Shown here in pieces: positions 1 through 38,526 of a stretch of 38,526 nucleotides of DNA (its first letter is position 1; each line of letters opens with the position of its first letter). The stretch is taken from positions 1 through 38,526 of the forward strand of contig JBKBRF010000057.1 in assembly GCA_046292385.1 (NCBI GenBank). Reading direction: 5' to 3'. The position numbers and the translations under genes are program-made. The notes under the pieces were generated by a model. That model was given only the letters and a program-made list of their open reading frames with translations, was not told where the DNA came from and did no database searches. Source of the stretch: Armatimonadota bacterium (lineage in GTDB: Bacteria; Armatimonadota; SYMT01).

Positions 1-82
1 CAGGTAGCGCATCCCCGGCCTCCTTCGCGCAAGCGAGCGATGCGGCAAAACCTTCCTGCGCCACCAGCGGCGTAACTTTACA

Positions 83-192
83 GCGTGTGACACAAGCCAC
101 CGCACTCCACAGACTGCACCGCCGCAGTCTCCCGTTCCGCGAGAGGGAATGCCTCCCGGGCCGGCATGTGGAGTGCGAATGCTTGCTTTCGC
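83..192. repeat. REP/REPIN-like palindromic doublet
   Basis: CGCACTCCACA (101-111) pairs perfectly with TGTGGAGTGCG (167-177), extended by CAAGC (93-97) / GCTTG (181-185); three short hairpins lie inside. Confidence 0.55.
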
Positions 193-348
193 GCCCCGCG
201 TCAGCGGGGCCATCGGAGCAGCCCCACTGGTTTCGCCAACAGTATCTTGAGAGGGGTGTCAGCTCGAAGGCGGTTCCCGCCGACAAGGGCTCGGGGAGAT
301 CCCTCGGTGAGATCCATAGTTCTCGCGACGAAGGAACCCGACAAGGCG

Positions 349-825
349 TTAGGCCGCCAGCGGCAGCGCCTCCTCCTCCAACCGCAGCTTCGTCTGCACC
401 GGCTCCACGCGCTGGACCAGCAGGTGCGTCCGCAGCCACTCGGCGAAGACCTCCGCCTCCTCCCACTTGCCGATCCCCTCGGCACGGTTCTTGCCGGTCA
501 GCGCCAGCACCTGGCACTGGTGCATGCCGCGGCGGTCTCGCAGCTCCTCGAAGTGGTGGTAGCGCGCGTCGATCTGCCGCACCGACTCCCGCGCCGCCGC
601 CGGGTTTCGGAACCGCAGCACGCCGGCCAGCATCGCGGCATACCGGTTCTGCGGGCCGGTGGAGGTGTAGAGGTCCGAGTACTCCGGCGTGTAGCCGCGC
701 TCGATCAGCGCGTTCGCCACGTAGCTGGGGTCGCAGTCCAGCAGCTCGGCAATCGCCTCCACGCCCATCCCTCGCGAGTGCAGCCCCACCGCCAGGTCTT
801 TCTTCGACATCCGTTCCATCTTCAT
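349..825 (-). CDS. Hypothetical protein with N-terminal helix-turn-helix-like segment
   Basis: 158-aa ORF with normal composition; GMGVEAIAELLDCDPSYVANAL resembles an HTH; start may be at a later Met (MSKK). Confidence 0.75.
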   Translation of the reverse strand: MKMERMSKKDLAVGLHSRGMGVEAIAELLDCDPSYVANALIERGYTPEYSDLYTSTGPQNRYAAMLAGVLRFRNPAAARESVRQIDARYHHFEELRDRRGMHQCQVLALTGKNRAEGIGKWEEAEVFAEWLRTHLLVQRVEPVQTKLRLEEEALPLAA

Positions 826-1310
826 CTCGCTTCCAGGTCGTCGTTGTCTCTCGTCCAGGTCATCTCGGGACGGGGCGCGGAGGAGGGAGTCTCGCTCGCT
901 TCACCGCTGTCAACCCCACCGTGAATAATAGCAAAAATCTGTTCGAAAATCAAGAGGAAAGCACCGCTCCCCAGGCACAAAATGCGGCAGAGGCTTCGAT
1001 TCCGAATTCGGCGCGGCAACCGGTCCGCCGGCTCCCTGCAACCCTCTCACAGCGCGGCTGATGCCGCAACCAAACCCTCGGCGGCTGGGGAGGGATTCTC
1101 TCGGCGAAAGCACCCTCTCTCCGAGGGTCCACCCCGCGCCCTCCCACCCCTACCGCCCGCAAGCGGGCACCCGGGTGGTCACGAGTGAACCCCTCCCGCT
1201 CTGCCTCCGGCAGTGCTTCCGGGCTTCACAGATCCCCACGTCCGGGAGCGCGAAGCCGGCCGTGCTGCACCGGCTTGAGGCAACCCGTCGGCGGCCGACC
1301 GTGCCCAGAC

Positions 1311-1611
1311 TAGAGGCGCCCGGAGGGTGCCAGTTGTGACCACCCCTGGCGAGGGGTGGTCGCTCGAAGGGCCGGGAGGCAGCCCGTGAGCTCCGCTGTC
1401 GGCACGGGTAACGCTTCCTGGCGCGGGAAGAGCTTCTCGGCGGGAGCTCCCGTAGCGGCCTGCTAACGGAGCGCAGCGGAGTGTGAAAAGGCCGCGGAGG
1501 GCCTTCGTCGCGGGAGGGCTGCTTCCCGGCACAAGGGCGCGGGGTCGGGTCGCGGGATCGAGGCTGCAGCTCGAAGAGAAGCAAAAGCGCCACACCACTG
1601 GCACCCTCCGG
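1311..1611 (+). ncRNA. Putative structured non-coding RNA or retroelement-like element, copy 1 (strand inferred)
   Basis: Colinear motifs and covarying hairpins shared with 38261-38440; 15-bp inverted repeat at 1320-1334 / 1597-1611; no credible ORF. Confidence 0.55.
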
Positions 1612-1839
1612 CTCCGCGACGCCCAGGCGCGCGATGACCGCGACCAGAATCTGCGCATCGCGGCAAGATTCCCACGGTGAGTAGTACAGAGGGGTGACAG
1701 CGCGGGAGAGTAGGAGATGCCGGGCGCGGAAGCGAACATTCCGCCCAACAGGGCGCGCGAGCGCCTACACTTGTATGCCGGGGTCCGGGCGGGCCCCGGC
1801 AGCGTCTAATACTCTGGAATTAGAAAGGAAGCTCCGCAG

Positions 1840-3132
1840 ATGAGCGGACATTCAAGCGGCCGGAGCGGCGCCGCGGTGGGCGCACAGCTCTCCGCGATGA
1901 TGTTCCTCCAGTTCTTCGTCTGGGGTGCCTGGTACGTCACCGTCGGCAACTTCATGACGGCGAACGGCATGGGGGACGGCGTGGCCTGGGCCTATTCGGT
2001 GGCGCCGATCGCGGCGATTATCTCGCCGTTCTTCCTCGGCATGGTGGCCGACCGCTTCTTCGCGACGGAGCGGGTGCTGGGGGTGCTGCACCTGCTCGGC
2101 GGCCTGATCCTCCTCGCGGCGCCGATGGTGGCCCAGGGCGGCGCGGCGGCGCAGACCACCTTCATCGTGGTGCTGCTGCTCTACGCGCTGTGCTACATGC
2201 CGACCCTCGGCCTGACCAACACCCTGGCGTTCCACAACGTGACCGACCAGGAGCGGCAGTTCCCGATGATCCGCGTCTTCGGGACCATCGGCTGGATCGC
2301 GGCGAACATCGTCGTCAGCAAGCTCCTGAAGGGCGACACCACGGCGGTCCAGTTCTACGTCGCCGGCGGCGCCAGCCTGGTGCTCGGCCTCTACAGCTTC
2401 GTGCTGCCGCACACCCCGCCGCCGGCGGCAGGCCGCGCGGTCACCGCGCGAGACGTGCTGGGACTCGACTCGCTGGCGCTGATGCGCAGCCCGGCGTTCT
2501 CGATCTTCATCGTCAGCTCGTTCCTGATCTGCATCCCGCTGGCGGCGTACTACTCGTTCGCGCCGATCTACGTCGGCACCGGCTTCGCCGATCCGGCCTT
2601 CAACATGTCGTTCGGGCAGATGTCCGAAATCTTCTTCATGCTGGTGATGCCGCTCTGCTTCGCGCGGCTCGGCGTGAAGTACATGCTGGTGGTCGGGATG
2701 CTGGCCTGGGTACTCCGCTACGGCCTCTTCGCCGCCGCCGCGCCCACCTTCGGGATGAGCAGCGCAGGCCTGACGCCCGCCCACTGGATGGTGCTCGGCG
2801 GCATCGTGCTCCACGGCATCTGCTACGACTTCTTCTTCGTGACGGGGCAGATCTACGTGGACAAGCGGGCGCCCGCCGCAATCCGCGGCCAGGCGCAGGG
2901 CTTCCTGGTGCTGGTGACGCAGGGCCTGGGAATGCTGATCGGTGCGCAGCTGACCGGGAAGATCAAGGAGGCGTACACGCAGGGCGACGTGGTCAACTGG
3001 CAGTCGCTCTGGATGATCGCCGCCATCGCGGCGGGGGTGGTGATGGTCGCGTTCTTCGCGCTCTTCCGCGACGACAGCAAGGCCGCCGAGCCGGTGCCGC
3101 CGGCCGGCACCGCCCCCGTGGGAGCCGAGTAG
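1840..3132 (+). CDS. MFS nucleoside:H+ symporter (NupG/XapB/YegT family)
   Basis: MMFLQFFVWGAW, FPMIRVFGTIGW, GQMSEIFF and LHGICYDFFFVTGQIYVD family motifs; about 12 hydrophobic segments; AAAGGA RBS. Confidence 0.93.
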   Translation: MSGHSSGRSGAAVGAQLSAMMFLQFFVWGAWYVTVGNFMTANGMGDGVAWAYSVAPIAAIISPFFLGMVADRFFATERVLGVLHLLGGLILLAAPMVAQGGAAAQTTFIVVLLLYALCYMPTLGLTNTLAFHNVTDQERQFPMIRVFGTIGWIAANIVVSKLLKGDTTAVQFYVAGGASLVLGLYSFVLPHTPPPAAGRAVTARDVLGLDSLALMRSPAFSIFIVSSFLICIPLAAYYSFAPIYVGTGFADPAFNMSFGQMSEIFFMLVMPLCFARLGVKYMLVVGMLAWVLRYGLFAAAAPTFGMSSAGLTPAHWMVLGGIVLHGICYDFFFVTGQIYVDKRAPAAIRGQAQGFLVLVTQGLGMLIGAQLTGKIKEAYTQGDVVNWQSLWMIAAIAAGVVMVAFFALFRDDSKAAEPVPPAGTAPVGAE

Positions 3133-3151
3133 CGGGACTGAGTGGGAGGCA

Positions 3152-3246
3152 CTGTTACAGGTTTGCAAGTTCGCAGGTTACAGGTTAGCCCGCCGTGCGG
3201 TAGGGTCCGGAACCTGAAACCTGCAGCTTGCAAACCTTCTAACAAC
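3152..3246. repeat. Family A palindromic heptamer (CAGGTTG-like) element
   Basis: CAGGTT(T)G repeats followed by inverted AACCTG repeats. Confidence 0.75.
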
Positions 3247-3292
3247 GCAGAGCTTTTCAATTCCGAGAAGCGTAGCTGACTCCGTGAACCAG

Positions 3293-3325
3293 GACGGGGC
3301 CGTGCCTTCGGGTGCGGTCCCGTTT
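3293..3325 (+). terminator. Hairpin with TTCG loop, possible terminator of the nucleoside permease gene
   Basis: GACGGGGCCGTGCC-TTCG-GGTGCGGTCCCGTT stem including G-U pairs; U tail is short. Confidence 0.4.
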
Positions 3326-3362
3326 CAACGTGTGGCGGCCCACGCCGCCGGAGAGGATCGAG

Positions 3363-3575
3363 ATGCCCTACGTAAACGTGAAGCTCTACCCCGGCCGCAG
3401 CGACGAGCAGAAGCGCGAGGCGGCGCGGCGGATTGCCGAGGCGCTGGTGGAGGTGTGCAAGGTAGCGGACGCGAGCCAGGTGGCAGTGGTGTTCGACGAG
3501 GTCTCGCCGGCGGACTACGCCCGGGACGTGGAGCCGGAGATCGCGGCGGCGGCGGAGCGGCAGTACCACCCGTGA
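3363..3575 (+). CDS. 4-oxalocrotonate tautomerase family protein
   Basis: MPYVNVKLYPGRSDEQK with catalytic Pro1, 70 aa, GAGG RBS; stop overlaps the next start (GTGA). Confidence 0.88.
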   Translation: MPYVNVKLYPGRSDEQKREAARRIAEALVEVCKVADASQVAVVFDEVSPADYARDVEPEIAAAAERQYHP

Positions 3576-4771
3576 CGGAAGCGCCCGATCCGAGCGAGGA
3601 GAGCTCCCGCGGGCGGGACTGGCTCCTGCTCGCGGCCGCGACGATCGCCTTCGGGTTCGGCTTCGGGATCAACACCGGCACCGTCCCCAGCTTTGTCGCC
3701 GATCACCTCCACGTCTCTCCGGAGCGGATGGGGCTGCTCGAGTCGCTGCGGGAGGTGCCGGGGCTGCTCACCGCCGGGATCATCGGGCTGCTGGCCGGCA
3801 TCGCGGAGCCGCGGCTGGCGGTGGTGGCGCTGGCGCTGGTGGCGGCCGGGATCGGGGCGACGGGCCAGGCCGGCTCCTACTGGCCGCTCGTCGCCTGCAA
3901 CCTGCTCTGGAGCCTCGGCCTGCACATCTGGCTGACGGTTCAGCCGTCGCTCACGCTCACGCTCTCGCAGGAGGGTCGCCACGGATACAGCCTGGGGCTG
4001 ATGAGCCGCTACATGGCGGTGGCGGGCCTGGGAGGGCTCCTCTTCCTCGGCCTCTTCGCGGAGCGGATCGGTTTCGGGATCACCTTCCTGGCGGGCGGCG
4101 CGGCGGTGGCGGTCGGGACGCTCTTCGCCGGACGCATTCCCGCCTCCCAGGGCGGTGGAATCACCCAGCGGCTCGTCTTCCGCCGGGATTACTGGCGCTA
4201 CTACCTGCTGATGCTGCTCGACGGCGGGCGCCGCCAGGTGGTGCAGACCTTCGCGCTGCTGATCCTGGTGCGGGAGTTCGGCGCCAGCCGGGAAACGGTG
4301 GCGGTGCTGCTGCTGCTGAACGGCACGCTGACAATACTCGCCGCGCCGATCGTGGGGCGCTGGACCGACCACTTCGGCGAGCGGCGCGTGCTGACCGTCT
4401 ACTACGCGCTGGTAGCGCTCGTCTTCTTCGGCTACACCCGCATCACCGGCGTGGCCCAGGCGTCGGGCATCCGGCCGGACTGGCTCTTCTACGGCCTCTT
4501 CGCGCTGGACAACCTGCTCTTTACCGGCTCGGTCGGCATCCAGACCTACATCCGCCACACCGCCCCCCGCTCGGAGCTCTCCGCCAGCCTCGCCATGGGG
4601 CTCACCTGGAACCACGTGGCGGCGGTCACGGTGCCGCTGGCCGCCGGCTGGGTCTGGGAGAACCAGGGCTACGAGCGGATCTTCCTTTACGGGATCGGGC
4701 TGGCACTGACCTCGTTCGTCACGTGCTTCACGCTGCCCCGCCACCGGTTGTCGGCGAGCAAGCTTGGCTAG
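3572..4771 (+). CDS. MFS transporter
   Basis: LLESLREVPGLL and GRWTDHFGERR (MFS motif A); multiple TM segments; GTG start coupled to the tautomerase stop. Confidence 0.88.
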   Translation: MTEAPDPSEESSRGRDWLLLAAATIAFGFGFGINTGTVPSFVADHLHVSPERMGLLESLREVPGLLTAGIIGLLAGIAEPRLAVVALALVAAGIGATGQAGSYWPLVACNLLWSLGLHIWLTVQPSLTLTLSQEGRHGYSLGLMSRYMAVAGLGGLLFLGLFAERIGFGITFLAGGAAVAVGTLFAGRIPASQGGGITQRLVFRRDYWRYYLLMLLDGGRRQVVQTFALLILVREFGASRETVAVLLLLNGTLTILAAPIVGRWTDHFGERRVLTVYYALVALVFFGYTRITGVAQASGIRPDWLFYGLFALDNLLFTGSVGIQTYIRHTAPRSELSASLAMGLTWNHVAAVTVPLAAGWVWENQGYERIFLYGIGLALTSFVTCFTLPRHRLSASKLG

Positions 4772-4877
4772 CCACCGGACAGGTGTCGTGCTCCTTTAGG
4801 GGCTCCGAGAAAGGCCGCAGCCTGCTTGTTAGCGAATAGGGTCTCAACCCATAGCGCTTCAGCAAGGAGGCGGCAGC

Positions 4878-5873
4878 GTGTCCGTATCGAAAGACTACTT
4901 CCTATCGCAGGTGGCGCTCCCGGATGAGATCCGGATCGGCTGTGTCGCTCTGGGAGGGTTGGACGGCGTTCCCGCCTCCACGCTCTACGTCACGATCGAA
5001 GTTCAGGAGATTTCCACGACGTTCTGGGGCGACACGCCCGCGCCGTGGAACGGCACCTCGCTGGTCCACATCGGGCAGTACCCGCTACCGCAGGCGGCTG
5101 TGGAGTTCGAGGAGAGGGTCGGCAAGTACCGAGAGACGCGGGTGAAGCGGAAGGTGCGGCTGCCGGAGGGGATGCAGTTTGAGCCGGAGATATTGGCGAT
5201 CCCCGATCTCCCCGCGGGGTGGGAGCACGAAGCGCTGCAGCAGTCGTCGCGCGACATCGTCCACGTCTACCGCAGCGCGACCTGTGGCGTGCTGGTCCGG
5301 ATGTTTGCCAAAGCCGGCTCCCTCCTGGACCACCCGCTGCTCAGCCGCATCGCTGCGAATCTTCGCATTGTAGAAGGCCAGTGGGGCACCGAGCACCCCG
5401 AGGCGCGCCTGCTCGACCGGGAGTGGGTGACGTACGAAGAGCCGCTGGAAGAGGACGTGGAGACCGAGATCGCGGAGGCGATCGCGCGAGCGCGTGCTCT
5501 AGTCCGCGTGACGGAGCGGGCCGCCAGCCGTGAGGTGATCGAGAAGCTATACAGCAAGATCGACGAGATCCGCGCAGGGCGACGCTTGCCGGCCGAGGAG
5601 CGGACGCAGCTCGCCATCGACCTCGGGTGCCTCTGGGGGGAGACCCTCTGCCGGGAGAAGGGGTGGGAGTGGTGTGAGGTCCACCCGGATGCGGAGAGCA
5701 ACGTCTACGCCGTCTGCCACCCGACGCGCTCTCACGCGGTGAGCCCGATGGGCTTTATCCAGCGACTCCTCTCCTCGAAGCGGGAGGACAACACCAGCGC
5801 CCTCCTCTTCAACATGATCGTGGCCGGCGATCTCCCCGAGGCTCCCCCGAGCGCCTATAGCTGGCTCGACTAA
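4878..5873 (+). CDS. Hypothetical protein; C-terminal part resembles DUF3806/immunity-type domains
   Basis: AAGGAGG RBS before GTG; 331 aa; LGCLWGETLC-x-WEW pattern. Confidence 0.7.
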   Translation: MSVSKDYFLSQVALPDEIRIGCVALGGLDGVPASTLYVTIEVQEISTTFWGDTPAPWNGTSLVHIGQYPLPQAAVEFEERVGKYRETRVKRKVRLPEGMQFEPEILAIPDLPAGWEHEALQQSSRDIVHVYRSATCGVLVRMFAKAGSLLDHPLLSRIAANLRIVEGQWGTEHPEARLLDREWVTYEEPLEEDVETEIAEAIARARALVRVTERAASREVIEKLYSKIDEIRAGRRLPAEERTQLAIDLGCLWGETLCREKGWEWCEVHPDAESNVYAVCHPTRSHAVSPMGFIQRLLSSKREDNTSALLFNMIVAGDLPEAPPSAYSWLD

Positions 5874-5924
5874 CGAGCCTCAAGTCGTATCCGGCCCCGC
5901 GCGGACGCACTGGAGTCCCCCGCC

Positions 5925-6542
5925 ATGAATCCCATCCAACAGCAAATTGTCGACCGCCTCTCGGCGCTGCCACCCGACCTGGCGGTCATCCGCGAGCATG
6001 CGCAGCGGTATGCGCGATACTGCTCCAGCATCGCGACCGATGAGACGCTCCAGATCGCGCACCAGCCCTGGGAAGCGCCGGAGAGCTATGCGCTTCGCCT
6101 GTACGCGCCGGCGAAGAAAGCCTGGTTTGCCGGCTTTACCAAGCGAACGGGTTGTCAGATCCCGGCAGCCTACCGCGAGCTCCTGTTGAGCGTAAACGGG
6201 TGCTCCGTTCACGATCTCGACCTGTTCGGGCTTCCGCCCTCTCTGCAGGCCCGCGTCCCGACGCTGGACCGCACCCGGTCGCAGCCGCTCGATCTTGGTG
6301 CGGCCAACCTGAACTGGGTACACCAGTACGCGAAACGAGACGGCGAGTTCCACTTCGGTGGTCGCGCCTGGTCGGACGACGAGAACATCGGCTACTTCTG
6401 GGGCAACCACGGGCTGCGCGCGCTCCGCGCGTCGGGAGAGGTGGTGGGTGTCTGGTCCGATCTACCTTCCCTGCTTCGGGACGAGCTGCCGGTGGCAGAG
6501 CGCCTGGTGACGGAGCAGACCCCCGCCGAGTGGTGGCACTGA
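5925..6542 (+). CDS. SMI1/KNR4 (SUKH)-like immunity protein
   Basis: IPAAYRELLLSVNG..LDLFG core typical of the SUKH superfamily; GGAG RBS. Confidence 0.72.
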   Translation: MNPIQQQIVDRLSALPPDLAVIREHAQRYARYCSSIATDETLQIAHQPWEAPESYALRLYAPAKKAWFAGFTKRTGCQIPAAYRELLLSVNGCSVHDLDLFGLPPSLQARVPTLDRTRSQPLDLGAANLNWVHQYAKRDGEFHFGGRAWSDDENIGYFWGNHGLRALRASGEVVGVWSDLPSLLRDELPVAERLVTEQTPAEWWH

Positions 6543-6629
6543 CACCGTGGTCGCGTGCCATCGGGTCGCAGCGAAGAGGTTCGGGCGACGGGATCGCCTA
6601 ACCGGGACGCAGCGAAAGGAGTGTGTTCC

Positions 6630-7505
6630 ATGCAGGTTGCGATCCGGGATGCCAGTCTCTATCAGGCGGGCTATGCGTCGGCGGTGGAAGGGCTTCTGGA
6701 CCTCGGGCTCGCTGCGATTGAGCTGGCGATCGACCGGGACGGCTACGTGCGGTCGCTCGAGGACGAGCTGCAGCTCAACCTGACCGACCCGGCGCACCGG
6801 AACGCGCTGGAAGAGCAGATGGAGCGGCACGGGGTGCGGGTCTGCACGCTGCTCTGCTCCCAGGACTTCCACCATCCGGAGGAGCGGGAGGCGCACGTTC
6901 ACTGGGTCACCCAGGCGGCGCAGGTGGCGGAAATCCTCGGCATTCCGTCGCTCCGGGTCGACAGCATCATGACCGGCCAGGCGGAGCTGCCGCTCCCGGA
7001 GCGGGTGCGGATCTTCGCGGAGGGCCTGCGCGAGGTGCTTCGCGGGACGCCGGACAGCACGGTGGAGCTCGGCATCGAGAACCACGGCCCGCAGGGGAAT
7101 GACCCGGAATGGATGCTGGCGGTCCTGGGGGAGGTCGACAACCCGCGCGTCGGCGTGACGCTCGACGTCGGCAACTGGTACTGGTTCGGCCACCCGCTCT
7201 CCCGCGTCTACCAGATCTACCGGGAGCTGGGTCCCCACGTGAAGGCGACCCACGTGAAGAACATCGCCTACCCGGAAGAGCTGCGGGAAACGCAGCGGGA
7301 GGTCGGCTACGAGTACGGCCGCTACTGCTGCCCGCTGGACGAGGGCGACCTCGAGATGGCGAAGGTCGTCGCGATCCTCCGAGAGGCCGGCTACGACGGC
7401 CCCCTCACGATCGAGGACGAGTCGATCGGCAAAGTCGCGGAGTCGAAGCGCCGCGAGGTGCTGAAGCGGGATGCGGAGCACCTGCGGGCGGTTCTGACCG
7501 GATAG
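6630..7505 (+). CDS. Sugar-phosphate isomerase/epimerase (xylose isomerase-like TIM barrel)
   Basis: LGIENHG, LDVGNW, HVKN and GYDGPLTIEDE metal-site motifs; AAAGGAG RBS. Confidence 0.9.
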   Translation: MQVAIRDASLYQAGYASAVEGLLDLGLAAIELAIDRDGYVRSLEDELQLNLTDPAHRNALEEQMERHGVRVCTLLCSQDFHHPEEREAHVHWVTQAAQVAEILGIPSLRVDSIMTGQAELPLPERVRIFAEGLREVLRGTPDSTVELGIENHGPQGNDPEWMLAVLGEVDNPRVGVTLDVGNWYWFGHPLSRVYQIYRELGPHVKATHVKNIAYPEELRETQREVGYEYGRYCCPLDEGDLEMAKVVAILREAGYDGPLTIEDESIGKVAESKRREVLKRDAEHLRAVLTG

Positions 7506-7511
7506 CTTATC

Positions 7512-7592
7512 GTTGCAGGTTGGCAGGTTGGCAAGTTGCAGGTTTCGGCCTCTCGGATGGTCGCATCCAAAACCAGTAACCTGCCAACTACC
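7512..7592. repeat. Family A heptamer element
   Basis: GCAGGTTG-like unit x3-4, then inverted AACCTGCCAAC. Confidence 0.7.
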
Positions 7593-7608
7593 GAAGAGGA
7601 GACGTGCG

Positions 7609-8970
7609 GTGAATCGGAGCGGGCGCGCTCGGGGTGAGATCGGCATGGTGGCGGGCTTCGTGGCCGCCGTGCTCGGCGTCTCGCTGCTGCTGCTCGCGCT
7701 CTTCGCGCTGTGGGGGCGCCTTACCGCCCACGCGCCGGACCCCGGGGCGCAGCGGATCCTCTTCACCGGCTGGGGCGGGATCATCGAGCGGAAGGTCTTC
7801 ACCGACCTGGTGGCGGAGTTCGAGCGGCGCCACCCGGAGATCGACGTGGAGTACCGCCCCGTCCCGCGCGACTACGTCGCCAAGCTCAAGGTGATGGTGG
7901 CGGGCGGCGCGCCGCCGGACGTCTTCTACGTGCCGGACGGCGACTTCGCCGGCTTCGCGCTAGGCGGCAAGCTGCTGAACCTGGAGCCGTTCGTCGCCCG
8001 CAGCGAGGTGGTGAACCCGGAGGAGATCTGGGAGGCGGGGCTGCGGCGGTACCGCTTCGACGGTCGGGTCTTCGGCCAGGGGCCGCTCTACGCGCTCCCG
8101 AAGGATATCGGCCCTACCGCCATGTACGTGAACCGCGACCTGCTGCGAGCGCAGGGCATCCCGCTGCCGCCCGCGGACCGGCCGCTCACCTGGGACGAGG
8201 CGGAGGCGCTCTGGCGCAGCGCCTCCCGCGATACCGACGGCGACGGGCGGATCGACCAGTGGGGCACGCACGGCTTCGTGATGGAGGCGGCGATCTGGAG
8301 CAACGGGGGCAGGCTGCTGAGCGCGGACGGCCGCCGGTGGGTGCTGCCGGACGACCCGCGCGCCATCGAGGCGCTGGAGTGGCTCGTCTCCCTGCAGGCG
8401 GAGAAGGGTCTCTCCCCGATGGAGCGGCAGCGGCAGTCGATCCCGGTCGACACGCTCTTCCTGACCGGCCGCCTCGCCACCTTCATCGGCGGGCGCTGGA
8501 TGGTGCCGATGTTCCGGAACGCGGAGTTCGACTGGGACGTGGTGCCGGTGCCGGTGAGCCCCCGCACGCGGCGCAAGGAGGGGTGGAGCGGCAGCGTGGG
8601 GCTGGCGATCTCTCCGGGCAGCGCCCACAAAGAAGCGGCGTGGAAGCTGGTGGAGTTCCTGGTCGGCCCGGAGGGCCAGGCGGCGCAGACCCGGACCGGC
8701 TTCCAGGTGCCGAACCAGAAGTCGCTCGCCCGCACGGAGGTCTTCCTCCAGCCGGGGCAGCGCCCGGAGAGCGCGGAGGTCTTCATCGACGCCGCCGAGT
8801 ACCAACAGTCCGGCGTCCCTACCCGCACGCCGGACCACGAGTGGTGGGACCTCTTTATCCGGGAGATCGGGGCGGCCTACCGGGGCGAGAAGAGCGTGAA
8901 GGAGGTGCTCCGCAGCTCGCGCGCGGAGATCCAGACGGCGCTCGACCGCTCCTGGAGCGCGCGGCGGTGA
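7609..8970 (+). CDS. Sugar ABC transporter substrate-binding protein
   Basis: N-terminal TM anchor, FERRHPEIDVE, APPDVF, LYALPKD, KEAAWKLVEFL; start could instead be ATG 7645. Confidence 0.92.
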   Translation: MNRSGRARGEIGMVAGFVAAVLGVSLLLLALFALWGRLTAHAPDPGAQRILFTGWGGIIERKVFTDLVAEFERRHPEIDVEYRPVPRDYVAKLKVMVAGGAPPDVFYVPDGDFAGFALGGKLLNLEPFVARSEVVNPEEIWEAGLRRYRFDGRVFGQGPLYALPKDIGPTAMYVNRDLLRAQGIPLPPADRPLTWDEAEALWRSASRDTDGDGRIDQWGTHGFVMEAAIWSNGGRLLSADGRRWVLPDDPRAIEALEWLVSLQAEKGLSPMERQRQSIPVDTLFLTGRLATFIGGRWMVPMFRNAEFDWDVVPVPVSPRTRRKEGWSGSVGLAISPGSAHKEAAWKLVEFLVGPEGQAAQTRTGFQVPNQKSLARTEVFLQPGQRPESAEVFIDAAEYQQSGVPTRTPDHEWWDLFIREIGAAYRGEKSVKEVLRSSRAEIQTALDRSWSARR

Positions 8971-9872
8971 ACGCGCCCCCCGCAGCTCCCAGGCTGGGCC
9001 GCCGCGCGCGGGAGGAAGCCCGCTGGGCCTACCTCTTCATCCTCGCGCCGTTCGTCGGCTTCACCCTCTTCGGGCTCGGGCCGCTCCTCGCGTCGCTGGT
9101 GCTCAGCCTCTTCGAGTACGACCTGCTCGGCGAGCCGCACTGGGCCGGCGCGGCCAACTTCCGGGGGCTCTGGTCGGACGGCGACTTCTGGACGGCGCTC
9201 CGGAACAGCCTCTTCTACCTGCTGGGCATTCCGATCGGCATGGCGCTCTCCCTGGCGCTGGCGCTCTCGCTCAACCGGATGCGCTTCGCCGCCTTCTTCC
9301 GGTCGCTCTACTTCCTGCCGGCGGTCACCAGCATCGTCTCCGTCTCCCTGCTCTGGACCTGGATCTACAACCCGGAGTTCGGCTGGATGAACACGGTGCT
9401 GGCGCACTTCGGGGTTGCCGGCCCCGCCTGGCTGCAGGACCCGAAGTGGGTGAAGCCCGCCCTGATCCTGATGGGGATCTGGATGAACCTGGGCCACTCC
9501 GTGCTGCTCTACCTGGCGGGTCTGCAGAGCGTGCCCGGCAGCCTGCTGGAGGCGGCCAGCCTGGACGGCGCCGGCCCCGGCGCGCGCTTCCGGCACGTGG
9601 TGTGGCCGCTGCTGACGCCGACCACCTTCTTCATCGCGGTCACCTCGGTGATCGGCTCGCTGCAGATGTTCGGGCAGATCTACCTGATGACGCCCGGCGG
9701 CGGCCCCGATTATTCCGCCGCCACGGTGATGTACTACCTCTGGCAGACCGCGTTTGAGCGGAACCGGATGGGCTACGCGTGCGCGGTCGCCTGGGTGCTC
9801 GGCGCGATGATCCTGACGGCTACGCTGGCGCAGTTCGCCGCCTCCCGCAAGTGGGTGCATTACTCCGAATAG
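8967..9872 (+). CDS. Sugar ABC transporter permease
   Basis: EAASLDGAG (EAA loop), RSLYFLPAVTS, MGYACA; GTGA overlap with the binding-protein stop. Confidence 0.93.
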   Translation: MNAPPAAPRLGRRAREEARWAYLFILAPFVGFTLFGLGPLLASLVLSLFEYDLLGEPHWAGAANFRGLWSDGDFWTALRNSLFYLLGIPIGMALSLALALSLNRMRFAAFFRSLYFLPAVTSIVSVSLLWTWIYNPEFGWMNTVLAHFGVAGPAWLQDPKWVKPALILMGIWMNLGHSVLLYLAGLQSVPGSLLEAASLDGAGPGARFRHVVWPLLTPTTFFIAVTSVIGSLQMFGQIYLMTPGGGPDYSAATVMYYLWQTAFERNRMGYACAVAWVLGAMILTATLAQFAASRKWVHYSE

Positions 9873-9897
9873 CGGGGTTTGCTTGCCGGGGAGCGGT

Positions 9898-10066
9898 TGC
9901 TGCTATTGCGTATTTCGTATTGCGTATTGCGTAGCGGCTTGCTGCGCACGCTTTTCGATAGATCCTGCCGGGCGAAAGGCTTGAATCCAGCGGTCGGCCC
10001 GGCAGGATGTTGGGGTGCCGCGGGACAGGCGTTCCGCTACGCAATACGGAATACGCAATAGCAGCA
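9898..10066. mobile_element. Family B MITE-like element with TATTGCG heptamer terminal inverted repeats
   Basis: Long terminal IRs TGCTGCTATTGCG...GTAGCGG / CCGCTAC...CGCAATAGCAGCA; inner IR ATCCTGCCGGGC / GCCCGGCAGGAT; homologous copies at 17210-17530. Confidence 0.65.
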
Positions 10067-10086
10067 CCCGGCAGAGAGTAACACCG

Positions 10087-10917
10087 ATGAAAGACCGCCC
10101 CAGCCCCGGTAGCATCGCCGCCCGCGCGTTAGTCCTCCTCGGTGCCTTCGGAACGCTGCTGCCGTTCTGGTGGATGGTCTCCACGGCGCTGCAGAGCCCG
10201 GCGGGGGTGTTTCAGCAGCCGCCGGAGTGGTTTCCGGAAGACCCGCGCTGGAGCAACTTCGTGCGGGTGACGCAGGTGGTGCCGTTCTGGCGCGGACTGC
10301 TGAACACGCTGATCCTGACGGTGCCGCCGCTGGTGGGAGGGCTCCTCGCCTCCGCGCTGGCGGCCTACGCCTTCGCGCGGCTCCGCTTTCCCGGCCGCGA
10401 CGGGCTCTTCGGCGCGCTGCTGGCGACGATGATGATCCCCGGCGCCGTCACCCTGATCCCGCTCTTCGTCTTCTTCCGGGAGCTGCAGTGGGTCGATACG
10501 TTCCGCCCGCTGATCGTCCCGGGCCTGTTCGGGGGCGCCTACGCCGTCTTCTTCATGCGGCAGTACTTCCGCACGCTCCCGCCCGACCTGGACGAGGCGG
10601 CGCGCATCGACGGCTGCAACCCGCTGCAGAGCTTCTGGAAGATCAACCTACCCCTGGCCCACGCGCCGCTCGCCACGCTCGGCGTCTTCGGCTTCCTGGG
10701 CGGCTGGAACGACTTCATGGGGCCGCTCATCTACCTGAACAGCCCGGAGCGGTTCCCGCTGCAGCTGGTGCTGGCGGAGTTCCAGAGCCTCTACTACACC
10801 GACTGGTCACTCATCATGGCCAGCGCCACCCTGGCCAGCCTGCCGGTGATCCTGCTCTACCTCGCCGCCCAGCGCTACGTCGTAGAAGGCATCGCCGCCA
10901 CCGGACTCAAAGGATAG
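10087..10917 (+). CDS. Carbohydrate ABC transporter permease
   Basis: AAYAFARLRFPGR, LDEAARIDGC, WNDFMGPLIYL, C-terminal TGLKG. Confidence 0.94.
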   Translation: MKDRPSPGSIAARALVLLGAFGTLLPFWWMVSTALQSPAGVFQQPPEWFPEDPRWSNFVRVTQVVPFWRGLLNTLILTVPPLVGGLLASALAAYAFARLRFPGRDGLFGALLATMMIPGAVTLIPLFVFFRELQWVDTFRPLIVPGLFGGAYAVFFMRQYFRTLPPDLDEAARIDGCNPLQSFWKINLPLAHAPLATLGVFGFLGGWNDFMGPLIYLNSPERFPLQLVLAEFQSLYYTDWSLIMASATLASLPVILLYLAAQRYVVEGIAATGLKG

Positions 10918-11063
10918 TTCGGAGTGCAGAGGGCGGAGTGCAGAGGACCGAACCCCACGTGCGGAGGGTTTGAATTCCGCCCTCTGCACTCCGTCCTCTG
11001 CCCTTAAGAACATCCCCCCATCCCCAATAACATCCCCCTATCCCCTTTTCTTACACGGTTCGG
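10917..11063. repeat. Family E element (GGAGTGCAGAGG palindrome plus CATCCCCC array)
   Basis: Reverse complement aligns with 31677-31806 and 30278-30348. Confidence 0.7.
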
Positions 11064-11066
11064 TTC

Positions 11067-12026
11067 TTACACAGCCTGTACCAGGGAAGCGGCGGCGGTG
11101 AGCTGGTCTGGGGTGGCGGGGATGGCGCCGAAGCGAGCGAGGGTCTTCGCGGTGCCGAGGGGGTCTCCGGCGATCGCCTCGTAGTCCAGCTCCAGGTAGC
11201 CGCCCGGGTGGGCTCGGTAGCGCTCGCACTCGGCGACGTAGAGGCGCCAGAGCTCTTTGCTCACCGCCGGGTCTTCGCAGCGCTGCCGCTCCGCCGCCGT
11301 CTCCGCCGGCACCAGCCCCAGGCGCCACGCCAGCCGGCGCGCCGTCAGCCCCGGGTTCTGCAGCCACCAGCGCAGCCGCTGCGCGGGCGGGAGCGGCGTG
11401 CCGTCGCGGCGGGGCGGCGCCTGCGCGGCGGCGCGGCGGGCGAGGCTGCGGGCGACCGCCTCCGGATCGCGCCGGACGTGGATCAGCCGCGCTTGCGGAA
11501 ACGCCTTCAGCCAGTACGGGAGCGTAAGGCTGGTGCGCGGATCCTTCCATCCCCACGCCCCGCGCCAACCTTCGGGCCGACCCGCCAGGAACTCCTCCCC
11601 GCTGCGCCCCTCCAGCGCGCGGAGCAGGCGCTCGCCGTAGGGATCCTCCGCCCGCCCGCGCGCCTGGAGGAACGGGGTAACCCGGTCCCACTCGGCGCGG
11701 GCGCTCTTCAGGAGCGACTCGTTGATCTCCCGGAACGGGAGCGCCTCGCCGTAGCCGGCGCGGCGAAGCGCTTCCTGCACCTCCGGGGGATCCGAGGGAG
11801 CGGGAAACCGCAGGTCCGGGCCCATGTAGACTCCCAGCGCGTGGAGCATCCCCGCCACCAGGCTGGTCCCGGAACGGTGCATCCCAATCAGGATGATCGG
11901 CGGCGGCAGGTGCCGGAACCGGGCACACGGCGTGTCGCCGCCGGCGGCAGTGTGCGGCGCCGCGCCGTCCCGGCGCGGCGGAACGGCCGCCGCGGCCTGG
12001 CGCAGGCACCTCTGGCCATTCTGCAA
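11067..12026 (-). CDS. Sulfotransferase family protein (true start probably downstream of 12026)
   Basis: IIL-IGMHRSGTS 5'-PSB loop, WGWKDPR, IHVRRDPEAVARSL. Confidence 0.85.
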   Translation of the reverse strand: MQNGQRCLRQAAAAVPPRRDGAAPHTAAGGDTPCARFRHLPPPIILIGMHRSGTSLVAGMLHALGVYMGPDLRFPAPSDPPEVQEALRRAGYGEALPFREINESLLKSARAEWDRVTPFLQARGRAEDPYGERLLRALEGRSGEEFLAGRPEGWRGAWGWKDPRTSLTLPYWLKAFPQARLIHVRRDPEAVARSLARRAAAQAPPRRDGTPLPPAQRLRWWLQNPGLTARRLAWRLGLVPAETAAERQRCEDPAVSKELWRLYVAECERYRAHPGGYLELDYEAIAGDPLGTAKTLARFGAIPATPDQLTAAASLVQAV

Positions 12027-12502
12027 GATAGATCCTCTGGGGCGATCGCCCTCGCTCCACGCCCGGGGAGATTCGCGCGTGACGTGGGGAGAGGAACTCA
12101 GAAGGATCCGGCAGAATGCAAAGGTGAGATACGAAACCCTCGTGTTCTCAAGCGGTCACAGGTCGTACCAGGGCCTGTGACCGCATCCCACCTCACGCTC
12201 GCGGCCTCGCGTGGGCCTCTCCCCACGCTCCCACAGACGCTTTTAGGCGCCGTTGAGTTCAGACTATCCGCTCCTTAGTCGGTCCTTAGGCGAGCAGGGC
12301 GGCGCCAGCTCGCTTGCGCGCCGCATGAGTCGGCGACGAGGGAGAGCGCCCTCGGCCGCGAGCCCCCACTCCGCCTCGACCCCGCTCGCGCCAAACCCGG
12401 TTCCGTCTCGGTCTCACCGCGGCCCGGGGCAGGAGCTTCCGGCCCCGCGGGAGTAGAGGTAGGGGAGGACGGGACCTGCCCTGCGGGGCTGCGGAGACGA
12501 GG

Positions 12503-13486
12503 ATGATCGACTTGAGCGCGCTGCCGATGCGCATCGGGTTGGGACAGTTCAAGGAGCTGACGGACGAGCAGCTCCTGTTCGTGAAGCAGTGCGGATGTGA
12601 TGACGTGCTGCTGAACACGCCGGCACTGCCGGGCGAGGAGCGTTGGGAGTATGCCGACCTCCTGGCGCTGCGCGAGCGAGCGGAGGCGGGCGGGCTGCGC
12701 CTGATGGCGCTGGAGAACGTCCCGATCGGGTTCTACGACCGCATTATGCTCGGCCTGCCGGGGCGGGAAGAGCAGCTCCGGAACATGCAGGAGACGGTCC
12801 GGAACATGGGCCGGGCGGGGATTCCGATCCTCGGCTATCACTGGATGCCGAACGGCGTCTGGCGCTCCACGCAGCTCCAGCCGGTGCGCGGCGGAGCGGT
12901 GGCGACCGCGTTCGACCTGGAGGAGGCCCGGAACGCCCCGCTCACCCATGGGTGCGTCTACTCCGAAGAGGAGCTCTGGGCCACGTACGACTGGTATCTG
13001 GAGCGCATGCTGCCGGTCTGCGAGGAGGCGGGCGTGCGGATGGCGCTGCATCCGGATGATCCCCCAGTGCCGTCGCTCGGCGGCATCCCGCGCCTCTTCC
13101 GCAACTTCGAGGGCTTCCAGCGCGCGCTGGAGTTCCATCACAGCCCCATGCACGGGCTCGACTTCTGCCACGGCTGCTGGTCCGAGATGCGCGGCGGAGA
13201 AGGGGTGCTGGAGGCGATCCGCTACTTCGGCTCCCGCGGGCGGATTTTCTACATGCACCTGCGCGACGTGGTCGGCACGGCGGAGCGGTTTACGGAGGTC
13301 TTCCTGGGCGATGGCAACGTCGACCCGGTGGAGGTGATCCGGGCGCTGAAGGAAGTCGGCTTCAACGGCTTCATCATCGACGACCACGTGCCGCACATGG
13401 TCAACGATACGCCGTGGGCGCACCGCGGCCGCGCCTGGAGCACCGGCTACCTGCAGGGCCTCCTCGCCGCCGCGAACCGGCTGTAG
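12503..13486 (+). CDS. uxuA: Mannonate dehydratase (UxuA-like)
   Basis: MALHPDDPP, GLDFCHGCWSEM, HLRDV, FLGDGNVD, DDHVPHM; GAGG RBS. Confidence 0.85.
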   Translation: MIDLSALPMRIGLGQFKELTDEQLLFVKQCGCDDVLLNTPALPGEERWEYADLLALRERAEAGGLRLMALENVPIGFYDRIMLGLPGREEQLRNMQETVRNMGRAGIPILGYHWMPNGVWRSTQLQPVRGGAVATAFDLEEARNAPLTHGCVYSEEELWATYDWYLERMLPVCEEAGVRMALHPDDPPVPSLGGIPRLFRNFEGFQRALEFHHSPMHGLDFCHGCWSEMRGGEGVLEAIRYFGSRGRIFYMHLRDVVGTAERFTEVFLGDGNVDPVEVIRALKEVGFNGFIIDDHVPHMVNDTPWAHRGRAWSTGYLQGLLAAANRL

Positions 13487-13511
13487 CTGCCGGCCGAGCC
13501 CCAGAAACGAG

Positions 13512-13548
13512 GAAGACGCTCCGGGGCAGGTCTCTCCGGAGCGTCTTC
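13512..13548. terminator. Hairpin between convergent genes (possible bidirectional terminator)
   Basis: Perfect 13-bp stem GAAGACGCTCCGG / CCGGAGCGTCTTC. Confidence 0.6.
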
Positions 13549-13589
13549 TCGCTACCACGGCTTTGCGCCGCGGCCGGCAGCGCGGCGGG

Positions 13590-14927
13590 CTACTTCTCCG
13601 CGATGCAGTAGAGCGACTGGTGCCCGCGGAGGAACAGCTCCTTCCCTACGGCGACCGGCGAGGCGTCGAAGCGGTCGTCCAGCTTGTTCCGGGCCAGCAC
13701 TTCCAGCTTCTCGCCGTCCTTGATCACCACCGCGGCGCCGTTGCGGCCGAGGAGGTAGACGCGTCCGTCCGCGCCGAGCGGGGAGGCGTAAACGCCGATC
13801 AGCTCCGGGATGCGCTCCGCGTCGATCAGCGGCTTGCCGGTCTTCGCGTCGAAGCACGAGAGGATGCCGGCGTTGTTGGAGAGGAAGTAGAGCCGGTCGT
13901 GGTAGAGGAGCGGCGACGGCACGTACGGCGTGCTCTTGTTGTGGCTCCAGACGATCGCGTCGGTGCCGGTCAGGTCCCCCTCCCGGCCGAGCCGGATCGC
14001 CAGGAGCGCGTTTCCGCGGAAGCCGCTCATCGCGTAGACCACGCCGTCCGCCGTCACCGGGGTGGGGATCGTGTTGGCGGTCAGCCCCGCGCACTCCCAG
14101 ACCAGCTTGCCGGTCTCCAGGTCGTAGCTGCGGATCCGGTTCGTCGCCGCGGTCACCACCTGCGTCCGGCCGCCGTGCTCCACGATGAGCGGGGTCGACC
14201 ACGAGGTGCTCTCGTCCCGCGGCTGCCGCCAGCGCTCTTCGCCGGTCTTCTTGTCGAGCGCCGCGATGAAGTCGTCGCCCTCGTGGTCCCAGTTCACGAC
14301 CAGTGTGTCGCCGTGCAGCGCGGGCGAGCTGCCCTCTCCGAAGCCGTTGCGGGTGCGCATGCGGCCGAGGTCCTTCGACCACTTGTGCTGCCCGTCCAGC
14401 GAGTAGCAGTGGAGCCCGCGGGAGCCGAAGAAGGACCACACGTGCTCCCCATCGGTCACCGGAGAGTGCGAGGAGAAGCCGTGGTCCGGGTGGTGCCCCT
14501 CGTGCGGGATCTCTTCCTTCGCCACCCGCTCCCAGAGCGTCTTGCCGGTGGCGCGGTCCAGGCAGAGAAGGGTGAAGCGGTACGGCTCCGTCGGCTGGAT
14601 GGAGCGGGGCGCGCCGCCTCCCCCTCCGGTCTCCGCGTCCGCCACTTTGCCGCTCGCCGGCACCGCGGTCTGCACGAAGATCCGGTCGCCCCAGATAATC
14701 GGCGTGGAGGTGCCGCTGCCCGGCAGCTTCACCTTCCACTTCACGTTGCTCTCCTCGCTCCAGGTGATCGGCGGGGTGGCGGTAGCGGTCACGCCGGAGG
14801 CGAGCGGCCCGCGCCACTGCGGCCAGCTCTGCTCCGCCACGCCTGGCGCGGCCTGGGCGGCGCAGATCCCGGCGGAGAGCAGCCCGAGAGCGGCGGTCAG
14901 ACGGAGGGGTCGAGGGAAAGCGCGCAT
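13590..14927 (-). CDS. Secreted PQQ-binding-like (BamB-like) beta-propeller protein
   Basis: Signal peptide, WPQWRGP, repeated xxD..TG...W blades, SSP/STP motifs. Confidence 0.9.
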   Translation of the reverse strand: MRAFPRPLRLTAALGLLSAGICAAQAAPGVAEQSWPQWRGPLASGVTATATPPITWSEESNVKWKVKLPGSGTSTPIIWGDRIFVQTAVPASGKVADAETGGGGGAPRSIQPTEPYRFTLLCLDRATGKTLWERVAKEEIPHEGHHPDHGFSSHSPVTDGEHVWSFFGSRGLHCYSLDGQHKWSKDLGRMRTRNGFGEGSSPALHGDTLVVNWDHEGDDFIAALDKKTGEERWRQPRDESTSWSTPLIVEHGGRTQVVTAATNRIRSYDLETGKLVWECAGLTANTIPTPVTADGVVYAMSGFRGNALLAIRLGREGDLTGTDAIVWSHNKSTPYVPSPLLYHDRLYFLSNNAGILSCFDAKTGKPLIDAERIPELIGVYASPLGADGRVYLLGRNGAAVVIKDGEKLEVLARNKLDDRFDASPVAVGKELFLRGHQSLYCIAEK

Positions 14928-15107
14928 GGAGAGACTCCTCTTCGGGTCGGCTGCACCGGCGGCAGGAGGTCGAGCGAGAACGGCCGGTCACCAGTTCGAC
15001 AGACCTTCCCCCGTTCCTACGCGCCGGGCGGCGGTCCAGTCAGCCCCCTCGGGGCAGAACGGGAGGTGCGGAGCCTCCACAGCGCCAACGATGGCGCGGC
15101 GGGGCGC

Positions 15108-15277
15108 GGTTGCAGGTTTGCAAGTTTGCAGGTTGCAGGTTGGATCACCGGAGGCCGGCGTTCCAAACCTGGAGCCCGCCAACCTGCAACCTGAGAACTG
15201 AATGCGGGGATTGCAGGTTGGACCACCGGGGGCGGGGTTCCAAACCTGAAACCTGCTAACCTGCAACCTGATAACTG
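15108..15277. repeat. Family A element, two tandem palindromic units
   Basis: TGCAGGTTGGA-(c/t)CACCGG...TTCCAAACCTG...AACCTGCAACCTGA occurs twice. Confidence 0.75.
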
Positions 15278-15295
15278 GACGCGGGGAGGTGGGGT

Positions 15296-16264
15296 GTGAT
15301 TTCGGAGCGGTGCAGGCAGATCCTGCGGGAGGCGGACCGGCAGATCCTGGCGCTCGTCTCCGGAGGGCGCTACCCGCTCTACCAGTACCTGCGGGAGACG
15401 GCCCACGCGCTCGCCCGCACCGACGCCTTCTACGTCGGCTTCTGCCGGGACGACCGCACCATCGTCTTTCCTTACAACTACGACGGCGAGGAGTACGACG
15501 ACCCGAACGTTCACCCCTACGTCCGCGGCGGCCTGACCGAGTGGATCCTGGCGCACCGCCGGGCCTACTGGTCGCGCCAGGACGACGGCCGTCTCCTCGC
15601 CACCGGCCGCCGCTTCGGGGACACGCGGCGGGTCTCCGCGGAGGCGATCGCCGCGCCGCTCCTCTCCCGCGAGCGCGGCGGCCGGCCGCAGGTCTTCGGC
15701 ATCCTCTCGATGCAGTCGTACGTGCCGGGGGTCTATTCCGAGGAGACGGTCCACTGCCTGCAGCACCTGGCCGACAGCCTCGCCACGGCGCTGCGGCGGG
15801 AAGAGGAAGACGCGGAGCGTCGCCGGCGCCTGGAAGCAGCGCCCGCTCCCCGGCCGCCCGGCGTGCCGGACGCGGTGGAGCTGCTGGGGGAGCGGCTGAA
15901 GCTGATCCGCCGGCGCGCGGCGGCGCTGCGGGCGCTCCTGCCCGAAGGCGACTCGGCCCTCCGTGAGGCTGCCGAGGAGCTCTGCCGCGCCTGCGAGGAG
16001 GGCCAGACGGAAGCGGTGGAGCTGCTGCTGCGCTGCCTCTCTCCCGGTGAGAGCCCGCTCCACCGGCTCACGGAGAAGGAGCGGGAGGTGGCGGAGCTGC
16101 TGGTCCAGGGCTGCAGCAACCGGGAGATCGGCCGGCGTCTCTTCATCTCGGAGACGACCGCCAAGACGCACTGCTCGAACATCATCCGCAAGCTGGAAGC
16201 GGGAGGCCGCAGCGGGGTGGCGCAGCTCCTCCGGCCTTACCTGCGCTCTACTCCGTCGGAGTAG
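15296..16264 (+). CDS. GAF-domain / LuxR-type HTH transcriptional regulator
   Basis: GAF-like IAAPLL...GILSMQSY; C-terminal LTEKEREVAELLVQGCSNREIGRRLFISETTAKTH; GGAGG RBS. Confidence 0.88.
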   Translation: MISERCRQILREADRQILALVSGGRYPLYQYLRETAHALARTDAFYVGFCRDDRTIVFPYNYDGEEYDDPNVHPYVRGGLTEWILAHRRAYWSRQDDGRLLATGRRFGDTRRVSAEAIAAPLLSRERGGRPQVFGILSMQSYVPGVYSEETVHCLQHLADSLATALRREEEDAERRRRLEAAPAPRPPGVPDAVELLGERLKLIRRRAAALRALLPEGDSALREAAEELCRACEEGQTEAVELLLRCLSPGESPLHRLTEKEREVAELLVQGCSNREIGRRLFISETTAKTHCSNIIRKLEAGGRSGVAQLLRPYLRSTPSE

Positions 16265-16381
16265 ACACCTCTCTCCCTTCGGATGAGGCGGAAAGATCGC
16301 CCGCCCGCGTACGGACCGCGCGGCGTCCGGTGAGCTAGAGTGAGACCGCACTCCACTCCCCGCTGTGAAAGGAGACCTCCG

Positions 16382-17206
16382 ATGCGATCCGACTCCCGAG
16401 CCCCGCTCTCCCGCCGGCACTTCTGCGCCCTGGCCGGCACCCTGCTCGCCGCCCCGGCGGCAGCCGTCGCCTCCGCCGAGGAGGAGCTGCCCGAGGCAGC
16501 CCGCCTCTTCGGCGACTACGACGGCGCTTTCGTCCTCCGCAGCATGCGGGACGGACGCACCCTCCGCTACCAGCCGAAGCGCTGCGCCCAGCGGTTCGCG
16601 CCCTGCTCCACCTTCAAGATCCCGAACTCGCTGATCGGGCTGGAGACCGGGGTGATCCCGAGCCTCGACTACGAGATGAAGTGGGACGGAAAGAAGCGGC
16701 ACATCGAGTCGCACAACCGCGACCACACCCTCCGGACCGCCTACCGCGACTCCGTGCTCTGGTATTACGAGCGGCTGGCGGAGCGGGTCGGCACGGAGCG
16801 GATGCGCCGCTTCGTCCGCGAATTCCGCTACGGGGATCAGAACGTCCCCGACGGCGGGGAGCAGTTCTGGCTCGACGCGCTCACGATCTCACCGAATGAG
16901 CAGGTCGAGTTCCTGGAGCGCTTCTACCGCTACGAGCTGCCGGTCTCCCGCCGCACCATGGAGCAGGTCCGGGAGATCATGGTGGCGGAGAAGACGGAGC
17001 GCGGCACCCTCCGCGGTAAAACCGGCACCCAGGGTTACGCGAAGGACGGGAAGCTCTTCGCCACCTACGGCTGGTACGTCGGCTGGGTGGAGCACGACGG
17101 CACGGCGCACCTCTTCGCGGCGCACCTCTCCGGCGGCGAGAACCCGATCGGCTTCACGGCGCGCCAGGTCGTAACCGAGCTCCTGCGCGGGCGCGGCCTG
17201 CTGTGA
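16382..17206 (+). CDS. Class D (OXA-like) beta-lactamase with Tat signal peptide
   Basis: SRRHF Tat motif; STFK, SVL (SxV variant), YGD (YGN variant), FWLD, KTG; AAAGGAG RBS. Confidence 0.87.
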   Translation: MRSDSRAPLSRRHFCALAGTLLAAPAAAVASAEEELPEAARLFGDYDGAFVLRSMRDGRTLRYQPKRCAQRFAPCSTFKIPNSLIGLETGVIPSLDYEMKWDGKKRHIESHNRDHTLRTAYRDSVLWYYERLAERVGTERMRRFVREFRYGDQNVPDGGEQFWLDALTISPNEQVEFLERFYRYELPVSRRTMEQVREIMVAEKTERGTLRGKTGTQGYAKDGKLFATYGWYVGWVEHDGTAHLFAAHLSGGENPIGFTARQVVTELLRGRGLL

Positions 17207-17209
17207 GGA

Positions 17210-17530
17210 GTATTGCGTATTCCGTATTGCGTAGCGATGGGCCTGCACCGCTCGCCGCGAGATCCTGCCGGGCGGGGAGCAGGTTCTTGCTCCTGCTCTT
17301 GCTCTTGCTCGCTGGCGACGTCGGGGACCCGGCACGTCCTCGGAAGCGCGATGCCGGGCGGAAGAGTAGTGCGTATTCCGTATTGCGTAGCGGCTCGCCT
17401 ACACCTCTTGCCGCAAGATCCTGCCGGGCGGAGCGCTAAACTGCCCCCTCGCCCGGCACGATGTCCTGGTAAGTAGGTGCAAGCCCGCCGCTACGCAATA
17501 CGGAATACGCAATACGGAATACGCAATACG
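17210..17530. mobile_element. Family B element, tandem/nested copies containing a family C segment
   Basis: Two left ends GCGTATTCCGTATTGCGTAGCG...GATCCTGCCGGGCG and one right end CCGCTACGCAATACGGAATACG...; 17281-17343 matches the reverse complement of 35554-35626. Confidence 0.65.
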
Positions 17531-17575
17531 AAACACCACGGCCCCCGCTCGAAAGCGGAGGCCGTGGTGTTTCGT
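17528..17575. terminator. Bidirectional terminator-like hairpin
   Basis: 16-bp stem ACGAAACACCACGGCC / GGCCGTGGTGTTTCGT between the convergent beta-lactamase and NlpC/P60 genes. Confidence 0.65.
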
Positions 17576-17590
17576 CCCGGTAGCCGGGCG

Positions 17591-18586
17591 CTATTCCGAG
17601 TTCGCCGGCTCCTTGGCCGGCAGCTCGCTCGACTCTTTCATCAGCCGGTCGAGCTCCTTCTTGTCCAGCTCGATCGGCGAGCGAGAGAGCCGCCGTGCAC
17701 CCCGGTACCGCTTGTGGTAATAGCCGGTGAGCGTATCGATCCGGACATCTTTGCGGGTGTTAGCCGCGTGGATGAACTTGTTCTCGCCGATGTAGATCCC
17801 CACGTGGGAGATCCCGGAGCGATAGGTACTGAAGAACACCAGGTCGCCGGCGCGCAGCTCGCCCCGCTCGACCGGCGTCCCCAACCGCGACTGCGCCGCA
17901 GCGCTGTGCGGAAGGTTCATGCCCCGCATCGTCTTGTAGATGTAGCAAACAAACCCCGAGCAGTCGAACCCGCCGCGCGAGGCCCCACCCCAGATATAGG
18001 GCTTGCCACGCTGCTTCAGGGCTTCCTCGATCAGGTCCTCGTTCTCCTTGCCGCCGGCGCCTTCCTTAGCGCTCGCCAGCATCAGCAGCCCGTCGTCTCC
18101 CGCGATCGCTTCGCGCTCGTCAGCCGGAGGATCTTGCACCTGCGCCGGCTCGGCGGGAAGGACTCGGCGGGGTTCGTTCCAGGCCTGCCGACGCGCCAGC
18201 GCTGCCCGGAGGGCGGCCTCGTCATCGGCGGCGGGAGAGGACCCGCGTCTCGTTGTCAAACCTCCGCGGCCCGCTCGGGGTGAGGGGGCGGCCACAGAGG
18301 GGGTGCTCGTGCGAGCCCGCGCCGCCGATCCGGTTTCCCCGGAGGTCTGCTTCTGGGCGGCGGGTCTGCTCGACGCGGGCTCAGCGGATTCCTCCGCACC
18401 GCGCCGGGCGCTTACACTTTCTTGATCAGAGCCAGTGCTCGTTTTCTTCTTGACCGTAGTCGAGGTCTTCTTCGGGGCAGTCCCCTGACTGCTGGGTGCC
18501 GCTTCCGAAGAATTGGCCGTCCCTCCCACCAGCGCGGCTGCGAGCAGCACGCACGGGAAGAGGGTCCGTTTTCTCGGACCTGTCAA
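17591..18586 (-). CDS. NlpC/P60 (C40) peptidoglycan endopeptidase
   Basis: Signal peptide, low-complexity linker, PYIWGG..GFDCSG, GDLVFF, HVGIY, FIHA; TTG start with purine-rich RBS. Confidence 0.92.
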   Translation of the reverse strand: MTGPRKRTLFPCVLLAAALVGGTANSSEAAPSSQGTAPKKTSTTVKKKTSTGSDQESVSARRGAEESAEPASSRPAAQKQTSGETGSAARARTSTPSVAAPSPRAGRGGLTTRRGSSPAADDEAALRAALARRQAWNEPRRVLPAEPAQVQDPPADEREAIAGDDGLLMLASAKEGAGGKENEDLIEEALKQRGKPYIWGGASRGGFDCSGFVCYIYKTMRGMNLPHSAAAQSRLGTPVERGELRAGDLVFFSTYRSGISHVGIYIGENKFIHAANTRKDVRIDTLTGYYHKRYRGARRLSRSPIELDKKELDRLMKESSELPAKEPANSE

Positions 18587-19019
18587 AACATCCCTTCCTT
18601 TCCCTGGGTTTGTGGCCCCGGCTTTCTAGGGAATGCTCGGCCGTTCTTCGGTCGAGCTCCCGGTAAAACCTATCGCACTTTGCCTGGCCGGGGTTGAAAG
18701 TCCTCCCCACCGGGGGGTTGGGGGGAGAGCCGCGGGAGCGCGGGCTTTCCGCCGGATCCCTTCCGAGCCTCTGTTTGGGCGCTCGGCGGCGAATCCAGCC
18801 CGAAGGCATTGTCGGCCACGAGCGCCGCTCCACCAGCCCGGAAACGTTAATTCTCTGTTGCGAGCGTCGGGCGAGCTGCCTGGAGACGACTTCCTTCGAC
18901 CTGGCGGTGCGGTGTATCCGGTGGCGCTCCGAGGTTTGCGGGCGGCACCGGTGAGGGAAACTGCAGCCTGTCCGCGCCGGGCGCTGGCCCGCTGCCGTCC
19001 CACCCGAGGAGCGACTCCG

Positions 19020-20495
19020 ATGCCGCAGAACCGAGCCACCGTGGCGATCTCACACACCCACGAAAAGCACCGCACGCAGGAACGGGTGCTGGAGCTGGTC
19101 CGGGAAGCGGTGGGGCACCTGGGCGGGATCTCCCGGTTCGTGGCGCCGGGGAACACGGTGCTGATCAAGCCGAACCAGACCGTCTTCTACTCCGCCGAGG
19201 AAGGCTGCACCACCGACCCGCTGGTGGTCGGCGCGCTCATCCGCCTGGCGAAGGAGGCCGGCGCCGCGCGGGTGCAGGTCGCGGAGTCGAGCGGGGGCTT
19301 CTTCTCGTCGCTCGACTGCATGAAGATCACCGGCATGGCGGCGGTCGCGGAGAAAGAGGGCGCGGAGCTGATCGACCTCGGAAGCGATACGGTCCCGAAC
19401 CGGATGACTCGGATCCCGGACGGCCGGGTCACGCAGGAAGCACCGCTCCCCGCGCCGCTGCTGGATGCCGACGTGGTGATCGACGTTCCGAAGTGCAAGA
19501 CCCACCACATCGAGCCGATCAGCGGCGCGCTGAAGAACTGGGTCGGCGCCGTGAACCAGAACTGGCGGAACTTCAACCACGGCGACGACGACATGATCGG
19601 CCGGTTCATGGACCTGATGCTCGTCAGCCGGCCGCATCTCTGCGTGGTTGACGCGCTGATCGCCGGCGAGGGGGACGGGCCGATCGCGAACCAGCCGCAC
19701 TGGGTCGGCTGCATCCTCGCTTCCACCGACCCGGTAGCGACCGATGTCGCGATCGCGCGCATCCTGGGGCTGGAGTGGGAGAAGCTGGAGTTCGCGCGGG
19801 AGGCGGAGGCGCGCGGGCTGGGCGTGCGGGAGCCGATCGACTACGTCGGCGTACCGCTGGAAGAAGTGGCGGTCCGCGCCTGGAGCGGGCACCAGGGCTT
19901 CGAGTACCTGCCGATCAACCTGCTGGTCGGCACCGACGTGACGCTGGCGGGGACGATCGGGCACGTAAAGAGCGTGCTCGACAGCATGCTGCGGCGGGGG
20001 CAGCTGCACCAGGTGATCTGGCTCAAGGGCACGCCGACGATCATGATCGGAGACGTGGAAGACCCGCAGTTCGAGCAGCACCTGGAGGAAGGACCGTACA
20101 TCGTGTTCGACGACTCCGCCCGGCCGGAGTACAAGCACCATCCGAAGGTCCACTTCGTCCCGGGCCACCCGGTCCTCCGCACCGCCATGCCGGAGCTGAT
20201 CAAGGGGCTCGGGCTGGAAGAGCTGGGCCAGGGCGCGATGAAGTGGGAGCAGTTCGAGCGCTGGGGCATGCACAACGTGGAGTACGGCACCCCCACCCGC
20301 AAGGCGCTCACCATCGCGAAGCCGCTGGCGGCGCTCGGCCTGGCGGTAGCCGGCGCCGCCGCGATGACGGCGCTGGTCGGCAAGCTGAGTGCCTCCGGGG
20401 ACGAGGCCGGGGCCGGGACACCCCCCGGGGAGTCGGCGGACACCGAAGCGCTGGAGCGCGAGGCGCTCGACGTGCTGCAGTCGCGCCCCGAATAG
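19020..20495 (+). CDS. DUF362 domain protein with C-terminal extension and hydrophobic tail
   Basis: VLIKPN, TTDP, VPKCKTH, GALKNWVG, GEGDGP, DPVATD; GAGGAG RBS. Confidence 0.87.
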   Translation: MPQNRATVAISHTHEKHRTQERVLELVREAVGHLGGISRFVAPGNTVLIKPNQTVFYSAEEGCTTDPLVVGALIRLAKEAGAARVQVAESSGGFFSSLDCMKITGMAAVAEKEGAELIDLGSDTVPNRMTRIPDGRVTQEAPLPAPLLDADVVIDVPKCKTHHIEPISGALKNWVGAVNQNWRNFNHGDDDMIGRFMDLMLVSRPHLCVVDALIAGEGDGPIANQPHWVGCILASTDPVATDVAIARILGLEWEKLEFAREAEARGLGVREPIDYVGVPLEEVAVRAWSGHQGFEYLPINLLVGTDVTLAGTIGHVKSVLDSMLRRGQLHQVIWLKGTPTIMIGDVEDPQFEQHLEEGPYIVFDDSARPEYKHHPKVHFVPGHPVLRTAMPELIKGLGLEELGQGAMKWEQFERWGMHNVEYGTPTRKALTIAKPLAALGLAVAGAAAMTALVGKLSASGDEAGAGTPPGESADTEALEREALDVLQSRPE

Positions 20496-20501
20496 CACGG
20501 A

Positions 20502-20565
20502 GTTTGCAGGTTGACAGGTTTGCAGGTTGCAGGTTGCAGGTTGGAGCCCGGAACCTGCAAACTCC
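20502..20565. repeat. Family A heptamer element
   Basis: CAGGTT(G) unit x5, then GAACCTGCAAACTCC. Confidence 0.75.
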
Positions 20566-20595
20566 GAAAGTTCCGACCTCTGTGGTCCGGACGGC

Positions 20596-20624
20596 TTGAA
20601 TCCGGGCCGCGTCTCCCCTACCAT
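20596..20624 (+). promoter_or_regulatory. Putative sigma70 promoter of queG (leaderless)
   Basis: TTGAAT-17 nt-TACCAT, 6 nt before the GTG start; no RBS. Confidence 0.5.
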
Positions 20625-20630
20625 CTCCGG

Positions 20631-21773
20631 GTGGAGCACGCGGCAGAGGAACGGAAGAGGGCACTGCTGGCGGAGGCGCGCCGGCTCGGCTTCGAGCTGG
20701 CGGGCATCGCGCCCGCCACGCCCGCGGAGACGTCTACCGCCTATCGGGAGTGGCTGGAGGCAGGCTGCGCCGGCGAGATGCACTACCTGGGCCGCGACCC
20801 GGACCGCCGCGCCGACCCGCGCCTCGTCTGGCCGGAGACCGGCTCGATCCTGGTGGCCGGCCTCGGCTACCGCACCTGGGAGCCGAAGGCGGAGGTGTGG
20901 GACGATCCGCTCCGCGGTCGGATGGCACGCTACGCCCTGGGGGACGACTACCACGACGTCCTCATCCACAAGCTCCGCGCGCTGCTGGCCTGGGCGCAGG
21001 AGCGCTGGGGCTCCGAGGTGCAGGGCCGCACCTACGTCGACACCGGCCCGCTGCTGGAGCGCGACCTCGCCGCCCGCGCGGGCCTTGGCTGGTTCGGCAA
21101 GAACACCTGCCTGATCGACCGCAAGCAGGGCAGCTACTTCTTCCTCGGCGCGCTGCTGCTCAACCTGGAGCTGCCGCCCGACGCGCCGACCACCGCCCAC
21201 TGCGGCACCTGCGACCGCTGCCAGGTCGCCTGCCCCACCGAAGCCTTCCTGGCGCCGTACGTCCTCGACGCCCGCCGCTGCCTCTCCTATCTCACGATCG
21301 AGCTGCGCGGCCCGATCCCGCGGGAGCTGCGGCCGCTGGTCGGCAACTGGATCTTCGGCTGCGACGTCTGCCAGGAGGTCTGCCCCTGGAACCGCAAGCC
21401 GGGTCTGGCGACAGAGCCGGCGTTCGCGCCGCGGCCGTCGCTGCAGGCGCCGGAGCTGATCCCGCTGCTCCGGATGACGCAGGAAGAGTTCAGCGCGACT
21501 TTCCGCCGCAGCGCGGTGAAGCGGACCAAGCGCCGCGGCTTCCTGCGCAACGTCTGCGTCGCCCTCGGCAACAGCGGCGACCGGGCGGCCGTCCCCGCGC
21601 TGGCGGAGGCCCTCTCCCACGACGAGCCGCTGGTCCGCGGCCACGCCGCCTGGGCCCTCGGTCGCCTCGGCGGCCCGCAAGCGGAAGCGGCCCTGCGAAG
21701 CGCCCTGGCTGCCGAGGCAGATCCCTACGTGCGAGAAGAAGTGATCGGGGCGCTGGTGGAGCTGCGAGCCTGA
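20631..21773 (+). CDS. queG: tRNA epoxyqueuosine(34) reductase QueG
   Basis: RYALGDDYH, VDTGPLLER, GWFGKN, CGTCDRCQVACPT, FGCDVCQEVCPWN, C-terminal HEAT repeats. Confidence 0.96.
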   Translation: MEHAAEERKRALLAEARRLGFELAGIAPATPAETSTAYREWLEAGCAGEMHYLGRDPDRRADPRLVWPETGSILVAGLGYRTWEPKAEVWDDPLRGRMARYALGDDYHDVLIHKLRALLAWAQERWGSEVQGRTYVDTGPLLERDLAARAGLGWFGKNTCLIDRKQGSYFFLGALLLNLELPPDAPTTAHCGTCDRCQVACPTEAFLAPYVLDARRCLSYLTIELRGPIPRELRPLVGNWIFGCDVCQEVCPWNRKPGLATEPAFAPRPSLQAPELIPLLRMTQEEFSATFRRSAVKRTKRRGFLRNVCVALGNSGDRAAVPALAEALSHDEPLVRGHAAWALGRLGGPQAEAALRSALAAEADPYVREEVIGALVELRA

Positions 21774-21784
21774 TCCCGAGCCTT

Positions 21785-22090
21785 GGTTCCGAACCTGTTC
21801 ACCACAGAGCGCACAGAGGGCACAGAGAGAACCGGAACCAGAGGGATGGGCCTGATCCGCCTCACGAGCACTGTACTGTGGCCCCGGTCCGGACCGGATT
21901 CACCGCAGAGGACGCGGAGAGCGCAGAGGGGACGCAGAGGGGGAACTAGAGGGGATGGGCCCTGCGGCACCTCTCGAGTCCGGTACAGCGGCCCCGGAGT
22001 CTCTCCGACTGGTTCTGTCTTTGCGTCCTTTGCGTTCTTGGCGGTTTGAATCTGTGTTCCTTCTGTCGGCTGCTTCTGGGTCCCTCTGCG
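21785..22090. mobile_element. Family D composite 9-mer element (TTCACC[A/G]CAGAG modules), copy 1
   Basis: Modules aligned by eye with 25960-26294 (direct) and 27183-27571 (inverted). Confidence 0.7.
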
Positions 22091-22103
22091 TCGAAAAGTC
22101 TGC

Positions 22104-23090
22104 TCAAAGCCCCGCCCGGCGCGTGTAGAAGAGGTATTGCTGCGCGTAGCCGGCGAGGGCGCCCCAGCGGTCCCAGGCGAAGCACAGGATGGCGTCGTAC
22201 TCGCGGGGGGTGAGGCCTTTCTCCACGCGGGCGGCGGCGTCGGGCAGGTAGGCGGAGAGCGCCTCGCCGTAAAGCTCGTGGACGACGCGCCGCACCCAGA
22301 CGTCGACCGGGAACGCCTCCGGCTGGTCGAGGGAGAAGAGCAGGATGCAGTCGGCCACTTTCCGCCCGATCCCCGGAAGCGCCAGCAGTGCGGCCAGCGC
22401 CTCCCGGTACGGCAGGCGGCGGAGCGAGGGGAGGTCGATCTCTCCGGCGGCGACGCGCTGCGCGGTGCGGACCAGGTACTTGCACCGGTAGCCGAGGGCG
22501 CAGCTCTTCAGCGCTTCCGGCTCCAGCTCCGCCAGTCGCTCCGGCGGCGGGAGCACCGGCACCTCGACTCCGCCGTCCCAGGGGTGGACCGTCCCCCAGT
22601 CCCGCGCGATCCGGCCGGTGGAGAGCTCGATCTTCGGGATGTTGTTCCACTGGGAGCAGATGTAGCCCGCCACGCACTCCCACGGGTCCTGCCGCAGAAT
22701 GCGAAGCCCCGCCGCCGCCTCGACCGCCCGCGCCAGGTGGGGGTCCGGGCGGAGGCGGCGGTAGACCTCCGCCAGCGGCGTGTCGAGCCCCAGGAAGCGC
22801 CAGGCGTCGTCCACCGTCACTGCCGACCCATGGGCCCGCACCTCCAGCCCGTCCAGCGTCACCCTTACCGCCAGCGACGCCTGCCCGAACGGGCCGTACC
22901 AGGTGTCGCCGTGCCGGTGCCAGCGGAAGACCTGCCCGCACCGGAAGGTGTGGAGCGGATCGAACGGCTCGCCCGGCGCCAGCGGCAGCAGCACCGGCCG
23001 GTCCCGCTCCAGCAGCCGGTCCCCCTGCGGCGCCGCGAGGCGGGCGGGGTAATCCGTGTGAAGATCGTGAGTCGCGTAAGGTGTGGTCAC
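22104..23090 (-). CDS. 8-oxoguanine DNA glycosylase (OGG_N + HhH-GPD)
   Basis: CGQVFRW, GLRILRQDPWEC, LGYR, LPGIGRKVADC (catalytic Lys), FPVDVWV (catalytic Asp), AGYAQQYLF. Confidence 0.92.
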   Translation of the reverse strand: MTTPYATHDLHTDYPARLAAPQGDRLLERDRPVLLPLAPGEPFDPLHTFRCGQVFRWHRHGDTWYGPFGQASLAVRVTLDGLEVRAHGSAVTVDDAWRFLGLDTPLAEVYRRLRPDPHLARAVEAAAGLRILRQDPWECVAGYICSQWNNIPKIELSTGRIARDWGTVHPWDGGVEVPVLPPPERLAELEPEALKSCALGYRCKYLVRTAQRVAAGEIDLPSLRRLPYREALAALLALPGIGRKVADCILLFSLDQPEAFPVDVWVRRVVHELYGEALSAYLPDAAARVEKGLTPREYDAILCFAWDRWGALAGYAQQYLFYTRRAGL

Positions 23091-23173
23091 GCCAGATTCT
23101 AACCCGCCGGCCGCAGATGAAGGCACCGCTCACTTTTCGGGAACCGTTCTGCCTGCAGAGAATCTAACAGGGC

Positions 23174-24039
23174 ATGCGCCGCCCCGCTCGAAAGCGTCTC
23201 GCGCTCGCAGCGCTGGCCGTCGTGCTCCTCGTGGGGTCCGGCGTCAGCTTCCACGCCTGGAGCTTACACCGGGAGCTCGTCGCGGCGCTCGACCCGACGC
23301 GGGATCCGATCACCGCTTCGCCAGCCCCCTGGAGCACGCCGCCTGGAACGGAGACCTTGAGATGGTGCAGGCGCTGATCGATGCCGGCGCGATCCGTCGC
23401 GACCGAGCGAGGCTAGCTGGTGAGGCAGCGCATGCCGCCGGGCTGAATGGGCACCGCGAGATCTGGGAACGGCTGCTCAAATCGGGTGGGCGGCCGCTCC
23501 CTTCGGATGATCCCGAGGCGGTGTTCTTGAGGTGGGGAGTGGGAGAAGTCCAGAGCTTCTCCGCCGGAGGTCACCGGTGGAGCCTTGAGTCCAACGCGCT
23601 GCCCGGGACCGAAGAAATCGTGCTCCGGCGCAACGGAGCAATCGTGCGAAGACTGCACCCAAGTCGCCGCGGCTCCTCGGCGATTGCGGCTCGTAAAACT
23701 GGTCTTTCGGTGGGGTTTCCGGTGGTCGCGGCCCGGTACCACGGGACCGAGAACCTCGGAGAGCTGACGGAGTTCTACGCCATCACCGGGGGACGACTGG
23801 TGAAGATGGGAGAGATCGAGGGACGCGCAGGCGGGCCGCTGCTAGAGGATCATGATGGCGACGGCCGGCCGGAGTGGATCTTCGACGACCACGACCCATA
23901 CGCACGGGACGGCAGCGGTCCGCGGCGCCTCCGGATCTATCGGGTCAGCGCTGCGAAGCGCCTGGTGCTCTGGAAACGAGTTCCCAACCCCAGCCGGGAG
24001 CCGCTCCCGCGGGTCCTCGGCAATGAGCAGCTTCAATAA
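23174..24039 (+). pseudogene. Membrane-anchored or secreted ankyrin-repeat protein, frameshifted at about 23281-23293
   Basis: Signal/TM segment in the frame of 23174; ankyrin repeats (SPLEHAAWNGDLEMVQALIDAGA) and a DHDGDGRPE motif in the frame of the 23083-24039 ORF. Confidence 0.65.
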
Positions 24040-24094
24040 CCAGGCTCGAAGCAGGTGCCGGAAGCGCCGCGCCTCGCCCTATCCCCGGCCTGGC

Positions 24095-24103
24095 TGATAC
24101 AAT
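24095..24103 (+). promoter_or_regulatory. Extended -10 promoter of proS
   Basis: TGaTACAAT about 50 nt upstream of the ATG. Confidence 0.5.
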
Positions 24104-24152
24104 TTCCGCCTGACAGGAGCGGTACCACCGCCAGGGAGGAGCGAGAGACCCG

Positions 24153-25958
24153 ATGCGAATGTCCCACCATTTCGGCGAGACCCTGCGCGCCGCGCCCGGC
24201 GACGTGGAGGTGCGGAGCCACCAGCTTCTGCTCCGCGCCGCGTACGTGCGCCAGCTCGCCGCCGGCATCTTCAGCTACCTCCCGCTCGGGCACCGCTCCA
24301 TGGCGAAGATCGAGCGGATCATCCGGGAGGAGATGGACGCCATCGGCGGCCAGGAGATCACCATGCCGGTGGTCCACCCGGCGGAGGTGTGGCAGGAGAC
24401 CGGCCGGTGGTACCAGATCGGCGACGAGATGGCCCGCTTCAAGGACCGCGCCGAGCGGGACATGGTGCTCGCCATGACCCACGAAGAGGTGGTGGCGGAC
24501 CTGGTCCGCAAGGAGATCCGCTCCTACCGCCAGCTCCCGGCGCTGGTCTACCAGCTCCAGACCAAGTTCCGGGACGAGCCGCGCCCCCGCGCGGGGTTGA
24601 TCCGGGTGCGCGAGTTCACGATGAAGGACTCGTACAGCCTGGATATCGACGCCGCCGGATTGGAGGAGCAGTACCGCCGGCACTACACCGCCTACTTCCG
24701 CATCTTCAGCCGCTGCGGCCTGAAAGACGTGGTGGCGGTGAAGTCGGACACCGGCATGATGGGCGGCAAGCTGGCCCACGAGTTCATGTTCCTCTGCGAC
24801 ATCGGTGAGGACACCCTGGCGCTCTGCCCCGCCTGCGGCTACTCCGCCAACCTGCAGGTGGCCCGCTTCCGCAAGCCGGAGGCGGTGGTGGAGGAGGCCC
24901 AGCCGGTGGAGAAGGTCGAGACGCCGAACACCCCCTCCATCGAGGCGCTGGCGGAGCTGCTCCAGGTGCCGCAGAGCCGCACCGCCAAGGCGGTCTTCTT
25001 CACCGCGGCGGTGCCCGCGCCGACCGACGAGGAGCCGGAGGGCACCCGCGAGGTGCTGGTGATGGCGATCGTCCGCGGCGACCTCCAGGTGAACGAGACG
25101 AAGCTCTCCAACGCGATCAAGGCGCGCTGGCTGCGGCCGGCGACCGACCCAGAGATCCGCGCCGTCGGCGCCGTCCCCGGCTACGCCTCGCCGATCGGGA
25201 TCGACCGCTCAGCCTCGCTCGTGGTGCTCGACGACCTGGCGGCGCAGTCGACCAACCTGGTGGCGGGCGCGAACGAGACCGGCTACCACCTGCGCAACGT
25301 TAACGCCGGCCGCGACTTCCAGGCCGACGTGACGGCGGACCTGACTTCCGCCTACGAGGGCGCCCCGTGCTTCCGCTGCGGGCAGGGTCTCACCCTGGCG
25401 CGCGGGGTGGAGGTCGGCAACATCTTCCAGCTCGGCACCCGCTACACGGAGGCGCTCGGGGCCACCTTCCTCGACGCCGAGGGCCAGGCGCGGCCGGTGG
25501 TGATGGGCTCCTACGGCATCGGCGTGGGGCGGCTCCTCGCCTGCCTGGGCGAGGCGTTCAACGATGAGTACGGCCTGCAGCTTCCGATCACGGTCGCGCC
25601 GTACGAGCTCTTCTTCGCCTCCCTCCCCGGCGGCGACGAGGCGGTCGCCGCCCAGGGCGAGGAGCTGTACGCGGCACTGAAGGGGGCGGGCGTGGAGGTG
25701 CTCTTCGATGACCGCGACGTCAAAGCGGGCGTCAAGTTCGCCGACGCCGACCTGATCGGCATCCCGCTCCGCCTCACGCTCAGCTCCCGCTCCCTCAAGA
25801 ACGGCGGCGTGGAGCTGAAGCGCCGCGACAGCAAAGAAGGCCGGATCGTCCCGCTCGAAGAGGCCCTCGCCGCCGTCCGCGAAGAGATCGCCCGCCTCTA
25901 CGCGGAAGAAGCGGAGAAGGTGGTCTCCCCGCCTTACCCGGAGGCGGAGGCCGAGTAG
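24153..25958 (+). CDS. proS: Proline--tRNA ligase (bacterial type with INS editing domain)
   Basis: SHQLLLRA, THEE, FRDEPRPRAGLIRVREFTMKDSYS, EVGNIFQLG, MGSYGIG, GVKFADADLIG. Confidence 0.98.
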   Translation: MRMSHHFGETLRAAPGDVEVRSHQLLLRAAYVRQLAAGIFSYLPLGHRSMAKIERIIREEMDAIGGQEITMPVVHPAEVWQETGRWYQIGDEMARFKDRAERDMVLAMTHEEVVADLVRKEIRSYRQLPALVYQLQTKFRDEPRPRAGLIRVREFTMKDSYSLDIDAAGLEEQYRRHYTAYFRIFSRCGLKDVVAVKSDTGMMGGKLAHEFMFLCDIGEDTLALCPACGYSANLQVARFRKPEAVVEEAQPVEKVETPNTPSIEALAELLQVPQSRTAKAVFFTAAVPAPTDEEPEGTREVLVMAIVRGDLQVNETKLSNAIKARWLRPATDPEIRAVGAVPGYASPIGIDRSASLVVLDDLAAQSTNLVAGANETGYHLRNVNAGRDFQADVTADLTSAYEGAPCFRCGQGLTLARGVEVGNIFQLGTRYTEALGATFLDAEGQARPVVMGSYGIGVGRLLACLGEAFNDEYGLQLPITVAPYELFFASLPGGDEAVAAQGEELYAALKGAGVEVLFDDRDVKAGVKFADADLIGIPLRLTLSSRSLKNGGVELKRRDSKEGRIVPLEEALAAVREEIARLYAEEAEKVVSPPYPEAEAE

Positions 25959-25959
25959 G

Positions 25960-26294
25960 AATTCCGAACCGGATTCACCACAGAGCGCACAGAGCGCACA
26001 GAGCACACAGAGGGGACACGGAGAGGGAACAGAGGTTTGGGCCTGGGCCGCTTCACGAGTTACTGCAGCGGCCCCGCTCCGAACCGGATTCACCGCAGAG
26101 GACGCGGAGAGCGCAGAGGGGACGCAGAGGGGAACCAGAGGATAAGCGGGAGAGGCCTGGTCTTCCTCACGGGTCCGTACAGCGGTCCCGGGGTTTGTCG
26201 CTTCTGGCTCCCCTCTCTGCGTCCTTTACGCTCTCTGCGGTGAATCCCCGTTCGGTTCCTCTCTGTGTCCTCTGTGCGCTCTGTGGTGAATAAC
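25960..26294. mobile_element. Family D composite element, copy 2
   Basis: TTCACCACAGAGCGCACAGAG / CTCTGTGCGCTCTGTGGTGAA terminal IRs; inner TTCACCGCAGAG / CTCTGCGGTGAA. Confidence 0.72.
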
Positions 26295-26303
26295 GGTCCC
26301 GGG

Positions 26304-27110
26304 CTACTTCTCTTCCGGCATTGGCTCCAGCGTGATCAGGAGCGGCTCTGCGAGCGCCTCGCCCAGCAGGAGCAGCGAGCCGCCCGCCGGGAGCCGGCGC
26401 AGGAAGATCGCGGCCCAGGCGCTCCGGTCCTCGCCGACGCGCCGACCGGCGACGATGAGCGTGACGCTCTGGTCGCCGTTGATGCGAGGCAGCAGGGAGA
26501 AGTTTCCGGCAGGGGCGTCTTTCTTGACCGGCACGCGCAGCCGGAAGATCCGGTTGTTCTCCGCCGGCAGCGAAGCGATCGGAGGAGCCGCCTGCAGCGC
26601 CCGGCGCTCCGCCGGAGTGAGCGTCAGGATCCGCAGCTTCTCGGCGCCGAAGGTCTGGGGCTCCTTCTCCGCCGCCTGCAGCATCTCCGGGCCGGGGCGG
26701 ACCGCCTGGATCGTGATCCGCACGCGCTGGACCGGGTGATCCAGCAGCTCCGTGAGCTCTTTGAGCTTCCCGATCGCCTCCGGCGTTCCGGTTACCCAGA
26801 GCTGATTGGCCCGGGAGTCGACCGACCACGCCGTGATCCCCGCCGGGACCAGCGACCGGGCGCCTTCCCGCCCCCGGCCCGCCGGCGGCACGGACGGCAG
26901 CAAGTCGGCAGGGAGCAGCTCGTACTCCTCCTGCGAGGCGCCCTCGGCGATGCTCCCGAAGCTGAGGCCGCCGCCCCCGCTCTCGAGGATGCGCTCCACC
27001 TCCGCAGCGGAAGTGAACCGGAACGGAATCGCCTCCGTCCGGTTCTCCGCCCGCGCGGGCGCGACGAAGAGCAGCGACAGCGAAGCGAGACCGAGGGTAA
27101 GCAGGCGCAT
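26304..27110 (-). CDS. Secreted protein with secretin N-domain (NolW-like) motif
   Basis: Signal peptide; FRFTSAAEVERIL...VDSRANQLWVTGTPEAIGKLKELTELLDHP; CAGGAGG RBS. Confidence 0.7.
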   Translation of the reverse strand: MRLLTLGLASLSLLFVAPARAENRTEAIPFRFTSAAEVERILESGGGGLSFGSIAEGASQEEYELLPADLLPSVPPAGRGREGARSLVPAGITAWSVDSRANQLWVTGTPEAIGKLKELTELLDHPVQRVRITIQAVRPGPEMLQAAEKEPQTFGAEKLRILTLTPAERRALQAAPPIASLPAENNRIFRLRVPVKKDAPAGNFSLLPRINGDQSVTLIVAGRRVGEDRSAWAAIFLRRLPAGGSLLLLGEALAEPLLITLEPMPEEK

Positions 27111-27182
27111 GATCGGGCCTCCTGTGGGCGAATGGTTGGGTGCTCAACAACCAGACGAAAGCAACCGGGGGCTTGTTCCTTG

Positions 27183-27571
27183 GAATCTTCACCGCAGAGA
27201 CGCAGGCTCTCCGGACCTGTTTCACCACAGAGCGCACAGAGGACACGGAGAGGAACCGAACGGGGAAGTCACCGCAGAGGGCGCAAAAGACGCAGAGAGG
27301 AACCCGAACCTGAATTGAACCGCCAAGAGCGCAATGGACGCAAAGAGGAACCAGAAGGGACAAAGCCCGGGGTCGCTGTACGGAAGCCGATAGGTGAGCC
27401 AGGCCCATCCCCTCTAGTTCCCCCTCTGCGTTCCCTCTGCGCTCTCCGCGTCCTCTGCGGTGAATCAGGTCCGGACCGGGGCCGCAGCACGGTGTTCGCG
27501 AGGCGGATCAGGCCCGTCCCTGGCTCCTCTCAGTGTCCTCGGTGTGCTCTGTGGTGAAAAAAGGTTCGGAG
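27183..27571. mobile_element. Family D composite element, copy 3 (inverted)
   Basis: Reverse complement reproduces 21785-21990, including GGGGAACTAGAGGGGATGGGCC and GGGCCTGATCCGCCTC. Confidence 0.72.
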
Positions 27572-27572
27572 C

Positions 27573-28889
27573 TCACTTCAACGAAGCCGCCTGCTTCTGG
27601 ATCTTGCGCACCGCCTCCGCGATCTGGTCCATGTCCCGGCGGCTGCCGAGGAGCATCGTCTGGGCGAGCCAGACCGCTTCTTCGCAGAGGCGGTCGTTCT
27701 CCGGGGTGCGGTTCCGCTCGGCGTGCTCCCGCAGGCGCTCCGGGGAGTAGACCGCCTTGAAGGCGCGGGACTCGAGCGTGTTCTTCAAGAACGGCTGCCG
27801 GTTGAGCGGGGTGTAGCCGCCGGAGCAGGGGACCCCTTCCGCCTGGAGCGCCTGCAGGAAGCGCGCGCGCGGAACGCCGGCAAAGCCCTGCGGGTCGTAC
27901 CGGAACATGTAGAGATGGTAGGCGTTGCGGGTGCAGCCCTCGTACATCCGCGCGGGGCGGATGCCGGGGATCTCCTTGAGCTGCGCGGTGAGGTAGGCGG
28001 CGTTCTGCTCCCGCACGCGCGACTGCTCCTCCAGCCGGGTCATCTGCTCCAGCAGCAGCGCGCCCTGGAACTCGGTCATCCGCAGGTTGCACCCTTCGGC
28101 CGGGCTGATGCTGCCGCCGCGGGGGACGAACCCCTGGTTGTGGACCGCGAAGCAGCGCTCGTACAGCTCCTTGTTGCTGGTCACCACCGCGCCGCCCTCG
28201 CCGCTGTTCAGGTTCTTGGACGCCTGGAAGCTGAAGCAGCCGAGGTCGCCGAGGGTGCCGACCTTCTTCCCGCGCCACTCCGCCAGGTGGCTCTGGCAGG
28301 CGTCTTCCAGCACCGGGAGGCGGTGCTTCTTCCCGACGGCGAGGATCGTGTCGAGATCGGCCGCGCCGCCGCCGAGGTGGACCGGCAGGATGCAGGCGGT
28401 GCGCGGAGTGATCGCCGCCTCGATCTTGCGGGCGTCGATCTGGAACGTCTCCGGGTCGCTGTCCACGAAGACCGGCAGCGCGTGCTGCAGCAGCACGGCG
28501 TTCACCGTGGCGATGAAGGTGTAGGGCGGGACGATCACCTCGTCGCCGGGGCCGATGCCGAGCGCCTTGAGGGAGGTGAAGAGGGCGGTGGTGCCGCTCG
28601 TCACCGCCAGGGCGTGCCCGGCGCCGAGCTGCTTCGCCCAGCGCTCCTCGAAGCGGCTGACGTTGTTGCCGCTGAAGCGGAACCAGGCCTTGCCCTGCAG
28701 CACCGCCATCCAGGCGCGCTCCTCGTTCTCCCGTACGATCGGCCAGCCGGGGAAGCCCTCTTTCCGCACCGGAGTGCCGCCCAGCACTGCCAGCTTCTCG
28801 TCCGCGCCGGCCCGCCGGGCCAGCCCCAGGCCGGCGGCGCAGGCGGAGGCCGCGCCCAGGAGCCCTCTTCGCGACAGGTAGTGGTTCAT
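27573..28889 (-). CDS. DegT/DnrJ/EryC1/StrS PLP aminotransferase with Tat-like signal
   Basis: [29 protein letters not shown] (PLP lysine), GEGG; N-terminal SRRGLLG. Confidence 0.92.
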
Positions 28890-30247
28890 CGTTTCCCCTC
28901 GGTCTGCTTCACCAGCCGGTGCACGGCGGCGACGAGCGTCTCCTCGACGCTCTCCGCGAACGGGCCGGGCTGCCCATAGTAGATCATCGCCTCGCCGCCC
29001 TCGTAGCCGCCTTCGCGCAGCACGCGGAGCGACGGGATGTAGGCGTAGACGTCGTTGTTGTAGCCGGAGACCCAGAGCCGCTCCGGCCCCAGCTCTTTCT
29101 TCAGGCGGAGGGCGTAGTCGACCACCACCTCGCCGGCCAGCGCCACGAAGGTGAGGTCGTCCCCGAAGCGCCAGACCTGCACCGGGTTCGGATAGCGCCG
29201 GGGCAGCTCTCCGTCGCGGTCGAGCCGGGCCAGCATCGCCTGCGCGTGGCTGCGGACGTAGACGTTCGGGTCCTGCGCCTTCTTCTGCCACTCCTCACGG
29301 GAGGGCGGCGGCGCGAAGTCGACCTCCACCTCCTCATAGGCGCAGCGGAGCGGCCCCTCCACCGGCCGGAGCGGGCCCTTCAGGACACCGCTCACCGCCG
29401 CGGCGAGGCTCTCCCCGTACTCCCGCGCCATTTCCAGCTTGCCGCGCGGGTCGGGGTTGGCGTCCGCACCGCAGCCGGTGACGAAGAGGGCGCGCGCGCC
29501 GGGGTGCTGCGCCTCCAGCCGCGCCTGCGCCCACCCGGCGTAATCGCCGTGGAGCTGCCGCATTTCGGCCCCCAGCGTGGTGCAGTGGCAGGCGTAGCCG
29601 AAGACCACCCCGCGCAGCTCCCCGCGCTCTCCCTCCACCTTCAGCACCGGCACGTCGTGATCGATCGGCCCGTTCGGGTTGATCCGGGTGCGGCGGTTCG
29701 CGGCGAAGCCGGCCGTGCCGCGGCCGAAGGCGAGGCGGGCGGGGCGGAGGTCGTCGAGCGCCTTCCCGATGCACTCGACCACCCGGTCTTCCAGCCCCCG
29801 GGTGTACTCTCGCACCTCCGCCCACTGCTCCGGCGTGAGCCCCTGGTACGCCACGCGCAGGGTGTCGCCGACCACCGGACCGCCGTGCGTGTGCGAGGCG
29901 TTCAGCACCAGCCGCTCCCGCGGCAGCCGGAACCGCTCCCGCGCCCGCCGGGCGATCCGCCGGCTCAGCTCCGCCGGGAAGCCGAGCAGATCGGCCGAGA
30001 CCAGCACGGAGCGGCGTCCGTCCCGGTCCTCCAGCGCCAGCGCCTTCACGTACAGCTCGTGCAGCGCGCCCTCCGAGGGACCGGTCCGCGCCGCGTACCC
30101 CGCCATCCAGATGGAGCGAGTGGGCGTGATCGAGACCGCCGCCAGCCCCGCCCGCCAGGCAGCGCGCGGCGCCGCGTCGGCGTAGGAGAGAAGGAAGAGA
30201 GGGAGCATGACGAGCAGGACCGCCAGCCCGCGAAAGAATTGCCGCAT
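28886..30247 (-). CDS. Neutral/alkaline ceramidase N-terminal domain family hydrolase, secreted
   Basis: Signal peptide, [41 protein letters not shown]. Confidence 0.87.
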
Positions 30248-30277
30248 GCTTTCAGGTTCGCGGCATGGGAGCACGGA

Positions 30278-30348
30278 ACCTGTAAAGGAGATGGGGGGAT
30301 GTTCAGAAGGGTGAAGGCAGAGGGATGAAGGCGGAATTCCGAACCCTG
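30278..30348. repeat. Family E element (partial)
   Basis: TGTAA..GGAGATGGGGGGATGTT..GAAGG..CAGAGGGATGA..GGAATTCCGAACCCTGC matches 31681-31769. Confidence 0.65.
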
Positions 30349-30439
30349 CTGTCGAGAGATCCGGCTACTTCTCTGCTTCTGCGACGATCAAGACAGGCCG
30401 GTTCAGGTGAGCACCGGTCTCCGACTGGCCATACCCTGG

Positions 30440-30461
30440 CCCCTAGACCCTAGACCCTAGG
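30440..30461. repeat. CCCTAGA heptamer tandem (about 3 copies)
   Basis: ccctagaccctagaccctagg immediately after the stop of the 371-aa gene. Confidence 0.6.
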
Positions 30462-31577
30462 TTACTCCTCAATGATCTCCACGTTCGCGCGCGGGACGAT
30501 CACCTGCTCGCCGGTCTGCAGGCGGGCTTCCAGCACGCGGACCATCGCGCCGCTGGGGACCTGCTGCAGCTCGTGGGGAAGGGCGGCGACGGTGGCGAGC
30601 TGGCCGAAGTAGGGCTCGCGGATGATCCGGATCGGGGTGCCGAGGTCGAGGTCGTGCCCCTCGCCGGCTTCCCGCTCCTGGCCGCCGGTGCGGGGGACGA
30701 TCACCTCCGGCCGAATCACGCCGGCGCGGATCTGGGTGGCGCCGTTGATCGACGCCTCCTCGCCCTCCAGCGAGGAGAGCAGGCGGAAGGTGCGGTCGGC
30801 CATGCGGATCGAGCCGAAGCCCTCCGTCAGGATCAGCGTGAGCGGGATCGCCTCGTGGCCGGTGATGGCGACGCCGATGTCGTAGCCGAGGAAGTCGATC
30901 AGGTCGCGGTCGACCATCGCCCCCACTACGATCCCGGCCACCCCCAGCGACACCGCCCGCTCCAGCCCCGCCGGCGTGAGGCGAGAGCCTCCGACGATCA
31001 CCTGGCCCGCCATGTCGGGCGTAATCTGCTCCGCGTCGAGCGGGGCGTCGGGCGAGGCGACCGCCATCCGGAGGGCACCCTGTCGCTCCCCGCCGACCCC
31101 GAAGATTCCCTGCACCAGCGCGCCATGGGTCTCCACCACCACCCCCTCGCCTTCCATCACCTCCGCGATGGTGCCGCGGATGTAGGCGGTGACCTCGATG
31201 GAGGTGGGGTTCTCCCGCAGCCCGACGTTGCCGGTGACCGGGTTGATGATCTCCACCACTCCGTCGATCGGCGCCCGCGCCTCGCTGCGGAAGAGGCCGA
31301 AGAAGGAGCGCGACTCCGCCAGGAGCGCCCCCGCCGGCACCCGCTCCCGCTCCACGACCCGCATCGCGCCGGGGAGCTCGTCCGGATCGATCCCCAGGCG
31401 GTCCGCCGCGCGCACGGTGCGGAGGAGGCCGGGAATCTCGGTGCGAGCGACCACCGTATACGGCTCCACCGCCTCGCCCACGCGCACGATCACCTCTCCC
31501 TTGAGGGGAAGGCGGCGCGTCTTGCGGATGATCGTCGCGGCGGAAACCTTGAGCCCGGGCGTGTAGGCGGTGGCCAT
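30462..31577 (-). CDS. Hypothetical protein with barrel-sandwich-hybrid-like repeats and a C-terminal KOW-like motif; probable GlmL partner
   Basis: GEVIVRVGEAV, RVPAGALLAES, RAPIDGVVE, IQG/VQGIFGVGGE-type motif, LILTEGFG, IRAGVIRPE, GTPIRIIREPYFGQ. Confidence 0.8.
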   Translation of the reverse strand: MATAYTPGLKVSAATIIRKTRRLPLKGEVIVRVGEAVEPYTVVARTEIPGLLRTVRAADRLGIDPDELPGAMRVVERERVPAGALLAESRSFFGLFRSEARAPIDGVVEIINPVTGNVGLRENPTSIEVTAYIRGTIAEVMEGEGVVVETHGALVQGIFGVGGERQGALRMAVASPDAPLDAEQITPDMAGQVIVGGSRLTPAGLERAVSLGVAGIVVGAMVDRDLIDFLGYDIGVAITGHEAIPLTLILTEGFGSIRMADRTFRLLSSLEGEEASINGATQIRAGVIRPEVIVPRTGGQEREAGEGHDLDLGTPIRIIREPYFGQLATVAALPHELQQVPSGAMVRVLEARLQTGEQVIVPRANVEIIEE

Positions 31578-31581
31578 CTTC

Positions 31582-31617
31582 TGGTTGCAGGTCGGCAGGT
31601 TGCAGGTTGGCAGGTTG
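31582..31617. repeat. Family A half-element in the 5' UTR of the 371-aa gene
   Basis: GCAGGT(T/C)G x4. Confidence 0.65.
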
Positions 31618-31676
31618 GGGAGCAGTCTCCACGGCCCGCTGCGAACATTCTACCCGAGGTCGGCTGCGTGTCGGGA

Positions 31677-31806
31677 CCGGTGTAAGAAGGGAGATAAGGG
31701 GATGACTGGGGATAGGGGGATGTTGGAAGGACAGAGGGATGAGGGCGGAGTATGGAATTCGAACCCTGCGCTCGAAAGGTCCGGTCCTCAGCACTCCGCC
31801 CTTTGA
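31677..31806. repeat. Family E element
   Basis: Aligns with the reverse complement of 10917-11063. Confidence 0.7.
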
Positions 31807-31847
31807 GCGCCCCCTTCTTTACACGTCCCCCGGCTGCGGAGGGCCTG

Positions 31848-32984
31848 ATGGAAGTCTCTTCTCCTTCGGTTCCGGCAACGGAGGCGCCGAAAGCGAGTCG
31901 GTCCTCCACGCGGGTGTCGCGTGTCCTGCGCGGTCTCGGAGCGGTCCTGCTGCTGCTGGCGGGGCTGGCGACGCATTACGAGGGCCTGCTGCTGACGGTG
32001 CTGTTCCAGGGCGCGGCGCTGCTGATCCCGGCCGGCGTCGTGGTGCGGCTCTGGTCGGCCTGGCGGAGGCAGCTCGAGTACGGGCTCTTCCTGCGGCCGC
32101 TCGCGCCGGAGACGCGGCCCTATCTGCTCCAGGCGCTGCTGCGCTCCGGCTGGTGGCTGCTGGTCGGGGCCACTCTGTGCCTCTCCTTCCCGGCGGCGCT
32201 GCTGGCACCGGAAGAGTACCCGGTCGTCCTCGTCCTCTTCTGGGTGCTGGCCGGAGTGCTGGCGCTGCTGGAGTGGCTGCCGCGGCGGCGGATCTACCGG
32301 ACCGCCAACGCGCTCTTCCTGATCGGCGCGCTCTTCCTCGGATGGCAGTGGGTCCGCGTCCACCTGCCCCCGCCGGAGCCGCGCGTGGTGCTCGATCCGC
32401 CGTTCCGCGGGACCTGGAACGTCTTCCACGGCGGCCGCAGCGCGCTGATCAACCACCATTACCTGATCCCGGCCCAGGAGCACGCGCTCGACCTGGAGCG
32501 CTCGCTGAACGGCCCGCCGTCGGAGCCGCAGAAGCTGGAGGCCTACGCCGCGTGGGACCAGCCGCTCCACGCGCCGGCAGACGGACTGGTGGTCTCCGCA
32601 GTCAACCACCTGCGCGACAACCCGATCGGAGAGACCGATTTGAAGAACCTCGCCGGCAACCAGGTGGTGCTCCAGATCGGGGAAGGCCGGTTCGTGCTGC
32701 TGGCGCACCTGAAGCAGGGCAGCGTGCGGGTGAAGCCGGGGCAGCGAGTGCGCCGCGGCGAGCTCCTGGCCCGGTGCGGCAACTCCGGCAACACCTCGGA
32801 GCCGCACCTGCATTTGCAGGTCCAGAACCGTCCGGACTTCCAGGACGAAGAGCTGCGGACCTTCCCGATCCTGTTCCGAAACGTCACGCTCACCCGCCGC
32901 GGGCGCTCCCGGCACGTGGCGGAAGCCGACGTCCGCCGCAACGACCGCCTCACCGTCCCGGAGGGCCGACAGCCGACTGACTGA
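31848..32984 (+). CDS. Membrane protein with C-terminal M23 family metallopeptidase domain
   Basis: About five N-terminal TM helices; HALD, APADG, GNQVV, LAHLKQGS, GNSGNTSEPHLH. Confidence 0.88.
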   Translation: MEVSSPSVPATEAPKASRSSTRVSRVLRGLGAVLLLLAGLATHYEGLLLTVLFQGAALLIPAGVVVRLWSAWRRQLEYGLFLRPLAPETRPYLLQALLRSGWWLLVGATLCLSFPAALLAPEEYPVVLVLFWVLAGVLALLEWLPRRRIYRTANALFLIGALFLGWQWVRVHLPPPEPRVVLDPPFRGTWNVFHGGRSALINHHYLIPAQEHALDLERSLNGPPSEPQKLEAYAAWDQPLHAPADGLVVSAVNHLRDNPIGETDLKNLAGNQVVLQIGEGRFVLLAHLKQGSVRVKPGQRVRRGELLARCGNSGNTSEPHLHLQVQNRPDFQDEELRTFPILFRNVTLTRRGRSRHVAEADVRRNDRLTVPEGRQPTD

Positions 32985-33008
32985 GTGTTTGACTCTCCAG
33001 GAGGCGGA

Positions 33009-34808
33009 TCAGTTTTCTGCCGACGGCACCGGCAGGTCGAGCGCCTGGAGCCACTCGCGGAGGCTGTGGATGCGCTCGTCGTCGTTCACCGGAAGGGCGA
33101 GGGGGCGGCCGCGGGCGTCGAGGATCAGGCCGGCGACGCCGCCGCGGACCTCTACCGTGCGGGGGCGGCCGGGGCCGGCGCCGACGTCGACCCCGCGGGC
33201 GGGGAGCAGGGTCAGCTCTTTCCGCTCGTCGGCGGAGAGGGGGAACGCCTGCAGGGTGCCGGGGTTGAGCGGGATCTCCTGCCCGTCCATCCGCACTACC
33301 GCCAGCGGGCCCGCTCCGCCGCGCGGGCGGCCGACCGGCGCCACCACCGTTCCCAGGCGGATCAGGCAGTCCCGCTCGAAGACCTGGGTGGCGGCCTCGG
33401 CGTGGACGGTGGAGAGCACGCCGAGCTGCGGCATCATGAAGATGCTGTCGACCGCCAGCTCGGTCACGCCTTCCGGCTGGTAGGCGTCGATCATCATCAG
33501 GGCGCTCTGCTCCCGCCGCGGCGCGTGGCTCAGCACGCCGCCGGAGCCGACCACCATGTCGAGGTCGAGCATCTTCACCAGCGTCTCGCCGCCGGAGCGC
33601 TGCTCGAACAGGTCGCCCATGGTCCGGTCCTGCTGCACCCCGGTCAGGCCGCGCGCCAGGCTCTTGTGGTGGTCCAGCGCCAGGCGCAGCGCCTCCCGGC
33701 AGACCGCCTGCTCGATCAGGAGGTCTTCCAGGGTGTAGGGGATCGTGGTGGGGCGGATCATCTTGTTCCGCAGCCGGTTCCGCAGCTCCGCGGGGTCGAT
33801 CCGGAACGGGATCCAGCGAGCGATGTTCTCCACGCTCGCCTCGGTGAGCACGTTGCAGATCGAGTAGCTCATCCCGAGGTTGGCGGAGACGGTGCGGTTG
33901 TAGACGCCGCCGAAGACGCTGAAGACGTCGGTGGTGGCGCCGCCGATGTCGACCGCCAGCACGTTGATCCCCTCCCGCTCCGCAATCGTCTCGATGATCC
34001 GGCCGACGGCGTTGGGGGTCGCCATGATGTCGGCGCTGGTCCAGGTGAGCAGCTTGGAGTAGCCGGGCGCCTGCTGCATCACGTGCTTCAGGAAGAGCTC
34101 GTGGATCTCGTCGCGCGCGGGGCCGAGGTCCTCCACGTCGAGCGCGGGCCGCACGTTGGCGACCGGGTGGAGGTCGACCCGCTCCCGCAGCACCTGCGCC
34201 ACCGCCGGCAGCGCCTCGCTGTTGCCGGCGTAGATGACCGGGATCTTGAGACCGATGCCGAGACGCGGGCGCGGGTCCGCGGAGACGAGGAGCTCCGCCA
34301 TCTCCACCAGGTGGCGCACGGTGCCGCCCTCGGTGCCGCCGGCCATCAGCAGCATGTCGGGCCGCAGCGCGCGGATCCGCTCCACCCGCTCGTAGTCCTT
34401 ACGGCCGTCGTCGACCGCGACCGTGTCCATCACGATGGCGCCCGCGCCGAGCGCCGCCCGCTGGGCGCTCTCGCCGGACATCCCCATCACCACGCCGGCG
34501 ACCGTCATTTGCAGGCCGCCGCCGGCGCTGGAGGTGGAGAGGTAGAGATCGGCGCCCTCGCCCGCGGCGTTCCGCGGTGCCAGTACCTTGCCGTTCTCCA
34601 GGAACTTGCGCCCGGTGAGCTCCTCGATCTCCCGGACGGCGTTCACCACGCCTACGGTGACGTCGTCGAACGGCGCCTCGACCGTGGTCGGCGCCTCTCC
34701 GCGGCAGGCGAGGCGGTACTCGTCGCCCCGGCGCTCCACCAGGATCGCCTTGGTGGTGGTGCTGCCGCAGTCGGTGGCGAGGATGGAGCGGATCTCGGGA
34801 GCTGGCAT
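33009..34808 (-). CDS. glmL: GlmL (glutamate mutase L) family ASKHA ATPase
   Basis: ATDCGSTTTKA, SSAGGGL, AALGAGA, AGGTEGG, AVDIGGATTDVFS, RTVSANLGMSYS, GSGGVLSHAP. Confidence 0.88.
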   Translation of the reverse strand: MPAPEIRSILATDCGSTTTKAILVERRGDEYRLACRGEAPTTVEAPFDDVTVGVVNAVREIEELTGRKFLENGKVLAPRNAAGEGADLYLSTSSAGGGLQMTVAGVVMGMSGESAQRAALGAGAIVMDTVAVDDGRKDYERVERIRALRPDMLLMAGGTEGGTVRHLVEMAELLVSADPRPRLGIGLKIPVIYAGNSEALPAVAQVLRERVDLHPVANVRPALDVEDLGPARDEIHELFLKHVMQQAPGYSKLLTWTSADIMATPNAVGRIIETIAEREGINVLAVDIGGATTDVFSVFGGVYNRTVSANLGMSYSICNVLTEASVENIARWIPFRIDPAELRNRLRNKMIRPTTIPYTLEDLLIEQAVCREALRLALDHHKSLARGLTGVQQDRTMGDLFEQRSGGETLVKMLDLDMVVGSGGVLSHAPRREQSALMMIDAYQPEGVTELAVDSIFMMPQLGVLSTVHAEAATQVFERDCLIRLGTVVAPVGRPRGGAGPLAVVRMDGQEIPLNPGTLQAFPLSADERKELTLLPARGVDVGAGPGRPRTVEVRGGVAGLILDARGRPLALPVNDDERIHSLREWLQALDLPVPSAEN

Positions 34809-34844
34809 GGCGGTAGGGAATCCCGGCGAGAGCGTGCTGCCTGG

Positions 34845-34853
34845 ATTGTACCA
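34845..34853 (-). promoter_or_regulatory. Extended -10 promoter of the glmL-like gene
   Basis: Minus strand TGgTACAAT about 36 nt upstream of ATG 34808. Confidence 0.5.
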
Positions 34854-34890
34854 TACCCCCGCGCACGCTCCGGCCACGCGGGAGAGGCGG

Positions 34891-35377
34891 TTACGCGAGG
34901 CCGACCAGCAGCACCGTCTCGATTTCGACCTGCCGCAGGGCCTCTCTGGGCGCGGAGGCTCTCCAGCATCCACCTCCCGGCCTCGGGGTCGTCCGCCTCA
35001 TTGAACTCTCGGTAATAGGCGCACAGCTCGGCTTCGCTGGGCTGCATCGAATCGAGACGCGGGAGGAGCTCCCGCCGGTGGGCCGGGGTGAGAAAGAAGA
35101 AGGTTCCGCCTCGCTGCTCGGACAGGCAGCGCGCCAGCTCGTCGTGCTCGGACTGCAGCAGGTCGAGCTGATGCTGCTCATCCAGGTAGGTGAGCGCGGT
35201 GGCGACGACGACGCCGGGCACTTCCGGCAGGTCCACCTCGCGGCCGTGCTGGCGCAGGTAGTCGTGGAACGTATCCTGCGGTCGCCGGAGCCAGCCGCGC
35301 GATTGCGGCACCGCGGCCACTCTCAAGCCGGAGAGGGCGCTGGCCGGCAGCAGCGTAAAGGTCGCGAGCGACGACAT
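34891..35377 (-). pseudogene. Small hypothetical protein, apparent frameshift near 34948
   Basis: RBS plus ATG at 35377; reads ...WMLESLRA, then continues plausibly only in another frame (REALRQVEIETVLLVGLA*, stop at 34891); otherwise it runs into glmL. Confidence 0.55.
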
Positions 35378-35553
35378 GGCTCTCCCCCTGCGCGTGAAGA
35401 AGCGTCCCGGCTGCGCGCGGCCTGTCGAAGGCCGGCAGCCCACCAAGGGAGCAGTTCCCCGCGCGAGGAACACGCACCTGCCGCCCGGCCGGTCTGGAGT
35501 GCCGCGGCTACGAGGGCTCTTACCTCGTCAGGGCAGAACACGGCGCAGGCCGG

Positions 35554-35677
35554 CGAGGACGTGCCGGATCGCGAAGGTCGCCAGCGAGCAGGAGCAAGAG
35601 TAGGAGCAAGAGTAGGAGCAGGACCTCCCGCTCACGGAGGGTTCGGATTCATCCCTCATCCCTCATCGCTCATCCCT
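35554..35677. repeat. Family C hexamer element (GAGCAA/GAGTAG) fused to a family E-like CATCCCT array
   Basis: CGAGGACGTGCCGG..GTCGCCAGCGAGCAGGAGCAAGAG.. matches the reverse complement of 17281-17343; followed by GGTTCGGATTCATCCCTCATCCCT. Confidence 0.65.
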
Positions 35678-35683
35678 AATGCG

Positions 35684-36712
35684 TCAGCACCCGGAGCGGG
35701 AGAGCAGCCCGGAAAGGCGGCACTCGCTGGGGGAGCGCTCCGTCACCATCTCCAGGAAGGTGGGGCCGCGCATCTTGCCGGTCTCGGACCAGCCCTGGTG
35801 GCGGATGCGGCAGACCAGCTCCGGACGCACCCAGCGGACCTCCGACTTGAGGCTGGGCCCCTCCGCCAGGGGGCAGCGGCGGCTGCCGCGCGCGATCAGC
35901 TCCCGGTGCAGGCTCTGGAGCGTCTCCGCGTCGATGCCGGTGCCGGTATGGCCGATGTAGATCAGCTCGTCTCCGGAATAGACGCCGAGGATGAGGGTGC
36001 CGATGGTGCCGCGGCGCACCCCGCGCCCTTCGGTCCAGCCGCAGATCACCGCTTCCACGATCTCGCGGGGCTTGATGCTCAGCCAGTCCCGGGTCTTCTC
36101 GCCCGGGTAGTAGCGCCCCCGGGTGCGCTTGCCGACCACCGAGTCGCGGCCCAGCTCTCGCGCCACCTCCAGCGCTTCCGCGCCGGTCTCGAAGGCGGGG
36201 GAAAGGCGGACCTGCGGCGACTGGCGGAGCACCCGCGTCAGGATGTCCCGGCGTTCATCCCAGTTCACGTCGAGCATCCAGCTATCGCCGATGCGGAGCA
36301 GGTCGTAGACCATAAAGACCGCAGGGGTCTCCTGCGCCTGCTCCCGGATCTCCTGCGGGTCGCGCAGCATCAGCCGCCGCTGCAGCGGAAAGATCGACGG
36401 CTCGTCCGCGTCGAGCACCAGCTCGCCGTCCAGGAGCACCCAGTCCGGAAAGACGCTGCCGCGCATCGCCTCCAGCTCCGGGAACCACTCCTGGATATCC
36501 TGGCCGGAGACGTTCCGGAGCACCAGCCGCTGGCCCTCGTACCCCGCCAGCACGCGGATGCCGTCCCACTTCACCTCGTACGCATGGTCGGCGCTGTCCA
36601 GCGGACCCGGCGCGGCGGTCGGGAGCATCGGCAAGAACCCGGCCGGCAGGATCTGCTGGGTGCTCCACGCCACGGTGGGCTCCAGCGAAGTGGTGATGTC
36701 TGAGAGGTCCAT
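35684..36712 (-). CDS. ATP-dependent DNA ligase, stand-alone LigD-type ligase domain
   Basis: PML, YEVKWDGIR (motif I), LDGELV, VYDLL, YYPGEKTRDW, YIGHTGTG, WVRPELVC. Confidence 0.88.
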   Translation of the reverse strand: MDLSDITTSLEPTVAWSTQQILPAGFLPMLPTAAPGPLDSADHAYEVKWDGIRVLAGYEGQRLVLRNVSGQDIQEWFPELEAMRGSVFPDWVLLDGELVLDADEPSIFPLQRRLMLRDPQEIREQAQETPAVFMVYDLLRIGDSWMLDVNWDERRDILTRVLRQSPQVRLSPAFETGAEALEVARELGRDSVVGKRTRGRYYPGEKTRDWLSIKPREIVEAVICGWTEGRGVRRGTIGTLILGVYSGDELIYIGHTGTGIDAETLQSLHRELIARGSRRCPLAEGPSLKSEVRWVRPELVCRIRHQGWSETGKMRGPTFLEMVTERSPSECRLSGLLSRSGC

Positions 36713-37035
36713 AGCCGTGCTTCCTGCGCCTCGCTTGGCGCCCTATCGTCATAGTAACCCTAGATGCTCGCTTATTAAGCCTCTCCTTAGCATAGAGAAC
36801 GCAGCGACGGAGTGTTCCGTTCCTTCCGGAAGCCGTGAAGCACCCCCCAGGAAGGTGAAACGGCCGATTCTAAGGCAACTGGGGCCGTATAGAGGTCTCT
36901 CAGGCGGTAAATCACCGGCGTTGAGTTTCAGAGTTGGATTCGAGAGCAGTGTCTGCCCGCGTGGACTTTTCGCTGGCGCTCCGCCCGGTTGCCGCCGGTC
37001 CGGAGCCGAGTCCGCGTTCTCCCAGGAGGATTCTT

Positions 37036-38157
37036 ATGCCGCAGCAGAGATACCGGGTCGCGATTCTCGGGCATACGGGCGCGGGCGATTACGGGCACGG
37101 GCTCGACGTGGTCTACAACGGCATGCCTGAAGTGCGCGTGGCGGCGGTCTCCGACCCGGACCCCGCCGGCCGGGCCGCCTGCGCCGCCCGCACCGGGGCC
37201 GCGGCGCAGTATGCGGACTACCGCGAGCTGCTGGAGCGGGAGAAGCCGGACCTCGTCTCCGTGAGCCCCCGCTGGATCGCCGGGCACCGGGAGATGGTCC
37301 TGGCGTGCGCCGCGGCCGGAGTCAAGGGTATCTACTGCGAGAAGCCGTTCGCGCGAACGCTCGCGGAAGCGGACGAGATGGTCGAGGCATGCCGCCGGTC
37401 CGGCACCCGGGTCGCCGTGGCGCACCAGAACCGCGCCCTACCCTACCTGGAGCACGTGCGCAAGCTGGTGCAGTCCGGCGCCATCGGCACGCTGCGCCGG
37501 ATCCGGGGCAAGGGCAAGGACGACTCCCGCGGCGGCGCGCAGGACCTGATCGTCCTCGGCACCCACGTGCTCGACCAGATGCGCTACCTGGCGGGGGACC
37601 CGCTCTGGGCCTGGGCGCACCTGCGCCAGGACGACCGCGACATCGCCCGTGGGGACGTGCGGGAGGGCTCGGAGCAGGTCGGGCCGATCGCGGGCAACAA
37701 CCTCACCGGCTACTACGCGTTCCCCCACGGGGTCGCCGGCAGCTACGAGTCTTACGCGGGAAGGGGCGCCTCCCGGCACATGGGCCTCTGGATCGAGGGC
37801 ACCCAGGGGACGATCACCCTCCACGGCGGGTTCGCGAAGCAGGCGTGGCTCTGCAAGGCGCCGCAGTGGACCCCGGAGCTCGGCACCGGCGCCTGGGAGC
37901 CGATCCGCCTGCCGGAGTGGGACCGCGGCATGGACGGCCACCCCCGCTCCGAGACGGAGCTTCAGAACCTGGCGAACCAGAAGATGGTCCGCGCCCTGAT
38001 CGAATGCCTCGAGAAGGGCGGCTCCCACTTCTCCAGCGACAACGACGCCCGCTGGGCGATGGAGATGTACCTCGCCCTGCCCGAAAGCCAGCGCACCGGC
38101 GAGCGCGTCGCCCTCCCGATGAAAGAGCGCGGCAGCGCGTGGGCGAAGCTCGCCTGA
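37036..38157 (+). CDS. Gfo/Idh/MocA family oxidoreductase
   Basis: YADYRELLEREKPDLV, IYCEKP, GTHVLD; AGGAGG RBS. Confidence 0.92.
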   Translation: MPQQRYRVAILGHTGAGDYGHGLDVVYNGMPEVRVAAVSDPDPAGRAACAARTGAAAQYADYRELLEREKPDLVSVSPRWIAGHREMVLACAAAGVKGIYCEKPFARTLAEADEMVEACRRSGTRVAVAHQNRALPYLEHVRKLVQSGAIGTLRRIRGKGKDDSRGGAQDLIVLGTHVLDQMRYLAGDPLWAWAHLRQDDRDIARGDVREGSEQVGPIAGNNLTGYYAFPHGVAGSYESYAGRGASRHMGLWIEGTQGTITLHGGFAKQAWLCKAPQWTPELGTGAWEPIRLPEWDRGMDGHPRSETELQNLANQKMVRALIECLEKGGSHFSSDNDARWAMEMYLALPESQRTGERVALPMKERGSAWAKLA

Positions 38158-38260
38158 GAGGAACGGACCTGAACGCGAAGGCGCGAAGAGCTGGAAGGAC
38201 GCGAAGAGAGCATCATCGGTTTGGGTGATGATGGCAGCGTCGTCACGAGGGGCAGGAACC

Positions 38261-38487
38261 TGAGTCCGGCGGAGCCGGACGCTTGTGCGCCCCCCTGGCG
38301 AGGGGGGCGAGCTTGAACGGAGGGAGCACTCCCGTGAGCCCTCTCACCTTAATGGCTCCGGCGCGGTGGCGCGGGATGAGGTTCCCGCTGCGAACGCAGA
38401 GACGGGCTGCTAGCCCAAGTTCCGCAGTTTGTAAGAAAGATTCAGCCTCGCGGTGGCTGCGAAGCATCAAGCGAGGCTGAATCTTTC
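38261..38487 (+). ncRNA. Putative structured non-coding RNA or retroelement-like element, copy 2 (may continue past the window end)
   Basis: Homologous to 1311-1490 with compensatory stem changes; followed by a 17-bp perfect hairpin at 38435-38487. Confidence 0.55.
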
Positions 38488-38526
38488 CACTACACTTCGT
38501 ACATCGGCATGGTTTCTGGCAGGTGC

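Follow-up and report, generated by a model that had tools for sequence, protein, structure and literature searches.

A ~315-nt strand-specific fold recurs in many small units, gene-less and probably mobile, of an Armatimonadota genome

The window, by which we mean the whole 38,526-nt stretch of Armatimonadota DNA analyzed here, carries a structured, non-coding module near each of its ends. Copy 1 lies within a 1015-nt gap between a minus-strand open reading frame (ORF; 349-825) and a nucleoside:H+ symporter gene (1840-3132), with which it is co-oriented and 239 nt upstream of which it is found. Copy 2 starts 80 nt after a Gfo/Idh/MocA oxidoreductase gene and runs toward the end of the window. 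Copy 1 forms one arm of a composite unit whose parts, together with those of copy 2, are as follows.

1048-1689, no strand assigned: composite gene-less, probably mobile unit with left terminus E2, right terminus E1 and two head-to-head arms; similarity is lost sharply at both ends in the 15-locus alignment of the young A/B subfamily
1048-1143, minus strand: distal part of the partner (B-type) arm, which holds the outer closing helix's 3' strand, a tail, and terminus E2, close to whose end lies a short hairpin
1144-1239, minus strand: head of the B-type arm, comprising the 5' hairpin domain, the junction motif and helix P3 with an enlarged loop; nhmmer match at 1173-1239 (minus strand), HMM positions 9-75
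1240-1285, no strand assigned: spacer separating the heads and containing a small hairpin (1253-1276); conserved across the alignment of 15 composite units
1286-1601, plus strand: copy 1, a full A-type structured module; nhmmer 238.6 bits, covariance model R1 257.5 bits over model positions 1-315
1315-1331, plus strand: 5' hairpin of copy 1, with a GGA triloop
1334-1339, plus strand: junction UUGUGA of copy 1
1338-1361, plus strand: helix P3 of copy 1
1361-1365 with 1525-1529, plus strand: outer closing helix of copy 1
1371-1385 with 1506-1520, plus strand: helix P4 of copy 1
1455-1461 with 1489-1495, plus strand: helix P7 of copy 1
1602-1689, plus strand: tail of the A arm and terminus E1; arms of the near-end hairpin at ~1646-1652 and 1666-1671, end ...TACAG at 1685-1689
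38237-38410, plus strand: copy 2, a diverged module ending at about model position 200; 5' hairpin 38264-38280, TTGTG 38283-38287, then P3
38411-38526, plus strand: end of an IS-like repeat that interrupts copy 2 at (C)TAG, outside the module

Both ends of the composite unit recur elsewhere. The E2 end match at 1048-1075 marks the same end that closes solo B units, while the E1 end, reverse-complemented, opens them, and the A-arm sequence is kept up to E1 in 14 of the 15 aligned loci, beyond which the flanks differ. The partner B-type arm is incomplete: its ~185-nt core inside the closing helix is deleted exactly, directly after P3, and when the arm is read on the minus strand, P3 runs straight into the 3' strand of the closing helix (1143/1144). 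The deletion at this point resembles slippage across the stem base. No sigma-70-like promoter was found inside the window unit; a minus-strand site at 1608-1583 resembles a terminator. An AT-rich patch at 900-953, just outside the unit, contains two sigma-70-like promoter matches in divergent orientation, where shuffles predict 0.0, and probably serves the flanking genes as their native promoter region. One sequencing run, covered only as contigs and for a small share of its data, had no cover over 1336-1602, which says nothing either way about expression.

Copy 2 gave an nhmmer match at 38237-38418 (HMM positions 19-204; 57.2 bits with a 178-nt profile). Its module ends at about model position 200, where it is cut by the IS-like repeat that fills the window end. 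The 115-122-nt end of this repeat was found at 12 other contig ends with 98-100% identity and in one further internal copy with 86% identity; the flanks of these ends are otherwise unrelated and finish in TAG or CTAG. The repeat probably breaks the assembly in many places.

The original prediction was built on the likeness of two stretches, 1311-1490 and 38261-38440, and both are present at those positions. A MAFFT alignment of 1290-1500 with 38240-38450 was colinear with 77% column identity. The first predicted hairpin (1315-1331 in copy 1, 38264-38280 in copy 2) has the same GGA loop on a different stem, is followed in both copies by 2 nt and then TTGTG, and precedes a second hairpin (1338-1361 in copy 1) whose loop is identical in the two; the other conserved blocks that had been listed likewise occur in both. 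A two-sequence RNAalifold of the window copies yielded 49 pairs, 16 of them changed on both sides, and copy 2 matched a profile built from other copies with E=8.8e-15. The likeness of the two window copies is far above chance, and the proposal that they represent an uncatalogued, structure-constrained element, with covarying stems and fixed loops and spacing, is borne out. Other details were mistaken. What had been taken for a local GGG..CCC hairpin is one half of a 15-bp long-range helix, with 1371-1385 as its 5' strand and 1506-1520 as the partner; the unit is not confined to 1311-1490 but measures ~315 nt (1286-1601); and the element does not exist in two copies, since those in the window are two of ~150 in the genome.

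This number comes from the homolog search that had been proposed for the element, which returned ~150 copies in the genome as well as further ones in relatives and metagenome contigs. The genome searched comprises 7.04 Mb in 91 contigs, has a GC content of 69% and is 98% complete. BLAST followed by iterated nhmmer gave 90, 137 and 139 matches, 116 of the final 139 being 166-184 nt long with the 178-nt profile. Conservation extends ~35 nt further upstream and ~90 nt further downstream than this profile; an extended nhmmer profile produced 153 matches, and the covariance model R1 (315 positions) recognized 147 out of 150 scored candidates. The 119 full copies have a median pairwise identity of 63%. 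At ~150 copies of 315 nt in 7.04 Mb, the module accounts for ~0.7% of the genome. Local density varies: the 159-kb contig C8 holds 23 module matches, or 14 per 100 kb compared with ~2 genome-wide, and a stretch of contig C40 (13.6-40.0 kb) carries eight copies, all on the minus strand, five of which are antisense between plus-strand ORFs.

Beyond this genome, the module is patchily distributed. A BLAST search of copy 1 against 30 relatives gave only a 33-nt match at chance level, so a covariance model was needed to see homologs. R1 detected the module in three of the 151 genomes of the phylum that were sampled, 148 lacking it; within the order, three of eight genomes carry it, with 147, 13 and 8 copies. 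The two other carriers are different genera of the same family as this genome, and a congener of the 8-copy genome had no module found by R1. Five metagenome contigs also carry the module, as confirmed by R1. A motif-pattern scan of one genome per species gave true matches in only one Armatimonadota record; seven pattern matches outside Armatimonadota were rejected by the covariance model (best E=0.28), as were 16 of 22 metagenome pattern loci. Among the titles and abstract openings returned by a full-text literature search, we found nothing on such an element in Armatimonadota.

RNAalifold, applied to a MAFFT alignment of 76 copies, predicted P3, a 5-bp outer helix and the 15-bp helix P4, which enclose a core of ~190 nt with inner helices. 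The module is laid out as a 5' hairpin domain and P3, then a ~190-nt core closed by the 5-bp and 15-bp long-range helices. We examined pairing in the R1 alignment of 107 copies (80 from this genome, 20 from two relatives and 7 from metagenome contigs), where 96.6% of 4511 cells form standard pairs, compared with 79.6% in column shuffles, none of 500 of which reached the observed value, and 36-51% when partners were slid. In the same 107 copies, both sides have changed in 27 of 43 pairs, and in P4 in 14 of 15. The R1 alignment is fitted to the model, which favors these pairing figures, but the structure-blind MAFFT alignment gives the same helices. The 5' hairpin domain, with 15 pairs, is 80.6% paired over 76 rows versus 33-50% when slid, although in 14 of these rows the 5' domain is of another kind and the alignment is wrong at that point. 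UUGUGA forms a conserved junction between two helices within the fold (76 copies). C(GNA)G triloops recur: the 5' domains of 103 copies contain 61, and a single inner tip, examined in 97 copies, has 34. A pseudoknot scan for extra stacked pairs found only invariant columns.

The fold also has a strand. The consensus folds at -71.8 kcal/mol in the sense and -47.4 kcal/mol in the antisense direction, and G.U cells outnumber A.C cells 446 to 37, a 12:1 excess; since the sense strand folds better and G.U exceeds A.C, the fold belongs to one strand. Copy 1 itself has a minimum free energy of -172 kcal/mol (z=-3.4), with z=-1.8 for the opposite strand. Two positions are near-invariant U.G (104 of 106 and 105 of 106 cells), and both the fold and its unpaired motifs are conserved across three genera. 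The Rfam scan that had been called for was run and no family matches: Rfam 15 gave no match at gathering score over the whole window, the window copies searched at E up to 10 had a best score of 18 bits against a gathering score of 64, and seven further copies from three genomes or contigs had no match at E up to 0.1. A partial match to RNaseP-T on the tail of the partner arm (1050-1142, minus strand; 22.8 bits, gathering score 60) was cut by the search boundary and was rejected. We conclude that the module is a strand-specific multi-helix fold matching no catalogued RNA family.

We asked how single copies have changed since they diverged. Changes private to a single copy occur at 0.033 per paired site versus 0.065 per unpaired site. 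At paired sites, 184 of 224 private changes leave standard pairing intact, in 114 cases because the partner has a private change too, whereas only 95 of the 224 would pair had the partner stayed ancestral. Even in the 48 copies whose nearest relative is 15% or more away, 97.3% of cells still pair. Since private changes mostly keep pairs, the fold has been maintained along individual lineages. This maintenance is compatible both with selection at each locus and with selection on long-lived active lineages, and does not tell the two apart.

With ORFs called by a crude GC3-based caller, 123 of 134 copies lie outside the called ORFs. The four classes of orientation relative to the two neighboring genes are even (32/31/30/24). 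We tabulated the neighbors, as had been recommended, and found no reverse transcriptase, no link to an IS110 recombinase and no enriched gene family; recurring neighbors come from paralog families of 56, 64 and 12 members, only 6, 5 and 2 of which lie near a module. Neighbors in the two relatives are also functionally diverse. The unbiased orientation and the diversity of neighbors argue against a leader, riboswitch or terminator for particular genes. In one relative (contig C3, 830.6-836.9 kb), a type I-E CRISPR-cas locus has four co-oriented modules flanking its cas1-cas2 end; in this locus Cas1, Cas2 and Cas6e were recognized by Pfam and a 2.8-kb gene-free gap may be the array.

Where module matches are neighbors less than 1.5 kb apart, 32 of 36 are head to head. 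Identity between the two arms of a pair is as low as 50-63% in 25 of 26 pairs (0.77 in the exception), and a clade of 52 copies, with support of 1.0, contains one arm, and one only, of 25 of these 26; the pairs therefore join two deep subtypes. Units carry either one module or two, the latter being heterotypic and head to head, with each module pointing outward to a terminus. Some head-to-head pairs share P3 without a spacer. Head-to-head pairs also occur in one other genus, and co-oriented runs occur in another.

The boundaries of the units are clearest in young subfamilies, which share two sharp termini across three unit layouts. One young subfamily comprises ~15 loci at ~90% identity and gives a composite of ~830 nt with sharp ends, and seven solo B units bear the same two ends in another arrangement. 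The two termini are unrelated in sequence and non-inverted, each has a hairpin near its end and both finish on ACAG; this description of the ends covers the young A/B subfamilies only (15 composite loci, seven solo B units and the window ends). Between module and terminus lie 60-110 nt. Of 14 units, 13 read ACAG/A at the right junction. Target duplication is not visible, and the flanks have no direct repeat beyond the ACAG common to the ends. Every end match (27 E2 and 13 E1) adjoins either a module or the end of a contig, and in no case is a gene enclosed between unit termini; the assembly is in 91 contigs, and a master copy could be unassembled. Insertion into palindromes was not supported, as flank complementarity was 6% compared with 3% in controls. 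We infer mobility from the boundaries and the distribution alone because neither an empty site nor an insertion polymorphism was seen. The sharp common termini and the patchy, high copy number fit the earlier suggestion of a non-autonomous derivative of a mobile element.

Short tandem arrays of 7-9-nt repeats border units on contigs C16 (~77.3-77.8 kb), C14 (~58.3-58.9 kb), C10, C30 and C8. These arrays are sometimes inverted on the two sides, some contain the end motif ACAG, and they may be the target context of the units. On one metagenome contig (735-2250), two head-to-head modules overlap in a common P3 palindrome, and a Tn5-like insertion sequence has entered it, apparently flanked by AGCT left and right. 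With copy 2 of the window, this makes two cases of an insertion sequence landing inside a module.

We then considered which known mobile elements could account for the family. Three identities had been put forward originally, and none of them held. A group IIC intron was suggested by the motif after the hairpin, but no intron model matched in the window and reverse transcriptase (PF00078, RVT_1) had no match in the 98%-complete genome, with controls positive. Compared with the GUGYG that such introns have directly after a terminator-like hairpin, the motif reads GTGCG in copy 2 and GTGAC in copy 1, and across 76 copies it is the UUGUGA junction; it is more probably a junction inside the fold than an intron 5' end. 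A retron non-coding RNA is rejected on the same search, there being no adjacent retron reverse transcriptase and no RVT_1 anywhere in the genome. The bridge or guide RNA of an IS110-type element would sit in the non-coding end of an element encoding a DEDD recombinase, and no copy does: the genome has two PF01548 (IS110-type) genes, on contigs C91 and C6, and module matches at E up to 10 were absent from C91 and from within 2.5 kb of the C6 gene, while the relative with 13 modules has no PF01548 match.

An IS4/Tn5-like origin was raised by the metagenome contig just described, in which a 474-aa Tn5-type transposase gene lies exactly between two arms. It was rejected, the insertion being secondary: at their inner edges the arms have a ~20-nt inverted repeat resembling the one of the closest homologous insertion sequence, 10 homologous Tn5-like loci in other genomes have no module, and the Tn5-type transposase gene is absent from this genome. 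[quoted passage not shown] IS200/IS605-type ends, which are non-inverted, have near-end hairpins and cause no target duplication, are a feature present in the young A/B subfamilies, but a master copy with Y1 and/or TnpB and matching ends was not found in the 91-contig assembly, and TnpB had no match in the genome. An IS91-type search gave no match in the genome, nor did it in control genomes. Two good Y1 (RAYT-like) genes are present (C51:25920-26261 and C22:55627-55965), and the module profile had no match within 900 nt of either. Each of these genes is flanked by its own dispersed repeat, one with a 29-nt motif and the other a ~100-nt palindromic repeat found at dozens of loci, and both repeats are distinct from the module family. 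A REP/REPIN-RAYT system was rejected, as the module is not beside a RAYT gene and the arms of doublets are 0.50-0.63 identical in 25 of 26 pairs. Y1 genes number 5, 9 and 6 in the three module-bearing genomes of the order, and a genome with four Y1 matches has no module.

Starting from the observed family, its strand-specific fold, its unit boundaries and the lack of any link to neighboring genes, we think it somewhat better than an even bet that the window copies belong to a large family of gene-less and probably mobile small units, with the ~315-nt one-strand fold as their core and with a function as single-stranded nucleic acid. Spread would be by transposition in trans, through an enzyme acting from elsewhere, and the fold would be needed, as a single strand of fixed polarity, in the element's own life cycle. 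Against this explanation, no mobilizing enzyme was found among those searched, and simple decay of selfish copies does not predict maintenance of the fold along long single-copy lineages. By analogy with omega RNA in IS605 elements and bridge RNA in IS110 elements, there is about an even chance that the module is a transcribed RNA partner of the mobilizing enzyme. The guide RNAs of IS605 and IS110 elements point outward to the element terminus, and the outward-pointing modules here, along with the near-invariant U.G positions, the 12:1 ratio of G.U over A.C and the long-range helices, favor an RNA version to the extent that we hold it evenly poised. The window unit contains no promoter-like site, which counts against RNA, as does the sharing of P3 without a spacer in some pairs. 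A more speculative version, about which we are doubtful, would make the module a mobile structured RNA, serving as the guide, scaffold or catalyst partner of the moving enzyme or as a self-propagating RNA gene. If true, this would be a new RNA-bearing class of bacterial mobile element, with an outward-reading RNA copy at each end.

The same fold could instead act as single-stranded DNA, in IS200/IS605-like or REPIN-like units that are moved by a Y1 (HUH) transposase and whose module is seen by the enzyme or the replication fork; we regard this as a genuine possibility, if on the unlikely side. The non-inverted termini with near-end hairpins and no visible target duplication would be expected of such units, both ends finish on ACAG with ACAG/A at 13 of 14 right junctions, and all three module-bearing genomes of the order hold several Y1 genes (5, 9 and 6). 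The recurrent C(GNA)G triloops, which are very stable mini-hairpins in DNA, point the same way, as does the orientation of solo copies relative to GC skew (16/25 versus 23/12; Fisher p=0.024), which is weak since the copies are clustered and not independent; the triloops and this link fit an RNA reading as well. Eight copies are co-oriented over 27 kb irrespective of gene direction. However, no Y1 gene adjoins the module or shares its ends, and the genome with four Y1 matches has no module. Both ends of IS200/IS605 elements act on one strand, whereas the two folds of paired units are on opposite strands. Known HUH transposases read hairpins of ~20-40 nt, which the 190-nt multi-helix core exceeds, and the two near-invariant U.G positions suit RNA better.

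A third kind of explanation would place the function in the host, the copies being a family of non-coding RNA genes for a protein-binding or scaffold RNA that is merely copied around and whose role has nothing to do with mobility. Conservation of the fold and its unpaired motifs across three genera, upkeep of the fold along single-copy lineages and the low copy numbers of the two relatives, in pairs or short co-oriented runs, are what it would lead one to expect. We nevertheless think it improbable: ~150 redundant copies make host selection on each copy weak, a congener of one carrier and 148 of the 151 sampled genomes of the phylum lack the module, the window unit has no promoter-like site, and copies have been cut by insertion sequences while one arm has lost its core. 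The specific form of a CsrA sponge, suggested by the many GGA loops, was rejected, as CsrA had no match in the genome. Most unlikely of all is a cis-regulatory leader, riboswitch or terminator for adjacent genes, for which the candidate in the window would be the symporter gene at 1840. Copy 1 is co-oriented with this gene and 239 nt upstream of it, copies lie between co-oriented genes in one relative and the terminator-like site is present on the minus strand at 1608-1583, but orientation relative to both neighbors is unbiased (32/31/30/24), the neighbors are diverse with no family enriched, and several copies lie within co-directional gene runs in antisense orientation.

Bacterial genomes commonly contain dispersed hairpin repeats. 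It is unusual for small, probably mobile units to carry a multi-helix fold of 315 nt that is specific to one strand and remains intact at a sequence identity of 63%. If it is RNA, the module would represent a large RNA class, absent from current catalogs, from a phylum that has hardly been studied and could point to RNA-dependent DNA movement; if it is folded DNA, it would widen what single-strand transposons can carry. Either way, a covariance model and ~180 natural variants are at hand for work on structure and function.

Several known systems resemble the family in part. REP/REPIN elements (Bertels and Rainey 2011, PMC3116915), which come with RAYT (Y1) transposases, are likewise scattered between genes, contain no gene of their own and form hairpins. 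They are frequently arranged as inverted doublets, reach copy numbers in the hundreds and keep their stems by compensatory change, and this genome encodes RAYT-like genes. The module differs in being about ten times longer, with long-range helices, and in having arms from two deep subtypes that cannot pair with each other, and the RAYT-like genes here are flanked by other repeats and not by the module. IS200/IS605-derived PATEs share with the units their asymmetric ends, near-end hairpins, lack of inverted terminal repeats and lack of visible duplication. Like the module, the omega RNA that TnpB-bearing IS605 elements encode at their right end is a structured stretch of a few hundred nucleotides reading outward to the element end. 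In contrast to those elements, there is here no TnpB and no Y1 gene with the unit ends, two outward-facing modules lie on opposite strands and 60-110 nt separate module from terminus. HEARO, the omega RNA of IscB (RF02033), is a multi-copy structured RNA of mobile elements that often has no neighboring gene; the module is similarly a large structured non-coding element with many copies per genome, often with no gene beside it, but the Rfam scan gave no match for it and no associated nuclease gene was seen. Bacterial MITEs and the Correia, ERIC, BOX and RUP repeats (reviews: Delihas 2011, PMC3184786; 2024 MITE review, PMC10969869) are also short, gene-less, foldable intergenic repeats amplified in some lineages only. 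Compared with such MITEs and mosaic repeats, the module units have neither terminal inverted repeats nor target duplication, and their fold is strand-specific and conserved at 63% median identity and across genera.
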